A stretch of 62,222 bases of DNA. Origin: Actinomycetota bacterium (GTDB lineage: Bacteria > Actinomycetota > Actinomycetes > S36-B12 > UBA5976). A model generated the notes under the pieces. It was not told the origin of the DNA. It saw nothing but the letters and a program-made list of their open reading frames with translations, and did no database searches. The DNA is taken from positions 1 to 62,222 of the forward strand of contig CANFOW010000004.1 in assembly GCA_947448865.1 (NCBI GenBank), given 5' to 3'. The translations under genes and the position numbers were made by a program. Below are positions 1 to 62,222 of this stretch, one piece after another. Each line of letters opens with the position of its first letter. Positions within the stretch are counted from its first letter, which is position 1.

Positions 1-342
1 GGTTTGGAATTTGTTATAACTCTTGGAACTGGTGTTGGTGCTGCACTGTTTTGGGATGGCACGCTTTTGCCTCATCTCGAACTTGGACATGCGCCGTTTC
101 GCAAAGGTGACTCCTTTGAGGAGCAACTCGGAAACGCAGCTCGCAAAGAAGTTGGAAAAGATCGCTGGATAACCCGAGTACTGCGTGCAATCGAGGCATA
201 CGACTCGTTCTTATATGCCGATCGCATTTACATCGGCGGCGGTAATGCCCGGTTGCTCGAAGGCATCTCATTTCCCGAAAAGGTAACCATTGTCTCTAAC
301 ACCGCCGGCATCCTCGGTGGCATCAAAATTTGGGATAGGTAA
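1..342 (+). CDS. ppgK: ROK-family sugar kinase (polyphosphate glucokinase-like), 5' end outside window
   Basis: Motifs ITLGTGVGAALF, ELGH and IYIGGGNA; ORF is open at the window edge. Confidence 0.75.
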   Translation, partial: GLEFVITLGTGVGAALFWDGTLLPHLELGHAPFRKGDSFEEQLGNAARKEVGKDRWITRVLRAIEAYDSFLYADRIYIGGGNARLLEGISFPEKVTIVSNTAGILGGIKIWDR

Positions 343-352
343 GACTGTACCT

Positions 353-811
353 ATGACTAAGTGGCTATCGGAATCCCAGCAGACCAATTGGCGCGCTTGG
401 CTAGCTGCTTCAACACTTTTGCATGACCAGCTCAATCGAGATTTGCAGACTACCGAAAACTTAACAATGGCGGACTATGAAATCTTGGTTCGCCTTTCGG
501 ATGCTCCACAACGACGTATTCGCATGAGTGAACTTGCTGAAATTACACTGTCTTCTCGCAGCCGGCTCAGCCACCAGGTTGATCGTATGGAAAAAGCGGG
601 TTTAGTAACCCGCGAAGTATGTGATTCCGACCGCCGTGGCCAACACTGCATCATGACTGATCAGGGTTGGACCACGTTAGAAGCCGCAGCGCCATCCCAC
701 GTTGCGAGTGTGCGGGAACATTTTGTCGACATTTTGACTGATGAAGAATACAGGGCACTTGGAAAAGCGTGTCAGAAAATTGTCGCTCATCTTGAGTCGC
801 ACAATTCGTAA
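353..811 (+). CDS. MarR-family transcriptional regulator
   Basis: wHTH RMSELA..SRSRLSHQVDRMEKAGLVTR..DRRG; start set at ATG 353. Confidence 0.9.
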   Translation: MTKWLSESQQTNWRAWLAASTLLHDQLNRDLQTTENLTMADYEILVRLSDAPQRRIRMSELAEITLSSRSRLSHQVDRMEKAGLVTREVCDSDRRGQHCIMTDQGWTTLEAAAPSHVASVREHFVDILTDEEYRALGKACQKIVAHLESHNS

Positions 812-923
812 TTTCTTTCAATATTTAGCTGCGTGAATCATTCGCAGTTTTGATAAATATGTGTCACAATTTTTCTCATACAGGTAGTGGACTCCCTGCT
901 ACCTCACTTTTATAGGAGGAACT

Positions 924-1406
924 GTGGCTGCACGTAAAGCCCCAGCGAAGAAGGCAGCCGCCAAGAAGGCCGCTCCTGCAAAGAAGGCAGCTAAGAAAGC
1001 TGTCAAGAAGGCCACCGCTAAAAAGACCGTAGCCAAGAAGGCAGCAAAGAAGACTGTCAAGAAGGCTGCTGCTAAGAAGACCGTAGCCAAGAAGGCAGCA
1101 AAGAAAGCTGTCAAGAAGGCCACTGCAAAGAAGACTGCTGCAAAGAAGTCTGTCAAGAAAGTAGCTAAGAAAGCTGCTGCTAAGAAGACTGCTGCAAAGA
1201 AGTCAGTTAAGAAGGTTGCAAAGAAAGCTGTCAAGAAAGCTGCTGCTAAGAAGACCGTAGTCAAGAAAGCAGCGAAGAAGACTGTCAAGAAAGCTGCTGC
1301 TAAGAAGACTGCTGCTAAGAAGTCAGTGAAGAAGGCTTCAAACAAGGTTGCCGCAGTTGTTGCTTCAGCAAGTGATGCAGTAAGCGATGCGGTAAGCGAA
1401 AGCTAA
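924..1406 (+). CDS. Lys/Ala-rich histone H1-like nucleoid protein
   Basis: Almost entirely KKAA/KKTV/KKAV repeats; SD aggagga before the GTG; followed by a strong terminator. Confidence 0.85.
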   Translation: MAARKAPAKKAAAKKAAPAKKAAKKAVKKATAKKTVAKKAAKKTVKKAAAKKTVAKKAAKKAVKKATAKKTAAKKSVKKVAKKAAAKKTAAKKSVKKVAKKAVKKAAAKKTVVKKAAKKTVKKAAAKKTAAKKSVKKASNKVAAVVASASDAVSDAVSES

Positions 1407-1423
1407 ACCCAGTAAAACCATCG

Positions 1424-1461
1424 ACGTGGAGTCTGTACTCAGTACAGACTCCACGTTTTTT
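1424..1461 (+). terminator. Rho-independent terminator
   Basis: Perfect inverted repeat acgtggagtctgtact-c-agtacagactccacgt followed by a T run. Confidence 0.9.
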
Positions 1462-1579
1462 GTTGCGCTAATGCAATCCCCCAACAGAATCTGAACGCAT
1501 CAGTTTTCTCTGCGTCACCCCTAACCACATTTAGCGCCATCAAATCTACTTAGCGTCAAATACCTAGTAGATTGCTTGA

Positions 1580-2809
1580 GTGCCACAATTTGGATTCACT
1601 CAGCAACAGATTCTCGAACCTAAAGAATCAGGCGTTCGTGCTGTCGGTCGCGCTGGCACCATCAGTACGCCACACGGTGACATCCAAACACCTGCTTTTA
1701 TTCCAGTAGGTACGAAAGCAACTGTGAAATCCGTTCTACCAGAATCAATGAAAGATCTTGGCGCCCAAGCACTGTTAGCAAACGCGTACCATCTCTATTT
1801 GCAACCCGGCTGCGACATCATTGATTCTGCAGGTGGTGTTGGGAAATTTATGAATTGGTCGGGACCGACCTTCACTGACAGTGGCGGCTTCCAAGTTATG
1901 AGTCTTGGAGTTGGATTCAAAAAAGTACTAGCAATGCAGACCGACACGGTGCAACGCGACGACGTGATTGCTGATCATAAAGAACGACTGGCTCATGTCG
2001 ATGACGATGGAGTCACGTTTAAATCGCACCTTGATGGAAGTATGCACAGATTCTCTCCAGAAATTTCAATGCAGGTGCAACATCAAATTGGCGCAGACAT
2101 CATGTTTGCCTTTGACGAGCTCACGACTTTGATGAACACGCGCGAGTACCAGGAAATGTCGCTAGAACGCACGCGACTGTGGGCTATTCGGTGCGTGGAA
2201 GAACATAAGCGACTCACCATCGAACGAACAGATAAGCCATACCAAGCTCTGTTCGGCGTGATTCAAGGTGCCCAATATGAGGATTTGCGTCGCAAGGCCT
2301 CGAGAGACCTCGGAGCCATGGATTTTGATGGATATGGCATTGGTGGAGCGCTAGACAAGAATTCGCTGTCCACGATTGTGCGTTGGGTAAGTGAAGAGTT
2401 GCCCGCAGATCGTCCACGCCACTTACTCGGCATCGGAGAACCTGAAGACTTTTTTGCTGGAGTAGAAAGTGGCGCAGACACCTTCGATTGTGTTGCCGCG
2501 AGTCGAGCGGGCCGAAACGCAGCTGTGTACACGAAGTTTGGGCGATTCAATATCACGAATGCGAAATATCGCAGGTCGTTTGCACCTGTCACAGATGACT
2601 GCGCCTGCTACACCTGTACGCACTACACCCAGGCTTACCTGCATCACCTTGTTCATGCCAAGGAACTGCTCGCTGCTACCCTGCTGACAATTCACAACGA
2701 ATACTTTGTTGTCAATCTCGTCGCTCGAATTAGAGAAAGCATCTTGGACGGCACGTACTACGAACTTAAGGACGAGTTTTTAGGTACGTTCGCCGGGCGA
2801 TCGTTGTGA
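1580..2809 (+). CDS. tgt: tRNA-guanine transglycosylase
   Basis: TPAFIPVGT, TDSGGFQV, HLLGIG and the Zn site CACYTC...H. Confidence 0.95.
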   Translation: MPQFGFTQQQILEPKESGVRAVGRAGTISTPHGDIQTPAFIPVGTKATVKSVLPESMKDLGAQALLANAYHLYLQPGCDIIDSAGGVGKFMNWSGPTFTDSGGFQVMSLGVGFKKVLAMQTDTVQRDDVIADHKERLAHVDDDGVTFKSHLDGSMHRFSPEISMQVQHQIGADIMFAFDELTTLMNTREYQEMSLERTRLWAIRCVEEHKRLTIERTDKPYQALFGVIQGAQYEDLRRKASRDLGAMDFDGYGIGGALDKNSLSTIVRWVSEELPADRPRHLLGIGEPEDFFAGVESGADTFDCVAASRAGRNAAVYTKFGRFNITNAKYRRSFAPVTDDCACYTCTHYTQAYLHHLVHAKELLAATLLTIHNEYFVVNLVARIRESILDGTYYELKDEFLGTFAGRSL

Positions 2810-2867
2810 TTCCCTAAGCCTGCGGACACACACTTAAAAGTGTGAGCAGTGGTTCATCTGCGATTCG

Positions 2868-3548
2868 CTAAACAATCGCCGTGTTCACTTCGTACGAAGG
2901 TTCATTAGCTTTGATCCAGGCAATGACTCGATAAGTTATCGGCAGCAGAACAACCTCAAGAAGAGTCTTGTAAACGTAACCAACGATGACATAGTTCAAG
3001 AAATCTTTTCCGGTCAAGATTCCGTAGAACGCAATTGTGCAAAAGGCAAGCGTGTCCGCGAATTCTCCGACGACGGTTGATCCGATGAGACGAAACCACA
3101 AAGCACTTTCTTGCGTTCGCTGTTTAATTTTTACCAACACATACGAGTTGAGAAGCTGGCCGACTAGGAACCCGCAGACGCTCGCTAAAACAATGCGTGG
3201 AACAAATCCCAGAATGGATTCGAATGCTGCCTGATTTTCCCAACCGGGAGCACTTGGTGAAAGTTGAATTGCATAGAAAGTCAGGGCCGAAAGAATAGCC
3301 ATGGCAAACCCAAGGAAAATTGTTCGACGAGCGGCTTTGAAACCGTAAACCTCGCTCAGTACGTCACCAGTGATGTACACAAGCGGAAAAAGGAATGCTC
3401 CACCGTCAACAATCAGGGGACCAAAAATTATTAATTTCGTTGCACCTACATTTGAAATGACTAGCAATGCGACAAACACGGCGCTGATGATTGGGTAAAT
3501 GCTGTTGGATGCTCGGGCGTAATGTGGCGCGCGTTCTGTTTGAGTCAT
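2868..3548 (-). CDS. yhhQ: Queuosine precursor transporter (YhhQ/Vut_1)
   Basis: GAFLFPLVYITGDVLSEVYG, PRIVLAS and STVVGEFADT motifs; adjacent to tgt. Confidence 0.9.
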   Translation of the reverse strand: MTQTERAPHYARASNSIYPIISAVFVALLVISNVGATKLIIFGPLIVDGGAFLFPLVYITGDVLSEVYGFKAARRTIFLGFAMAILSALTFYAIQLSPSAPGWENQAAFESILGFVPRIVLASVCGFLVGQLLNSYVLVKIKQRTQESALWFRLIGSTVVGEFADTLAFCTIAFYGILTGKDFLNYVIVGYVYKTLLEVVLLPITYRVIAWIKANEPSYEVNTAIV

Positions 3549-3580
3549 TGTGCTATTCAACCACCCCTACTATGGGTCTT

Positions 3581-4807
3581 GTGAACAATGACGTCTTGCA
3601 AAAACACACTATTCGCACGCTGGCTATTACTCAGATTCTGACGGGAATTGGTGTTGTTTCTACAATTGCGGCCGGATCTTTGCTGGTGTCATCAATTTCC
3701 CACTCTGAATCGCTCGCGGGACTTGCCCAAACATTTAACGTTCTCGGCGCAGCCACTATGGCAATACCTCTTGCATCCCTGACTCACCGTGGTGGACGCC
3801 GCTTGGCGCTGTCCACTGGTTATGTCATTGCCACGATTGGTTCAATTAGCGCCATAATCGGCGGCAGTCACAGAATCTTATTTTTTATGCTGGCCGGGAC
3901 CTTCATGATCGGCGCTTCTTCAGCCGCTAACTACCAGTCACGGTTTGCCGCTGTTGATTTATCTCATCCTGAAAGTCGAGCACGAGACTTGTCGTTCGTT
4001 GTGTGGGCATCAACAATCGGCGCAGTGCTCGGCCCGAATCTCATGGCTCCTTTTGGAAGCATCGCGCCATACTTTGGCCTACCGCGCCTGACTGGGCCTT
4101 ACCTTTTGGCTGCAGTCATGCTTGGAATCGCCACTCTGAATGTCTGGTTTCGACTCAAGCCAGATCCCTATCTGACACACATCACACAAACGCACGGCGA
4201 GAATGTAAAGCCGCCTGCTCGACTGTCTGCACGAGTTGTATTAGCTCGAATGAAGAAATCTCCTCGTACCCTTTTGGGCTTAATGTCCATCGCTATTGGT
4301 CACCTGGCAATGGTGTCCATCATGGTGATGACACCAGTGCACATGTCACACGTTGATGTGAGTTTGAAAATTATTGGATTGGTCATCAGTGTTCACGTCG
4401 CTGGAATGTACGCCTTCTCGCCCATTGTCGGCAAGCTTGCTGATCGAATGGGACGCATTCGCGTTATCCAAATTGGAGCAGGCATCCTTTTATTGTCAGG
4501 ACTGATTGCCGGAACCGCAGATGCCGGAAATAGCGTGCAACTTGGCTGTGGGCTTTTCTTACTCGGTGTTGGATGGTCATGCACGTTGATTGCAGGCTCT
4601 ACCTTGCTCACTGAAACAATTGACGACGACATCCGAGCTAGTGCACAAGGAGCAACTGACTTAGTCATGAATCTGTGTGCAGCTGGTGGTGGTGCGCTCG
4701 CGGGATTAATTATCGCCACGCTGAGCTACGGATTCCTGTGTGCCTTCGTGTGTGTACCAGTAGCCTTCCTCGGCTATCGCGCTACGCGATTGGCTGCTGC
4801 TGCGTAA
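3581..4807 (+). CDS. MFS transporter
   Basis: About 12 hydrophobic segments, GKLADRMGR motif; GTG start 7 nt after TACTAT. Confidence 0.88.
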   Translation: MNNDVLQKHTIRTLAITQILTGIGVVSTIAAGSLLVSSISHSESLAGLAQTFNVLGAATMAIPLASLTHRGGRRLALSTGYVIATIGSISAIIGGSHRILFFMLAGTFMIGASSAANYQSRFAAVDLSHPESRARDLSFVVWASTIGAVLGPNLMAPFGSIAPYFGLPRLTGPYLLAAVMLGIATLNVWFRLKPDPYLTHITQTHGENVKPPARLSARVVLARMKKSPRTLLGLMSIAIGHLAMVSIMVMTPVHMSHVDVSLKIIGLVISVHVAGMYAFSPIVGKLADRMGRIRVIQIGAGILLLSGLIAGTADAGNSVQLGCGLFLLGVGWSCTLIAGSTLLTETIDDDIRASAQGATDLVMNLCAAGGGALAGLIIATLSYGFLCAFVCVPVAFLGYRATRLAAAA

Positions 4808-5798
4808 TGCAGTGAATGCCACCACCGCGAATAAAGATTGGTCGAGCATCAACAGGCACAATTTCGCGACCTGGATAAATCTCTTCGAATAGTTTCTTTG
4901 TACGTTCATCGGCTGGATCATCAAAAGTACACATAATCACTGCCCCATTACAGATGTAATGATTTATGTATCCGTAATCGACAAAGTCAATTTCGTCTCT
5001 GATTACATCAGGGGCTGGAATTGGAATTGCTCGAAACCCGGTTGATTCCACAACTGCGCGAAGTTCTTGTGACACAACGTAATCGGGATGATCAGGATTG
5101 CGTTGATCATGGTACAAAATTGTGTTTTCATCACTGAAGCACGCCAAAATATCTACGTGGCCACGGGTTCCGAAATCTTCATAGTCGCGTGTGAGCCCAC
5201 GTTTGAACCAAAAAACTTGTGATACACCCAGAGTGCGAGCGAACTCCGCTTCCAGGCTTTCCTTTGTGGCTTCCGGATTTCGGAATGGATCAAGCTGCAC
5301 AGTTTCAGTGACAAGTAGTGCCCCTGTCCCATTGACATGAATTCCACCGCCCTCATTAACAATCGGTGACTCTACAAGCGGAACACCAGCCCGATTAATA
5401 ATGAACGGTGCAATTTGGGAATCATGATCCCACTTGGCCCAATGTTGCGCTCCCCAACCGTTAAAAATCCAATCCACAGCACAGAGCGTGCCTGATTCGT
5501 CCCTGACAAATGTTGGACCCATGTCTCGCATCCACGAGTCATCTAATGCAGCGGTAACAATGTCCACACGTTCATCTAGCCATTCGCGAGCTATGTCTTC
5601 ATCGCGAGGATCTACCACCATTGTCACTGGCTCAAAACGAACAATCGCATTAGCGACCTGTGACCACGCGGTGTAGGCATCGTCCATTCCCGACTCAACA
5701 CCAGTGATGTTTTCCCCTGACATGTAACCGGCAGTCGGCCACGCCATCCAGGTGCGTTCGTGAGTTTCCCATTCGGCAGGCATTGTGTACGTCGTCAT
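4782..5798 (-). CDS. aguA: Agmatine deiminase (peptidylarginine deiminase-like family)
   Basis: MPAEWE, WMRDMGP, EGGGI, GHVD and GGGIHCITQQQP motifs. Confidence 0.92.
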   Translation of the reverse strand: MTTYTMPAEWETHERTWMAWPTAGYMSGENITGVESGMDDAYTAWSQVANAIVRFEPVTMVVDPRDEDIAREWLDERVDIVTAALDDSWMRDMGPTFVRDESGTLCAVDWIFNGWGAQHWAKWDHDSQIAPFIINRAGVPLVESPIVNEGGGIHVNGTGALLVTETVQLDPFRNPEATKESLEAEFARTLGVSQVFWFKRGLTRDYEDFGTRGHVDILACFSDENTILYHDQRNPDHPDYVVSQELRAVVESTGFRAIPIPAPDVIRDEIDFVDYGYINHYICNGAVIMCTFDDPADERTKKLFEEIYPGREIVPVDARPIFIRGGGIHCITQQQPIA

Positions 5799-5886
5799 GA
5801 CACGAACTCTAGCGAACCGTGTCGGTACAATAAGGATTCACGGCAATGGCGCCTTCACTCAAGTAAGAAGCGTGGGAGGGATTAGC

Positions 5887-6777
5887 ATGCCAAGCACAGA
5901 TCTAAACACGCTGGTATCCGGCGACATTCCACCACAACCAACTATTTCTTTTGAGTTTTTTCCACCCAAAGATGACCCAGCAGCAGCCATCTTGAATAAC
6001 ACGCTGACCGAGTTAGCTAAACATCGACCTGCTTTTGTGTCAGTTACCTACGGCGCAGGCGGTTCCACGCAAGATCGCACATTCGCTGTTGCACAGTCAA
6101 TTCTCAACACTCTGAAGTGTCGTGTCATTGGACATCTCACCCTCGTGGGTTCCACCGAAGAGCAACTCAGTCATGTGCTTGAGGAATATCAGAAGATCGG
6201 ACTGTCGGGCGTTCTCGCATTGCGTGGTGATCCTGTTGGTGGTCCGACGGCGCCCTGGACAACAACGCCAGGTGGTTACGATTACGCCGATCAACTCGTT
6301 GACCTGATTTCTCGCACGACCACTCTCGAAGTCGGTGTGGCCGCTTTTCCAGACGTGCACCCTGCATCGCAAGGCAACTTCATGCAAGACATTCAAGTAC
6401 TGCTGCGCAAAGAAGAACTTGGCGCCACATTTGCGATTACGCAGTTCGTGTTTGACAGCGGCCGTTACGAAGCGCTGTGCGACGCGTTAGAAAGCCGAGG
6501 GTCACGGTTGCGCATTTATCCAGGAATTATGCCGGTCATGAACTACAACCAAATCGTGCGCATGCTCGAACTCAGTGGTGGCTACATGCCAAAAGCAACG
6601 CGACTTCGATTTGCTCGCTATCAAAACGACCCTGAATCGCTTAAGCAACTCGGCATCGACATTGCCGTGCAAATTTGCGAAGACGTTGTCGCACTCGGAG
6701 CTCCAGGACTGCATTTCTACACACTCAATCAATCGGGGCCGACTGACTCTGTTATTTCACAGCTGTCGTTTCAATAG
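5887..6777 (+). CDS. metF: 5,10-methylenetetrahydrofolate reductase
   Basis: SFEFFPPK, VSVTYGAGG, LALRGDP, ITQF and GLHFYTLN motifs. Confidence 0.95.
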   Translation: MPSTDLNTLVSGDIPPQPTISFEFFPPKDDPAAAILNNTLTELAKHRPAFVSVTYGAGGSTQDRTFAVAQSILNTLKCRVIGHLTLVGSTEEQLSHVLEEYQKIGLSGVLALRGDPVGGPTAPWTTTPGGYDYADQLVDLISRTTTLEVGVAAFPDVHPASQGNFMQDIQVLLRKEELGATFAITQFVFDSGRYEALCDALESRGSRLRIYPGIMPVMNYNQIVRMLELSGGYMPKATRLRFARYQNDPESLKQLGIDIAVQICEDVVALGAPGLHFYTLNQSGPTDSVISQLSFQ

Positions 6778-8122
6778 AGTGCCACTTCGGTTGACGACGC
6801 TTCAGAATTTTACGAAGAATCAATAGACAAATAAGTATCCCTATCGCTTTCCAAAAGCCAATCGGAAATGGACGATGAGCATCGGGGGCTGGGTCTACCT
6901 GAGTTGAATGAGGCATATTCAATGTGGCAACAACTCCCGCATGATCTGTCGGAGCACATATTTCGGCGCCACACTGCCACATGTCTGATCCAGTTGGCCA
7001 CGTATTACCCACGAGTCGAGAACCAGCACCTGGCTCTAATTTTCGCGTGAAGACATAATCCAATCGGTCTGTGAATCCTTGTGGGCGCGCTTTATCAAAC
7101 CCATTAAGTAAAGCGGTATATCCCCACGAAAAGTTTGACGTTTGTTGTGGGTCAGGACCGACATCTGTATAGCCAGCCTGAACCATAGACCAGTATGGGC
7201 TGCACTCAGAATGAGCGGAATCTTTTGAGGGATTTAATTTTTGAACGGGACAAGCCGCGCTTTCAAATGGTTGCTCGCCTAAATTGGGATCGCTTTGTGG
7301 TCGAGGATCTCGTGGATCACTGTTGAAGTCACCCATCACAACAAGTGGCATAGTGACGTTTTTCAAATCATTTATTAACTGATCTGCTTGGGCTTTTGCA
7401 GGTGGTACCTTGCCGGCGTCAAAGAGCGACTCCAGATGAGTTGCAACAAATCGCGTCGGTACACCATGAATCAAGATGTCTGCCCAGCTATAGCCCCGAT
7501 GCACAGTCATCAATGTAGGAATAATTGTGTACGACTTTTTATATTCAGTTGTTCCAACATTTAATACATCAGTCACATGATCGCTTCGAATCAAAATTGC
7601 ATCAGCAATCCTGAATCCACACGCTGCGTCGTCTTTGCCGAATAGCGGTTGGAATGTAGCTGGATCATGCGCCATTGTCACCATAGGGATGGGATTAATG
7701 GCAAAGCCTTCGTTATAGGCAGTTCGTCCATTCGCCGCAGCTAGAACGTATTCCGTACCCATAATCTGTGTTTGTTCAAGTAACTGCTTGACGAAGTCGT
7801 AAACCACTACTGGTCGTGAGAATGGGCCAGGTGTACAAATCCATGTGGTTGCTTCTTGAATTGCAACAACATCTGGATGCTCAGTCACAATTTCTGCGGC
7901 CAACTTCGGTGCCCGCATCGAGAAATCTGTTTTATGGACTTGATCCCACATAAATTGCGCAGCTGCTGAGAAGTTCGGCAAAAGCTTCATCGCTGGGCCG
8001 ACATCGGCACCGAGATAAATATTTCGTGTCATGACTGTGACGTCGTTGACATCCGCATGAACAGGAACTGCAGTTCCCAGGAAGCCCATAATCGTGAATA
8101 AACTGACCGCTAATTTCCGCAC
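6752..8122 (-). CDS. Secreted/membrane-anchored endonuclease/exonuclease/phosphatase (EEP) family protein
   Basis: Signal peptide ending VHA-D; MTRNI, IQE, THLES, GDFNS, RLDYVF and TDH motifs; C-terminal TM plus basic tail. Start revised to GTG 8122. Confidence 0.82.
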   Translation of the reverse strand: MRKLAVSLFTIMGFLGTAVPVHADVNDVTVMTRNIYLGADVGPAMKLLPNFSAAAQFMWDQVHKTDFSMRAPKLAAEIVTEHPDVVAIQEATTWICTPGPFSRPVVVYDFVKQLLEQTQIMGTEYVLAAANGRTAYNEGFAINPIPMVTMAHDPATFQPLFGKDDAACGFRIADAILIRSDHVTDVLNVGTTEYKKSYTIIPTLMTVHRGYSWADILIHGVPTRFVATHLESLFDAGKVPPAKAQADQLINDLKNVTMPLVVMGDFNSDPRDPRPQSDPNLGEQPFESAACPVQKLNPSKDSAHSECSPYWSMVQAGYTDVGPDPQQTSNFSWGYTALLNGFDKARPQGFTDRLDYVFTRKLEPGAGSRLVGNTWPTGSDMWQCGAEICAPTDHAGVVATLNMPHSTQVDPAPDAHRPFPIGFWKAIGILICLLILRKILKRRQPKWHSIETTAVK

Positions 8123-8149
8123 AGCCCAAGTATGGTGCAGAGTAGACGG

Positions 8150-9949
8150 GTGGCAGGCCGTAATCTCATCAACGCTGAGAATGTGACGTTGAATTACGGC
8201 AAAGGTCCCGTGCTCGATTCCGTATCGCTTGGGCTCAATGAAGGCGACCGGATTGGTGTCGTCGGCAGAAACGGTGGCGGTAAATCCTCTCTCATTCGGA
8301 TTTTGACTGGTGTTGAAACTCCAAACTCTGGACGCGTTTCTCGAACAAACGACATTTTCGTGGGCAGCCTGAGCCAGGTCGACCACTACGACCCCGACAT
8401 GACCGTTCGTGAGGTTGTACTCGGCGCAGCCCATGATCACCAATGGGCAACAGATGCTGCAATCCGAGATGTACTGACTGGACTCTTTGGTGGATTTGAT
8501 GAAGAAATCCTGGAACGAAAAATGGGTCCCCTGTCAGGTGGAGAAAAACGACGCGTAGCCCTAGCAAAACTGCTCGTGTCACCACTTGATGTACTCCTGC
8601 TTGATGAGCCCACGAACCATCTCGATGTCGAGGCAGTTGCGTGGCTAGCTGCACACCTGAAGTCTCGTCGAGGACTCGCACTCGTTACCGTCACGCACGA
8701 TCGTTGGTTCCTGGACGAAGTCAGCGAATACACGTGGGAAGTCGTAGATGGAGCTGTCGAAGAATACGAAGGTGGCTACTCTGCTTTTGTCTTGGCAAAA
8801 GTCGAACGGCAAAGACAAGCATCCGTTGCTGACCAAAAGCGCAACATGCTGGTCCGCAAAGAGTTGGCGTGGCTTCGCCGTGGAGCTCCTGCACGTACCT
8901 CGAAACCCAAGTTTCGAATTGATGCGGCAAATGAATTAATCGAAAATGAGCCACCACCTCGAAACAATGTTGAACTACTTGCTTTTGCGAATGCTCGACT
9001 TGGCAAAATGGTGTTTGAACTCAATGACATCGATGTTCGCGTTGGCGAAAAAGAACTTTTCCGAAACGTCACATGGAATATCGGTCCTGGAGATCGCATT
9101 GGCGTTGTCGGCGTCAATGGTGCGGGCAAGACCACGATGCTTCGCATTTTGACCCAAGATCTAAAACCGGTAGCTGGAAAATTTGCCGCGGGTGTGACGG
9201 TAAAAATCGCGTTCTTGTCACAACACCTCGATGAACTCGATCGCACCTGGCGATTGCTCGAAGCTGTCGAGCGCGTGGCAACACATATTGAAATTGGAAA
9301 AGGCAAGAGCCTGAGTGCCGGCCAACTTCTCGAACGACTCGGGTTCCCGGCCTCTTCACATTGGACTCCAGTGGGAGATCTCTCCGGCGGTGAACGTCGC
9401 CGACTCCAGCTCACTCGCTTGTTGATGAGTGGACCAAATGTTCTCATCCTGGATGAACCAACCAATGACTTTGACGTCGAAACCCTGGCTTCGCTTGAAG
9501 ACCTGCTCGACAGTTTCGGCGGAACACTCATCGTGGTGTCTCACGATAGATACTTCATGGAACGCGCTTGCGATACTTTCGTTGGCATCATGGGTGATGG
9601 GCGCGTGACAGACCTACCGCGAGGCATTGAACAATACCTCGAGTTACGTGCGCGACAAATCAACGGCACTTACCCAACATCTTTTGGACAAGCATTTTCG
9701 GACAGCGCCATTTCGGATAAGCCACAACTCAGCGCAGCTCGCCGTCGCGAACTTGAAAAAGACCTTGCTCGCATCGAACGTCAACTAGTCAAAGTTGACG
9801 CCGCAATTGCTCAACTGCACACAGACCTCGGTGCGCATGCAACCGATTACGAAAAAGTTGCCGAGTTAAATACGCAACTGCGTGAATTAGACGCACGAAA
9901 AAACGAACTCGAAGAACAGTGGCTAGCAACTAGCGAGCCTCTGGCCTAA
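8150..9949 (+). CDS. ABC-F family ATP-binding protein (Uup-like)
   Basis: Two ABC cassettes (GRNGGGKS, GVNGAGKT, LSGGE, LDEPTN), no TM segments, C-terminal coiled coil. Confidence 0.92.
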   Translation: MAGRNLINAENVTLNYGKGPVLDSVSLGLNEGDRIGVVGRNGGGKSSLIRILTGVETPNSGRVSRTNDIFVGSLSQVDHYDPDMTVREVVLGAAHDHQWATDAAIRDVLTGLFGGFDEEILERKMGPLSGGEKRRVALAKLLVSPLDVLLLDEPTNHLDVEAVAWLAAHLKSRRGLALVTVTHDRWFLDEVSEYTWEVVDGAVEEYEGGYSAFVLAKVERQRQASVADQKRNMLVRKELAWLRRGAPARTSKPKFRIDAANELIENEPPPRNNVELLAFANARLGKMVFELNDIDVRVGEKELFRNVTWNIGPGDRIGVVGVNGAGKTTMLRILTQDLKPVAGKFAAGVTVKIAFLSQHLDELDRTWRLLEAVERVATHIEIGKGKSLSAGQLLERLGFPASSHWTPVGDLSGGERRRLQLTRLLMSGPNVLILDEPTNDFDVETLASLEDLLDSFGGTLIVVSHDRYFMERACDTFVGIMGDGRVTDLPRGIEQYLELRARQINGTYPTSFGQAFSDSAISDKPQLSAARRRELEKDLARIERQLVKVDAAIAQLHTDLGAHATDYEKVAELNTQLRELDARKNELEEQWLATSEPLA

Positions 9950-10809
9950 CTCTCGAGCGCAAACCGAATGCGTGTGCCCGGAGTGACCTGAGCAAGCGTT
10001 GACATGTCACGCGGATCCACAATGCCAATGACGGGATACCCGGCCGTTGTGGGATGGTCAGGACCGAAAATCAACGGAACTCCATCGACGGGCACTTGAA
10101 TCGAACCCATTGCAACGCCTTCACTAGCGAGTCTGCGAGTTGTATCCCATGTGAATGAGTGCCCGTCGAGTCGCACTCCCACCCGATTCAACTTGCTGGT
10201 CACAACGAAGTTTGCTGATGTGATGCTGGACGCATTGCCAAACCAATCCCACCGTGGTCCGCGCCACACTCTGAGCGTCACTGAGTCCGACAATGAGACG
10301 CCTCTGACTGGCCCGAGCGAATTCGGCAAGTCACTCACACTGTCGTTGCCTATCGGCAATGAATCTCCCTGGGCTAACGGTCTTGGTCCTAACCGTGCAA
10401 GTTCGTCGAAACTACGCGACCCCATCACAGGTTCGACATCAAATCCGCCTCGAATCGCGATGTACGTCCGCAAGGCCAATTGAGACGGTTGGATGGCTAC
10501 GACAACATCCTTGCGAACAAAGAGTGGCTCATTCATTGCTTGCTCGTATCCAGCCACCTGAATGCTCACAGGCGCTCCTGTCACGGCGATTTCGCAGTTC
10601 GTGTTGGCGACAAACACAAGCTGAGCCCGACAAGATTCCACAGCTGCTGCGCGTGGCGAGTTACCCAGAATCCGGTTTGCTAGCGAGAACGAGGCTCTGT
10701 CAAAAGCACCACCTGTAGGAACGGCTAGATGCGCGACTCCCCTGCGTCCTTCGTCTTGCAGGCTGGCAAATCCAACGCATGACACGACCTGAATTGATGT
10801 CATGACCAC
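9946..10809 (-). CDS. pxpC: 5-oxoprolinase subunit C / carboxyltransferase (AHS2) domain
   Basis: LQDEGR, ANRILGN, GSIQVP and PTTAGYPVIG motifs. Confidence 0.85.
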   Translation of the reverse strand: MVMTSIQVVSCVGFASLQDEGRRGVAHLAVPTGGAFDRASFSLANRILGNSPRAAAVESCRAQLVFVANTNCEIAVTGAPVSIQVAGYEQAMNEPLFVRKDVVVAIQPSQLALRTYIAIRGGFDVEPVMGSRSFDELARLGPRPLAQGDSLPIGNDSVSDLPNSLGPVRGVSLSDSVTLRVWRGPRWDWFGNASSITSANFVVTSKLNRVGVRLDGHSFTWDTTRRLASEGVAMGSIQVPVDGVPLIFGPDHPTTAGYPVIGIVDPRDMSTLAQVTPGTRIRFALES

Positions 10810-11405
10810 ACCTGCACGAACCGCACAGTGTCTCCGGGCGACAGGAACGACACGGGATTGCGCGCAATGTCGAACATCGGGACAGTCGTTGTACCTAGCA
10901 GGTGCCAGCCACCAGGCGACTCAATCGGATAAACCGCCGAATAAAGGTCTGCTATCGCCACAGAGCCCGCAGGAACCGCAACGCGCGGACTTGAACGTCT
11001 TGGCAGGACCAACTGGCTCGCAAGCCCTGTGCAGTACATAAAACCCGGAGCAAAGCCTGCAAACGCCGCGTAGAACGTCGTTGTTGTATGTAGTTCGATG
11101 ACCTGCGCAACGCTCAAACCAGTGGCTAATGCCACATCAGCTAAATCAGCGCCGTCATAACTCACAGGTATTTCGCAAAGACGACCTGAATCATTTGCCA
11201 GGTGCTCTGGTGCCGAGTGAGCTAGCTCGAGTATCTGCTGGTGAGTGATCGCAACTACGGGATCCCACGTCACGAGTACAGACAGTTCCGATGGAACCAC
11301 GTCCACAAAGTAACCCGATTCCCGCATCGTGTGAGCAACAGATAAAACAGATTCACTTGGGCAATCAATGAGACACGCTAGCGGCCCACACGGGCGAATG
11401 TTCAT
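10800..11405 (-). CDS. pxpB: 5-oxoprolinase subunit B / AHS1 domain
   Basis: IPVSYDGADL, GFAPGFMY and SPGGWHLLG motifs. Confidence 0.85.
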   Translation of the reverse strand: MNIRPCGPLACLIDCPSESVLSVAHTMRESGYFVDVVPSELSVLVTWDPVVAITHQQILELAHSAPEHLANDSGRLCEIPVSYDGADLADVALATGLSVAQVIELHTTTTFYAAFAGFAPGFMYCTGLASQLVLPRRSSPRVAVPAGSVAIADLYSAVYPIESPGGWHLLGTTTVPMFDIARNPVSFLSPGDTVRFVQVWS

Positions 11406-11408
11406 GAC

Positions 11409-12161
11409 TTAATCGAGCCACGATTTCAAAGTAAATCCATGCGCAACTAAGTCATCGTGAATTGTGCGAGCGTTATCAACCGCGCCAGGAGTGTCTCCAT
11501 GTAAACAAATTGATTCAGCATCGATTGTCACAGTCGAGCCGTCCGTTGCCGTAATAGTTCCTGTTCGTAACCAATCCATAACGCGATTGGAAATGAATTC
11601 CGAATCATGAAGCACGGAGCCTTCCATGGAACGTGGCGCCAAAGTTCCACTCGGCAAATACGCGCGGTCAGCAAAAAATTCGTGCGCAACGTACAGTCCA
11701 CGTTTCATTGCGGCTTCGAGAATGACCGGTGTGTGCGGAACCAAAACCTGTAATGAACTATCGATGTCAGCAATTGCGTCTGTTACTGCTCGCGCTTGTT
11801 GCGCATCGCGTCCAATTCGGTGATACAGAGCACCGTGTGGTTTTACATATCGCAATGTTGCACCGAGTGGTTCCGCAATACTTTTCAATAACTCGATTTG
11901 TTTGCGCGTGAGAGCGTACAAATCCGAGTACGACATCTCAACATCGTCACGACCAAAATTTTCGCGATCTGCGTATCCCACGTGAGCACCAATACTGACA
12001 TTGTGCGCAAGTGCCGCACTTACTGCTTCACGCATTGCATCAGGTCCACCAGCATGTTCCCCACAGCACACGTTGGCACTTGTGAGAAACGGATACATGG
12101 CAGCGTCATCGCCGCATTCTTCAGCTAGATCCGCATTCAGATCTATTGCAGTTACTGCCAC
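11409..12161 (-). CDS. pxpA: 5-oxoprolinase subunit A (LamB/YcsF)
   Basis: DLNADLAE, SANVCCGEHAG, YVKPHGALY, FADRAY and ICLHGD motifs. Confidence 0.9.
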   Translation of the reverse strand: MAVTAIDLNADLAEECGDDAAMYPFLTSANVCCGEHAGGPDAMREAVSAALAHNVSIGAHVGYADRENFGRDDVEMSYSDLYALTRKQIELLKSIAEPLGATLRYVKPHGALYHRIGRDAQQARAVTDAIADIDSSLQVLVPHTPVILEAAMKRGLYVAHEFFADRAYLPSGTLAPRSMEGSVLHDSEFISNRVMDWLRTGTITATDGSTVTIDAESICLHGDTPGAVDNARTIHDDLVAHGFTLKSWLD

Positions 12162-12988
12162 TGCGGGAATACCAATCCATGATTTCCAGCATATGCAGCA
12201 CGCGTAGGCTGCTTCCAGCCCTCAAGAAGGGCCTCGCTTGGCTTGTACACCTCAATGCCTAATGGTCGGCACACATCTAGTGGATCGCGCGCGTCAGGTC
12301 CCCACAACGGCACAGACAGATCTCCACCAGGACATGTTGACAAAGCTGCAAGTAAATCGATTTCCGCAAAGAATTCGAAGTAGTCACCCTTTTTGGCAGG
12401 GCAAGTTTTCATAAAGTACTGATCTTGGTCATTTAATCCCGTGCATTGGAAAACATTGAGCACATCATGCACATCGAATTCCGTTAACCCATGCGGTAAA
12501 ACTGCTCGCACAAGATTTGAATGACAGTGGTAATCAAAGTCTTCGCCTGTCAGCATGCGATTCACATATGGATCACAGCGAGTACCCAACAAGTCATGCA
12601 CGCGACCACCTTGTGCATCGCGACCATAGTCAGCCAAGCTATCGAAAGTGATGGTGGCCATCGGACGTAGGAACGGCAAAATTGACCACAGTCGGTTGAA
12701 CGTTGTCAGGTGGGCGGCATGAAGTTGCTTTGTGCGCGATGCCCAGAACCGTTCCCGGGGATCATTAAGGCTCCACAAATTTAAGTCAGCAACCTGCGGA
12801 CCTTCAATTGTGACAATCCGACACAAGTGACCCGCTGGAATTTTCCACGCGCGTCCGCTACGAATTGGCAGAACGAACGAGTCAACGAGTTCTCGACCGT
12901 CGTCCTGCGCTAACGCACCATAAAAGGCGCGATCAACATCGAGTGGTCCACCTGCGGTGGCTTGATAAGCAGCTGCTGTTAAGTCCAT
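12152..12988 (-). CDS. DUF1989 (urea/guanidine carboxylase-associated family) protein
   Basis: GPQVADLNLW, HDLLGTRC, CHSNL and STCPGGD motifs. Confidence 0.85.
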   Translation of the reverse strand: MDLTAAAYQATAGGPLDVDRAFYGALAQDDGRELVDSFVLPIRSGRAWKIPAGHLCRIVTIEGPQVADLNLWSLNDPRERFWASRTKQLHAAHLTTFNRLWSILPFLRPMATITFDSLADYGRDAQGGRVHDLLGTRCDPYVNRMLTGEDFDYHCHSNLVRAVLPHGLTEFDVHDVLNVFQCTGLNDQDQYFMKTCPAKKGDYFEFFAEIDLLAALSTCPGGDLSVPLWGPDARDPLDVCRPLGIEVYKPSEALLEGWKQPTRAAYAGNHGLVFPQWQ

Positions 12989-13027
12989 GCCTCGATAGTA
13001 CAGACGCGGACAAGAAATGCTTCGCTA

Positions 13028-13975
13028 TTACTTCGCAAGTGCCATGAGTGACATGATCTCGTAGGACAATGTCGCTGCAGCAAGTGATGTGATTTCCGCA
13101 TGGTCATAGGCAGGGCTGACTTCAACAATGTCAGCGCCGACCATTTGATCTCGCGGCAAGGCGCGCACCATGGACAGTAATTCACGGGACGTGAATCCAC
13201 CCATTTCTGGTGTACCCGTTCCTGGAGCAAACGCAGGGTCAAGAACGTCAATATCAATGGACAGGTAGTACGGCTGATCGCCCACGCGCTGTTTCGCAAG
13301 GCCGATGACTTCATCAACACCCATGCGATCAAAATCCGATGCACGCACTGTGGAGAATCCGAAGCGCTTATCGTCATCTAAATCGCTGCGGTCATAAAGC
13401 GGTCCACGGATGCCGACGTGAAGTGATGAATCTTCGATCAGTAGGCCTTCTTCGAATGCGCGGCGCATGAATGTGCCGTGTGTTCGTTCAGCACCAAAGT
13501 AGGTGTCCCACGTATCAAGGTGCGCATCAAAGTGAATCACTGCGATTGGTCCATGTACTGCGACCATTGAGCGCAAGATTCCCAATGTGATGGTGTGATC
13601 GCCACCAAGAGTGACTAGTTTGTGTGAATCGCTGATGTATTCCGCAGACACTTCATTGATTTGTTTCAGTGCACTATCAATATCAAATGGGTTACATGGG
13701 ACATCGCCCGCATCAACGGCTTGGATGGTGCGGAATGGAGCGATCTGCAAATCAGGATGATACGCAGGACGCAAGTGTCGCGATGCTTGTCTGATAGCCG
13801 TCGGCCCAAAGCGGGCACCGGGACGGAAAGAAACGCCGCCGTCAAAAGGGGCACCTAAAACTGCAACGTCATAATCCGATACCTGGTCGATGCGTGGAAG
13901 GCGCGCAAACGTAGATTCACCTGCGAATCGAGGGACTTTCGTACCGTCTACGGGACCAATAATGTTTTCGCTCAT
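13028..13975 (-). CDS. speB: Ureohydrolase (agmatinase/guanidinobutyrase-like)
   Basis: GARFGP, GGDHT, DAHLD, SIDIDVLDPAFAPGTG and VEVSP motifs; exact substrate unknown. Confidence 0.85.
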   Translation of the reverse strand: MSENIIGPVDGTKVPRFAGESTFARLPRIDQVSDYDVAVLGAPFDGGVSFRPGARFGPTAIRQASRHLRPAYHPDLQIAPFRTIQAVDAGDVPCNPFDIDSALKQINEVSAEYISDSHKLVTLGGDHTITLGILRSMVAVHGPIAVIHFDAHLDTWDTYFGAERTHGTFMRRAFEEGLLIEDSSLHVGIRGPLYDRSDLDDDKRFGFSTVRASDFDRMGVDEVIGLAKQRVGDQPYYLSIDIDVLDPAFAPGTGTPEMGGFTSRELLSMVRALPRDQMVGADIVEVSPAYDHAEITSLAAATLSYEIMSLMALAK

Positions 13976-13984
13976 GTAGATACT

Positions 13985-16462
13985 TTAGCCACGAAGTCGA
14001 GAATTACTGGGGTCATAAAATGCTTCGTCACTCACAGTGGCTTGGGTCATTTCCCCAGCGCAATCAACTATGTAGTTTGCGTCTGCTGGCAAATCCGCCT
14101 CAATAAACGCAACACCAACTGCAGAGCCAACGGTATGTCCAAAAGCCCCAGACGTAACGTGACCGACGATGCGACCGTCACGAAGCACAGACTCATCATG
14201 AATCAAAAGAAGCTTCGGATTTGCAAGTTTGATGTAAACCTGACGATGTGTACGGCTCCCCTTCTTGGCAGCGATCGCATCGCGACCTACGAAGCCACCG
14301 GGCTTATCTAACGCCACCGTGAATCCCAGTGACGCGCTGTACGGATCGTCAATTGGTCCGATGTCGTGGCCGAGATGGCGATAACCCTTTTCCACGCGCA
14401 AGCTGTCTAGTGCGTGATATCCCGCGCGCACAATCCCAAGGTCCGAGCCCGCCTCAATAACCGCGTCGTACACATTAACTGAGAGGTCAGGAGTGGGATA
14501 CAACTCGTATCCGAGTTCACCGACGAAACTCACGCGTAGGCACAACGCATACCCGTCAGCAACTTGAATAGTGCGTGCTGTGCCCCACGGCTGGGCGTCA
14601 TTCGAAAAATCATCTGGCGAAATGCGTTGCAGTAACTCGCGCGAACGTGGACCCATGATTGCGATCGTTGCAAGCGAAGTCGTGCAATCAATAACAGCAG
14701 CGGCAAAAGTGCGAGCCGCCCGGTTAAACATGGCCAACGTTTTTGTCAAAGCAGATGTTGGTGTGACAACAAGGAATCGGTCATGAGCCAATCGAGTGAC
14801 AGTACCGTCGAGTTCGATACCTCCACCTTTGTTGAGCATCAACGTGTACACAACTTTGCCAATGGGCACATCAAGATTTGCTGTGCACACAGATTGGACG
14901 ACCTGTAACGCATCCCAACCTTGGACTTCCACTTTGCTGAACGTTGACAGATCGAAAACCGCTACTGCTTCGCGAGCCGCTTTGTGTTCCCGAGCAGAAT
15001 GCTCAAACCAATTTTGGCGACCGTAGCTGTACTCGTACTCCCGAGCAACCCCCTGAGGTGCAAACCAATTAGCCCGCTCAAAACCCACTAGTTCCCCAAA
15101 GACGGCGCCAGCTGCATCAAGACGATCGTGTAGTGGTGTCCGTCGCACACCACGAGCAGTACGAGGCTGCAAATGTGGCCAATGCATCGCGTATAAACGA
15201 CCAAGGCCTTCGCGAGTGCGCTCGTTTAAGTAGCGTCGGTTTGCTTGTTGACCAGCAAAGCGTTGCACGTCAACAGCTGACACGTCTGATGTTGGCGACC
15301 CAGCAACTATCCACTCTGCGAGCGCACGACCAGCACCTGGTGCGTAAATAATTCCCTGACTGTTAAATCCGGCCGCGACCCATAGTCCGTTAACTTCTGC
15401 AGTTTCACCAAGGCAGAAATTCGCATCTGGCGTAAATGATTCAGGTGCATTCAAGAATCGTTCGTACTTCGTATCACGTAACACTGGAACAATCTCTTGT
15501 GCGTTGTGACGAATCTGAGCGAAGTGTTCCCAGTCTGGTTCAAATTCTCCGAATGAAAAGTTCGACGGGAGACTCTTGGGATCGACAGGAATGCCATCAG
15601 GTTCAAAAGCTCCCACGAGCAAGCCGCCTGCATTTTGCCGAATGTACAAATAGCCATCAAGATCGCGCAAAACCGGGAGTGGCTCCTGTGCGCCATCGAC
15701 TGCTTCAGTTCTCACATGCACATGTGCTGCTGGCCACAGCGGAACTTTGGCGCCACACATCTCAGCAAGATCGCGGGTCCACAAACCTGCTGCCAGAACT
15801 ACGTTCTCGGTTTCAATTTCACCGAGATCTGTTTCTACATGCGACACACGACCATTAACAGTTCTAATACCTGTGACGCAAACACCTTCGCGAAAAGTGA
15901 CACCTTGAGCGTGTGCACCAGTTGCTAAAGCAAGCGCCGTCAAGCCTGGGTTTACATGGCCATCAAGCGGGTGAAACATTCCGCCCAGTAACTTCTTTTT
16001 TGAAATAAGCGGATGCAATTCACTAATGCGCTTTGGTGAAACTAATTCACTCGGAAGACCAGCATGACGGGCAACCATGTCGGAGTAACGGACTTCATCC
16101 ATTCGACCTTTAGTACGACATAAAGTAATCGACCCAGGTTGACGAAGATTAATGTCAACACCGGTTTCTTTTTCCAAACGTGAATACAACTCAACGCCGT
16201 AACGAGATAACTTCGTTAATGCATGCGATCCGCGACCGTTCGCAATGAGTCCAGCAGCATGCCAGCTTGTACCTGATGCAATTGCACTGCGTTCAAGGAC
16301 AAGCACATCTTTGTGTCCCAATTGCGCCAAGTGGTACGCGATACTCGAGCCAATAATTCCCCCACCGACGACAACCGTAGTTGCTCGAGATGGCAACACG
16401 CGTGTTCGAGCCTCGGGGTCGAATTGTGTTGCTGATATGTCTCTTTCAAGCAGACGATCCAT
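13985..16462 (-). CDS. GcvT-family FAD-dependent oxidoreductase (sarcosine/dimethylglycine dehydrogenase-like)
   Basis: GGGIIG FAD motif, TSWHAAG covalent-flavin His, ESFTPD, C-terminal folate-binding domain (SFVGELGYEL, LRVEKGY); start revised to ATG 16462. Confidence 0.9.
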   Translation of the reverse strand: MDRLLERDISATQFDPEARTRVLPSRATTVVVGGGIIGSSIAYHLAQLGHKDVLVLERSAIASGTSWHAAGLIANGRGSHALTKLSRYGVELYSRLEKETGVDINLRQPGSITLCRTKGRMDEVRYSDMVARHAGLPSELVSPKRISELHPLISKKKLLGGMFHPLDGHVNPGLTALALATGAHAQGVTFREGVCVTGIRTVNGRVSHVETDLGEIETENVVLAAGLWTRDLAEMCGAKVPLWPAAHVHVRTEAVDGAQEPLPVLRDLDGYLYIRQNAGGLLVGAFEPDGIPVDPKSLPSNFSFGEFEPDWEHFAQIRHNAQEIVPVLRDTKYERFLNAPESFTPDANFCLGETAEVNGLWVAAGFNSQGIIYAPGAGRALAEWIVAGSPTSDVSAVDVQRFAGQQANRRYLNERTREGLGRLYAMHWPHLQPRTARGVRRTPLHDRLDAAGAVFGELVGFERANWFAPQGVAREYEYSYGRQNWFEHSAREHKAAREAVAVFDLSTFSKVEVQGWDALQVVQSVCTANLDVPIGKVVYTLMLNKGGGIELDGTVTRLAHDRFLVVTPTSALTKTLAMFNRAARTFAAAVIDCTTSLATIAIMGPRSRELLQRISPDDFSNDAQPWGTARTIQVADGYALCLRVSFVGELGYELYPTPDLSVNVYDAVIEAGSDLGIVRAGYHALDSLRVEKGYRHLGHDIGPIDDPYSASLGFTVALDKPGGFVGRDAIAAKKGSRTHRQVYIKLANPKLLLIHDESVLRDGRIVGHVTSGAFGHTVGSAVGVAFIEADLPADANYIVDCAGEMTQATVSDEAFYDPSNSRLRG

Positions 16463-16550
16463 ACCCCCCAATCTACCTAGTAATAGATTCGGGCAATAGT
16501 GAAATGAGTTTTTGTGAGATTGCTCAACACCAATAGGCGTCGTACATCCC

Positions 16551-17327
16551 TTAAGACAACGAAACTGGTCCTTCGTGTTTAGCAATCCGGCCATCGCCTG
16601 AGGACTTACCAGTCATACGACGCAGAGCCCAGGGTACGAGAAATGATGTGACCCAACGAATAGTTGAACCACAACGTGCCACCAATCCAGGTTCCGACAT
16701 CGGTCCGATGGGCACGTCCCAATCGGAATCATGAGGCATGCCCAAGTTTGCGAGAACTGCTGACGCAACTCGTCTATGACCATCCGCATTCAAGTGGAGT
16801 CGATCGGGCGCGATGAGTCGCTTATCGAAAAACACTTCATGCGTATTTCCATCAAGGAGCAATGCGCCGACTTCGTTGGCAGTTTTGCGCACCATGTTAT
16901 TGAATCCGCCAAACCGCGAGTTCCACAACCGCTGAGTGCGGGTCTGAGGGTCAGCTACTTCTTGAACCGTAAACAGCATGACTTGTGCACCAGTAGCCGC
17001 AAGCCGACGGACTGTTTCTTGATACATAGAGAAAATAACGTCGGGCTCGTAGCCAGGTCGAAGAATGTTATTGGCGCCGGCATGAAATGACACAAGAGTT
17101 TGTGATCCCTCGATGAACTCAATGCCGAGTGGAATTTGATCGGCAACTACTTGTTCAAGTCGCTTACCGCGCACCGCGAGATTGAAATACTCAAAACCAG
17201 TCTGCTCGTGCGCAAGTACATATGCGACACGATCAGCCCAGCCAACATATTGACCCGCGACGATGTCATCACACAGGCCTTCGGTAATCGAGTCTCCGAA
17301 GGCGATAAACCGAGTAAATCTACTCAC
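16551..17327 (-). CDS. SGNH/GDSL hydrolase
   Basis: FGDSITEG, GAN and DRLH motifs; start revised to GTG 17327. Confidence 0.88.
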   Translation of the reverse strand: MSRFTRFIAFGDSITEGLCDDIVAGQYVGWADRVAYVLAHEQTGFEYFNLAVRGKRLEQVVADQIPLGIEFIEGSQTLVSFHAGANNILRPGYEPDVIFSMYQETVRRLAATGAQVMLFTVQEVADPQTRTQRLWNSRFGGFNNMVRKTANEVGALLLDGNTHEVFFDKRLIAPDRLHLNADGHRRVASAVLANLGMPHDSDWDVPIGPMSEPGLVARCGSTIRWVTSFLVPWALRRMTGKSSGDGRIAKHEGPVSLS

Positions 17328-17372
17328 GTGGCCATTGTCTCGCATTGTCTGGGTAGATATAAAATTATGAGC

Positions 17373-17756
17373 ATGACCCACGAACATTATGCCGAAGAAG
17401 CCGAACGGCAGTGGGGCACGACCGACGCATACGCTCAATCTCAGCAACGGCTATCTCGATATACGGATGAAGACATAGAGCTGTCTAAGAAACACCAACA
17501 AGAAGTCGTTGACCTATTTATTGGTGCAATGAACGACGGTCTTCCACCGGAAAGTGATCAGGCTCGCTACGCTGCAGAGTGCCATAGAACAGTTATCACG
17601 CAATGGTGGTACGACTGCTCGTACGACATACAAAGCAACCTGGCTGAAATGTACATTTCAGACTCACGATTCGCAGATCACTACAATTCACAACGCGAAG
17701 GGCTAGCCCAATACGTACACGATGCAATTATCGCCAACGCAATCGCAAGTCTCTAG
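17373..17756 (+). CDS. Stand-alone TipAS antibiotic-recognition domain protein
   Basis: EEAERQWGTTDAY..., LAEMYISDSRF..Y...GLAQYVHDAI; no MerR HTH. Confidence 0.82.
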   Translation: MTHEHYAEEAERQWGTTDAYAQSQQRLSRYTDEDIELSKKHQQEVVDLFIGAMNDGLPPESDQARYAAECHRTVITQWWYDCSYDIQSNLAEMYISDSRFADHYNSQREGLAQYVHDAIIANAIASL

Positions 17757-17767
17757 GACTGAAAAAA

Positions 17768-18127
17768 CTATTTGCGTTTTGATTCAATTTCGAAAAGTCG
17801 CGCCTTAATTAATTTACGCACCAGAACTTTTGGCAACGGTTTATCAGCACGAAAGTGAAGAGCGCCTTTGGTTGTTGAGTATGCCGCAACGTCGTCGGCC
17901 AGAGTCTCCAATGTTGATCCACTAAACGGGTAATAGGAACAACCTTTTTTAGTGGGCAAGAATCCGGCAACAATTCCCTCGCCTACCTTGAAGGCAGGCA
18001 TGTTGTAACTGATGATTTGTTGCGCATCGGGAACAATGTCGAGAATTATTTCGCGCATCGCCAGCAGAGTGCCTAATTGCGGTTCAGGAGTTCCTTCCAG
18101 CCACTCATCAACGACAGTGCGTGCCAT
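17768..18127 (-). CDS. DUF1801 (YdhG-like) protein
   Basis: ISYNMPAF and TKGALHF..KPLP.LVRKLI motifs. Confidence 0.8.
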   Translation of the reverse strand: MARTVVDEWLEGTPEPQLGTLLAMREIILDIVPDAQQIISYNMPAFKVGEGIVAGFLPTKKGCSYYPFSGSTLETLADDVAAYSTTKGALHFRADKPLPKVLVRKLIKARLFEIESKRK

Positions 18128-19552
<1,425 letters not shown>

Positions 19553-19699
19553 CTAATGAAAGGTCATGGCTCACTTAATCCAAGTAAGACCAGCAAAGTT
19601 ACAGCAGGCGTTGGATACAAGCTTTTTGAGTTACCACGAATCCGAATTCTTGCTAAAAGCCCACACTGGCAACGCACGCAGTTCTAAACTGACGTCATT

Positions 19700-21169
19700 A
19701 TGGCAAGCACACCTGGCGCAATAGCACGCAAGCAACTTCGCACACTTCCACTCGTTGCCTTGATTTATTTCAGCGTCTCTGGTGGCCCTTACGGTCTTGA
19801 AACTGCGATTTCAAGTTCGGGACCGGGCATGACAATGCTCATGCTCATTGTCATTCCATTAATTTTTAGCGTCCCATGTGCCCTGATGAATGCCGAACTT
19901 GGTTCTGCAATTCCACTACAAGGTGGCTACTACAACTGGGTGAAATTCGGCATGGGTCGCTTTTGGGGATTCATGGAAGGCGCATCAAGTTGGATTGCCT
20001 CATGGCTTGATACTGCCTTGTACCCTGTGTTGTTTATTGATTACTTAGCGGTCTGGTACCCAGCACTTGAGCGCGGAAACCATTCAGTTTTCTCACTGTG
20101 GGACGGCGCATTTTCCCTTGATCTGCACTGGGTCGCGGCAATTGTGTTCATGATTCCACTTGGATATCTCAATGCTCGAGGCTCTACGGCTGTAGGCAAC
20201 ACGTCCATAGGACTGTTCGTCGTCATAATCGCGCCGTTCATCATCGTGTCTATCTTGGGCCTTATTCAAGTAGCTCACACACCAGGACTAAATCCACTTC
20301 AGCCATTCACATTGCCAGACATGAGCAAGATGCAAGCAGCCGGAGCTGGTCTTGGTGTGATCATTTGGAACTACATCGGCTTTGATGCAGTGTCCACGGT
20401 TGGCGGTGAAACAGAAAAGCCAAGCCGCACATATCCTCTAGCGCTACTCATCTCTGTCCCACTCATTATGGTCACGTATTTATTCCCCATGTTCGCCTCC
20501 CTAGGTTCGGGGTTACACAATGAGGACGTCTCGCTGTGGGACAACGGAGACTTCGCTCTTGTCGGTGACTTACTCGGCGGACCATGGTTGAAAGGTGCAA
20601 TCGTTATCGGCGCACTTGTGTCACAAGTTGGTCTTTTTTCATCATTGCTGATGTCCGGATCGCGAGTGCCAGCGGTACTTGCAGCGGATCACTACCTTCC
20701 TGATGCTCTAGCCGAAGTGAATCCGAAAACTGGTACACCAGTGAAGTCCATCATCTTGAGCTGCGGAATCTTTGCAATCTTTACGGCTCTGAACTTTTCA
20801 ACTCTCATTGACGCAGACATCATGCTGAACATGTTCAGTATTTCGCTTGAGTTCATTGCGTTGATAGCCCTGAGGCGTAAATACCCACTCATGCGTAGAC
20901 CGTTTAAAGTACCCGGTGGAATGTTTGGGGCTGTTGCTATTTCGGTATTTCCAATCGCGCTGTGTTTGTGGATTATCCAAAGCGCATGGGTAGAAGAACC
21001 AGTTTCATTCTGGATTGGTGTCATCATGCTCGGTGGGTCAGCGTTGCTGTACCCAGTCCTAAATAAGTATGTGAAACGCGGACGACCAGATGATGTCCAT
21101 GTATCCGACACAATCGACTTTGGTCCAGGCATTGATACCGTAGCCATCTTGGCAGGGACTGTTAAGTAA
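19700..21169 (+). CDS. APC-family amino acid/polyamine permease
   Basis: YFSVSGGPYG, ELGSAIP..GG and RPFKVPGG motifs; about 12 TM segments. Confidence 0.85.
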   Translation: MASTPGAIARKQLRTLPLVALIYFSVSGGPYGLETAISSSGPGMTMLMLIVIPLIFSVPCALMNAELGSAIPLQGGYYNWVKFGMGRFWGFMEGASSWIASWLDTALYPVLFIDYLAVWYPALERGNHSVFSLWDGAFSLDLHWVAAIVFMIPLGYLNARGSTAVGNTSIGLFVVIIAPFIIVSILGLIQVAHTPGLNPLQPFTLPDMSKMQAAGAGLGVIIWNYIGFDAVSTVGGETEKPSRTYPLALLISVPLIMVTYLFPMFASLGSGLHNEDVSLWDNGDFALVGDLLGGPWLKGAIVIGALVSQVGLFSSLLMSGSRVPAVLAADHYLPDALAEVNPKTGTPVKSIILSCGIFAIFTALNFSTLIDADIMLNMFSISLEFIALIALRRKYPLMRRPFKVPGGMFGAVAISVFPIALCLWIIQSAWVEEPVSFWIGVIMLGGSALLYPVLNKYVKRGRPDDVHVSDTIDFGPGIDTVAILAGTVK

Positions 21170-21225
21170 TAACAGAGTTGGATGCGCTGGACTGTACGGC
21201 AATCTAAATTGCTTAGACAAGCAAC

Positions 21226-21852
21226 TTATCGCGCAAGCGCAGTGTGCAAAGTTTGGTTAAACACTTCCTGCGGTTGAGCACCCGAGATTCCGTACTTCAT
21301 ATCTACGACATAGAACGGCACACCGTTTGCACCAAGTTGATGTGCGAGTGCCTGATCCTGTTCAACAACATCTTCGAAGTCGTTAGATTTAAATATCTGA
21401 CGGATTGCTGGTTCATCGAGCCCTACGGAAACTCCGACTGCAACTAAGTCATCGTCTGAAAAAAGCGCGCCACTTTTTTCAAAATATGTTGAGTACATCG
21501 CTTCAAGTAGTTCGTCTTGCTTGCCGACAGATTCTGCATGAAGCAGGAGGCGATGCGCATTTCGAGTATTTCCCGACAGAGTGTCGGACAGGTCGTAACA
21601 CAATCCTTCGCCATCGGCTATGGCACACACATTGGCCTGCATCTCATCAACTTGCTCTTTGCCTAACCGATATTTTGTTGCCAATAATTCTGATGTTGGT
21701 TCCACACCCACAGCGGCAGGATTGAGTTGAAATGCGCGATGGCGAACAACTACTTCAGTGCCTTCGGGTAGCGACGCAATAGCTTTTTGTAATCGGCGGC
21801 GACCAATAAAGCACCATGGACACACAACATCCGACCACACATCGATAATCAT
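21226..21852 (-). CDS. DsbA-family oxidoreductase (FrnE-like)
   Basis: DVVCPWCFIG, GVPF and SGAQP motifs. Confidence 0.9.
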   Translation of the reverse strand: MIIDVWSDVVCPWCFIGRRRLQKAIASLPEGTEVVVRHRAFQLNPAAVGVEPTSELLATKYRLGKEQVDEMQANVCAIADGEGLCYDLSDTLSGNTRNAHRLLLHAESVGKQDELLEAMYSTYFEKSGALFSDDDLVAVGVSVGLDEPAIRQIFKSNDFEDVVEQDQALAHQLGANGVPFYVVDMKYGISGAQPQEVFNQTLHTALAR

Positions 21853-23084
21853 GGTTTCACCATATCTTGTGACGAACTGACCGACTCAGACGCAAGTACC
21901 TTCATCGCCAGCAACCCCACAATCCCTAACAAGATTGGGGGTAACAAGATTGCGCGATCCAGACCAAATGTTTGGGCAAACGACCCCATGATGCCTGGCC
22001 CAAATACAAAAGCTGCAACAACCAAACTGAACAAGCGAGCCAGAACCAGCGGTTTAGGAACGCCCGGTAGTACTACGGCATTCATTAATGCTGGATACAC
22101 GGGTCCAATACCTAGGCCAGCCGCGAAAAATCCAATTGTTGCAAGAACTAGCGCACCATGGCCATTAGGGATGTGTGATGCCGCAAAAATACAGAAAGCC
22201 CAAATCAATGCCATCGATCCTGCAAATAATTGAACGAAACGGCCAACGCCTAATGTGCCCGACAGTCGATTTGCCGCGAAACGAATCAACACAATTCCAA
22301 TTTGAAAGAAAACAAAGGGAATCAAGTACTGAGGTGCACCCACCCCAAGTTCGTCACGAGTGAAAATTGCACTCCAGTCATTCGCCGAGAATTCGGCGAC
22401 AGTGCTGCACATCATTGCGCCAGTTAGCACGTACATCGGCACTACCGCGCGTGAAAACCATGGCAATGTCACGCCCGCATTTTCACTGTTTTCATGATAG
22501 TCCCATGTCAAGAGACCCCGTCGGGCGATCATAAAACCAATAGCTAACAACACATTCATTCCAATGATGTATTGAGCACGTGTGAGATGCGTCAAGAGAC
22601 CAGAGCCAATCACAACTGCTGACAATGAACCGATGTTCGACACAGCTGTCAGATTATTTAGAGAGTTCGACGATGTTATGTGGCTAAACGTATTTGCTTG
22701 AGTCGTGACAGCAGTAAAAATAATTATTCCGGCAAAACTTCCCACGATAAGACCAATAATCAGGGTTATCAAATTTGTCGCCGAACCTATAAGTAGAGCA
22801 GAAGTAAATGCGATTGGGATGTACCACGTGAACGTGCGAAATGAACCATGTTTCACAACAAGAGTGCCGATACGACCAGAAAAGAATAATGCCGCAGAAC
22901 CGCCAGTCATTAATGTGCGCCCGAGCTGCCCATTTGATAATGCGAGTGCATCCTTGATTTCTGGGATCCGCGGCACCCAGACTAACGACGCCAATGTGAC
23001 AAGAAAATACGATGCGCGAAGCGATGCAACAGTACCTGCGGAAATTACTCCAGATTGCGGTTCATCTGTGTCGTTAGTGGCCAT
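21849..23084 (-). CDS. MFS transporter
   Basis: WVPRIPEIK..L.LS motif and multiple TM segments. Confidence 0.75.
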   Translation of the reverse strand: MATNDTDEPQSGVISAGTVASLRASYFLVTLASLVWVPRIPEIKDALALSNGQLGRTLMTGGSAALFFSGRIGTLVVKHGSFRTFTWYIPIAFTSALLIGSATNLITLIIGLIVGSFAGIIIFTAVTTQANTFSHITSSNSLNNLTAVSNIGSLSAVVIGSGLLTHLTRAQYIIGMNVLLAIGFMIARRGLLTWDYHENSENAGVTLPWFSRAVVPMYVLTGAMMCSTVAEFSANDWSAIFTRDELGVGAPQYLIPFVFFQIGIVLIRFAANRLSGTLGVGRFVQLFAGSMALIWAFCIFAASHIPNGHGALVLATIGFFAAGLGIGPVYPALMNAVVLPGVPKPLVLARLFSLVVAAFVFGPGIMGSFAQTFGLDRAILLPPILLGIVGLLAMKVLASESVSSSQDMVKP

Positions 23085-23976
23085 CTGACCCTGTTGCCCG
23101 CATCACCAACATGACACCAAGTCCTGCTAATGCCATTCCAACCAAGCCTAAAAATGAGATTCGTTCACCAAACAAGAAATAAGCCTGAATTGCAGCGCAC
23201 GGAGGAACCAAATAATACAAACTCGAAACGCTTCCGGCGCTTCCCTGGCGCAGGAGTGAATAAAGCAAAAATATCGAGCCAATCGACATCATCAAAACAA
23301 TCCACGCTAAGCCGGCAACAAACTGCGGGGTCCACTGCACTGAATTGTCTTCCATTGTCAAAGACAAAACAATAAATATGATTGAGGACACTCCGTATTG
23401 CACTGCAGTTCCTGGTACGAATGCAATACCACCACCCGTTTTCTTCTGGAGTATGTAGCCGATAGTCGTTCCAAAAAGCGCGACGATACAAGAAACAATT
23501 CCAGCAGTAGTGAATTGAGAATTGAAATTACCTTGAAACAATTTGGGTAGCAGCAACAAAGCGACGCCGACGATACCCAGGAACAAGCCCAGCGCTTCGA
23601 TTGGCTTAAACCGATCACCGAGCATCGGGATTGCTAAGAGTGCGACGAACACTGGTTGCAAACTCACGATTACAGCGGAGATACCAGAGGTCACACCTTC
23701 ATGAATGGCGAAGAAAACGCCGCCTATATAGATAGCGTGTAAAAAAACAGCTACTAGAGCTGAGTGCCACACTTGAGTGCGCGTTAACGTCCATGTTCCG
23801 CGCTGAAAGTATGCGACAACGGCCAGGATTGCACACGCTAGGACGTAACGAATCGCCAGGAATGTAAAGGGTCCTGCGTAAGGATGAACATACTTTGCGG
23901 CAACAAAGCCCGAACTCCACAAGAACACAAATATCCACGGTGCAAGTTTCGCTGACAGTCGTGGCTTGACGCTCAT
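23074..23976 (-). CDS. DMT/EamA-family transporter
   Basis: LWSSGFV, 10 TM segments, SSLYYLVPP..LFGE. Confidence 0.88.
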   Translation of the reverse strand: MSVKPRLSAKLAPWIFVFLWSSGFVAAKYVHPYAGPFTFLAIRYVLACAILAVVAYFQRGTWTLTRTQVWHSALVAVFLHAIYIGGVFFAIHEGVTSGISAVIVSLQPVFVALLAIPMLGDRFKPIEALGLFLGIVGVALLLLPKLFQGNFNSQFTTAGIVSCIVALFGTTIGYILQKKTGGGIAFVPGTAVQYGVSSIIFIVLSLTMEDNSVQWTPQFVAGLAWIVLMMSIGSIFLLYSLLRQGSAGSVSSLYYLVPPCAAIQAYFLFGERISFLGLVGMALAGLGVMLVMRATGSDGH

Positions 23977-24052
23977 GAATCTCCTTGGAGTATGTGCCTA
24001 TGCGGCTCAGGTAAGTATCTCGCAAAGTAGCAAGGCGACCGAATCCAGTCCC

Positions 24053-24550
24053 CTATCGAGTCTGACGAATCATTCGTTGATAGAACTTACCTGGCTGTCG
24101 TGAACTCGGCATTGGTTCACCACGGTTCGCGAAGCCGAGCTGCTCATAGGCTGCGATTGCAGCGACATTGTCTTCCCATACGCCTAGCCCTTGCACTGAC
24201 CAGTCTCGAGAGGTTGCCTGACTGTCCAGGTATTCAAACAACGTGCGTAGTACTCCACGGTTGCGGTATTCAGGCCGTACCCAACATCCACCGATCCAAC
24301 ACGTTGCACCAAAATCCCCACTCAGGTTTTCCACGCTCATCATGGCAACGTCTAAAGATCCTTGAGACGCTACGACAGGTGCAAAAACTGAGACCTTACT
24401 CATCCAGTCTTCGTTGGTCCATGAGGCTTCCAATTCGTAATTCGACCCGAATGCATGGGCGTCAAACTCAAGTGAGGCAAGACGCAAGTCTCGCCAACGC
24501 GTCCATTCGTGAGGACTTAGGACTTGCACGAGAAACTCAGTGGAATTCAC
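24053..24550 (-). CDS. GNAT acetyltransferase
   Basis: WVRPEYRNRG and N.AAIAAYEQLGF motifs; start uncertain. Confidence 0.8.
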   Translation of the reverse strand: MNSTEFLVQVLSPHEWTRWRDLRLASLEFDAHAFGSNYELEASWTNEDWMSKVSVFAPVVASQGSLDVAMMSVENLSGDFGATCWIGGCWVRPEYRNRGVLRTLFEYLDSQATSRDWSVQGLGVWEDNVAAIAAYEQLGFANRGEPMPSSRQPGKFYQRMIRQTR

Positions 24551-24587
24551 AACACATATTGTGGCAAGCAATCTAGACTCGCTGACT

Positions 24588-24974
24588 ATGGACCCTATTG
24601 TGAGACGCCTTGATGATTACGAGTGGGCTGGTTGGCCCCAAGATCAAGTAAAGGCACGAGGTGAAGTCACCTGGAAAGCACTGCAAGGCGATCCGACCGA
24701 TGAAACCGACATGGTCCTAGGCGTAGCCCGAGTACTCAAGGGTCAATCGCTCGAGGCACATCGGCACGAACCACCCGAGACCTACTACGTACTCAGCGGA
24801 AGTGGCATTGTGACTATTGAACACAAGGAATATCCCGTGGACCCCGACACAATGCTTTACATTCCAGGGGATGCGTTACACCAAATCAACAATTACGAGG
24901 ACGAACCGCTGCGCATTCTCTATCTTTTTGCAACAAATGATTTTGGGAAAGTTATCTATCGCTTCCCTGAATAA
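24588..24974 (+). CDS. Cupin protein resembling DddW/DddK DMSP lyases
   Basis: HRHEPPETYYVLSGSG..YIPGDALH metal motif; C-terminal YxF..xYRF pattern. Confidence 0.75.
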   Translation: MDPIVRRLDDYEWAGWPQDQVKARGEVTWKALQGDPTDETDMVLGVARVLKGQSLEAHRHEPPETYYVLSGSGIVTIEHKEYPVDPDTMLYIPGDALHQINNYEDEPLRILYLFATNDFGKVIYRFPE

Positions 24975-25020
24975 TTTCGAACGCGTGACGCGTTGATTGA
25001 TTGAACGGGATAAGTGACTC

Positions 25021-25701
25021 ATGGGTTATGCCGAGTACGTAGTTAAGGAACTTCGTCGCACATTGGCACCGCTTGCAGATACAGACGTTGCCGATGGCGC
25101 ACGTGCGTACATGAAAAATATTGCACCGTTTCTAGGAGTTCGCACTCCGCAACGACGAGCAACAGCCAAATCTCTTTTTAAGACTCTCGATCCTCCAGAC
25201 TCTGACACATTGGGACACACAGCCCGCCTGCTTTACGCCCAACAGCATCGCGAATTTGCCTACTGTGCGAATGACATGATCGCGTTCTTTATTAAGTGTG
25301 CAGATCAGGATTTTCTAGAAAAGCATGTTCAGGATTTACTTGTGACAAAACCATGGTGGGATACCGTCGATGGTTTAGGTTCCTCAGCTATTAGTCCGCT
25401 CACGATTAAGTTTCCAAATATGCGATTGATCGAAACGTGGAATTCCAGCGACAACATGTGGCTTGCTCGCGCCGCCATCCAGCATCAACGAGGTCGTCGA
25501 TCAGAAACCGATGTCGATTATGTTCTCGAGATTTGTGCTCGCCACAGTGAAAGCCGTGAGTTCTTCATTACCAAGGCAGTTGGTTGGGCACTACGCGACA
25601 TAGCGGCGTTCAACAAACCAGCGGTGCGACGTTATGTGAAAGAGCATCCCGAGTTACATCGCGTCACAACCCGCGAAGCCGAACGTGGACTCAATCGCTG
25701 A
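25021..25701 (+). CDS. DNA alkylation repair protein (AlkD-like)
   Basis: AYMKN..FLGV, WWDTVD and EFFITKAVGWALR motifs. Confidence 0.88.
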   Translation: MGYAEYVVKELRRTLAPLADTDVADGARAYMKNIAPFLGVRTPQRRATAKSLFKTLDPPDSDTLGHTARLLYAQQHREFAYCANDMIAFFIKCADQDFLEKHVQDLLVTKPWWDTVDGLGSSAISPLTIKFPNMRLIETWNSSDNMWLARAAIQHQRGRRSETDVDYVLEICARHSESREFFITKAVGWALRDIAAFNKPAVRRYVKEHPELHRVTTREAERGLNR

Positions 25702-25799
25702 GAGTTACTTGACTTTCGTCCCTCGTCTACTCCACATGTGCATTACATTGAGAGTGAATAACCAAACATTACCCACGACACCTGAACGAGGCCGAGCTC

Positions 25800-26126
25800 A
25801 TGTCTAACATTGTGCGCATAGATTCCACAGTTGAATTGCCTTCAGATCCGAACGCACCTGGTGAATATTGCGTCACACCATTTTCCGGGACAGATACCAA
25901 TCTGATTGCTGGCGTGTGGTCCGCTGACCCTCATACCCAACACTTTGATGCATATCCTGTTGATGAGGTGTGCGTCGTCCTGACCGGATCAATTACCTTG
26001 ACCGAACTGAACGCGGAACCTCAAATATTCAGTGCTGGTGACGCGTTCGGACTACGTAAAGGTACTAACCTGACATGGACACAAGCTCCAGAAACCCGAA
26101 AGATTTTCGTCATTCTGGAAAGCTAA
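25800..26126 (+). CDS. Cupin_3 (DUF861/EutQ-like) protein
   Basis: GVWSA..YPVDEVCVVLTG..AGD..W..RKIFV pattern. Confidence 0.78.
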   Translation: MSNIVRIDSTVELPSDPNAPGEYCVTPFSGTDTNLIAGVWSADPHTQHFDAYPVDEVCVVLTGSITLTELNAEPQIFSAGDAFGLRKGTNLTWTQAPETRKIFVILES

Positions 26127-26135
26127 AACGAGTAC

Positions 26136-26897
26136 TTAAGACTTTGCGGCGCGCCCTTGCTTGCGCCGTTCAATCCAGTTTGACAGTCTCGATGTGAAAG
26201 ATTCCACAGCACCACTGTCACCAAGTAGCGATGTCGCTAATTCACGGATCTGACGCGAAATAACGGGCACAAGTGCCCAGCTCAACGCAATGAAACCCAA
26301 TGCAATTGCGATTGTGGCACGCGATGTGTAGTTCCATGAAAGATGATCAATAACTTGTGCTTGGCCGCGATCTAAATGAGTAAACACAAGATTCACTGCA
26401 CCATTTCCGACGTGGGCGTCTACGTGACCGGTCATGTCTGGATCTGATACCGAAAAAGTTTGAGACCAATCACCTGGTGTGAACACCTTGGTAGCGAAAA
26501 GCAACACCACGAATGCAATCCACGCGCACACCATCAGACCAATGCCAAGGGATGAGAAGAATGCGGCAGCAGCGACGTAAATAAAAACGAACCATGATCG
26601 CACAGAAGTGATTCGCTCTTTTGCGCCATCCCATGTCCAGAAACCCGAGACAAACCAAGGACGCGCTGGTGGTGCAATGGAACTTTTGAGAGCCCAATTA
26701 ACACGTCGGATTTCAAACGCGTTGAAAATTTCTGCAAAGGTCAATAGCGCAAGAAGCAACAACACCATAAGCGGCAAGAATCCCCCACCGAAGAGCACGC
26801 TTCGTACTACCGAAAATGCAAACGCAGCAATAGGAAACGTTGTAACAATCAAAACGCGTTCGCGAAATCTCATACCTATAAATGATGGCTTGCTCAT
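26136..26897 (-). CDS. Membrane protein with putative sensor-type domain, no kinase domain
   Basis: About 4 TM segments in a pattern resembling actinobacterial 'putative sensor' domains. Confidence 0.5.
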   Translation of the reverse strand: MSKPSFIGMRFRERVLIVTTFPIAAFAFSVVRSVLFGGGFLPLMVLLLLALLTFAEIFNAFEIRRVNWALKSSIAPPARPWFVSGFWTWDGAKERITSVRSWFVFIYVAAAAFFSSLGIGLMVCAWIAFVVLLFATKVFTPGDWSQTFSVSDPDMTGHVDAHVGNGAVNLVFTHLDRGQAQVIDHLSWNYTSRATIAIALGFIALSWALVPVISRQIRELATSLLGDSGAVESFTSRLSNWIERRKQGRAAKS

Positions 26898-27025
26898 TGC
26901 TACTCCCCTATGAATTCGATTACTCCATGCTTACACAGCATCGGGCAAGCCCTGATTCACTTCTGATGTGATTCGCCTGACGTTTGCAGTCTTAACTTGA
27001 CTGACTTGCAGACTGTGGAAACTTG

Positions 27026-27304
27026 TTACGAAGATGCTGGGCCAGCAGGCGGAGTTGTCTCAAAGTATTCAATGTCCCAAATGGCCGCCATCGGCAAAGA
27101 TTCAATCGTTTGCATAACATCGTCTACATTGTCGCCAAAGGCTTCCAAGAAAACCGTACGTCGCGGCATTGCGATCTTTATGAAGCCAAGCGCTCCACGT
27201 TCTTCAAGAAGTTTTGCTTGAGCTTGCTCTGCCGGAATCAGCGGCTGAATGTCTTCCATTGTGATTCCAGACTTGAATGTGGCAACAACCATGAAGGATT
27301 TCAT
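27026..27304 (-). CDS. Small muconolactone-isomerase-like (dimeric alpha/beta barrel) protein
   Basis: AEQAQAK.L..G and SLPM..W pattern; SD aggag. Confidence 0.55.
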   Translation of the reverse strand: MKSFMVVATFKSGITMEDIQPLIPAEQAQAKLLEERGALGFIKIAMPRRTVFLEAFGDNVDDVMQTIESLPMAAIWDIEYFETTPPAGPASS

Positions 27305-27359
27305 AGGTTCTCCTTAGAAGCGCGGCACACCGTTATCCCGACGCATTATTCAGTCTAGC

Positions 27360-27389
27360 TCGATTTACTTGACGTATCAAGTAAATCGA
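27360..27389. promoter_or_regulatory. Palindromic operator, probably for the adjacent MarR
   Basis: Perfect 13-bp arms tcgatttacttga-cgta-tcaagtaaatcga, immediately upstream of the marR -10 (TACAGT). Confidence 0.75.
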
Positions 27390-27402
27390 ATACAGTGAAC
27401 GT

Positions 27403-27882
27403 GTGGCTCAAATCGGAATGAAAGAACTGGACTCTCGCGCCTGGCGGGCATTCCATAGAATTAGTTCTCGTTTACTCCCACACCTTGGACGCCAGGTAAC
27501 AGCGCACTCGGGAATTTCGAGTGCCGAATATGTCGTGTTGGTCGCCTTGTACGAGGCTCCTTTCCCGTCGATCAATGTCAACAAACTCGCCGTAAGCCTT
27601 GGCTGGGAAATAAGTCGAATGTCCCATCAAATCTCGCGCATGCAAGAACACGGTCTCGTTTTTAAGGAACAAAACGAACGTGATGCTCGATGCTTTGATG
27701 TCTGGATTACAGATAAAGGCAAGCAGATTGCGGAATCAGCAATTCCACTCCAGTCGCTGGAAATCAATCACTGCTTCAGCAATGTATTAACACCAGAACA
27801 AATGAAAAGTCTGATTGAAATCTCTGATGCGATTTCGTCTCACATGAAAGAACACCATCCCACAACAAAGAAGGAACAATAA
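27403..27882 (+). CDS. MarR-family regulator
   Basis: LGWEISRMSHQISRM..GLV..DAR winged HTH. Confidence 0.9.
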   Translation: MAQIGMKELDSRAWRAFHRISSRLLPHLGRQVTAHSGISSAEYVVLVALYEAPFPSINVNKLAVSLGWEISRMSHQISRMQEHGLVFKEQNERDARCFDVWITDKGKQIAESAIPLQSLEINHCFSNVLTPEQMKSLIEISDAISSHMKEHHPTTKKEQ

Positions 27883-27884
27883 CA

Positions 27885-28235
27885 ATGCATATTGCGCTCA
27901 TCATTTTTGGAGCACTACTCGCCTTTGCCGCTATCGGTTCAGCATCGTCGAAACTCTTGAAAGTGCCAGACGTCATGACAGCCATGGCCGCTGTTGGCGT
28001 TAAGCCAAATCAGATCCCGTTGCTTGCATACATTGAAATCGCAGGCGGACTTGGAATCATTGTTGGAATCTGGAATCAGCAACTCGGATTGCTTGCGACG
28101 ATTGGGCTTACCTTGTATTTCGGAATTGCGCTCATCGTGCATTTCTCACGTCGTCACAAAGTGTCGGACTATGGAGCTGCAATGGGTATTTTCATCATTA
28201 CTCTAGTGACGCTGTACTTGCAGCAAAGACGCTAA
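27885..28235 (+). CDS. DoxX-family membrane protein
   Basis: EIAGGLG..G motif, YF..A..H motif, 4 TM segments. Confidence 0.8.
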   Translation: MHIALIIFGALLAFAAIGSASSKLLKVPDVMTAMAAVGVKPNQIPLLAYIEIAGGLGIIVGIWNQQLGLLATIGLTLYFGIALIVHFSRRHKVSDYGAAMGIFIITLVTLYLQQRR

Positions 28236-28250
28236 GTTTTACTTGATTTT

Positions 28251-28292
28251 CAGTGGTGTTGTGTTGGTCTTTCGATCAGCACAACACCACTG
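28251..28292. terminator. Long hairpin between convergent genes (likely terminator)
   Basis: cagtggtgttgtgttggtc-tttc-gatcagcacaacaccactg. Confidence 0.75.
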
Positions 28293-28297
28293 TGGTT

Positions 28298-29806
28298 TTA
28301 ACCCCGTTCGAGAATGGGTGCTGGCGAAACAACTCCGTGAGAATTGTGTGCCGCTTTTTCGATGTTTTTGATCATGGTTGGGAATACCAAAAAGTGAAAT
28401 GGCGCGATTGAATACCAGTACAAGCGCCCCCACAAGCCGCGGGGAACGAAAGTCGCAGTCTGTTTGATGCGTGTGCCGCCGGCAATCTCACCTGGAAGTA
28501 ACTCGAACTCCAACCATGCTTCTCCAGGCAATTTCATTTCAGCAAATAACTGGAGATAGCGACCATGATCAATAGCCTCAACCCGCCAGAAATCCAGGCT
28601 TTCGCCAACCCGAAGCTTTAATGGGTCACGTCGACCGCGACGCAATCCAACGCCACCTACTAGCGTGTCGAGAAGTCCTCGGATGGACCACAAAATATCT
28701 GCGCCATACCAACCTGTTTCGCCACCAATTGATTCGATGGGTGGCCAGATCTGTTCCATCGAAAGCGGTGATTCAATTTCACGCAAGTCTTTGTAAGACG
28801 TCACTCCAGCCCAGGCTGGGTCAGTGGCTGAACTGTTCCACGGCGAATTCGGATCTTTTGCATCAGACCATCGAGTGTCTACTTGAGCACTATTGACGCG
28901 CTCAAGTGCCAAGTCGATTGCGGCACGAACTGAAAGCGTTCCTCCAGGTGGTGGCGGAATCAGAGCGGAAATATCTTTTTCTTGGTCGACGACCACTTCT
29001 GAAATCAATGATTGAACTAAGTTCTTTGCCAGTGACGTGGGCAACGGTGTCACAAGTCCAATCCAATGACTTGCCAACGTTGGAGTGAGAACTGGAATAG
29101 TAATAATGATGCGTTCGGGCAACTTCGATGCCCGTGCAAATTCCTGCATCAGTTCTGCATAGGTCAATGTGTCAGGTCCACCTATGTCAAAAATTCCAGA
29201 AGTCGGTTTTTCCAGAAGCGCGCATTTCGTGAGGTACCACAACACGTCACGCACTGCGATTGGGTGGGTTCGATTGTTTATCCACTTTGGAGTCGTCATG
29301 ATTGGTAAACGGTGTGTGAGGTGACGCAACATTTCGAACGACGCTGACCCGGAACCTAAAACCATTCCGGCACGCAATTCAATAATCGGAATACCAGAAG
29401 CGCGTAGTGACTCGCCGACTTGGGTTCGTGATTTCAAATGCTTACTGATTGCAGTGTCATTATTAATTCCGCCGAGATAAATAATCTGCTTAACCTTGGC
29501 AAACTCACAGGCACGAGCAAATGTCACAGCCATGTTGTTTTCAATTTCTTGAAAATTCGATCCAGTATTTAGCGAATGCAACAGGTAATAGCAAGTGTCC
29601 ACATCTTTGAGTGCTGCTGCGACATCATCAAACGATGATGCATCGCCAACGGCAATTTCGACGTCGTTTTCCCAGCTGTGACCCTTTGTCTTTGCCGAAT
29701 CACGCACTAGGACGCGAACCTGTAATCCTTCATCAAGTAGTTCACGCACTAAACGTCCACCGATATATCCAGTGGCTCCCGTTACAAGTACACGTTTTGT
29801 AGGCAC
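28298..29806 (-). CDS. Atypical SDR/NAD(P)-binding oxidoreductase with DUF2867 domain (YbjT-like)
   Basis: TGATGYIGG, GSASFE, DFWRVE, AEMKLPGEAWLEF and GRLYWY motifs. Confidence 0.88.
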   Translation of the reverse strand: MPTKRVLVTGATGYIGGRLVRELLDEGLQVRVLVRDSAKTKGHSWENDVEIAVGDASSFDDVAAALKDVDTCYYLLHSLNTGSNFQEIENNMAVTFARACEFAKVKQIIYLGGINNDTAISKHLKSRTQVGESLRASGIPIIELRAGMVLGSGSASFEMLRHLTHRLPIMTTPKWINNRTHPIAVRDVLWYLTKCALLEKPTSGIFDIGGPDTLTYAELMQEFARASKLPERIIITIPVLTPTLASHWIGLVTPLPTSLAKNLVQSLISEVVVDQEKDISALIPPPPGGTLSVRAAIDLALERVNSAQVDTRWSDAKDPNSPWNSSATDPAWAGVTSYKDLREIESPLSMEQIWPPIESIGGETGWYGADILWSIRGLLDTLVGGVGLRRGRRDPLKLRVGESLDFWRVEAIDHGRYLQLFAEMKLPGEAWLEFELLPGEIAGGTRIKQTATFVPRGLWGRLYWYSIAPFHFLVFPTMIKNIEKAAHNSHGVVSPAPILERG

Positions 29807-30095
29807 AGGCTAAACGTATGCCAGGAATGGCCATCGCGCTGAGTGACGGACTCAGAAAACGCCTAAACCATTGAACACAGGGCCAGAATCGGAATCTTCA
29901 TTAGTTAGCACATGTTGATTGAAGGATAACTAAAATGCTTACATGCCTATAGAAGCGTTGCTCTTTGCTGCGGATTTCGAAAAGATAGCTTTTCACACGG
30001 CAGATCCTGAGGGCACTATTTTCAGCGTAACGAGTCAAGGTGCATGACCTATTAGAAAGTCACTGACCAGTAAAGCTGGATTCTCCAGACTTGCA

Positions 30096-31073
30096 GTGCT
30101 GTCTAATGTCATTCCACTTTTTCTTGGGGTATGGACCATTTATAGTGCGACCAAATACCGATCACTGTTTGCACTCTCAATTACAACTGGACTCAAGAAC
30201 GGAGCGATTTACGCACTAATTGCTTTCGGCTTCGGACTGATTTACCACACCACTCAAAATCTTGACCTGGCTCATGGCGATGTGTTTATGTTGGGCACTG
30301 TCTCAACAGCCGTCATTCTTATTAACCATCTGAAGGCCGACAGCAACACACCGAGAAATTGGTTTCTACTTTCTTTGACGCTCATTCTCGTCGCAGGTAT
30401 CGGTGCAATCTTGAGTGCATCTACTGATCTGATTGTGTTTCGTCGCCTGCGCAAAGCAAATCGCATTGCCCCGCTGATTGCCTCGTTAGGCGTATCTCTA
30501 ATTTTGCAAGACATAGGAATAAAGGCAAACGGTTCTGGACCCAAGCGCTTTCATTCCATCATTCCTGAGGCACCGCCTTATGTCTCCATGAGTTCAGGAC
30601 TAGTTCACGCCGCGATAATTCTCAGTGTCGCTATCCCCAGTCTTGCAATGTGTTCCTACCTTGCAACACGTTCACACAACGGATTAGCGATTCAAGCTGT
30701 TGCTTACGACTACGAGACTTCACAACTCATGGGAATTAATGTGAATCGAACTATCACCAGAACATTCGTCATAGCCGGAGTGGCTGCAGGCATTGCGGGC
30801 GTGATTTACGCACAAGAGTTCCGAGTGTCTACTTATGCACTTGGAATGCATGTCGGACTGTTGGCATATGCAGGAGCAATCATTGGTGGCGTCAATCGAA
30901 TTTTGGGAACTGTTCTCGGTGGCTTTCTGATTGGTCTTATCGAAGCCCTCAGCGCAGGCGTGCCATCTGGCCTAGGCGGGCGCTGGAGTGAAACAGCAAT
31001 CTATTCCGTTTTCATCATGATGCTGGTGTATCGACCACACGGACTCTTTGGCTACAAAGACATCAATGAGTGA
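30096..31073 (+). CDS. livH: Branched-chain amino acid ABC permease (LivH-like), orphan
   Basis: GAIYALIA.G..L, AHGD.FM, LMGIN, IGG and RP.GLFG motifs; start uncertain. Confidence 0.75.
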   Translation: MLSNVIPLFLGVWTIYSATKYRSLFALSITTGLKNGAIYALIAFGFGLIYHTTQNLDLAHGDVFMLGTVSTAVILINHLKADSNTPRNWFLLSLTLILVAGIGAILSASTDLIVFRRLRKANRIAPLIASLGVSLILQDIGIKANGSGPKRFHSIIPEAPPYVSMSSGLVHAAIILSVAIPSLAMCSYLATRSHNGLAIQAVAYDYETSQLMGINVNRTITRTFVIAGVAAGIAGVIYAQEFRVSTYALGMHVGLLAYAGAIIGGVNRILGTVLGGFLIGLIEALSAGVPSGLGGRWSETAIYSVFIMMLVYRPHGLFGYKDINE

Positions 31074-31125
31074 AGTCTGGACAACTGCTCATTGCTTGTA
31101 CATCTCTTAAAAAGTTTCCTCGAGA

Positions 31126-31167
31126 AAGACAATTGCCCCGACCAAAACTGGCCGGGGCAATTGTCTT
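31126..31167. terminator. Terminator hairpin downstream of the rhodopsin fragment
   Basis: 15-bp arms aagacaattgccccg / cggggcaattgtctt. Confidence 0.8.
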
Positions 31168-31176
31168 AGTGAGTTT

Positions 31177-31743
31177 TTAGTGCATGCCCTCAGCAGCGGC
31201 GTATGCAGAATCATCTGCTGCGCTCTTGAGGCGGGCGATCTTGTAAATAGTCAGACCGAATAGACACTTAGCAAGCACGTCGGCAACGGTGTAGCCAACT
31301 TGGCGTCCAACGAATGCTGATGCACCATCAAGGCCTAGAACTGGCATGAGGTACGAGATTGGGTAAACGCCCCATGTTGCAATAAGAAGCAGACGCAAAC
31401 GCTTAACGGTTGCGGATACTGCTGCTGGCTGCTTTTCTAGGGACTTGGTGAGCTCTACGAAAAGAATGTAGAGAATGAAGAGGAATGGGATTGTTGAAAG
31501 TGCACCCCACAGCATCTTCGGACCATTTTCAGACGCAACTTCACCTGGGTAACCGAGGATGATCATAAGCGCTGACGCTGGAACGAGGCGAGAAATGAGC
31601 GACTTACGCTCTGCGCCTGGAAGTGCAAGTACTGCGATTGTTTCAAGCAGCAACAGTGGAACAGTAAGTAACCAGTCAACATAACGGTATGCCTCGTTGA
31701 ATGATCCATCGCCACCATGTGCAGCAACAAATGAATCAAAGAC
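31177..31743 (-). pseudogene. actR: 5'-truncated actinorhodopsin/xanthorhodopsin-type proton-pump opsin (helices C-G only)
   Basis: RYVDWLLTVPLLLLE (DTE motif), WGVYP and DVLAK retinal Lys; recognisable similarity starts at FDSF, so helices A-B are missing. Confidence 0.88.
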
Positions 31744-31858
31744 ATTTATTGTCAATCTCAATCAAATATTCAAAACAAAATTTGTATCCAATCCTGAAAT
31801 TGCTTTGAGGCATGGATGTTTCCCCATATATTGAGAGGAATTCTGCAATTCAAATAAG

Positions 31859-32209
31859 TTATTTGACTTCGACTCGCAATATTTTTTCCATGGGACGACC
31901 TTTAGCAAGTTCATCAACCAATTTGTCGAGATATCGAATCTTGAGCATAAGTGGATCTTCAATTTCCTGAATTTTCACACCACAAATCGTTCCTGTGATT
32001 AACGATGCATTGGGATTGAGAGTTGCTGCTTTGAAGAAGTCAGTGAAATTCGTGTGGTTCTTAATATGTTGCAGTAATGACTTTTCGGAAAAGCCAGTAA
32101 GCCACTTAATCACGTCGTGAAGTTCACTGACGGTACGTCCCTTTTTCTCAACTTTCCTTACATAATGCGGATATACATCACTAAAAGGCATACTGAAAAT
32201 CTTGTGCAT
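31859..32209 (-). CDS. DUF2200 family protein
   Basis: VYPHYV.KVEKKGRT, ITG.ICGV and IRYLDKLVDELAKG motifs. Confidence 0.88.
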   Translation of the reverse strand: MHKIFSMPFSDVYPHYVRKVEKKGRTVSELHDVIKWLTGFSEKSLLQHIKNHTNFTDFFKAATLNPNASLITGTICGVKIQEIEDPLMLKIRYLDKLVDELAKGRPMEKILRVEVK

Positions 32210-32213
32210 GGTT

Positions 32214-32552
32214 CTAAGCATTTCCTTTGAACTTGCGAATTTCTTGTGGCCAACCGCATGCCATGCCTACCTTGGCGCCCCACATCTTCGCTTCATCATC
32301 TGTGTCCACATTGATAATGGTTAGACCGCCAAGGAACTCCCCTGTTGATGTAATCGGCCCACCGATTACTCCATTTTCATCTGAACCGAAAGCATGTTCA
32401 ATTTCTTCTTCAAGTCCACCGGCAAAAACGACTATGCCAGCTTCCTGCATTTCCTTAACAACTGCTCGAGCAAGTGGCCCTCGTGACTCAAACCATTCAG
32501 CACTGTGATCGCCGACCCATTGCTGGTTGAAATAAATAATGTAATTCGGCAC
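32214..32552 (-). CDS. YciI-family protein
   Basis: AG.VVFAGGL, GP..E.LGG.TII and EIR.F pattern; SD gaggag before GTG 32552. Confidence 0.78.
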   Translation of the reverse strand: MPNYIIYFNQQWVGDHSAEWFESRGPLARAVVKEMQEAGIVVFAGGLEEEIEHAFGSDENGVIGGPITSTGEFLGGLTIINVDTDDEAKMWGAKVGMACGWPQEIRKFKGNA

Positions 32553-32641
32553 GGGCGCTCCTCGTGAAATAAGTTTTATCAACTTTAAGGCTACATATGC
32601 GACATGTGTAACTTCGAAACTCGCAACGGCTAAATTGAGTT

Positions 32642-32926
32642 GTGGAGATTTGCGTCAAAGGAGAAGTTTGGCACTGGCGAGGTCCCTCACCTTTTCACTT
32701 CATCCGCACATCGCCAGCTGAAAGCGAAGAAATAAAGTTTCTCGCTGGACATCTGACTTACGGCTGGGGATGCATTCCGGCAACCGTTCGAATTGGTGAA
32801 ACGACTTTTACGACAGCGCTCATACCTAAGGACGGGATTTACCTCATCCCACTCAAAGCAGTCGTTCGCAATTCCGAAAATCTTGAAATTGGAACGCATA
32901 TCACTGCCACATTAAGTTTCACTTAA
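32642..32926 (+). CDS. DUF1905 family protein
   Basis: WHWRGPSPFHF, YGWG.IP and TTALIPKDG.YLIPLK motifs. Confidence 0.82.
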   Translation: MEICVKGEVWHWRGPSPFHFIRTSPAESEEIKFLAGHLTYGWGCIPATVRIGETTFTTALIPKDGIYLIPLKAVVRNSENLEIGTHITATLSFT

Positions 32927-32955
32927 GTAGACGAGTCGTTCTGTAAGCCGGATTC
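32925..32955 (-). repeat. Direct-repeat copy of the rnpB 3' end (distal att-like site)
   Basis: aagtagacgagtcgttctgtaagccggattc is 30/31 identical to 37702-37732. Confidence 0.92.
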
Positions 32956-33050
32956 CGAGTGGCGCTCAAGAAAACCATATCTCAAAGATGAAGTTATAAC
33001 TCTGCCCACGTTGTTGCCCATGAAGTCGTGCTTATTTTGCTACCAAGCAA

Positions 33051-33479
33051 CTAATCACGCACTTCCAGTTCCACAACCTCAATCCCCGAAATCACATCAG
33101 CTAACCTCTTGCCATCTTCTCTGCGCACTATCCCTGAAATGTCCGACAAGTGAAAGCAAACCAGCATAGTTATCCCGAGAGCAAGCAAGATTCCATTCGG
33201 ATTAATCGCATATGCAATGTTTGAAACTGCAAAATATCCAAACCAATAAGCCGTGAAAATCAAGAAGTAGAGGATAAACATTTGAGGACACTTTGCTGGA
33301 GCGTTCGTGGTGTCATTGATCGTAACTATGCGTAACAAGTTTTGAGCAGGCGTTTGTCCTCTCCCCCAGGTAATCAAACTCCAAACCAGCCAACCGATGT
33401 AGGCAGTTCCAATAACCAAAACTATTTCCAAAACCCAAGCCGTGAATCGCCTTGTGGGTTGCACTGGTGTCATGCTCAT
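33051..33479 (-). CDS. RDD-family membrane protein
   Basis: RRFTAWVLE, GQTP..LLRI and RLAD.I.G..VV motifs; ATG overlaps the upstream TGA (ATGA). Confidence 0.65.
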   Translation of the reverse strand: MSMTPVQPTRRFTAWVLEIVLVIGTAYIGWLVWSLITWGRGQTPAQNLLRIVTINDTTNAPAKCPQMFILYFLIFTAYWFGYFAVSNIAYAINPNGILLALGITMLVCFHLSDISGIVRREDGKRLADVISGIEVVELEVRD

Positions 33480-33988
33480 TTCTTCAGACTCGCTTTCGTT
33501 TCTGTGACAACTTCGTTGAGAATTTGGTTCCATGGGGTTGGCTGCATTCCAAACGTTTGTCGCGCAGCGCTGTCATCCAAAATGTAAGGGCGCTGCATTT
33601 GATATGCCGTTTCCTTGAGTGCGCGCATCAGAGGATTAAACAACGCAATCAAATTCCAAATAACGGTTGGAACACTCGAGAGCTTTGGATTTGAAACACC
33701 AGCTGTGGATGCTAGTTCACTTACAACTTCATTTTGAGTTTTTGCTTCATTGCTTGGGACATGCCAAGCCTTACCCCAAGCCCTTGAATCCGAAGCAACG
33801 ATCTTCATAAGTCGAGCAACATCTAGCGGATACGTCCACGTGTGCTTTAGATCAATCGCTCCCAGAACTTGCGCCGGTTTACCTGCGAGCACCTTTGGCA
33901 TAACGCGCGCACCAACACGACTTTGATCGCCAGCGCATACATAATCGGATCCTCGAACTTCAGTGGCCTTAATGATTCCGGCATTCAT
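33476..33988 (-). pseudogene. 3' fragment of an NAD-dependent epimerase/dehydratase
   Basis: VRGSDY..HTWTY..DVAR..AWGKAWHVP; N-terminal GxxGxxG Rossmann half is absent. Confidence 0.75.
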
Positions 33989-33989
33989 T

Positions 33990-34246
33990 TGTTTTGATTC
34001 TCCCGAACTCGAACCCGACTTCCCTAACCCGTGGAATTGTTGATGGACTCGCTTACAGAGTTGAATGAACTCGGCTGCCTTTCAGATAAGAACGTCAAAA
34101 CTGCTCCAATGATTGCTTGGAGCATGGTTCATGGCTTTGCAGGATTAGCCGCACAAGGTGCAACTGGTAACTCAAACGAAACTCTTGCTTCGAAAAAGGA
34201 TGTTCTTGCCGCAGTGCTGAAGTCGCTAGACATTAGAAACAACTAG
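33990..34246 (+). pseudogene. 3' fragment of a TetR regulator (WHG C-terminal domain), frameshifted
   Basis: AWSMVHGFA motif, no HTH; apparent 1-nt frameshift near 34031. Confidence 0.7.
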
Positions 34247-34590
34247 GAAAGATCTAGCCTTATGTCAAAGGCAACCATTGCGATTGCGATTCCAGCAGAC
34301 CAAAGCAACGTGCTAGCAATAATGAGCTTCGATGCTCGAAATGGCTTAACTCCTGCCGCAACAGATGCCATCGCGGCAATCTGAGTACCAATTAAAGCTG
34401 GAGCGGCTATCGCCATGCCATAGATCCCATACTTATCGAACATGCGAACGGCTTTTTCAAACTTAGGCGATTCACCAGTTTTACCTTTTGCTGCACGTCG
34501 CTTGATGATTCGATTGCGCATAGTCGAACTCAGATACGCGAAAACTACAATCGCAATTGCATCACCAATTACTGCAGCAATCACAGCCAA
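34243..34590 (-). pseudogene. 3' fragment of a small multidrug-export-like membrane protein
   Basis: FDKYG..G..IGT pattern; 5' end abuts an opposite-strand fragment. Confidence 0.55.
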
Positions 34591-34816
34591 CGCTGATCTT
34601 GAATTACGGTCAGCACCTAACTGTGGCGTGCTCTGTTGGCGTCACAAGAGCGTAAGCGTTGACGACATTAAGCGGCATCTTCCTGACGATGTAATGGTGT
34701 CAAGCACAACTATTAACGGCGAACCATGGCTCAGATCAGTTGCCGCAAACCCAAACGCAAACCCTGCCAAGGTTGTTGCGGGAGTAATACGAGCGGCTGA
34801 AAGAGCTCAGCGTTGA
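34591..34816 (+). pseudogene. 3' fragment of a group II PLP-dependent decarboxylase
   Basis: LEL..P..GVLCWR..VSSTTINGE.WLRSVAANP C-terminal pattern; no start codon. Confidence 0.6.
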
Positions 34817-34848
34817 GTTGGTCGGTAATACTTGCCATGAATTGACGA

Positions 34849-35949
34849 TTAGAGCCCGTGGATCCCAGCAGCCCGAGTAATGAGTCTGGCTTGAACCTCA
34901 GTCAAGGCCTGCTCTGGCAGGCGTTCGCGGTCTGGGCCATACGGGTCGTCGATATGTGTTTTAACGCCAGACATAGTCTCCAAAACTGCCAAGCCACAAT
35001 ATGGAACGTAAGTCGGTGAATAGCCACCTTCATGAGTCATCATGACCTTGCCGTCACACACTTCATCGGCCACCGCGAGCAGCAATTCAGTGAGCTGTCG
35101 ATAGCCAGATGCCGTCAGCAACATTCGACCAAGCGGATCAAAAGCACTTGCATCAAAACCCGATGGCACCACAATCACATCGGGATTAAACCTGCGGATA
35201 GCTGGCACGACAACTTTGATGAATGCCTCAACGTAGCCACCATTGCCCGAGGCGGCTGGCAATGGAATGTTTATAACTGAACCAGTCGCTGATTCATCAC
35301 CAACGTCGTCAATTAAGCCACTATTCATTGGATACAAGTTGTCTTGGTGAAGCGAAATGCATAACACGTTTGGATCCGAGTAGTAAATCTCTTGGGTGCC
35401 ATTGCCATGGTGTACATCCCAGTCGACAACTGCTACTCGCTTGACGCCCATAGTTGCTCGGACATTTTCAATCGCGATGGCAGCATTGGCAAAAATGCAA
35501 AATCCCATTCCGGTCGATGGTATGGAGTGATGGCCAGGTGGTCGCACTAACGCATACGCATTGTTAACGCTGCCGCCTACTACTGCACGCAATGCCTCAA
35601 TGGCGCCACCGGCTGCCAATGCTGCGATTTCGTAGCCACCATAACCAAACGGTGACTCTCCGTCGCCGGCGTCGCCACCTTTTGGATTGAGACTCTCAGC
35701 CTTGATGCGAGCAATGTGCGCGGCAGAGTGAACTCGCAAAATATCTTCTTCAGTTGCTGGCACGGCAGGAATGCGAACCAAGTCTTTAGCTAGTCCTGAC
35801 ACTTCAACTAATGACGCAAAACGAACTTTTGTTTCTGCGCTTTCAAAGTGTTGATACGGCTGCACTGTCGTACTTGGAAACACATGCCCCGCAAATGTTC
35901 CAGTGTCGTGCCAGCCATAAAGTTCTTCCCACACGTAACCAGTTGTCAT
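34849..35949 (-). CDS. Class II histone-deacetylase-like amidohydrolase
   Basis: RPPGHH, GFC, DWDVHHGNGTQ, GFD..DPLG and HEGGY motifs. Confidence 0.92.
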   Translation of the reverse strand: MTTGYVWEELYGWHDTGTFAGHVFPSTTVQPYQHFESAETKVRFASLVEVSGLAKDLVRIPAVPATEEDILRVHSAAHIARIKAESLNPKGGDAGDGESPFGYGGYEIAALAAGGAIEALRAVVGGSVNNAYALVRPPGHHSIPSTGMGFCIFANAAIAIENVRATMGVKRVAVVDWDVHHGNGTQEIYYSDPNVLCISLHQDNLYPMNSGLIDDVGDESATGSVINIPLPAASGNGGYVEAFIKVVVPAIRRFNPDVIVVPSGFDASAFDPLGRMLLTASGYRQLTELLLAVADEVCDGKVMMTHEGGYSPTYVPYCGLAVLETMSGVKTHIDDPYGPDRERLPEQALTEVQARLITRAAGIHGL

Positions 35950-36021
35950 GAGTGTGACTTTACAACTCTTAGCGGCGCTTAACCCTCCCCTTGAAAGGTT
36001 TGATCAACACGTCTTGAGCAG

Positions 36022-36050
36022 AAAGTAGACGAGTCGGTCTGTAAGCCGGA
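36022..36050 (-). repeat. Direct-repeat copy of the rnpB 3' end (proximal att-like site)
   Basis: aaagtagacgagtcggtctgtaagccgga is 29/29 identical to 37701-37729. Confidence 0.95.
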
Positions 36051-36100
36051 GACCTCAACAGCTGCTGTGTTGGCTCCCGCCGCCACACTTGTTGACGTTG

Positions 36101-37609
36101 CTATGGCGTTGGTTCGAGTCCGCGATCGCTAATTTTCCAGCCCTTATTATTTATCAGCGCATCGCGAGCGGCTTGTGCCCCAGAGCTGTAATAAGTAACT
36201 GGCGCATCTAACCGCACATCACTTTGCAGATTCGACACATTGCTATATAAAGCATTTAACAATGCGGAATAATTTGCAGTGGAAAAGGCTGAGGCACCAG
36301 TGAACATGCTGTCCATGAAAGTGACTTTAGATGTGTCCCAAGTACTGATGTTTTGGTTGAAGGCTGTCGCGCCGTTGAACATGTAGCCCATCCTGATTAC
36401 TTTAGACGTATTCCACGAACCGATGTTCTGATTAAAGACTGAGGCGCCGTTGAACATGCTGTTCATATTCTCGACCTTTGAGGTATTCCACGAACCGATG
36501 TTCTGGTTAAAGACTAAGGCGCTGTCGAACATGCTGTCCATATTCTCGACCTTTGACGTATTCCACGAACCGATGTTCTGATTAAAGCTTGGGGCGCCGA
36601 GGAACATGACGGCCATGTTGGTGACCTTAGATGTGTCCCACGCACTGATGTTCTGGTTAAAGACAGAGGCATATTGGAACATGCCGCGCATGTTGGTGAC
36701 CTTAGAAGTGTTCCATGGACTTATGTTCTGGTTAAAACGTGAGGCGAAGCTGAACATGTACGACATGTCGGTGACCTGAGACGTATTCCACGAACTGATA
36801 TCCTGATTAAACAATTCCGCGCCATCGAACATGTCCGACATGTTGGTAACTGAATTTGGAACTGTTGTCGGCACACTCGTTAGCGATGTAGCGCCGTAAA
36901 ATGCAGCCGAAAAGCTTGTCCAGTTTCCAAACCAGCTCGAAACGGATGTCAACTGCGAGACTCCCGCGAAGCTATAGGAATCGCCAAAAGTAAGACCGTC
37001 CGTACCCGAGAGGTAAGAAAAGATCACCGTCATGGGTACCGGTGAGGATTCAGAGTTTGTAAAATCACACGTCAGCACATTGGGGCATTTTGCGGGATCG
37101 TTATTCCACAGGACACTCGGCGTACCAGTCACACCAGAAATAGGCAAAGTCACCTTAGTTGTCGCAGATGCTGGAAGAGAAAAATTGAGAGTCATCGAGG
37201 TAACAATGTAAGGGGCCGCTCCAGCGACATACGTCACCTTTGCACTAGCCGGACCAAATCCTTTTTTGTTTTTCGATTTTGCGAACACGGAAACAGTCTT
37301 GCCATTCCTAATTGACTTAACTGTGCACGACGTTTTGGTTTTCTTAATCGTGCACGACTTACCACCCGCAGTTACCGTGCTGCCAGTAATCGTTGAGCCA
37401 CCGTTATTTGTAGGCAACACGACAGTCACTGTGAGGTTGACTTTCCCCTTTTTAGGAGTCGAAGAAACAATCGACACCACGGTTGGCGCCGACGGCTTTG
37501 CAATCTTTACTTTTGTGGGAAGACTAGTTACTGAAAGAGCCCTAGAGGGAGCAGCTGCAACGCCAGCAGCAAGCAACAACATGGTCACAAGAATAAGAAA
37601 TTTACGCAC
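36101..37609 (-). CDS. Secreted DUF285/BspA-type surface repeat protein with N-terminal Fn3-like domain
   Basis: Signal peptide; Lys-rich beta domain (P.AP...NGGS.IT..TV..N..G.GP); about 7.5 repeats of WNTSKVxNMxxMFxxAxxFNQNIxx. Confidence 0.88.
36290..36860 (-). repeat. 75-bp (25-aa) tandem coding repeats
   Basis: Recurring gtattccacgaaccgatgttctg(a/g)ttaaa with 75-nt period; boundaries approximate. Confidence 0.85.
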
Positions 37610-37705
37610 GGTCGGGACTCCTCAAAAATCACAATGTTTAACAGTACTGAAAATGCTCCAAGAAATGGTTCGTTTCGTGATTTACCGTTGCTTAATAGGC
37701 AAAGT

Positions 37706-38079
37706 AGACGAGTCGGTCTGTAAGCCGGATTCTGTACGCTTGCGCGTGATGATCATCCATCTGCGATTGCTGTTGCCAGCAACCTGTTGCAACCTACCCG
37801 CAGGCTGATAGCGGGCCGCTACCTGCGTCAGACCCGAAGGTCCTCTTGGTCTTGCTCCGAGTGGGGTTTACCTAGCCGCTCATGTCACCATGTGCGCTGG
37901 TGGTCTCTTACACCACCGTTTCACCCTGACCTAGCTACGCTTGCGCGAAACTAGGCGGTCTACTTTCTGTTGCACTTTCCCGTGGGTCACCCCAGGTGGA
38001 CGTTATCCACCACTCTTGCCCTATGGAGTCCGGACTTTCCTCGAACATTGCTGCCCGCGATCATCCGACCGACTCGTCT
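37706..38079 (-). ncRNA. rnpB: RNase P RNA (type A)
   Basis: Reverse complement has GAGGAAAGUCCGG and ACAGAAUCCGGCUUA; terminal P1 helix agacgagtcggtc/gaccgactcgtct; -10 TATCCT just upstream. Confidence 0.97.
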
Positions 38080-38115
38080 GTTTCAAGGATAAGGGTGTTT
38101 CGTTAGTGTGGAAAA

Positions 38116-39726
38116 GTGATTGATGTAGTTCTACGCGGTGGCTTGGTCCACACGGTTGATTCGCCTTTCCCAAGCGCCGTATCTGTTGGAATCACTGGGA
38201 ACCACATCAGTTATATAGGACCTCCTCACGACGAACCTGCAGCACGAAATGTTATTCAACTTGAAGGCCAGCTGATCACTCCGGGAATCATCGACAGCCA
38301 CAATCACCTCCTGTTGGGATTTGATAGCGATGCTGTGAATCTGCAAGATCTTCATACTGTGGAGCACGTGCGAGACCGCCTATCCACTTTTGCCCAAAGT
38401 CGGTCGGACCTGACGTGGGTGTGTGGAGAAAATGCAAACTACACAGTGGTTGAAGGTCGTCGACCGAGTGCGCAAGACCTAATGGGTGTCACGGATCGAC
38501 CAGTTTTTATTACAACCTACGACCAACATTCCGTGTGGCTTAATGATGTTGCGATTCAGGTACTCGACATTACTAAGACCAGTGAGTTTGCTTGGGGTAA
38601 CCCAGAATTCGACGACCGCACTGGTGAGCCAACTGGATGGATTACAGACTTCTATACAAGCGCCATGACCAGTCGCGGCATTGAAGCGTTGCGTCGCGAT
38701 ATTCCGATGTATTCACCGGATCGTCGCTATCGCAAATTACTGTCGAGTTTGAGCATGGCTACCAAGTTTGGAATCACCACTGCCGTTGAACCGCAAGTTC
38801 CCCTCGCGGAACTTGATCTGCTTGAGCGTGCTCGCGATGAAGGCAAACTGTCCTCACGAGTCATCGCAGCACTGTTCCATCCCGTTGATGAAGGCCGCGA
38901 GTTTCGAGCGACACTTCGCAGTACCGTTGACAACTTCGCCGCTCACGACAGAATCGAACTCGGGCCTATCAAGCTGTACGCAGATGATGTCATCGAGCCA
39001 CACACTGCATGGATGCTCGATGACTATGCGAATCGTCCAGGACTTCGAGGACATCCCAGCACAGACGTTCTAGATTTCTACGCGTTATTCAACGACTTAG
39101 ACAAACTTGGTTTTCAAACTCATACGCACGCCACCGGTGATGCGGGAGTGCGTCTCATACTCGATGCAATTGAACGCGCAGCTCACACGAATTCCACCAA
39201 AGATCGGCGCCATGGAATTGTGCACGTGGAATGCATTCACCCTGACGACTTGCCTCGACTAAATCAACTCGGTGTCACTGCAGCTATGCAACCTCGACAT
39301 TGTTCACCTGACCTCATCGACGGAACGTGGATGGACAATGTTGGCCAAGACCGTTGGGATCGCGCATGGCGAATTCAATCGCTCATGAACAGCGGCGCAA
39401 ATGTTGCGTTCTCAAGTGACTGGCAAGTCGGTGAAATGGATCCGCTGGTTGGAATGTACTCAGCAATGACTCGCGCATCACTCGATGGAACTCGTTCGTG
39501 GACTCCAGATGAACGCACATCTCTTCATCAGGCAATCAATGCGTACACAATCAATGGTTCCTATGCATGGCATCACGAATCCACCCGAGGTGAATTGCGG
39601 GTTGGAGCTTTAGCTGACGTGGTCGTGTGGACATCAAACTTATATGAGCTCACACCTGATGAATTACTTGACCAGAAAGCGCTCATCACAATGGTTGACG
39701 GAGTTATCGAACACGACGCTCGCTAG
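38116..39726 (+). CDS. Amidohydrolase family 3 (YtcJ-like)
   Basis: PGIIDSHNH, KLYAD, HATGD, VHVE, SSDW, YTING and ADVVV motifs. Confidence 0.9.
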   Translation: MIDVVLRGGLVHTVDSPFPSAVSVGITGNHISYIGPPHDEPAARNVIQLEGQLITPGIIDSHNHLLLGFDSDAVNLQDLHTVEHVRDRLSTFAQSRSDLTWVCGENANYTVVEGRRPSAQDLMGVTDRPVFITTYDQHSVWLNDVAIQVLDITKTSEFAWGNPEFDDRTGEPTGWITDFYTSAMTSRGIEALRRDIPMYSPDRRYRKLLSSLSMATKFGITTAVEPQVPLAELDLLERARDEGKLSSRVIAALFHPVDEGREFRATLRSTVDNFAAHDRIELGPIKLYADDVIEPHTAWMLDDYANRPGLRGHPSTDVLDFYALFNDLDKLGFQTHTHATGDAGVRLILDAIERAAHTNSTKDRRHGIVHVECIHPDDLPRLNQLGVTAAMQPRHCSPDLIDGTWMDNVGQDRWDRAWRIQSLMNSGANVAFSSDWQVGEMDPLVGMYSAMTRASLDGTRSWTPDERTSLHQAINAYTINGSYAWHHESTRGELRVGALADVVVWTSNLYELTPDELLDQKALITMVDGVIEHDAR

Positions 39727-39796
39727 TTAAACCGCTTGAAAAAGAACCTGAAAACAAAACCTAAAAGCGAACCTGAAAACAAAACACAATATGGTT

Positions 39797-39835
39797 GAAG
39801 CCCTTGTGAGAGGTATGAGTTCTCGCAAGGGCTTC
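39797..39835. terminator. Hairpin in the convergent intergenic region
   Basis: gaagcccttgtgaga...tctcgcaagggcttc. Confidence 0.65.
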
Positions 39836-40060
39836 CTTGCGCCAGAGTGACTGAGTTTGCGCCCTGCGGTGACACTGTCGCGCGTATGTGCGATGCACTC
39901 CACGCGATGATCGAACCGGGACATCCCAATCATCACTGACTAATCTCGTTCTACGCCTCGCCTATCGATACCGCAACCTATTTAGCCAATTTGTAGAAGT
40001 CCCTTATACAAAAACCAATTGAATGAGGCAGTTAGAACAGTAAAGGCATGTACAACCTTG

Positions 40061-41476
40061 CTATTGCGCCTCGAAAGTCACGGAACGGGTCGAAATATCC
40101 ACGGCTTTCAAAGTCACAGCAATTTGTTCGCCCACGGGAAATTCACCTAGACAACTTGCCTGTATGGCTGGCTGAGCAATAACAATTGTTGATTTTCCTC
40201 GACCTGACTCGGTTACCAGGGCGTTAAACACTTTCCCTACTTGATCCTGCAAGACAAATGCCTCGGCAGCATCTGTGCAACCGCGTTCTACGGAATTTGC
40301 GACATGGTGGGCGCCGCTCATGATGTCAGGTATTTGATCTAACGCACTTATTACCCAGCTCGGTACTTCGACTCCACTACTTAGACTCAGACACACTTCA
40401 AGTGCATACCTATCGACAAGTCGTCGCAGAGGCGCTGTGACATGCGCATACGCAGCGGCAACACCTGAGTGTGTGAGTAATTGCGGAAGTTCACCATTAA
40501 ACGCCTGGTATCCCGCGCCACGCATAAGCAATGTGCAATTTGCGATGAACGTTGCATGGGAATCACATGAAGGATCTAGCGTGCGCAGCAGCTCTGCATA
40601 CGTTCGCGTTTGTTCCCACTCGATTCCGAGATGCTGTGCAAGTTTTCGCAAAATTGCAACATCATGGTCATCTGCCGGTGGCATTGTGCGCAGGATCCCT
40701 ACCTTTGCAGAGATCATCATGTCGGCAGCTGCCATCCCGGTCATAAGTGAAATTTGCGCATTCCAGCGTTCAACGTTGTTTGGCGCACGATAGGTCAATT
40801 CACATGTTTGCTCAGTGACAAATACCTCTTGAGTGGGCAACGGAAGGTCTACTCCACCGCGCGCAATTTCCTGTTCGATTCGCAACGTCCCAACACGTTC
40901 GAGTAATGCAATCATTGGGTCCGCCGAGTGACTATCAATTTGTTTTTGCAGGCTGACGTAATCAAGTTTTGCCCGACTCTTAACTAAGGCTTTTTCAACT
41001 CGAGTGTCGGTCACCGCGCCATCCGCATCCAAGTCCATGGTCCATACATAGGCTCGACGTATTTCATTAGGCAACAAACTTGCGATGTTTTCACTGATGC
41101 TCAACGGATGAAGAGGCGCTTTAGTGTCGGGGCAATACATTGTCACACCGCGTTGATGAGTCGCTCGATCAATCGCACCACCCGGAGATACACAGGCGGC
41201 TACATCTGCAATTGCATAACGCACCCGAAATCCTGAACTGATACTTTCAATGTGTAACGCTTGATCGAGATCCTGTGCAGAAGCAGGGTCAATCGTGACA
41301 AACGGCAGTGACGTCAAGTCAGTTCGTGCACCGGAGGGTGTGGGCGATACAGCTTGTGCCTCTGCCAGCACATCAGGCTCAAACTCAATGGCCACCTTAA
41401 ACTCTTTGCGCACGTCCTCAAATGCTCGAATGAGGACATCGTTTCGGCCTTTGAGTTCTATGTATTTATGTGTCAT
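40061..41476 (-). CDS. RNB-domain exoribonuclease (RNase II/R family)
   Basis: TIDPASAQDLDQA, AIADV and HVTAPLRRLVDR motifs. Confidence 0.92.
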   Translation of the reverse strand: MTHKYIELKGRNDVLIRAFEDVRKEFKVAIEFEPDVLAEAQAVSPTPSGARTDLTSLPFVTIDPASAQDLDQALHIESISSGFRVRYAIADVAACVSPGGAIDRATHQRGVTMYCPDTKAPLHPLSISENIASLLPNEIRRAYVWTMDLDADGAVTDTRVEKALVKSRAKLDYVSLQKQIDSHSADPMIALLERVGTLRIEQEIARGGVDLPLPTQEVFVTEQTCELTYRAPNNVERWNAQISLMTGMAAADMMISAKVGILRTMPPADDHDVAILRKLAQHLGIEWEQTRTYAELLRTLDPSCDSHATFIANCTLLMRGAGYQAFNGELPQLLTHSGVAAAYAHVTAPLRRLVDRYALEVCLSLSSGVEVPSWVISALDQIPDIMSGAHHVANSVERGCTDAAEAFVLQDQVGKVFNALVTESGRGKSTIVIAQPAIQASCLGEFPVGEQIAVTLKAVDISTRSVTFEAQ

Positions 41477-41478
41477 GA

Positions 41479-42249
41479 CTAAATTGCCGCAACAACAACA
41501 TTAAGAATCACCGTGTTCCTTGACCGAAGGATGTCAACATCGGCACCCATGCCGCTGACGAGTTCAGCTAACTTGTCTACCGAATCAACTGGGCGTGGAT
41601 ATGAAACGATAGCTCGCACTATTCGTCCTTTAGTTGCTTTGTTGTGATGCGTGATGACTTTCGGTGGACCTGATGGCATTTTCTGTAAAATCTTGGGAGT
41701 CACGCAGTTCACAGAATCACTCACAGGACCCAGTGACACGTATGTTCCAGAACGCATATCAATGATGAAGTCGTCACATGCTTCAAATATTTCTCTAATT
41801 GATGGTGCCCAATGTTTTACAAGTGAGCCCACCTTGGGCAGAGCGCAGTTCCCTGATAATCGATAAGCAGCTATCTCGTCGGTAATGCGAATCAGCCCAT
41901 ACAGAGCTGACATTACATACGTTGAGTCCGCGAGACGCGTCATGTGCTTCGTGGTCAAAGTCGACATTCCGATGGCGTCATACAGCACACCTGAATAAAT
42001 CTCGTGGGCGGGAGCTGTGGGATTTGTCAGTAGCCCTTTATTCCGCTCAATTTCATCATCTTGGTTTTTCGTCAAACCTAATGCTTCACGCGCTTTTGCT
42101 TTCGATCCATTTGATAACGAAACCAAACCTCGAATTGCTTGTTCACGTTTGGCAGTTAATTCGGGATACGTCAGTGAATCAAGTCTTAAAGATGACGTCA
42201 TGGTTCCAGTGGTCTTACCTTCGGATGGCGGTAACACAATCATGGTCAT
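41479..42249 (-). CDS. yaaA: Peroxide stress protein YaaA
   Basis: LPPSEGK, YSGVLY, SALYG, YRL and NKATKG motifs. Confidence 0.88.
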   Translation of the reverse strand: MTMIVLPPSEGKTTGTMTSSLRLDSLTYPELTAKREQAIRGLVSLSNGSKAKAREALGLTKNQDDEIERNKGLLTNPTAPAHEIYSGVLYDAIGMSTLTTKHMTRLADSTYVMSALYGLIRITDEIAAYRLSGNCALPKVGSLVKHWAPSIREIFEACDDFIIDMRSGTYVSLGPVSDSVNCVTPKILQKMPSGPPKVITHHNKATKGRIVRAIVSYPRPVDSVDKLAELVSGMGADVDILRSRNTVILNVVVAAI

Positions 42250-42686
42250 CAGGGACGCTCGATAATTCCTGACCCACCAGCAAGATGTCCATCGAGAGCT
42301 TCATTGGCTAGTGCATCGGCATGCTTGTTATCTTCGCGTGGAATCCACGTGTAAGTGACGTTGCCGAATGGCAAAATATCGCGAGCTTGCATCGCTAACG
42401 CACGCATGTCGGGGCTTTTAATCTTCCAGCGTCCGCTCATTTGCTCGACAACTAATTTGCTATCCATGCGTACTTCGACAATCGCATCAGGATCTATCTC
42501 GGACACCGCAGTTAAACCGGCAATGAGTCCGTTGTATTCAGCAAAGTTATTTGTTGCATGACCTAGGACTGCAGCTCGTTCGGCCACTACTTCACCGGTT
42601 TCTCCATGCAGTACAACGGCTCCATAGGATGCGTGACCTGGATTACCGCGCGATGCTCCATCGGCCTCGATAACGAAGCGTGTCAC
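42249..42686 (-). CDS. rnhA: Ribonuclease HI (stand-alone domain)
   Basis: EADGASRGNPG, TNN.AEY, DSKLVVEQM and N..ADALAN motifs; GTG overlaps the upstream TGA. Confidence 0.9.
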   Translation of the reverse strand: MTRFVIEADGASRGNPGHASYGAVVLHGETGEVVAERAAVLGHATNNFAEYNGLIAGLTAVSEIDPDAIVEVRMDSKLVVEQMSGRWKIKSPDMRALAMQARDILPFGNVTYTWIPREDNKHADALANEALDGHLAGGSGIIERP

Positions 42687-43432
42687 AGACCAGACTCCGC
42701 AGTACGTACCAAAATGCGACGACACTCTTCGCACCGAACAACAACTTGTGGATCAATATTCCGAATGCGTTGCAACTCTGTTGCATCAACTGCGATGCGG
42801 CATCCCTGACATGCTCCGCGATGAAGCATCGCTGCTCCAACGCCACCTGAATCTGCACGCACTTTGTCATAAAACGCTAAAAGATCTGCTGGAACATCCG
42901 CCGCTAAACCTGCTCGATCACTGTCCAGCGCTGACTTTTGACCATCGAGGTCCGCCATAATCGCAGTTAACTCAGCTCGAACAGTGCCTAGTTGAGTTTC
43001 GATTTCGGTTCGCTCATTAGTTAAGCGTTCTAACACCTGTTGCGATTCTTCAACTTGCTGCATCACTTCAAGCTCAACGTCTTCAAGTTCGGCTTGTCGT
43101 CGTGATAAAGACACAATCTCGTGTTGCAGACTTTCGAGTTCCTTCACGGCATTGACTGCACCGGAATCGAGGCGTTCCTGATCGCGTTTTGCGCGATTAC
43201 GCACTTGCTCAACGTCTGACTCGGCTTTCGATTGGCTAAGCGAGAGATCTGCTAGGTGCGTACGAGCTGCGACTAACTGCATGTCTAGCGAACCGAGTGC
43301 GACTTCGAGGTCTTGGACAAGTTTGACTTGCTCCACGGTGGCGCGTTTGTGAGCGAGTTGCAGCAACTTTGTGTCGAGCGCCTGCACATCAAGCAACAGA
43401 CGTTGCTGTTCAGGACTTGCGGTGACTGCCAC
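42683..43432 (-). CDS. Coiled-coil C4-type zinc-ribbon protein
   Basis: Long coiled coil, CQGC...CEECRRIL. Confidence 0.9.
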   Translation of the reverse strand: MAVTASPEQQRLLLDVQALDTKLLQLAHKRATVEQVKLVQDLEVALGSLDMQLVAARTHLADLSLSQSKAESDVEQVRNRAKRDQERLDSGAVNAVKELESLQHEIVSLSRRQAELEDVELEVMQQVEESQQVLERLTNERTEIETQLGTVRAELTAIMADLDGQKSALDSDRAGLAADVPADLLAFYDKVRADSGGVGAAMLHRGACQGCRIAVDATELQRIRNIDPQVVVRCEECRRILVRTAESGL

Positions 43433-43488
43433 TGGTGACTCCTCGATACTTTGTGGTTACACCTTACCCGCGAGCCATTGACTCGTGA

Positions 43489-44289
43489 TTAAGCAACCTG
43501 AATCGACGTCTTAGCAAGCCCCATCCAATAGCCATCAATGACGACATCAGCAGGTACATTCACATCGCTCGACGCACCTAATGTGACAAAAAGTGGCGAC
43601 AAATGTTCCACTGTCGGATGCGCATACGGCATTCCCGGAGCAAGCTCGCGATAGTTCATCAACGTGTCGATATCCGCTCTGGCCATCGCTTCTTGCGCCC
43701 ATAAATTGAAGTCAACACTCCAACCAGGTGCTTGCGCCTCAATGCGGAAGTCGCGTAAGTAAGGCAGCCCATGTGTCAGGAATCCACTTCCCACTATGAG
43801 CACGCCTTCATCGCGAAGTGGTGCCAAACGTTGCCCGAGTGTAAACAGTTCCTCGGGGTTATGGCTGGGGATCGACATTTGCAAAACCGGAATGTCAGCA
43901 TCGGGATACATCACCATCAGCGGCACGTAAGCACCATGGTCCAATCCACGACGCTTATTGTCGGTGATTGATTGAGTATCAGACATGACGGCATGAACTT
44001 TGGTAGCCAAGTTTTGTGAGTCAGGTGTTGTGTACGTGATGTTGTAATACTTTGGATCAAATCCGCCAAAGTCATAAATAAGCGGTGTGCCTGTGTCAGT
44101 TGCACCCAGCATGAGCGGCGCGGCTTCCCAATGCGCCGACACAATCAGAATGGCTTTGGGTTGAGCAATCGTTGCAGCTAAATCCGCAAGTTGACCGCAC
44201 CAGACTGGATCATCGAGCAATAGCGGGGCGCCGTGACCAATATAAAGCGCTGGCATCTTCGTGCTGATTTCCAGACTCATCGCATCCAC
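43489..44289 (-). CDS. DODA/LigB-type extradiol dioxygenase
   Basis: HGAP, SAHW, GLDHG, GSG..TH and HPT.EH motifs. Confidence 0.88.
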   Translation of the reverse strand: MDAMSLEISTKMPALYIGHGAPLLLDDPVWCGQLADLAATIAQPKAILIVSAHWEAAPLMLGATDTGTPLIYDFGGFDPKYYNITYTTPDSQNLATKVHAVMSDTQSITDNKRRGLDHGAYVPLMVMYPDADIPVLQMSIPSHNPEELFTLGQRLAPLRDEGVLIVGSGFLTHGLPYLRDFRIEAQAPGWSVDFNLWAQEAMARADIDTLMNYRELAPGMPYAHPTVEHLSPLFVTLGASSDVNVPADVVIDGYWMGLAKTSIQVA

Positions 44290-44377
44290 CTAAGTAATTG
44301 AACTTTCAACTAAATCTACTTCAGCAATGCGCTCTCGTCAAGGATCTCGAGGTTCTGCAGGGCACCATGGAGAAAAT

Positions 44378-44407
44378 GGAAAGACCCCCATTTCTGAGGG
44401 CCCTTCC
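44378..44407 (-). terminator. Terminator after the ScyD/ScyE gene
   Basis: Minus strand ggaagggccctca-gaaa-tgggggtctttcc followed by atttt. Confidence 0.7.
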
Positions 44408-44450
44408 TGACGAGACTTTGCCTTTCGGCAGTCAGTACTCAGTTAGTGAG

Positions 44451-45596
44451 TTAGTGATCACCACGTGAGCGGAATCGCACAATCGAGCCAGTTCCGGCCA
44501 GTGTGCTATCCGACATGTTCGACACATACACAGTGCCTTCTTCGTCAACAGCAACACCATTAGGAAGATCGAGCTGGCCACTGCCAATGACAGAACGTCC
44601 GCTGGCAGGATGCGCGAATGGCACCTTAACAACATCGCCGGTAAACATTTCAACAGCGTAGAAATTGCCACGCTTGTCGAAGGTACATCCCGTGATGGTG
44701 CTAAATCCTGTTGCCCACACAGTTGCCACACTCAGGATTGTGGAGATGTCGTTGGGAACAGTTGCCTTCGGGTCAACGCGATAAACCTTGGCGGTCCCTG
44801 GTCCTGCAACAAAGAAGTCAGCCAGAGCTAACGTTCCAACATAGAGTGCGCCATCAGGACCTTGTGCAACACATGTTGGTACGGAATCGCTGTATTCAGT
44901 GTGTGGAAAGTGCGCGAGAACGTTGACGTCTCCAGAGGCAAGCACTTCATCAAGAGTGTTTGTTGCTGCATCGACAACGTACGTGTGACCCTTTGTGACG
45001 AGAACGCCATAGGGGTCAGAATCTGGGAATTGAGGCGACGCCCATGATTCGCCTACGTACTGAGCACTCCACGCAAGTCCAGCCGCACCAACGTCGGCAA
45101 TCGTGACGGGAGCATGTGTTCCTGTTGCCGTGACGAGTTCACCAAGCCCAGGTTCACCGGCAGCACCAATAATCGCGACATAACCAGACTTAGACCCACG
45201 TCCCCATGCTGAAATACCGTCTGGTCCAAGAGCTTCAAGTGATCCGCCCTCAATAGCTGCAGAAGACGCTAGGCCGCTAACGATGCGCGAAGCGCTCGGA
45301 TGCGACGACCCTGGACGCGAAATCGAAGTGATGGAACCAGTAGGACCCACTCCGAGCTGGACACCGTCAACCGAGTTACCTGAACCTAAGCCGGCTTCAG
45401 TGACGTAAAGCACTGGCGTATTGCCTTCGCCTAGCGCAATGCCGCGCGGATTATTCAGACCTGTAGCAATGACCTGCCCTTGTAAACGGCGTTCGCTTGA
45501 TGCCTGAGCTACGCTCGAAAGCCCCAACGATGCGACGATCGACGCCACAGCAGCAGATGAAGCAATGATTACTTTCGGGAGTCGTGACATAAACAA
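44451..45596 (-). CDS. Secreted ScyD/ScyE-family beta-propeller protein
   Basis: Signal peptide; GLNNPRG, SDPY, DAATN, VPT..GPDGALYVG and P.GVA motifs. Confidence 0.78.
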   Translation of the reverse strand: MFMSRLPKVIIASSAAVASIVASLGLSSVAQASSERRLQGQVIATGLNNPRGIALGEGNTPVLYVTEAGLGSGNSVDGVQLGVGPTGSITSISRPGSSHPSASRIVSGLASSAAIEGGSLEALGPDGISAWGRGSKSGYVAIIGAAGEPGLGELVTATGTHAPVTIADVGAAGLAWSAQYVGESWASPQFPDSDPYGVLVTKGHTYVVDAATNTLDEVLASGDVNVLAHFPHTEYSDSVPTCVAQGPDGALYVGTLALADFFVAGPGTAKVYRVDPKATVPNDISTILSVATVWATGFSTITGCTFDKRGNFYAVEMFTGDVVKVPFAHPASGRSVIGSGQLDLPNGVAVDEEGTVYVSNMSDSTLAGTGSIVRFRSRGDH

Positions 45597-45732
45597 TTCC
45601 TAGCTGACTTGTGTGAATTCGCAGCACAATTATTGAGAGCGATTAGCACCGAAGGTCGACGCTATGAATTAGTAAGTGTACGGACACAAGCCGCTTGAAT
45701 TCAGGTTCATGACTAAACCTGACAATCGTGTG

Positions 45733-45806
45733 TGGGCGCTAAGGGACTTGAACCCCTGACCCTCTCGGTGTAAACGAGATGCTCTAGCCAACTGAGCTAA
45801 GCGCCC
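45733..45806 (-). tRNA. tRNA-Val(TAC), CCA not encoded
   Basis: Reverse complement gggcgcttagctcagttggctagagcatctcgttTACaccgagagggtcaggggttcaagtcccttagcgccca folds as a cloverleaf. Confidence 0.95.
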
Positions 45807-45868
45807 TTTCAGGTGCACTGGCAAACTGTGCGGTCACTAACTTACCTAGCCTGAGCCAGAAAGTGAAA

Positions 45869-45907
45869 TCACGCACCAGGAAGTCTCGGGTCTACCCTGG
45901 TGCGTGA
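45869..45907. terminator. Hairpin between the peroxiredoxin gene and the tRNA-Val promoter
   Basis: 12-bp arms tcacgcaccagg / cctggtgcgtga. Confidence 0.5.
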
Positions 45908-45971
45908 CTTTCCCATTTCACACCACAACTCTCAAACTCGCATCTTGAGAGCGGCGCTGTGGTGGTAAAAA

Positions 45972-46433
45972 TTAGAGAATTGCGGCCAGGGCTTCTGTGT
46001 AGTCTGCGTGGTTACGCGCATCGCCAGGAGCATTAACGACTGACCAGCGCAGAATTCCCTCTTTATCAATAATGAAGGTGCCTCGAAGCGAGAATCCGCG
46101 AGCTTCAAAGAAGGCGCCGTACTTTTGCGAAATCTCGCCATGTGGCCAAAAATCGCTCAGGATTGGGAAGTTCAAATTCTCTTTCTCCGCGAATGCATGC
46201 AAGGCCGCTGATGAGTCGCACGAGATTCCAAGCACCTGAACATCATCTGTAACGAAGTGCTCTTTATTGTCGCGGATTGTGCACAGTTCTTCTGTACAGA
46301 TGTTTGTGAATGCCATGGGGTAAAAAATCAATACGACAACCTTGTCGCCGCGAAATTGTGACAAAACCACTTCTTCGCCAAATTGATTCTTCAACATGAA
46401 ATCCGGTGCCAACTGACCAATCTCGAGTGTCAT
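45972..46433 (-). CDS. Peroxiredoxin (AhpE-like, 1-Cys)
   Basis: FYPMAFTNICTEEL, SDFWPHG and RGTF motifs. Confidence 0.9.
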   Translation of the reverse strand: MTLEIGQLAPDFMLKNQFGEEVVLSQFRGDKVVVLIFYPMAFTNICTEELCTIRDNKEHFVTDDVQVLGISCDSSAALHAFAEKENLNFPILSDFWPHGEISQKYGAFFEARGFSLRGTFIIDKEGILRWSVVNAPGDARNHADYTEALAAIL

Positions 46434-46518
46434 ACTGTCCTGCCTTTAGTGAGTGCCGATCACGAGCATGGATCGCTCGAGTATTTTTCTTTCGAACTTT
46501 AAGACTATTAGCGCGGTC

Positions 46519-46926
46519 TTAACGACGCGACTTCGGTGCAACAAGTCGCGTACCTTGCCAGGCTGGTGCGGCGCTTATTGTGCTCGTCGCTTGCAAGCCA
46601 GCTGTTGGCGCAGCATCGGAAATGTCGCTTGGTTCTACATGCCCAGGTCGCCCAGGCTTTGGTGTCATCAACCAGACAACACCTGAATCCGCTAGCGGGG
46701 CAAGGGCATCCACGAGAGCATCCACGAGATCGCCATCATCGTCGCGCCACCACAACAACACGACATCGACGACATCTTCAAAATCTTCATCAACGAGCTC
46801 GGCGACAGATTCAATTGCTTGCGTGATTGTGTCATCGCAGTCTTCTGCGTATCCCACTTCTTGCACTATCTGGCCGGCAGATATACCTAGCTTTCCTGCT
46901 AGTCCCGCAGGGGCGTTCTCAGTCAC
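46519..46926 (-). CDS. DUF3052 protein
   Basis: LLWWRDDDGDLVD and WLMTPK.GR motifs; conserved position divergent from aceE. Confidence 0.9.
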   Translation of the reverse strand: MTENAPAGLAGKLGISAGQIVQEVGYAEDCDDTITQAIESVAELVDEDFEDVVDVVLLWWRDDDGDLVDALVDALAPLADSGVVWLMTPKPGRPGHVEPSDISDAAPTAGLQATSTISAAPAWQGTRLVAPKSRR

Positions 46927-47078
46927 AATCCATAGTCCACCTGACAATTGCAGAATTAGCAACCGCCACGCAGAAATCGGCTAATGATTTTTCGCCCATA
47001 TCGTGGACTCACTTGGCGAATGCAGGCCCTCATGCGAGACAATATGTTGACACAACCTTGAAGCAGAGTGGGAAATAG

Positions 47079-49808
47079 ATGAGCGTGGAACGGGAATCGC
47101 TACTTGCGGGCGGACTACCAACCCAATATGTCGACGTCAATCCAGAGGAAACCCGCGAGTGGCTTGAATCCTTGGATGCCTTAATTGCTGCCGAAGGTGA
47201 GCAACGCGCTCGACACATTATGTTGTCACTTTTGCGCCATTCGTCCGAACGCAATGTGGGCTTACCAAGTCTTCGCTCCACTGATTACATCAACACAATT
47301 CCACCGGAACGTGAACCCGTTTTCCCAGGCGATGAAGCAATTGAACGACGCATCCGTTCTTACATTCGCTGGAACGCTGCCATCATGGTTCACCGTGCAC
47401 AGCGCCCTGGCGTAGGTGTTGGTGGACACATCTCAACGTATGCATCGAGCGCCTCACTGTATGAAGTGGGATTCAACCATTTCTTTAGAGGCCCAGACCA
47501 TCCCGGTGGTGGCGATCAGATTTTTATGCAAGGACATGCCTCACCTGGTGCCTACGCTCGCGCCTTTCTTGAGGGTCGTCTTTCCGAAGAGCGCCTTGAT
47601 GGTTTCCGCCAAGAACTTTCGGCTGCCCCTCATGGATTGCCGAGCTATCCTCACCCGCGCCTGATGCCAGATTTCTGGCAATTCCCCACCGTCTCTATGG
47701 GTCTTGGCCCGATGAATGCGATTTACCAAGCTCGATTTAATCGCTACCTGCATCACCGTGGCATTAAAGACACATCACAACAACATGTGTGGGCTTTCCT
47801 TGGTGACGGTGAAATGGACGAGCCTGAATCACTCGGCGCGATTGGTATTGCAGCTCGCGAGGAACTCGACAATCTCACGTTTGTCATCAACTGCAATCTG
47901 CAACGTCTCGATGGACCTGTGCGCGGAAACGGCAAAATCATTCAAGAACTCGAATCACATTTCCGTGGTGCTGGATGGAATGTCATCAAGGTCATCTGGG
48001 GACGCGAGTGGGATGAACTTTTGGCAATGGACAACGAAGGTGCGCTTATCAATTTGATGAACCGCACACCTGATGGTGACTTCCAAACGTACAAGAGTGA
48101 AAGTGGCGGATTTGTTCGCGACAACTTCTTTGGTCGTGATCCACGCACAAAAGCAATGGTCGAAGACTGGTCTGACGATCGCGTGTGGAATCTCAAGCGC
48201 GGTGGCCATGACTACGCCAAGCTGTATGCCGCATATGCAGCGGCTCAGGCACACACTGGCCAACCGACTGTGATCTTGGCGAAAACTATCAAGGGTTGGA
48301 CACTGGGTTCACACTTCGAAGGTCGCAACGCAACTCACCAGATGAAGAAACTGACGCTGGAAGATTTGTTGCATTTCCGTGACACTCTGCAAATTCCTTT
48401 GGCTGACAATCAAATCGACGCCAAGCTTCCTCCTTATTTCCATCCAGGCGAAGATCACGCGCATATCCAGTACCTCAAAGAACGTCGCCAGCAACTAGGT
48501 GGCAATCTTCCAGCACGTCGCAAGGTGTCCCGCCCACTGCAATTGCCTGGCGATGAAGCATACGCAGACATGAAATCTGGATCGGGCAATCAATACGTCG
48601 CAACAACAATGGCGTTTGTTCGCCTGCTGCGTGATCTGTTGCGCGATAAGAACATCGGTCATCGCATCGTGCCTATCATTCCTGATGAAGCCCGCACTTT
48701 TGGCATGGATAGCTTCTTCCCCACTCTCAAGATTTATTCACCACATGGACAGCAGTACATGTCGGTGGATCGCGACTTGATGTTGTCCTACAAAGAATCG
48801 GAAATCGGTCAGATTCTGCACGAAGGAATCAACGAAGCAGGATCCGTTGCATCGTGGACAGCCGTTGCAACGTCGTATTCAACACATGACGAACCAATGA
48901 TTCCCGTTTACATCTTTTATTCGATGTTTGGCTTCCAACGCACGGGCGATTCATTCTGGCTCGCTGGTGACCAGATGGCCCGCGGCTTCGTACTCGGAGC
49001 AACTGCAGGTCGTACGACACTAAACGGTGAAGGTCTCCAGCACGAAGACGGTCACTCGCATTTGTTGGCGTCAACGAACCCAGCTGTTATCGCATATGAC
49101 CCGGCATTTGCTTTCGAAATTGGTCACATTATTCGCGATGGTCTTCGCCGCATGTACGGTGAAGATTCTGAGAACGTGTACTACTACATCACGGTCTACA
49201 ACGAACCAATTATTCAGCCTGCAGAGCCTGAGTCCGTTGATGTTGACGGCATCATTCGCGGAATGCACTTGTACTCACGTGCTGCAGAACGCAAGTCGCT
49301 CCATGCACAGATTCTTGCCTCAGGTGTTTCCGTTCCTTGGGCATTGGAAGCACAGCGCAAACTTCACGAAGAGTGGGGTGTCAGTTCTGATGTGTGGTCC
49401 GTGACCTCATGGAACGAACTACGCCGCGATGGTCTTGAGGCAGATCGTCACAACCTGCTCAATCCATTAGGCGAAACCAAGCAGGCATATGTCACGCAAC
49501 GTCTGGCTGGCACAGACGGTCCTGTTATTGCAGTGTCTGACTACATGCGCGCAGTACAAGATCAGATTCGCGATTGGGTTCCTGGCGATTTCGTTTCCTT
49601 GGGAACTGATGGCTGGGGCATGTCAGATACTCGCGGTGCATTGCGACGCCACTTCCTAGTCGATGCCGAAAGTATTGTCGTGCAAACCTTGGCAATGCTG
49701 GCAAAGCGCGGCGAATTCGATGCACATCGAGTTCAAGAAGCCATTGATCGCTACCAACTCCACGACCCGAAGGCAGCCGGAGCAGGCAACACCGAGGGTG
49801 GCGGCTGA
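47079..49808 (+). CDS. aceE: Pyruvate dehydrogenase E1 (homodimeric)
   Basis: GGHIS, GDGEMDE...N, PDEARTFG and GEGLQH motifs. Confidence 0.97.
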
Positions 49809-49810
49809 TC

Positions 49811-50737
49811 GTGAACCGTTTGCACCTTGGAAAAACAACGCTGAGCGTTCATCCGTTGTGTCTAGGTGGCAATGTGTTCGGGTGGAGTGCCAACGAAGTT
49901 GAGTCGACTGCGGTATTGAATCGCTATTTCGATATGGGTGGCAACTTCATTGACACCGCAGACATGTACAGCGAATGGCACGACGGAAATGTTGGTGGAG
50001 AAAGCGAATCCATCATTGGTAACTGGATGGCTGCACGCGGAAACCGTGACGACGTTGTTATTGCAACCAAAGTTGCAAAGTCTTCTCGTCGACAAGGTTT
50101 AAGTGCCGACAACATTCGCCTTGCGGTTGATGAATCACTTGCTCGACTGAAAACCGACTACATCGATATTTATTACGCTCATCACGATGACAACGACGTA
50201 CCGCTTACAGAAACCTTGACCGCTTTTCACGAACTGGTCGTTGCAGGCAAAGTGCGTTATCTCGGAGCATCGAACTACACAGGTGAACGTCTCGCCGAGG
50301 CACTTCGCATTTCACGTGAACTTGGAATAAGCGAGTACGTCGTCGTACAACCGCTGTTCAACGTGATTGAAAGAAGCGAATACGAAGGTACTTTGCAAAA
50401 CCTATGTGTCTCCGAAAATATTTCTTGCCTTCCCTACTATTCGGTAGCGCGCGGATTACTGACCGGAAAGTACACACGTGATCATTTCGCAGACAGCGTT
50501 CGTGCAGAAGATATTGAAGAAACTGTCGATGAGCGTTCGTGGGCCATTGTGGATCAGGTTGCAGAAATTGCTCAAGAGCTCAACGTATCTATGTCCGCTG
50601 TAGCTTTAGCGTGGCTTCGGGCACAAGGCGCAGTCGCAAGTCCGATTGCGAGTGCACGTGTTGAGTCACAGCTTTCTGATCTGATGGAACTTGTCACCCT
50701 CACTGACGCGCAACGTGCAACACTGTCTGAACTTTAA
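49811..50737 (+). CDS. Aldo/keto reductase
   Basis: GGNVFG, DTADMY, IATK and DYIDIYYAH motifs. Confidence 0.92.
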   Translation: MNRLHLGKTTLSVHPLCLGGNVFGWSANEVESTAVLNRYFDMGGNFIDTADMYSEWHDGNVGGESESIIGNWMAARGNRDDVVIATKVAKSSRRQGLSADNIRLAVDESLARLKTDYIDIYYAHHDDNDVPLTETLTAFHELVVAGKVRYLGASNYTGERLAEALRISRELGISEYVVVQPLFNVIERSEYEGTLQNLCVSENISCLPYYSVARGLLTGKYTRDHFADSVRAEDIEETVDERSWAIVDQVAEIAQELNVSMSAVALAWLRAQGAVASPIASARVESQLSDLMELVTLTDAQRATLSEL

Positions 50738-50755
50738 GTACGTCATGGTTGCAGC

Positions 50756-51952
50756 ATGAGTTCGGATTCCAACACTTCTGACGACCTGGCCGCAGAGCAT
50801 GCCGTTCTCGTGCGTCGACTGCAAAGTGAACTTGGCGATCTCACGACAAACGTGACTAAGCGCATGGACGATGTTTTGGCTTGGTTTAGTGCTCTGTCTG
50901 CCCGAGATCGCGCATCTGTTTCAGCTCTTGCGCATCTCGGCGTGAGGACATTCGTCGAATGGTTTGAGCATGGGGTGAACTCCGCAACAATTACCGACCG
51001 AATTTTCACCAGTGCACCTCGCGAACTCGCAGACACACTCAGCCTCGAACAAACCGTTGAACTCGTTCGCACGACAATTGCTGTTGTTGAAGAATCCATC
51101 AACGACATTGCAGGCGACAACCCGCTGCGTCAGGCAACTCTGCGCGAATCACTTTTGAGATACTCAAGTGAAGTTGCCTTCGCTGCAGCGAATTCCTATG
51201 CCCAGTTCGCAGAAACTCGTGGCGCCTGGGATGCCCGCCTTCAGGCACAAGTTCTCGATGCCATTCTGAGCGGAACTCAAGATGACACTTTGGAATCTCG
51301 CGCGAATGCCGCTGGCTGGAAAATGGATAACGGAATTTTCGTTTTGATTGGCCCTGCCCCGAGCAATCGAGTTGCTGCCGAAGTGCACGTTGCTCAAATT
51401 CAACGCACGGCAAAGACAACCAAACTTGATGCGCTCGTAGGTGTACAAAGCGACTTACTTGTTGCCATCATCGGCGGTGTTCCTACCGACATGTCAGTAC
51501 AACAAGCTGCTAGGCCTTTCATCGGTCACTTTGGTGCAGGAGCAGTTGTAGCCGGACCGCTGGTCGATGGGCTTTTGCAAGCTCATGACTCAGCCCAGGC
51601 TGCCCTATCCGGTTTCCGAGCACTGCCTCTCACATCGTTTACAACTCGACTTGTTACACATGAGCAACTGATAGCCGCGAGAGTTCTTAACGGAGACCTT
51701 GAAGCCCTCGATGCAATCGCACAGGTGATTGCCACAAAATTACGCGAAGATACCCGACACACGTTGGGTACTTTCCTAGAACGAGCAACGAGTATCGAGT
51801 CCTGCGCTCGGCTTGATTTTGTGCACGTCAACACTGTGCGTTATCGCCTCAAGCAGGTTGAAGAACTGATTGGCCTAGATCCCTTTGAGCCGCAGGACGC
51901 ATTAGTGCTCACATTAGGCCTCATGAAGGCCCGCACAATCACTTCTTTGTAG
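50756..51952 (+). CDS. fasR: PucR-family regulator of fatty-acid synthesis (FasR/MabR-like)
   Basis: AETRGAWDARL, HVNTVRYRL HTH; located upstream of fabD. Confidence 0.85.
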   Translation: MSSDSNTSDDLAAEHAVLVRRLQSELGDLTTNVTKRMDDVLAWFSALSARDRASVSALAHLGVRTFVEWFEHGVNSATITDRIFTSAPRELADTLSLEQTVELVRTTIAVVEESINDIAGDNPLRQATLRESLLRYSSEVAFAAANSYAQFAETRGAWDARLQAQVLDAILSGTQDDTLESRANAAGWKMDNGIFVLIGPAPSNRVAAEVHVAQIQRTAKTTKLDALVGVQSDLLVAIIGGVPTDMSVQQAARPFIGHFGAGAVVAGPLVDGLLQAHDSAQAALSGFRALPLTSFTTRLVTHEQLIAARVLNGDLEALDAIAQVIATKLREDTRHTLGTFLERATSIESCARLDFVHVNTVRYRLKQVEELIGLDPFEPQDALVLTLGLMKARTITSL

Positions 51953-51963
51953 GCTTCCTACAA
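51947..51963. promoter_or_regulatory. Candidate FasR/MabR operator
   Basis: Inverted repeat ttgtagg-ctt-cctacaa (TTGT-N9-ACAA) upstream of fabD. Confidence 0.65.
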
Positions 51964-52030
51964 TAAAATGCCTTAGAATTTAGCCACACGATAGCCTAGT
52001 TGCAGGGTATCTATACGGAAGGCTGAACGC

Positions 52031-53215
52031 GTGCTTGCAATCGTAGCCCCAGGTCAAGGTTCTCAGGTCCCAGGTTTTCTGACTCCATGGTTAGAACTGC
52101 CCAATTTTGAAGACCGTATGCGTTGGATGGGAACCGTTGCCGGCATCGACCTCGTCGCTCATGGCACAACCTCCGACGAAGACACCATCCGCGACACTGC
52201 GATTGCGCAACCACTAATCGTTGGCGCCGGAATGGTCTCGCTACTGAGCCTGTTCCCACATCCAGGTGAAGCATTTGCCAAAGTTGGCATGGGTGCCGGT
52301 CATAGTGTCGGTGAAATTACTGCAGCAGCTGCCTCGCATGTGATCTCGGCTGAGCAAGCCATGGTTTTTGTGCGCGAACGCGGTAAGGCGATGGCACAAG
52401 CCGCTGCCATGACTGCAACAAGCATGTCGGCCGTCCTTGGTGGGGACCGCGATGAAGTACTTGCATGTATTGCAAAGCATGGTTTAACTGCTGCAAATGA
52501 AAACGGCGCTGGCCAGATTGTTGCCGCCGGAACTGTTGAGCAACTTGAAGCGTTTGCTCAAGAGCCTCCTGCAGGAGCACGCATTCGTCCGCTGTCTGTT
52601 GCAGGCGCATTCCACACTTCGCACATGGCTCCCGCAGTCGGCGTCCTGGCTCAACATGCAAAAGCGATTTCAACACACGACACCAGAATTCAACTGCTGA
52701 GTAATGCTGATGGAACAGTTGTGCGCAATGGTCGAGATGTCCTGAAGCGCTTGGTCACCCAAGTCAGCAATCCGGTTCGCTGGGATTTATGTATGCAGAC
52801 CATGCTCGACCTCGGTGTGACTGGTCTAATCGAACTTCCACCAGCAGGCACACTTGTCGGTCTTGCCAAACGTGCAATGCCCGACGTGGAAGCACTTGCT
52901 TTGAAGACACCTGATGACATCCCTGCAGCACTGGACTTAATTGCTCGCCATGCGGCTTCCCAAGATCACAGCGACTCTCCAACGTGGAGACTCGTCGTTG
53001 CACCATTCAAGGGAATCATTGAATTCAATGTCAGTGAAGATCCTGGAACTGTTTTGAACCATAACGCGCAAGTAGCAACAATTCGCACCTTGCGTGATGA
53101 ATATAAGGTCATGGCTCCACACGGCGGAACAATTGTCGAATGGCTCGTAACTGATGGCGATCCTGTCAATCCGGGCCAGCCGCTGCTTCGCCTCCATCCG
53201 CAGGCTGGCGCATGA
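52031..53215 (+). CDS. fabD: Malonyl-CoA:ACP transacylase with C-terminal biotinyl/lipoyl-like domain
   Basis: PGQGSQ, GHSVG, GAFH and PVRW motifs; extra domain VAP...APHGG..DGDPVNPGQPL. Confidence 0.92.
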   Translation: MLAIVAPGQGSQVPGFLTPWLELPNFEDRMRWMGTVAGIDLVAHGTTSDEDTIRDTAIAQPLIVGAGMVSLLSLFPHPGEAFAKVGMGAGHSVGEITAAAASHVISAEQAMVFVRERGKAMAQAAAMTATSMSAVLGGDRDEVLACIAKHGLTAANENGAGQIVAAGTVEQLEAFAQEPPAGARIRPLSVAGAFHTSHMAPAVGVLAQHAKAISTHDTRIQLLSNADGTVVRNGRDVLKRLVTQVSNPVRWDLCMQTMLDLGVTGLIELPPAGTLVGLAKRAMPDVEALALKTPDDIPAALDLIARHAASQDHSDSPTWRLVVAPFKGIIEFNVSEDPGTVLNHNAQVATIRTLRDEYKVMAPHGGTIVEWLVTDGDPVNPGQPLLRLHPQAGA

Positions 53216-54207
53216 GCACACTGAAAAGCCCCACGACGCATTCAGCGGCGGGGCTCATTGGTCTTGGTGCATATCGCCCTGAACGCGTTGTCACCAATGA
53301 TGAAGTCGCTGCACGCATTGACTCGTCGGATGAATGGATTCGGGAACGTTCTGGAATTATCGAACGTCGCTACGCCGGTGCGGATGAAACCGCAGCCTCA
53401 ATGGGCGCTGCCGCCGCAGCTCGAGCTATTGCCGATGCAGGTTTGCAACCCACAGACATCGACGTTGTCATGGTCGCTACCTTCACGCACAGATTCCAAA
53501 CACCGTCAGCTGCTGCGGAAGTCAGCCATCTCATCGGAGCGACGAATGCGTCTGCTTTTGATATCTCAGCAGCCTGCGCAGGATTTTGTTACGGCCTTGG
53601 AATTGCCGACAGTTTGATTCGTTCGGGTACTGCAAAGAACATTGTTCTCGTCGGTACCGAAAAGCTCAGCGACTTTTTGAATCCTGATGATCGAGGCACT
53701 GCGTTTATTTTTGCTGACGGAGCGGGTGCGGTTGTTATCTCAGCAACCACGACGCAGGGAATCAGCCCAACCGTGTGGGGCGCTGATGGCTCTGCAATGG
53801 ATGCCATCATCATGGAACCAGACTCCGTGCAAGCTGGAATCACACACGAACCATCGCACATCACCATGCAAGGTCAACGAGTCTTTCGATGGGCAGTTGG
53901 CAGCATGGGCGACGTATGCAAAGACGCCCTCGCGCAATCTGGCATTCAAGCAACAGACCTTGTTGCATTTGTGCCACACCAAGCGAACCTGCGCATTACC
54001 AACGCCATTGTGAAGCACCTTGATTTACCTGAATCTGTCATCGTTGCTAAAGACATCGAATACACAGGCAACACCTCCGCTGCATCAATACCGCTCGCTT
54101 TGGACGCATTACGTTCAAGTGGCCAGATCAAGACCGGCGATCCTGTCTTGCTCGTTGGATTTGGTGCCGGCCTTGCCTACGCTGCGCAAGTAGCACTCAC
54201 CCCATAA
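53212..54207 (+). CDS. fabH: Beta-ketoacyl-ACP synthase III
   Basis: AACAGF, HQAN, GNTSAAS and GFGAG motifs. Confidence 0.95.
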   Translation: MSTLKSPTTHSAAGLIGLGAYRPERVVTNDEVAARIDSSDEWIRERSGIIERRYAGADETAASMGAAAAARAIADAGLQPTDIDVVMVATFTHRFQTPSAAAEVSHLIGATNASAFDISAACAGFCYGLGIADSLIRSGTAKNIVLVGTEKLSDFLNPDDRGTAFIFADGAGAVVISATTTQGISPTVWGADGSAMDAIIMEPDSVQAGITHEPSHITMQGQRVFRWAVGSMGDVCKDALAQSGIQATDLVAFVPHQANLRITNAIVKHLDLPESVIVAKDIEYTGNTSAASIPLALDALRSSGQIKTGDPVLLVGFGAGLAYAAQVALTP

Positions 54208-54282
54208 GTTCCGGCTGACAACCCCAGTCGGTAAAACAACCCGCTTAACCTGCGGGAAGTCCTACAAGAAGGAGAACGAACA

Positions 54283-54522
54283 ATGTCACATGAGGACATC
54301 CTCGCGGGCCTAGCCGCGATCGTGAACGAAGTAGCTGGAATTCCAGCAGAAACCGTTCAAATGGAAAAGTCATTCGTAGACGACCTAGACGTTGACTCAT
54401 TGTCAATGGTTGAAGTTGTTATGGCATGCGAAGACAAGTTTGGCGTCACCATTCCTGACACAGAGGTCAAGAACCTCAACACCGTCGCGGATGCTGTCAA
54501 CTACATCGCAGCACACAAGTAA
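54283..54522 (+). CDS. acpP: Acyl carrier protein
   Basis: DLDVDSLSMVE motif. Confidence 0.95.
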   Translation: MSHEDILAGLAAIVNEVAGIPAETVQMEKSFVDDLDVDSLSMVEVVMACEDKFGVTIPDTEVKNLNTVADAVNYIAAHK

Positions 54523-54544
54523 GAAACGATCGACACAGTCTTTA

Positions 54545-54575
54545 ACGTGGTGGATGGTTCTGCCATCCACCACGT
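54545..54575 (+). other. Intra-operonic stem-loop after acpP (mRNA stabiliser or partial terminator)
   Basis: acgtggtggatgg-ttctg-ccatccaccacgt. Confidence 0.65.
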
Positions 54576-54618
54576 GACGACACGCTAAGCCCATTCAACA
54601 TAATCGGAAGGATCGACA

Positions 54619-55851
54619 ATGAGTCGCACAGTTGTCGTAACAGGCCTTGGTGCCACTACGCCACTTGGCGGAGACGTTGCATCAACCTGGCAAGGACTAC
54701 TTGCCGGTGAATCAGGCATCACCATCCTCGAAGACCCTAAGTTTGCAGAACTCCCCGTTCGCATCGCTGCTCCAGTCAAAGTCGACCCGAGCAACATTCT
54801 TGAACCGCATGAAATCCGTCGCATGGACCGCTCACAACAACTTGCACTTATTGCAGCGCGTGAAGCATGGGCCGATGCGGCCATTGATTCAGTTGACCCT
54901 GAACGCCTCGGAGTTGCCATTGCAACCGGTGTTGGCGGCGCTATCTCGCTCATGGAGCAATACGACATTTTGAAAGAACGCGGCGCATCACGAGTATCGC
55001 CGATGACAGTGCCTATGTTGATGCCAAATGGACCAGCAGCTGTTGTTGGTCTCGAAGTCGGTGCCATGGCCGGCGTGCACACGCCAGTGTCCGCATGTGC
55101 CTCAGGCGCAGAAGCGATTGGCTACGGCGCTGAAATGATTCGCACGGGACGCGCAGACGTAGTTGTCTGTGGCGGCACCGAAGGCTGCATCCACCCTTTG
55201 ACCATCGCAGCCTTCGCAGCAATGCGCGCGCTATCAACACGTCACGATAATGCGGCTGCTGCATCGCGTCCGTTCGATCGCGATCGCGATGGATTCGTCA
55301 TGGCTGAAGGTTCTGCAATCGTCGTTCTTGAATCAGAAGAATTTGCAAAGGCTCGTGGCGCAAAGATTTATGGCGTCTACGGTGGTCAAGGTCTAGCTGC
55401 TGATGCACACCACATTGCACAGCCAGAACCCGAAGGTCGCGGTGTGATGCTTGCTATCAATCGCGCACTCAAAGATGCCGATTTGTCGACGAAAGATATT
55501 TTCCACGTGAACGCTCATGCGACGAGCACACCGGCTGGTGACGTGGCCGAGGCTAAAGCGATTCGTAAGGTGCTCGGTGCTGATGCCGATCACGCTCCTG
55601 TGACTGCGGTCAAGGGTGCGACGGGACACTTACTTGGTGGCGCTGGTTCACTCGCAGCTATTGCTTCGATCTTGGCGTTGCGTGATCGTAAGGTCCCACC
55701 AGTAGCAAACACAATCAACCTTGATGAAGGTGTCGATGTGGATGTTGTTATTGGATCGCCACGTGATCTTCCCAGTGGTGACCTCGCAGCACTCAGTAAC
55801 TCATTTGGCTTTGGTGGACACGACGTCGTCTTGGCATTCCGGAGCGTCTGA
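54619..55851 (+). CDS. fabF: Beta-ketoacyl-ACP synthase II
   Basis: SACAS, NAHATST, GHLLG and NSFGFGG motifs. Confidence 0.95.
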   Translation: MSRTVVVTGLGATTPLGGDVASTWQGLLAGESGITILEDPKFAELPVRIAAPVKVDPSNILEPHEIRRMDRSQQLALIAAREAWADAAIDSVDPERLGVAIATGVGGAISLMEQYDILKERGASRVSPMTVPMLMPNGPAAVVGLEVGAMAGVHTPVSACASGAEAIGYGAEMIRTGRADVVVCGGTEGCIHPLTIAAFAAMRALSTRHDNAAAASRPFDRDRDGFVMAEGSAIVVLESEEFAKARGAKIYGVYGGQGLAADAHHIAQPEPEGRGVMLAINRALKDADLSTKDIFHVNAHATSTPAGDVAEAKAIRKVLGADADHAPVTAVKGATGHLLGGAGSLAAIASILALRDRKVPPVANTINLDEGVDVDVVIGSPRDLPSGDLAALSNSFGFGGHDVVLAFRSV

Positions 55852-57266
55852 TGACTGTGACCACGCCTGAAGACAAGAAGTTAATGGCACCACGCCGTTT
55901 AACTTCGCTTCTGGATCCCGGTTCTTTGGAGTTCGTTGCCGTACAAACCGAAGGCATCGGTGCAGTATCTGCAACGGGAACCATCAATGGTCGTGAAGTT
56001 GTTGCGTTCGCTAACGATCCGTCTTTCCAAGGTGGCGCATTAGGCGGCGCCGAAGGTCAGGTGATCGTGGATGCATACGCCTTGGCTATGGCCAAGCAAT
56101 GCCCCATCATTGGCATTTGGCACTCAGGTGGAGCACGACTTCAAGAGGGTATTCAGTCCCTCAAAGCATTTGGTGACATCTTCCGTGTCATGACTCATGC
56201 TTCGGGCAAGATTCCTCAAGTATCTGTTGTCCTTGGCCCAGCCGCAGGTGGTGGCGCCTACGGACCTGCACTCACAGACATCGTGATCCTCGGTCCCGAA
56301 GGTCGCGTGTTTGTCACGGGTCCTGAAGTTGTGCGCAGTGTGACTGGCGAAGATGTCGACATGCTTCGACTTGGTGGTCCAGAGCCGCACGGTCGTCGTT
56401 CCGGCGTAGTTCACGTCGTCAGCGAAACAGAAGAACAAGCAATCCTTGACACCCGCAACATTGCTGATTTGCTCGGCAACAAGGGTTCACTGAACGTTGC
56501 CGCAGTTACAGACATTGACCTTGGTGCGTTTATGCCCGAGTCTGCAAGTCGTGCGTACGATGTACATCCGATTGTGGATTCAATCTTGGACCCAGGAACT
56601 GGCATTGAACTTCATCCGCGTTGGGCACCAAACCTCATCACAGCGCTTGGCCGTTTTGGTGGACAAAGCGTTGGACTGATTGCAAATAACCCACTGCGTC
56701 TAGGTGGTTGTCTCGATTCCACATCCGCGGAAAAGGGCGCGCGTTTCGTGCGCATGTGTGATGCGTTTGGTATTCCACTACTGGTCATTGTTGATGTCCC
56801 TGGCTACCTGCCTGGTGTTGGTCAGGAATGGGACGGCGTAGTACGCCGTGGAGCAAAACTGCTGCACGCATTCGCTGAATGCGTCGTGCCTCGAATTACC
56901 TGTGTCACTCGCAAGTCATACGGTGGCGCATACATCGCAATGAACAGTCGCTCACTTGGCGCAACACATGTCATGGCGTGGAAAGATGCCGAAGTTGCTG
57001 TGATGGGTCCCGTTGCAGCAATTCGCATTCTGCATCGTCGGCGCCTTGCTGAAGTTCCACCCGAAAATAAAGATGCGGTCGAAAAGGAACTTGCCGAGGA
57101 ACACAAAATCACAGCTGGTGGCTTAGCTAAATGCATGGAGCTCGGAGCTGTTGATGAGATTGTTGAGCCGAGCACTACTCGAAGTTCTCTCGCGCGAGCA
57201 TTAGCTGCTGCAGCACTGCCCGATGGAACTTTTGCGCGCGGTAACCACGGAAACATTCCGTTGTAA
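55851..57266 (+). CDS. accD: Acyl-CoA carboxylase carboxyltransferase subunit (AccD6-like)
   Basis: SGGARLQEG, DVPGYLPG and RKSYGGA motifs. Confidence 0.9.
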   Translation: MTVTTPEDKKLMAPRRLTSLLDPGSLEFVAVQTEGIGAVSATGTINGREVVAFANDPSFQGGALGGAEGQVIVDAYALAMAKQCPIIGIWHSGGARLQEGIQSLKAFGDIFRVMTHASGKIPQVSVVLGPAAGGGAYGPALTDIVILGPEGRVFVTGPEVVRSVTGEDVDMLRLGGPEPHGRRSGVVHVVSETEEQAILDTRNIADLLGNKGSLNVAAVTDIDLGAFMPESASRAYDVHPIVDSILDPGTGIELHPRWAPNLITALGRFGGQSVGLIANNPLRLGGCLDSTSAEKGARFVRMCDAFGIPLLVIVDVPGYLPGVGQEWDGVVRRGAKLLHAFAECVVPRITCVTRKSYGGAYIAMNSRSLGATHVMAWKDAEVAVMGPVAAIRILHRRRLAEVPPENKDAVEKELAEEHKITAGGLAKCMELGAVDEIVEPSTTRSSLARALAAAALPDGTFARGNHGNIPL

Positions 57267-57306
57267 TAATTCCGAACTCATCGTGGCTACATGGTGACTT
57301 CACAAC

Positions 57307-57341
57307 AAAAAGAGGCGACCCGTTTGGGATCGCCTCTTTTT
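57307..57341. terminator. Bidirectional terminator
   Basis: aaaaagaggcga-cccgtttggga-tcgcctcttttt. Confidence 0.85.
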
Positions 57342-57351
57342 CTTCCTCGTG

Positions 57352-57858
57352 TTATCCGACTTGATGAAGCCAGCGAACTGGAACTCCATCTCCGGCATAT
57401 CTAAATGGCTCAAGTTCGCGATCCCATGGACCACCTAAAATTTCATCAATCACATCAACCAGCGAACGCCCAGTTGTTGTGGCATTCGCAACAGCACTGC
57501 GCAGACGTTCTTCACCGATGTACGCCTCACCAAATGCGCCCATCGGGCTACGCCACAATCCCAAGGACGGCGTGGATACAAAGCGTTGTCCATCATGACC
57601 TGCGCTTGGCTCTTCAGTGACTTCAAAACGTAAGTGCGGAAACCCGCGCAATGTTGACCCAATAGTTGCAGACAGACCAGAAGCACCCACCCATGACAAC
57701 TCAGTACGCATCGTTCCAGGTGTCACTGGTTGCTCAACCCAATCAAGGTTGACTGTGGTGCCTAACAGGCCACCGAGTGCCCATTCAACATGTGCACATA
57801 ATGCACGTGGAGTGCTGTGAATGAACACAACACCTCGTGCTTGGGATGACGTCGTCAT
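57352..57858 (-). CDS. DUF3145 protein
   Basis: GVVFIHS.P.ALC.HVEWA, LRFEVTE and WD.ELEPFR motifs. Confidence 0.9.
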   Translation of the reverse strand: MTTSSQARGVVFIHSTPRALCAHVEWALGGLLGTTVNLDWVEQPVTPGTMRTELSWVGASGLSATIGSTLRGFPHLRFEVTEEPSAGHDGQRFVSTPSLGLWRSPMGAFGEAYIGEERLRSAVANATTTGRSLVDVIDEILGGPWDRELEPFRYAGDGVPVRWLHQVG

Positions 57859-58013
57859 ACCCATCCTCCGTTCGATTCGAATGCTGGCTTCCCCACCATG
57901 ATTCGTTTCGATTTGGAGTTCTTCGATTGAGGTTCTCACCTAAACAACCAGATGACATGAGAATAACCCCAAGACCGCACTTTTGACTAGTGCAGGGTGA
58001 AAATCCTCAAAAA

Positions 58014-58946
58014 TCAAGCGCTGACAGGCTCATTTTCGATGGCAATGTCCTTGGCGCGTTTGCGGCGCTCCCAAAGCCTGCAACCTGCTTCCACAATTAC
58101 TGCGTAGACCGCACCGAGCACAGCATCAAAAATGTAGTGTTCCCCGCCGTACACCAGTGAGAACACCATGAAGCAAACGTAGAAAACAAAAAATACCCGA
58201 AGCCATGGTCGAGCCTTTGGCCAGAAAAAGAGCGAAATAGTTACTGTCATACCGGCGTGAAGCGAAGGCAACGCGGCCACTTGGTTAACCACACCTTGCC
58301 CTAAAGAAATAATCTGTCCAGCAACAGGCAATCCGACGATTCCCCACCCTCGAGTCACAATCCGCACCAACGGATCACATAACCCATGCTTAGCTGCATA
58401 CCACGGTGGTGCAGCTGGTACCAGAATGTAGGTCGCCAAAGCAGCAAACGACATCGTCAGAATACGGCGAGCAAACATTGCCCACCGTTCACGGTTACGC
58501 ACATACAGTGTGCCCACAATCGCCCATGGCACAACGAAATGCGAGCAGTACATCAGCGCAACGCCTGCTTCCCACCACGCAATGTGATGAGGCTGATACA
58601 GATGGTGTTGCAAATACACCGATGGAATCTGACCATCAAAGAATCGACCAAACCACGATAATTCGATGTCATAAATCTCTTTGACACGTACTGGGAAGCC
58701 AAATGTGTCTGCGGCACCGCGGGAATAGTCATAGCCGTACAGCAAAGCAAAGAATGGTAGCCAGTCAGCAAAAATGCGCCAGGTTTTCTGCGATGTGCCA
58801 ACTGAGAAGGCCACAGCAGCTGCAATGATGAACAGCAACTGGGTTGCTCGATCAAAGGGAATCCCGCGTTTGCCTACGTACATTGCAAATATTGCAGCCC
58901 ACACAGCCACTGCTACCTTGCGTTCTTGCGGCCAATCAAGTGCCAT
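58014..58946 (-). CDS. PAP2-superfamily membrane phosphotransferase (IPC-synthase-like)
   Basis: PAAPPW, AALPSLH and GEHYIFD motifs. Confidence 0.85.
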   Translation of the reverse strand: MALDWPQERKVAVAVWAAIFAMYVGKRGIPFDRATQLLFIIAAAVAFSVGTSQKTWRIFADWLPFFALLYGYDYSRGAADTFGFPVRVKEIYDIELSWFGRFFDGQIPSVYLQHHLYQPHHIAWWEAGVALMYCSHFVVPWAIVGTLYVRNRERWAMFARRILTMSFAALATYILVPAAPPWYAAKHGLCDPLVRIVTRGWGIVGLPVAGQIISLGQGVVNQVAALPSLHAGMTVTISLFFWPKARPWLRVFFVFYVCFMVFSLVYGGEHYIFDAVLGAVYAVIVEAGCRLWERRKRAKDIAIENEPVSA

Positions 58947-59022
58947 GGGTTCATTCCTTGTCAGTGGTCAGACTCAAATCCTATTGGTCTCGCTACGAAC
59001 AATCGTTAGGCAGAATGGGGAC

Positions 59023-59784
59023 ATGAATGACAGCCTTCACATTGCCCTGTGCACCTCACTTGATGAGGTTCAGAAAGCATGTGACCTGTTCCAGCAAGTG
59101 TGGTCTGGCGGACCCACTGTTGTTCCCATGGACCTAGGGGTCGCGATGGTTCATGCCGGCGGCTATTGCGCGCTGGCTACCTATCAAGGTCGAGTTGTTG
59201 GAGCATCACTCGGGTTTCTTGGTCAACGTGGAACTCAACAAGTACTGCATTCGCATGTCACCGCGTCAACAATCGCAGGGACAGGCTTTGCGATGAAACA
59301 ACACCAGAAAGCATGGGCTCTCGAACACGGGCTATCTGGGATTACCTGGACCTTTGATCCGCTGGTGCGCAGAAACTCGTACTTCAACCTTGTGAAACTT
59401 GCTGCCACAGGTATCGAGTTTCTCCCTGAGTTTTATGGACCCATGACAGATGACATAAACGCGGGAGATCTGTCAGATCGTGTGTTGTGTTTGTGGGACA
59501 TTACGAAACCCGATGAGTCCACGACTTCAGATAGCCTTCGGCACACTGCCCTCGCCCAGCACGACGGAAACCCGGTCGTACATGGAATCCAACCTGGAAT
59601 CGAAAACGTCATTGAACTACCTGCAGACTTTGAAGCATTACGAGCGCTAAATCACCCAAGCGTTCCGAAGTGGCGACTCGCCATGCGCGAATGTTTAGAT
59701 CCGTATTTAAATCAAGGCTGGACACTGACTGGCATGATGAAAAAGGAAGCACTTATCTTGTCGCCACCACAGGAGTCCGCATGA
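59023..59784 (+). CDS. GNAT acyltransferase (D-amino-acid N-succinyltransferase-like)
   Basis: LHSH, WTFDPL..N.YFN..KL and FYG.M.D.IN.GD.SDR motifs; translationally coupled to the OSBS gene. Confidence 0.8.
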   Translation: MNDSLHIALCTSLDEVQKACDLFQQVWSGGPTVVPMDLGVAMVHAGGYCALATYQGRVVGASLGFLGQRGTQQVLHSHVTASTIAGTGFAMKQHQKAWALEHGLSGITWTFDPLVRRNSYFNLVKLAATGIEFLPEFYGPMTDDINAGDLSDRVLCLWDITKPDESTTSDSLRHTALAQHDGNPVVHGIQPGIENVIELPADFEALRALNHPSVPKWRLAMRECLDPYLNQGWTLTGMMKKEALILSPPQESA

Positions 59785-60890
59785 AACTTGAGGCAGTAGA
59801 ACTCATCCGACTCAATGTTCCTCTCAAGTCTGCGTTTCGCACCTCAGAAGGATCCGTCAGTATTCATGAAGTTGTTTGGACTCATGTCATTACCGACGTC
59901 GGCGAAGGCTGGGCTGAATGCGCGGCAAACGGACTGCCCGACTATTCCAGCGAGTATCACGATGCTGCGGCTGACGTCCTCAAGCGATTTTTTATTCCTG
60001 AACTCATGAAGCTCGGCGATGATTTAACTGCCGAGCTCGTTGGACCGACTTTGCATTGGGCCAAAGGTCATCGCATGGCAAAAGCCGCCATGGAAACAGC
60101 ATTACTCGATGCCCAATTACGTCACGCGAATCAATCATTTGCTTCGTATCTCGGTGCCACTCGACAACGTGTTCCAGCTGGTGTGTCGGTTGGCATCATG
60201 GATTCAATCGAAGAGTTGTTGAGTTTCGTTTCTGGTTATCTTGCCGATGGTTATCTGCGCATCAAACTAAAGATAGAACCAGGTTGGGACTACGAACCCG
60301 TGAAACTTGTGCGCGACACATTTGGTGACGACCTACTTCTACAAGTTGACGCCAACACGGCTTACACCCGAGATGATTTCGATTTACTCAAACGCCTAGA
60401 TGAATTCAATTTGCTTTTAATCGAACAACCGCTTAACGAAGAAGACATTCTGGGACACGTCAAACTGTCGCAGTATGTGTCAACACCGATTTGTCTTGAC
60501 GAAAGCATCGTGTCGGCCGAGAGTGCACGCGATGCCATCGAACTTGGCGCCACATCGATCATCAACATCAAACCATCACGGGTTGGTGGGTACCTTGAAG
60601 CAGTCAAGATTCACGATGTTGCCCAGAAATGTGGAATACCAGTGTGGTGTGGCGGCATGCTTGAAACAGGCATTGGCCGAGCCGCGAATCTGGCACTGGC
60701 AGCACTCCCGAACTTCACATTGCCCGGTGACACTTCAGCATCGGCTCGTTATTTTTCAGCAGATACCACCGAACCATTTGTGCTTCGTGACGGACACATT
60801 GATGTTCCCACCGGCCCTGGAATTGGCGTCGACCCGATTCCTGAGGTCGTCGACCGGTTCGCTGTATCCCGCGAATGGATCAAGCGATAA
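59781..60890 (+). CDS. menC: o-succinylbenzoate synthase / N-succinylamino acid racemase (NSAR/OSBS subfamily)
   Basis: RIKLKI, VDAN, IEQP, LDES, NIKP.RVGG, GGMLE and PGD motifs. Confidence 0.9.
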   Translation: MKLEAVELIRLNVPLKSAFRTSEGSVSIHEVVWTHVITDVGEGWAECAANGLPDYSSEYHDAAADVLKRFFIPELMKLGDDLTAELVGPTLHWAKGHRMAKAAMETALLDAQLRHANQSFASYLGATRQRVPAGVSVGIMDSIEELLSFVSGYLADGYLRIKLKIEPGWDYEPVKLVRDTFGDDLLLQVDANTAYTRDDFDLLKRLDEFNLLLIEQPLNEEDILGHVKLSQYVSTPICLDESIVSAESARDAIELGATSIINIKPSRVGGYLEAVKIHDVAQKCGIPVWCGGMLETGIGRAANLALAALPNFTLPGDTSASARYFSADTTEPFVLRDGHIDVPTGPGIGVDPIPEVVDRFAVSREWIKR

Positions 60891-60926
60891 GTTCGTCCTC
60901 AGGCACTCACGAGAAAAGAGTTAGAC

Positions 60927-61694
60927 ATGGCAAATCCCACTCATCGTTTCGCAGACAAAGTAGTTGTTGTGACAGGAGCTGGTGGCGGTATCGGCACAGC
61001 AATTAGTCAACGCTTCGCATCCGAAGGCGCTCAAGTCATCGTCACAGACTCACACCTCGAGAACGCCAATGCCACCGTTGCGTTGATTCATGCGGATGGA
61101 GATCGCGCAGTAGCAATCGGCGCAGACATTTCTCAGGGCGACGAGTGTCGCACCTTGATAGACACAGTCATGGCAGACTTTGGCCGTATAGATGTGCTCG
61201 TGAACAATGCAGGCATTAATCGACGTGGACCGCTTCTTGAACTATCTGAAGACGACTGGCACACAACAATGGCCGTGAATGTTGATTCCATGTTTTATCT
61301 GTGTCGTGCTGCAATTCCACACATGATGACCCAAGGTGGCGGCGCAATTGTGAATACTGCTTCGCAGTGGGGTTTGCATCCCGCTCCAGGACACATTGCA
61401 TACAACGTGTCAAAAGCGGCTGTCGCAGCCTTCACACAAAATCTTGCACGTGATTACGCGCCTCATAACATTCGCGTTAACGCAGTGTGCCCTGGCGAAA
61501 TCGGAACTCCAATGTTACAAAAAGCTGCCGAACGTAAAGGACTCACTTTTGCGGACTTCGACAAAATGGTTCCATTCGGTCGAATTGGAAAACCAAGTGA
61601 AGTCGCTGCACTCGTTGCTTTTCTCGCGTCAGATGAAGCAGCCTTCATGTGTGGGTCACTCGTTGAGATTACGGGAGCACAACCGGTCGCGTAG
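60927..61694 (+). CDS. Short-chain dehydrogenase/reductase
   Basis: TGAGGGIG, NNAG and YNVSK motifs. Confidence 0.92.
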   Translation: MANPTHRFADKVVVVTGAGGGIGTAISQRFASEGAQVIVTDSHLENANATVALIHADGDRAVAIGADISQGDECRTLIDTVMADFGRIDVLVNNAGINRRGPLLELSEDDWHTTMAVNVDSMFYLCRAAIPHMMTQGGGAIVNTASQWGLHPAPGHIAYNVSKAAVAAFTQNLARDYAPHNIRVNAVCPGEIGTPMLQKAAERKGLTFADFDKMVPFGRIGKPSEVAALVAFLASDEAAFMCGSLVEITGAQPVA

Positions 61695-61710
61695 TGACTA
61701 GTACTCACTC

Positions 61711-62222
61711 ATGACCATGAACATTGTCATTGTCTTCGTCACTGGAATTGTCGTTGGTGTTATCAACGGTCTTGCTGGTGGTTCGTCGATTATTTCTTAC
61801 CCTGTGCTCATGGCTGTGGGCCTAAATCCGCTGAGCGCTGTGGTCACAAATGCTGTTGGAGTAACGTCAGCGAATTTTTTTGCTCTTCGTGCTCACAAAA
61901 TTCCTTTTAAGAAATTGGTTCGCGATAATTCGACGCTCATTATCGTGTCAATCATTGGCACAATTGCCGGTGCACTCACACTCTTGAGTCAACCCATGAC
62001 TGTGCTAGAAAAAGTCATTCCGTTTCTCCTCTTGCTCGCATCGGCTACGTTGTTAATACCAATACCTGACCATGCAACAGGATTAAGTTCTCGAAATGAG
62101 CACGTTGCAATTTTTGGAACTGGACTGTACTGCGGATACTTTGGACCAGGACAAGGCTTGATGGTCCTCGCCACACTTGCTCGAGACGCACGTCGATCAC
62201 CGGCCACGTTAAACGTCACGAA
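61711..62222 (+). CDS. TauE/SafE-family exporter, truncated by the window end (not in ORF track)
   Basis: VVGVINGLAGG..I.YPVL..GL..TN and G.Y.GYFG.GQG motifs; frame is open to the window end. Confidence 0.82.
   Translation, partial: MTMNIVIVFVTGIVVGVINGLAGGSSIISYPVLMAVGLNPLSAVVTNAVGVTSANFFALRAHKIPFKKLVRDNSTLIIVSIIGTIAGALTLLSQPMTVLEKVIPFLLLLASATLLIPIPDHATGLSSRNEHVAIFGTGLYCGYFGPGQGLMVLATLARDARRSPATLNVT

Follow-up and report, generated by a model that had tools for sequence, protein, structure and literature searches.

A probable additive gene island at the 3′ end of rnpB, the RNase P RNA gene, in a genus labelled Ca. Nanopelagicales

Introduction

Streamlined plankton bacteria have large pangenomes and, to our knowledge, almost no classical mobile elements; the question is by which route they acquire genes. 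A 62,222-nt stretch of freshwater actinobacterial DNA (contig CANFOW010000004.1, referred to as the window) raises it at a single locus. The last nucleotides of rnpB, which encodes RNase P RNA, recur twice downstream of the gene and bracket two segments carrying protein-coding genes. A preliminary description of the window took the rnpB 3′ end for a repeatedly used integration site. Here we ask how such an array could have arisen and where the enzyme that built it might come from.

Results

In the window, cmscan identifies a class A RNase P RNA of full length (RF00010; 301.6 bits, E 1e-97, model positions 1–367). A repeat search of the window returned one direct-repeat family with three copies (32925–32955, 36023–36053, and 37702–37732). 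Reading the sequence directly, we found 36022–36050 to equal 37701–37729 (29/29) and 32925–32955 to differ from 37702–37732 by one base (30/31), exactly as in the preliminary description. The last ~29–31 nt of rnpB have two further copies downstream, both in the orientation of the gene. A 26-mer derived from the repeat matched the window three times (0, 0, and 1 mismatches), none of 100 dinucleotide shuffles gave any match, and the whole 1.75-Mb assembly holds only these three copies. The copies are spaced 1679 and 3098 bp start to start, and the bracketed segments measure about 1.65 kb (proximal) and about 3.07 kb (distal).

37705–38076, minus strand: rnpB, class A RNase P RNA (RF00010), ending 3′ in the regenerated, attL-like attachment site
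37701–37732, minus strand: repeat copy 1, the genuine rnpB 3′ end; 22-nt core at 37707–37728, conserved block of ~24 nt at 37706–37729
36022–36050, minus strand: repeat copy 2, a displaced rnpB 3′ end, 29/29 identical to copy 1
32925–32955, minus strand: repeat copy 3, a displaced rnpB 3′ end, attR-like (30/31); the ancestral flank then begins

In the cmscan alignment the repeat begins in ...ACAGAAUCCGGCUUA... (model positions ~337–351), which we take to be the 3′ strand of CR-V/P4, and extends via the 3′ strand of P1 to the rnpB 3′ end. The full-length rnpB is kept, i.e., the target gene is regenerated intact, as RNA-gene-targeting islands require. The displaced 3′ fragments lie in direct orientation and mark the far end, where a flank colinear with that of the relative G080 begins.

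The assembly consists of 105 contigs and many contigs of relatives end at rnpB, as might be expected if the repeats were an artefact of assembly or binning. However, independent Logan contigs from sequencing runs of another study bridge both displaced cores (run X5 over 34331–36434 and 32447–33530, run X6 over 35164–36282, which includes copy 2), and the same architecture is repeated in many independent genomes and metagenome contigs. We thus give an artefact next to no chance. Among the independent contigs compared, none covers the rnpB-proximal copy together with 31 nt at both of its ends, and no circular or cassette-skipping junctions were seen in this comparison of contigs rather than reads.

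The two bracketed segments, hereafter cassettes, contain the following features.

36051–37700, unstranded: cassette 1, ~1.65 kb, one gene; its initial sequence is the same as that of the second cassette of G064
36101–37609, minus strand: intact gene for a secreted DUF285 (BspA-like) repeat protein, 502 aa (PF03382, E 4e-91)
32956–36021, unstranded: cassette 2, ~3.07 kb, made up of two or more older cassettes; an internal core is lost and genes are truncated
34849–35949, minus strand: intact histone-deacetylase-family (acetylpolyamine amidohydrolase-like) gene, 366 aa (PF00850, E 2e-83)
34812–34848, unstranded: decayed junction
34590–34816, plus strand: 3′-terminal fragment of a PLP-dependent decarboxylase gene (PF00282), clustering with L062:3291-4490
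34243–34590, minus strand: membrane-protein ORF, 115 aa, with weak VTT-domain similarity
34031–34246, plus strand: TetR-family regulator, C-terminal 71 aa only
33476–33988, minus strand: NAD-dependent epimerase, C-terminal 170 aa only
33051–33533, minus strand: RDD-family membrane protein, 160 aa; no further gene separates it from the distal core, the arrangement of cassette 5 of G088

The DUF285 gene carries 75-nt tandem repeats at 36284–36850. At the decayed junction nhmmer recognised no core, and the homologous sequence in G053 and the metagenome loci L060 and L062 follows an intact core directly. The decarboxylase is complete in L062 (399 aa), and the DNA of the 115-aa ORF is 91–92% identical to genes lying kilobases downstream of rnpB in G062 and G063. 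In G088 the TetR regulator and the epimerase have 229 and 322 aa, respectively; relative to that genome, a deletion of ~836 bp took the 5′ ends of both genes. The age gradient proposed earlier, with a perfect proximal copy and intact cargo and a mismatched distal copy and partly decayed cargo, stands within the window. It is not general across longer arrays, in which the mismatches of successive displaced cores are not monotonic (0,2,2,0,0 in L034; 0,1,1,2,0 in L062).

Beyond copy 3 lies the ancestral downstream flank, to which the region immediately following rnpB in G080 is colinear.

31859–32926, unstranded: ancestral downstream flank
32642–32926, plus strand: DUF1905 gene
32214–32582, minus strand: YCII-like gene
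31859–32221, minus strand: DUF2200 gene

G080 thus represents the empty site, as DUF1905, YCII, and DUF2200 come straight after rnpB. The closest relative, G064 (rnpB 96.8% identical to that of the window), has one more cassette, of 589 bp, which separates the DUF285 cassette from rnpB, and other species of the genus carry quite different cassettes at rnpB. Among related genomes synteny is conserved upstream of rnpB, and the content downstream is a mosaic. The rnpB-proximal addition in G064 is also what speaks for the proposed order, newest cassette first, on the basis of this one close comparison.

Displaced copies of the rnpB end are widespread. Of the 41 species-level genomes in the genus (labelled Ca. 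Nanopelagicales/Actinomycetota), at least 20 have 1–5 of them downstream of rnpB. A 22-mer of the core gave 2–6 matches at ≤2 mismatches in 18 of the 41 genomes (G000 included), in 16 of these on one contig and all on the same strand, whereas G066 and G072 have the second match on another contig; G088 holds six matches over 9.5 kb. Beyond these 18 genomes, G091 and G067 have one displaced copy each, and on freshwater metagenome contigs the arrays reach 6 copies. A block of ~24 nt, T-CCGGCTTACAGACCGACTCGTC-T, is conserved. Across 44 unique displaced copies, the 22-nt core and the T on either side are ~90–100% conserved, unlike the flanks, and 30 of the 44 have no mismatch. The displaced cores match the host's own rnpB variant in G024 and G025 (both genus g3) and in G091, and a foreign core variant is present in G073:C69, which suggests that cores travel along with cassettes.

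These data bear on the possibility that homologous recombination alone made the arrays, rnpB anchoring RecA-mediated exchange and the short cores serving as a second, micro-homologous anchor, with no site-specific recombinase involved. The gene is 82–97% identical across the genus, the genomes are streamlined and lack mobile-element enzymes of the families scanned, and core decay along the arrays is non-monotonic. G057 has a displaced rnpB fragment of 165 nt (~87% identical), such as a Campbell-type homologous insertion would leave; this speaks for a crossover at another position or for homologous recombination. Yet the edges of the identity block are sharp and constant at ~24 nt in the 44 unique copies, a length close to the minimum for RecA exchange; the origin of an rnpB end on each unrelated gene is left unexplained; and an integrase-bearing element (see below) uses this block too, with an identical left edge. 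We consider this explanation quite improbable.

We delimited 33 bounded cassettes at 17 loci. They measure 309–5198 bp (median 829), and 21 of the 33 contain a single ORF. Orientation is mixed, with 37 ORFs in the same sense as rnpB and 21 in the opposite sense. Thirty representative cassette ORFs and those of the window are all accessory genes; no recombinase, transposase or phage family and no replication or packaging module was found among them. A DinB cassette, an aminotransferase cassette, and the decarboxylase gene occur beside varied neighbours with their boundaries at cores, and units as small as 309–590 bp have perfect cores at both ends.

The claim that the window lacks an integrase or transposase held for the families PF00589, PF00239, rve, DDE_Tnp_1, and IS110. 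No PF00589 match lies on the window's contig (the three of its genome are on C8, C40, and C66), and the other four families have no match in this genome, which is 88% complete. The genome also has a separate tRNA-Met island that holds the C-terminal remnant of an integrase. Serine recombinases (PF00239) are absent from all 41 genomes of the genus. PF00589 matches occur in 40 of the 41, mostly as a pair of Xer-like proteins of 306–330 aa; the remaining tyrosine recombinases are a few tRNA-adjacent integrases. Where an RNA gene was detectable beside a genus integrase, it was tRNA-Met, tRNA-Lys or tRNA-Arg, and at one examined locus (G052) no tRNA was seen; the genus integrases have no core-like site within 6 mismatches. 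PF00589 is likewise missing from the array-carrying rnpB contigs of G000, G064, G088, G053, G056, G062, and G082, and phmmer searches with integrase queries gave no match at the low-GC array loci of the genus and the metagenomes. The 22-mer and an 18-mer are absent from the viral contigs searched, and phage and plasmid records gave no convincing match. As the MAGs are fragmented and numerous contigs stop at rnpB, elements may have been lost in assembly.

Since the Xer-like proteins are the only tyrosine recombinases in nearly all genomes and no other recombinase is general in the genus, host XerC/XerD might recombine the rnpB block, as in IMEX-like insertion. Using what we take to be the dif motif, we found a dif candidate (...CCGATAA GATACA TTATGTCAAC...) that is present as a single copy per genome and has the same sequence in all five genomes searched. 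By eye, its sequence ...CCGATAAGATACATTATGTCAAC... shares no arm or spacer similarity with the rnpB block TCCGGCTTACAGACCGACTCGTCT, in which no dif-like inverted arms were seen, and this makes Xer-dependent insertion highly improbable.

An rnpB-end attachment site beside an integrase was found in high-GC actinobacteria. In Pseudonocardia kongjuensis (L109) an 8.7-kb pSAM2-type element lies between rnpB (core at 402972–402993) and an identical displaced core (411701–411722), and its 22-nt core is identical to that of the window. The element encodes GntR, WhiB, FtsK/SpoIIIE, RepSA, and Int (PF00589), the Int reading frame stopping ~30 bp short of the displaced core. Nakamurella endophytica and the metagenome contigs L065/L085 and L080 have a related integrase beside a displaced core, and in Nakamurella and L080 the integrase is followed by the core, as in P. 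kongjuensis. The P. kongjuensis element and the low-GC arrays have the left edge of identity in common (AT|CCGG).

The existence of these complete elements at the same core raises the question of whether the cassettes are their stripped remnants, i.e., AICE-, prophage- or tycheposon-like elements that arrived with an integrase of their own, then shed integration and replication genes by deletion and left cassettes that are not themselves mobile. An integrase fragment ~0.7 kb beyond the core (L065:3077-3400, L101:4400-4723), the heavy deletion of cassette 2 in the window (836 bp of internal loss plus the lost core), and the integrase remnant in the genome's own tRNA-Met island would fit such erosion. 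On the other hand, none of the 33 bounded cassettes or their flanks contains an integrase fragment, the units of 309–590 bp still have perfect cores on both sides, and identical-ended single-gene units stand beside different neighbours across species, which random erosion should not give. We therefore regard this origin as unlikely.

Discussion

Our data support the proposal that the 3′ end of rnpB is a repeatedly used integration site: the downstream gene content differs among relatives, an element carrying an rnpB-end site beside an integrase exists, and the repeats are not an assembly artefact. The locus is probably an additive island that grew by one integrase-type insertion after another at rnpB, the recombinase coming from a source outside it. 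We infer that the low-GC arrays are the work of an integrase acting in trans and that insertion takes place at the rnpB-proximal site. In such a process an incoming circular DNA would bring its own copy of the rnpB end, tyrosine-integrase-type recombination would rebuild a complete rnpB from the incoming copy, and the old 3′ end together with everything behind it would be pushed one step further downstream. At least three insertions would account for the window, namely the DUF285 cassette, the histone-deacetylase-family cassette, and one or more older, now eroded cassettes. As most units consist of one accessory gene and have no recombinase, the enzyme has to be provided by another source, probably a rare or transient integrase-bearing element. 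Later recombination between cores could lead to loss and reshuffling of cassettes; the non-monotonic core decay is not predicted by a strict model in which insertion is always next to rnpB and nothing rearranges.

Integrons are additive arrays of mostly single-ORF cassettes at a fixed site, with reshuffling and small accessory cargo, and the rnpB arrays resemble them in each of these respects. They differ in that no intI lies by the array (the contig has no tyrosine recombinase) and its neighbour is rnpB, in that the sites are constant ~24-nt copies of a host gene end instead of variable palindromic attC sites, and in that the ORFs face both ways (37 vs. 21). A possible reading, which we offer tentatively, is an integron-like cassette capture that is built differently: the rnpB 3′ end, part of an essential ribozyme gene, would be the fixed acceptor, the cassettes would carry a 24-nt rnpB-derived site, and the recombinase would be encoded far from the array, perhaps outside the chromosome.

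Classical AICEs, as far as is known, use tRNA genes, and no AICE report mentioning rnpB was found in the literature searched. The pSAM2-type element of P. kongjuensis has Int, RepSA, FtsK/SpoIIIE, and GntR, none of which occur at rnpB in the window's array or in the genus. The array has the features of an additive flexible island, with one RNA-gene site, variable content, and the rnpB 3′ end repeated between segments. According to the available parts of the reports, tRNA/tmRNA islands (Islander-type; Dehalococcoides ssrA; PMC4383910, PMC3146451) share an essential structured-RNA gene's 3′ end as the target, its regeneration, direct displaced fragments, and stacking at one site; here, however, the target is rnpB, the island has no integrase, and the units are mostly single genes of 0.3–1.3 kb. 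In fGI-2 of ‘Ca. Methylopumilus’, the available text describes the last 20 bp of tRNA-Lys as recurring before segments of 330 bp–42 kb (PMC10872708). This island, too, belongs to a streamlined freshwater plankton host and combines repeated RNA-gene ends with variable segment content, with tRNA-Lys in place of rnpB; no integrase is named for it in that portion of the article. Tycheposons of Prochlorococcus are presented, in the accessible part of their report, as tandem elements split by partial target copies, in which newcomers push older elements distally and degenerate remnants occur (bioRxiv 10.1101/2020.12.28.424599). They likewise form islands beside RNA genes, their hosts being an abundant plankton lineage with streamlined genomes, but carry their own recombinase and replication/packaging genes and use six tRNAs plus tmRNA, unlike the rnpB arrays; neither ‘rnpB’ nor ‘RNase P’ appears in that part of the text. 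The only described element inserted in rnpB that our literature search returned is a putative PICI that splits the gene in Clostridium novyi sensu lato (PMC8473940). As far as the available text goes, it is likewise an integrative element within the RNase P RNA gene, but in a Firmicute host and satellite-like with phage-related genes, and no cassette array is described there. Nanopelagic* together with RNase P was not found in the literature searched.

What would be new in an additive island, a type usually seen beside tRNA genes, is the site, rnpB. The acceptor is a ribozyme gene, the units are single genes of integron size that lack an integrase, and the pattern occurs in lake metagenomes and in about half of the species of the genus, which is labelled Ca. 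Nanopelagicales. For island-finding software, rnpB is an extra site to scan. The sharply defined 24-bp site, the natural cassettes, and a candidate enzyme family (the rnpB-specific Int of a culturable Pseudonocardia) make mobilisation in trans testable. If the cassette-capture reading is true, the arrays would provide a route of gene gain and shuffling for one of the most abundant bacterial lineages of fresh water, which is otherwise without transposases and serine recombinases.

The 3′ end of rnpB is repeated downstream of the gene

The rnpB gene was located at 37705-38076 on the reverse strand, where the window matches the Rfam model of class A RNase P over its full length (301.6 bits, E 1e-97). 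A repeat finder run on the window gave a single direct-repeat family with three members (32925-32955, 36023-36053 and 37702-37732). Reading the sequence itself, we found 36022-36050 identical to 37701-37729 (29/29) and one base different between 32925-32955 and 37702-37732, the same figures as in the preliminary description. In the cmscan alignment, the repeated part starts ...ACAGAAU|CCGGCUUA... and continues through the P1 3′ strand to the end of the RNA. Three matches to a 26-mer of the repeat were obtained in the window and none in 100 dinucleotide shuffles, and no further copy was detected elsewhere in the 1.75-Mb, 105-contig assembly of the same organism. An nhmmer search of the window with a profile of 64 copies of the 22-nt core (37707-37728 in rnpB) matched nothing beyond the three copies except the complement of the rnpB 5′ end; no further degenerate core was detected. 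Independent contigs from other public runs span 34331-36434 and 32447-33530 (run X5) and 35164-36282 (run X6) with 0-1 differences, so both displaced copies are bridged. The three-copy repeat is thus real and not an artefact of one assembly, a doubt that the preliminary description had itself raised. That such arrays in general stem from faulty assembly or binning can hardly be credited at all, since the same architecture recurs in independent contigs and many genomes.

Gene content of the cassettes and of the distal flank

The segments between two cores (cassettes) and the flank after the last copy contain the following features.

36051-37700: cassette 1, one intact gene for a 502-aa DUF285 surface protein
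32956-36021: cassette 2, composite
34849-35949: intact histone-deacetylase-family gene, 366 aa, in cassette 2
behind the histone-deacetylase-family gene: 3′ end of a PLP-decarboxylase gene, in cassette 2
34243-34590: membrane-protein ORF, 115 aa, in cassette 2, matching genes further downstream of rnpB in two relatives (G062, G063)
cassette 2: TetR regulator, C-terminal 71 aa
cassette 2: NAD-epimerase, C-terminal 170 aa
cassette 2, after the epimerase remnant: RDD-family gene
after the last repeat copy: DUF1905, YCII-like and DUF2200 genes

The DUF285 gene contains, at 36284-36850, eight 75-nt (25-codon) tandem repeat units with 71-88% identity to the reference unit. In a relative (G088), the distal 2 kb of the fifth cassette are homologous to the TetR/epimerase/RDD block; the block of the window is without ~836 bp present there, which held the 5′ ends of the TetR and epimerase genes. 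In another relative (G053) and two metagenome loci, decarboxylase-homologous sequence starts directly after an intact core. The matching 37 nt of the window (34812-34848) are no longer core-like, both by alignment and in the profile search; cassette 2 therefore comprises at least two older cassettes whose internal boundary is eroded.

Just past the array lies a bacteriorhodopsin-family ORF (31177-31761, reverse strand, 194 aa). Its match to the profile is confined to positions 62-220 of 224, which means that the N-terminal part is absent. Beside it the G+C content falls to 0.37 (31750-32249), and an apparently orphan LivH-type permease gene follows (30096-31073). The rhodopsin fragment, the low-G+C stretch and the LivH gene may be still older, eroded island content. 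Mapping of contigs (not reads, hence uninformative for rare forms) gave no cassette-skipping or circular joint at the cores among the joints listed; these fall inside rnpB or in the rhodopsin fragment, and other organisms are their probable source.

Related genomes contain arrays of interchangeable units

Of 93 family genomes, 36 match the 22-mer with ≤2 mismatches. For the 41 genomes of the genus, that of the window included, the counts are 2-6 matches in 18, one in 13 and none in 10. All matches are on one strand in the 16 multi-match genomes with matches on a common contig; in G066 and G072 the second match is on another contig. The titles of several array contigs name MAGs of Actinomycetota or 'Candidatus Nanopelagicales'. 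Wherever a fetched locus also includes rnpB, the extra copies are downstream of the gene and in the same orientation, and in G088 five displaced copies follow rnpB across 9.5 kb. Every relative is a MAG or a draft genome, and rnpB is where many contigs stop. In many family genomes the gene is no more than a few hundred bases from a contig end (G009:C12:133-505, G065:C19:84-446, G054:C106:12-353, G082:C45:58-411); the locus is a frequent assembly breakpoint, as expected of a repeat-bearing or population-variable island.

Upstream of rnpB, synteny is kept throughout the genus; downstream, the sequence is mosaic. In G080, which has a single copy, homologues of the DUF1905, YCII and DUF2200 genes come directly after rnpB, and the site is empty relative to the window; in an empty-site junction, the rnpB core would be followed by TACTTAAGTG.... 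In G064, whose rnpB is 96.8% identical to that of the window, the order is rnpB, a 589-bp cassette, a core and the DUF285 cassette, whose start is the same in sequence as the window's; this places the extra unit in the rnpB-proximal position. Empty and filled sites were thus both present among relatives, in keeping with the earlier proposal that rnpB is a repeated integration site.

The units also change places. A 525-bp DinB cassette stands second in G088, first in G056 and between two other units in the fetched locus L070; a 1199-bp aminotransferase cassette has different next units in G088 and G053, and the decarboxylase unit is preceded by three different units. In the comparisons of G088, G056, L070 and G053, shared units are bounded at the cores though their neighbours differ. 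The DinB cassette with two cores was also seen in a 2957-bp contig (L098) of a MAG titled Flavobacterium sp., in a context identical to actinobacterial arrays; this contig is probably mis-binned.

The conserved block is short and the cassettes are small

Among 44 unique displaced copies, conservation is confined to the 22-nt core (TCCGGCTTACAGACCGACTCGTCT) and one T on either side, with background conservation beyond; 30 of the 44 cores have no mismatch. Natural core variants are CCCG..., ...TATAG... and ...AGAACG.... Thirty-three cassettes bounded by two cores were collected from 17 loci (genome and metagenome records not de-duplicated), with lengths of 309-5198 bp and a median of 829. A single ORF (≥60 aa) was present in 21 of them, and ORF orientation was mixed (37 in the rnpB sense, 21 opposite). 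Pfam families among 30 representatives were DinB_2, DUF418, PLP decarboxylase, aminotransferase, SnoaL, SRPBCC/AHSA1, DUF1801, DUF1761, molybdopterin oxidoreductase, MarR, TetR, GntR, DoxX, SDR, glyoxalase, glutamine-synthetase-like, ABC transporter, ArsP permease and similar ones; no Pfam match was obtained for four of the representative ORFs, and none of the 30 matches recombinase, transposase or phage families. Integrase is absent from all 33 bounded units. That these are stripped remnants of complete elements is unlikely, as the units are tiny with perfect ends and their exact boundaries recur.

An age gradient, with the newest cassette next to rnpB, had been claimed for the window and is seen there. 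It is no general rule, because in longer arrays the core mismatches do not rise steadily with distance (0,2,2,0,0 in G088; 0,1,1,2,0 in locus L062; 1,0,1,2 in locus L073). Core-to-core rearrangement, or block import, must also occur.

Displaced rnpB ends in other genera

We sought each genome's own rnpB 3′ 22-mer again in the fetched sequence downstream of rnpB. Displaced copies of the host's own variant were found in two of four examined genomes of genus g3 (G025 at +2488; G024 at +504 and +824), and G091, a variant-core member of the window's genus, has one such copy. Genera g2 (0/15), g4 (0/11), g5 (0/5), g6 (0/1) and g7 (0/3) gave none in the regions searched, many of which comprise just 0.1-3 kb owing to contig ends. 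A contig of G073 (C69, L166) contains two displaced cores (60-81 and 714-735) of a variant, ..CTTATAGACC.. (..TATAG..), unlike the rnpB core of G073 itself, which suggests either that cores travel with cassettes from a lineage having that variant or that the contig is mis-binned.

In G057 (L150, G057:C6:17571-27933) a degenerate second copy of the rnpB 3′ ~165 nt was observed at 2968-3332, ~87% identical, scoring 30.6 bits over the whole model. It lies downstream of genuine rnpB, and the intervening 2.6 kb contain YCII, DUF418-like and Fic/DOC-like genes; another Fic/DOC-like gene follows it. At this length the fragment far exceeds the 24-nt block. Homologous exchange alone, with rnpB as the anchor, may account for such a fragment and for the reshuffling of units, yet it offers no way to make the first gene-plus-core unit, and we regard it as a rather improbable origin of the arrays.

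Recombinases and an integrative element at the same core

In the genus of the window, Phage_integrase (PFAM) matches occur in every genome but one, and most belong to an Xer-like pair of 306-330 aa. Larger integrases are few (G072, G063, G062, G074, G052); they adjoin tRNA-Met, tRNA-Lys or tRNA-Arg where any tRNA was found, and nothing core-like within 6 mismatches lies near them. Resolvase-family serine recombinases gave 0/41 in the genus, and the three transposase families scanned (rve, DDE_Tnp_1, IS110) gave no matches in the window's own genome. Genus g2 has two tyrosine recombinases of ~310 aa at a distance of 5-6 kb downstream of rnpB (L130, L142); they are of Xer-like size and belong to genomes without arrays. 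A candidate chromosome dimer resolution site (dif) occurs once per genome, identically, in each of five genus genomes searched (...CCGATAA-GATACA-TTATGTCAAC...); in the window's genome it lies at G000:C9:14872-14891 (L111), reading ...AACCGATAA GATACA TTATGTCAACT.... By eye it does not resemble the rnpB block. An Xer-dependent route is therefore unsupported, and we consider insertion by it highly improbable.

One metagenome scan and one genome-collection scan, limited to copies whose -3 position differs from genuine rnpB (non-A), returned, besides the low-GC arrays, high-GC contigs with the identical 22-nt core outside rnpB. In the cultured Pseudonocardia kongjuensis JCM 11896 (contig C4), rnpB ends at 402993 and the core recurs at 411701-411722. 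A complete 8.7-kb pSAM2-type element is inserted here in the rnpB 3′ end (L109, G093:C4:402400-412400), with genes for a GntR regulator, WhiB, FtsK/SpoIIIE, a pSAM2-type RepSA (338.7 bits) and a tyrosine integrase. The integrase (451 aa, L109:7919-9274) has a reading frame that stops ~30 bp before the displaced core. The same integrase-then-core layout recurs in metagenome locus L080 and in Nakamurella endophytica, where the displaced rnpB end, with a related integrase next to it, and rnpB itself are on separate contigs; the rnpB-end copies beside an integrase sought by the preliminary description are thus present in these three. The Pseudonocardia locus also contains, further downstream, a decayed integrase fragment. 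The left edge of att-site identity, AT|CCGG, is the same in P. kongjuensis and in the low-GC arrays. Judged from these sequences, Actinomycetota possess integrases specific for the rnpB 3′ end that use the same core.

No rnpB-specific integrase was found in the low-GC arrays, viral contigs, or phage or plasmid collections. Its viral-contig relatives (3 loci, 37-46% identity) have no rnpB-like att site and no adjoining tRNA, and the 22-mer and the core 18-mer have no exact matches in viral contigs. A blastn search of the phage and plasmid collections with the 43-nt rnpB end gave weak partial matches only; several plasmid-filed matches sit on megabase-size records and could be chromosomal rnpB genes. 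A 21-kb plasmid record of Phocaeicola massiliensis (OY726028.1) has, at 4437-4461, a 24/25 match to the rnpB 3′ end (query positions 6-30, most of the core), which might be an att site belonging to an rnpB-targeting element of Bacteroidota.

The arrays show the signature of integrase-type insertion into an RNA gene. The gene is regenerated, its displaced 3′ ends are in direct orientation, the last copy is followed by the ancestral flank, one relative has the empty site, the identity block has sharp limits, and a bona fide integrative element uses that same block. The departure from the classical picture lies in the unit, which is integron-sized, mostly a single accessory gene, without integrase, and an interchangeable module. 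Because the classical signature is present, yet the units are integrase-less and modular, we favour serial site-specific insertion as the probable origin. The array would be built by successive insertions at the rnpB 3′ end, the recombinase would be supplied in trans, and deletion and rearrangement between cores would follow.

Relation to other additive islands

The window's genome contains a second additive island, at tRNA-Met (G000:C36:15204-15279), with four displaced 3′ fragments (C3:16-37, C20:19654-19675, C66:113-134, C66:5245-5266); of its 40 tRNA/tmRNA genes, this is the one with such fragments. The C66 fragments enclose a 5.1-kb unit that encodes a dynamin-like GTPase. A 560-aa ORF of the same unit joins an integrase C-terminal remnant to UvrD_C and PD-(D/E)XK nuclease domains.

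The array is not an integron, which would require intI together with attC sites and whose cassettes all face one way. Nor is it an IMEX element, in which the att site resembles dif; the rnpB block is unlike the dif candidate. It is no tycheposon either: those of Prochlorococcus show the same stacking with partial tRNAs but have their own recombinases, of which the rnpB array has none; the available tycheposon text leaves rnpB unmentioned. Literature searches on integration at rnpB in actinobacteria or AICEs returned nothing relevant, and no paper with both 'Nanopelagic*' and 'RNase P' was found. The lone report found of an element at rnpB is a putative PICI that splits the gene in Clostridium novyi (PMC8473940). 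A recent study of Nanopelagicales describes additive islands 'flanked by tRNAs', and its main text contains neither rnpB nor RNase P (PMC12817590). Among the accessible descriptions, the closest is fGI-2 of 'Ca. Methylopumilus', where the target is tRNA-Lys and its last 20 bp are repeated before segments of 330 bp-42 kb (PMC10872708). The rnpB array belongs with such additive flexible genomic islands. It appears to work most like an integron-style additive array grafted onto an RNA-gene integration mechanism.
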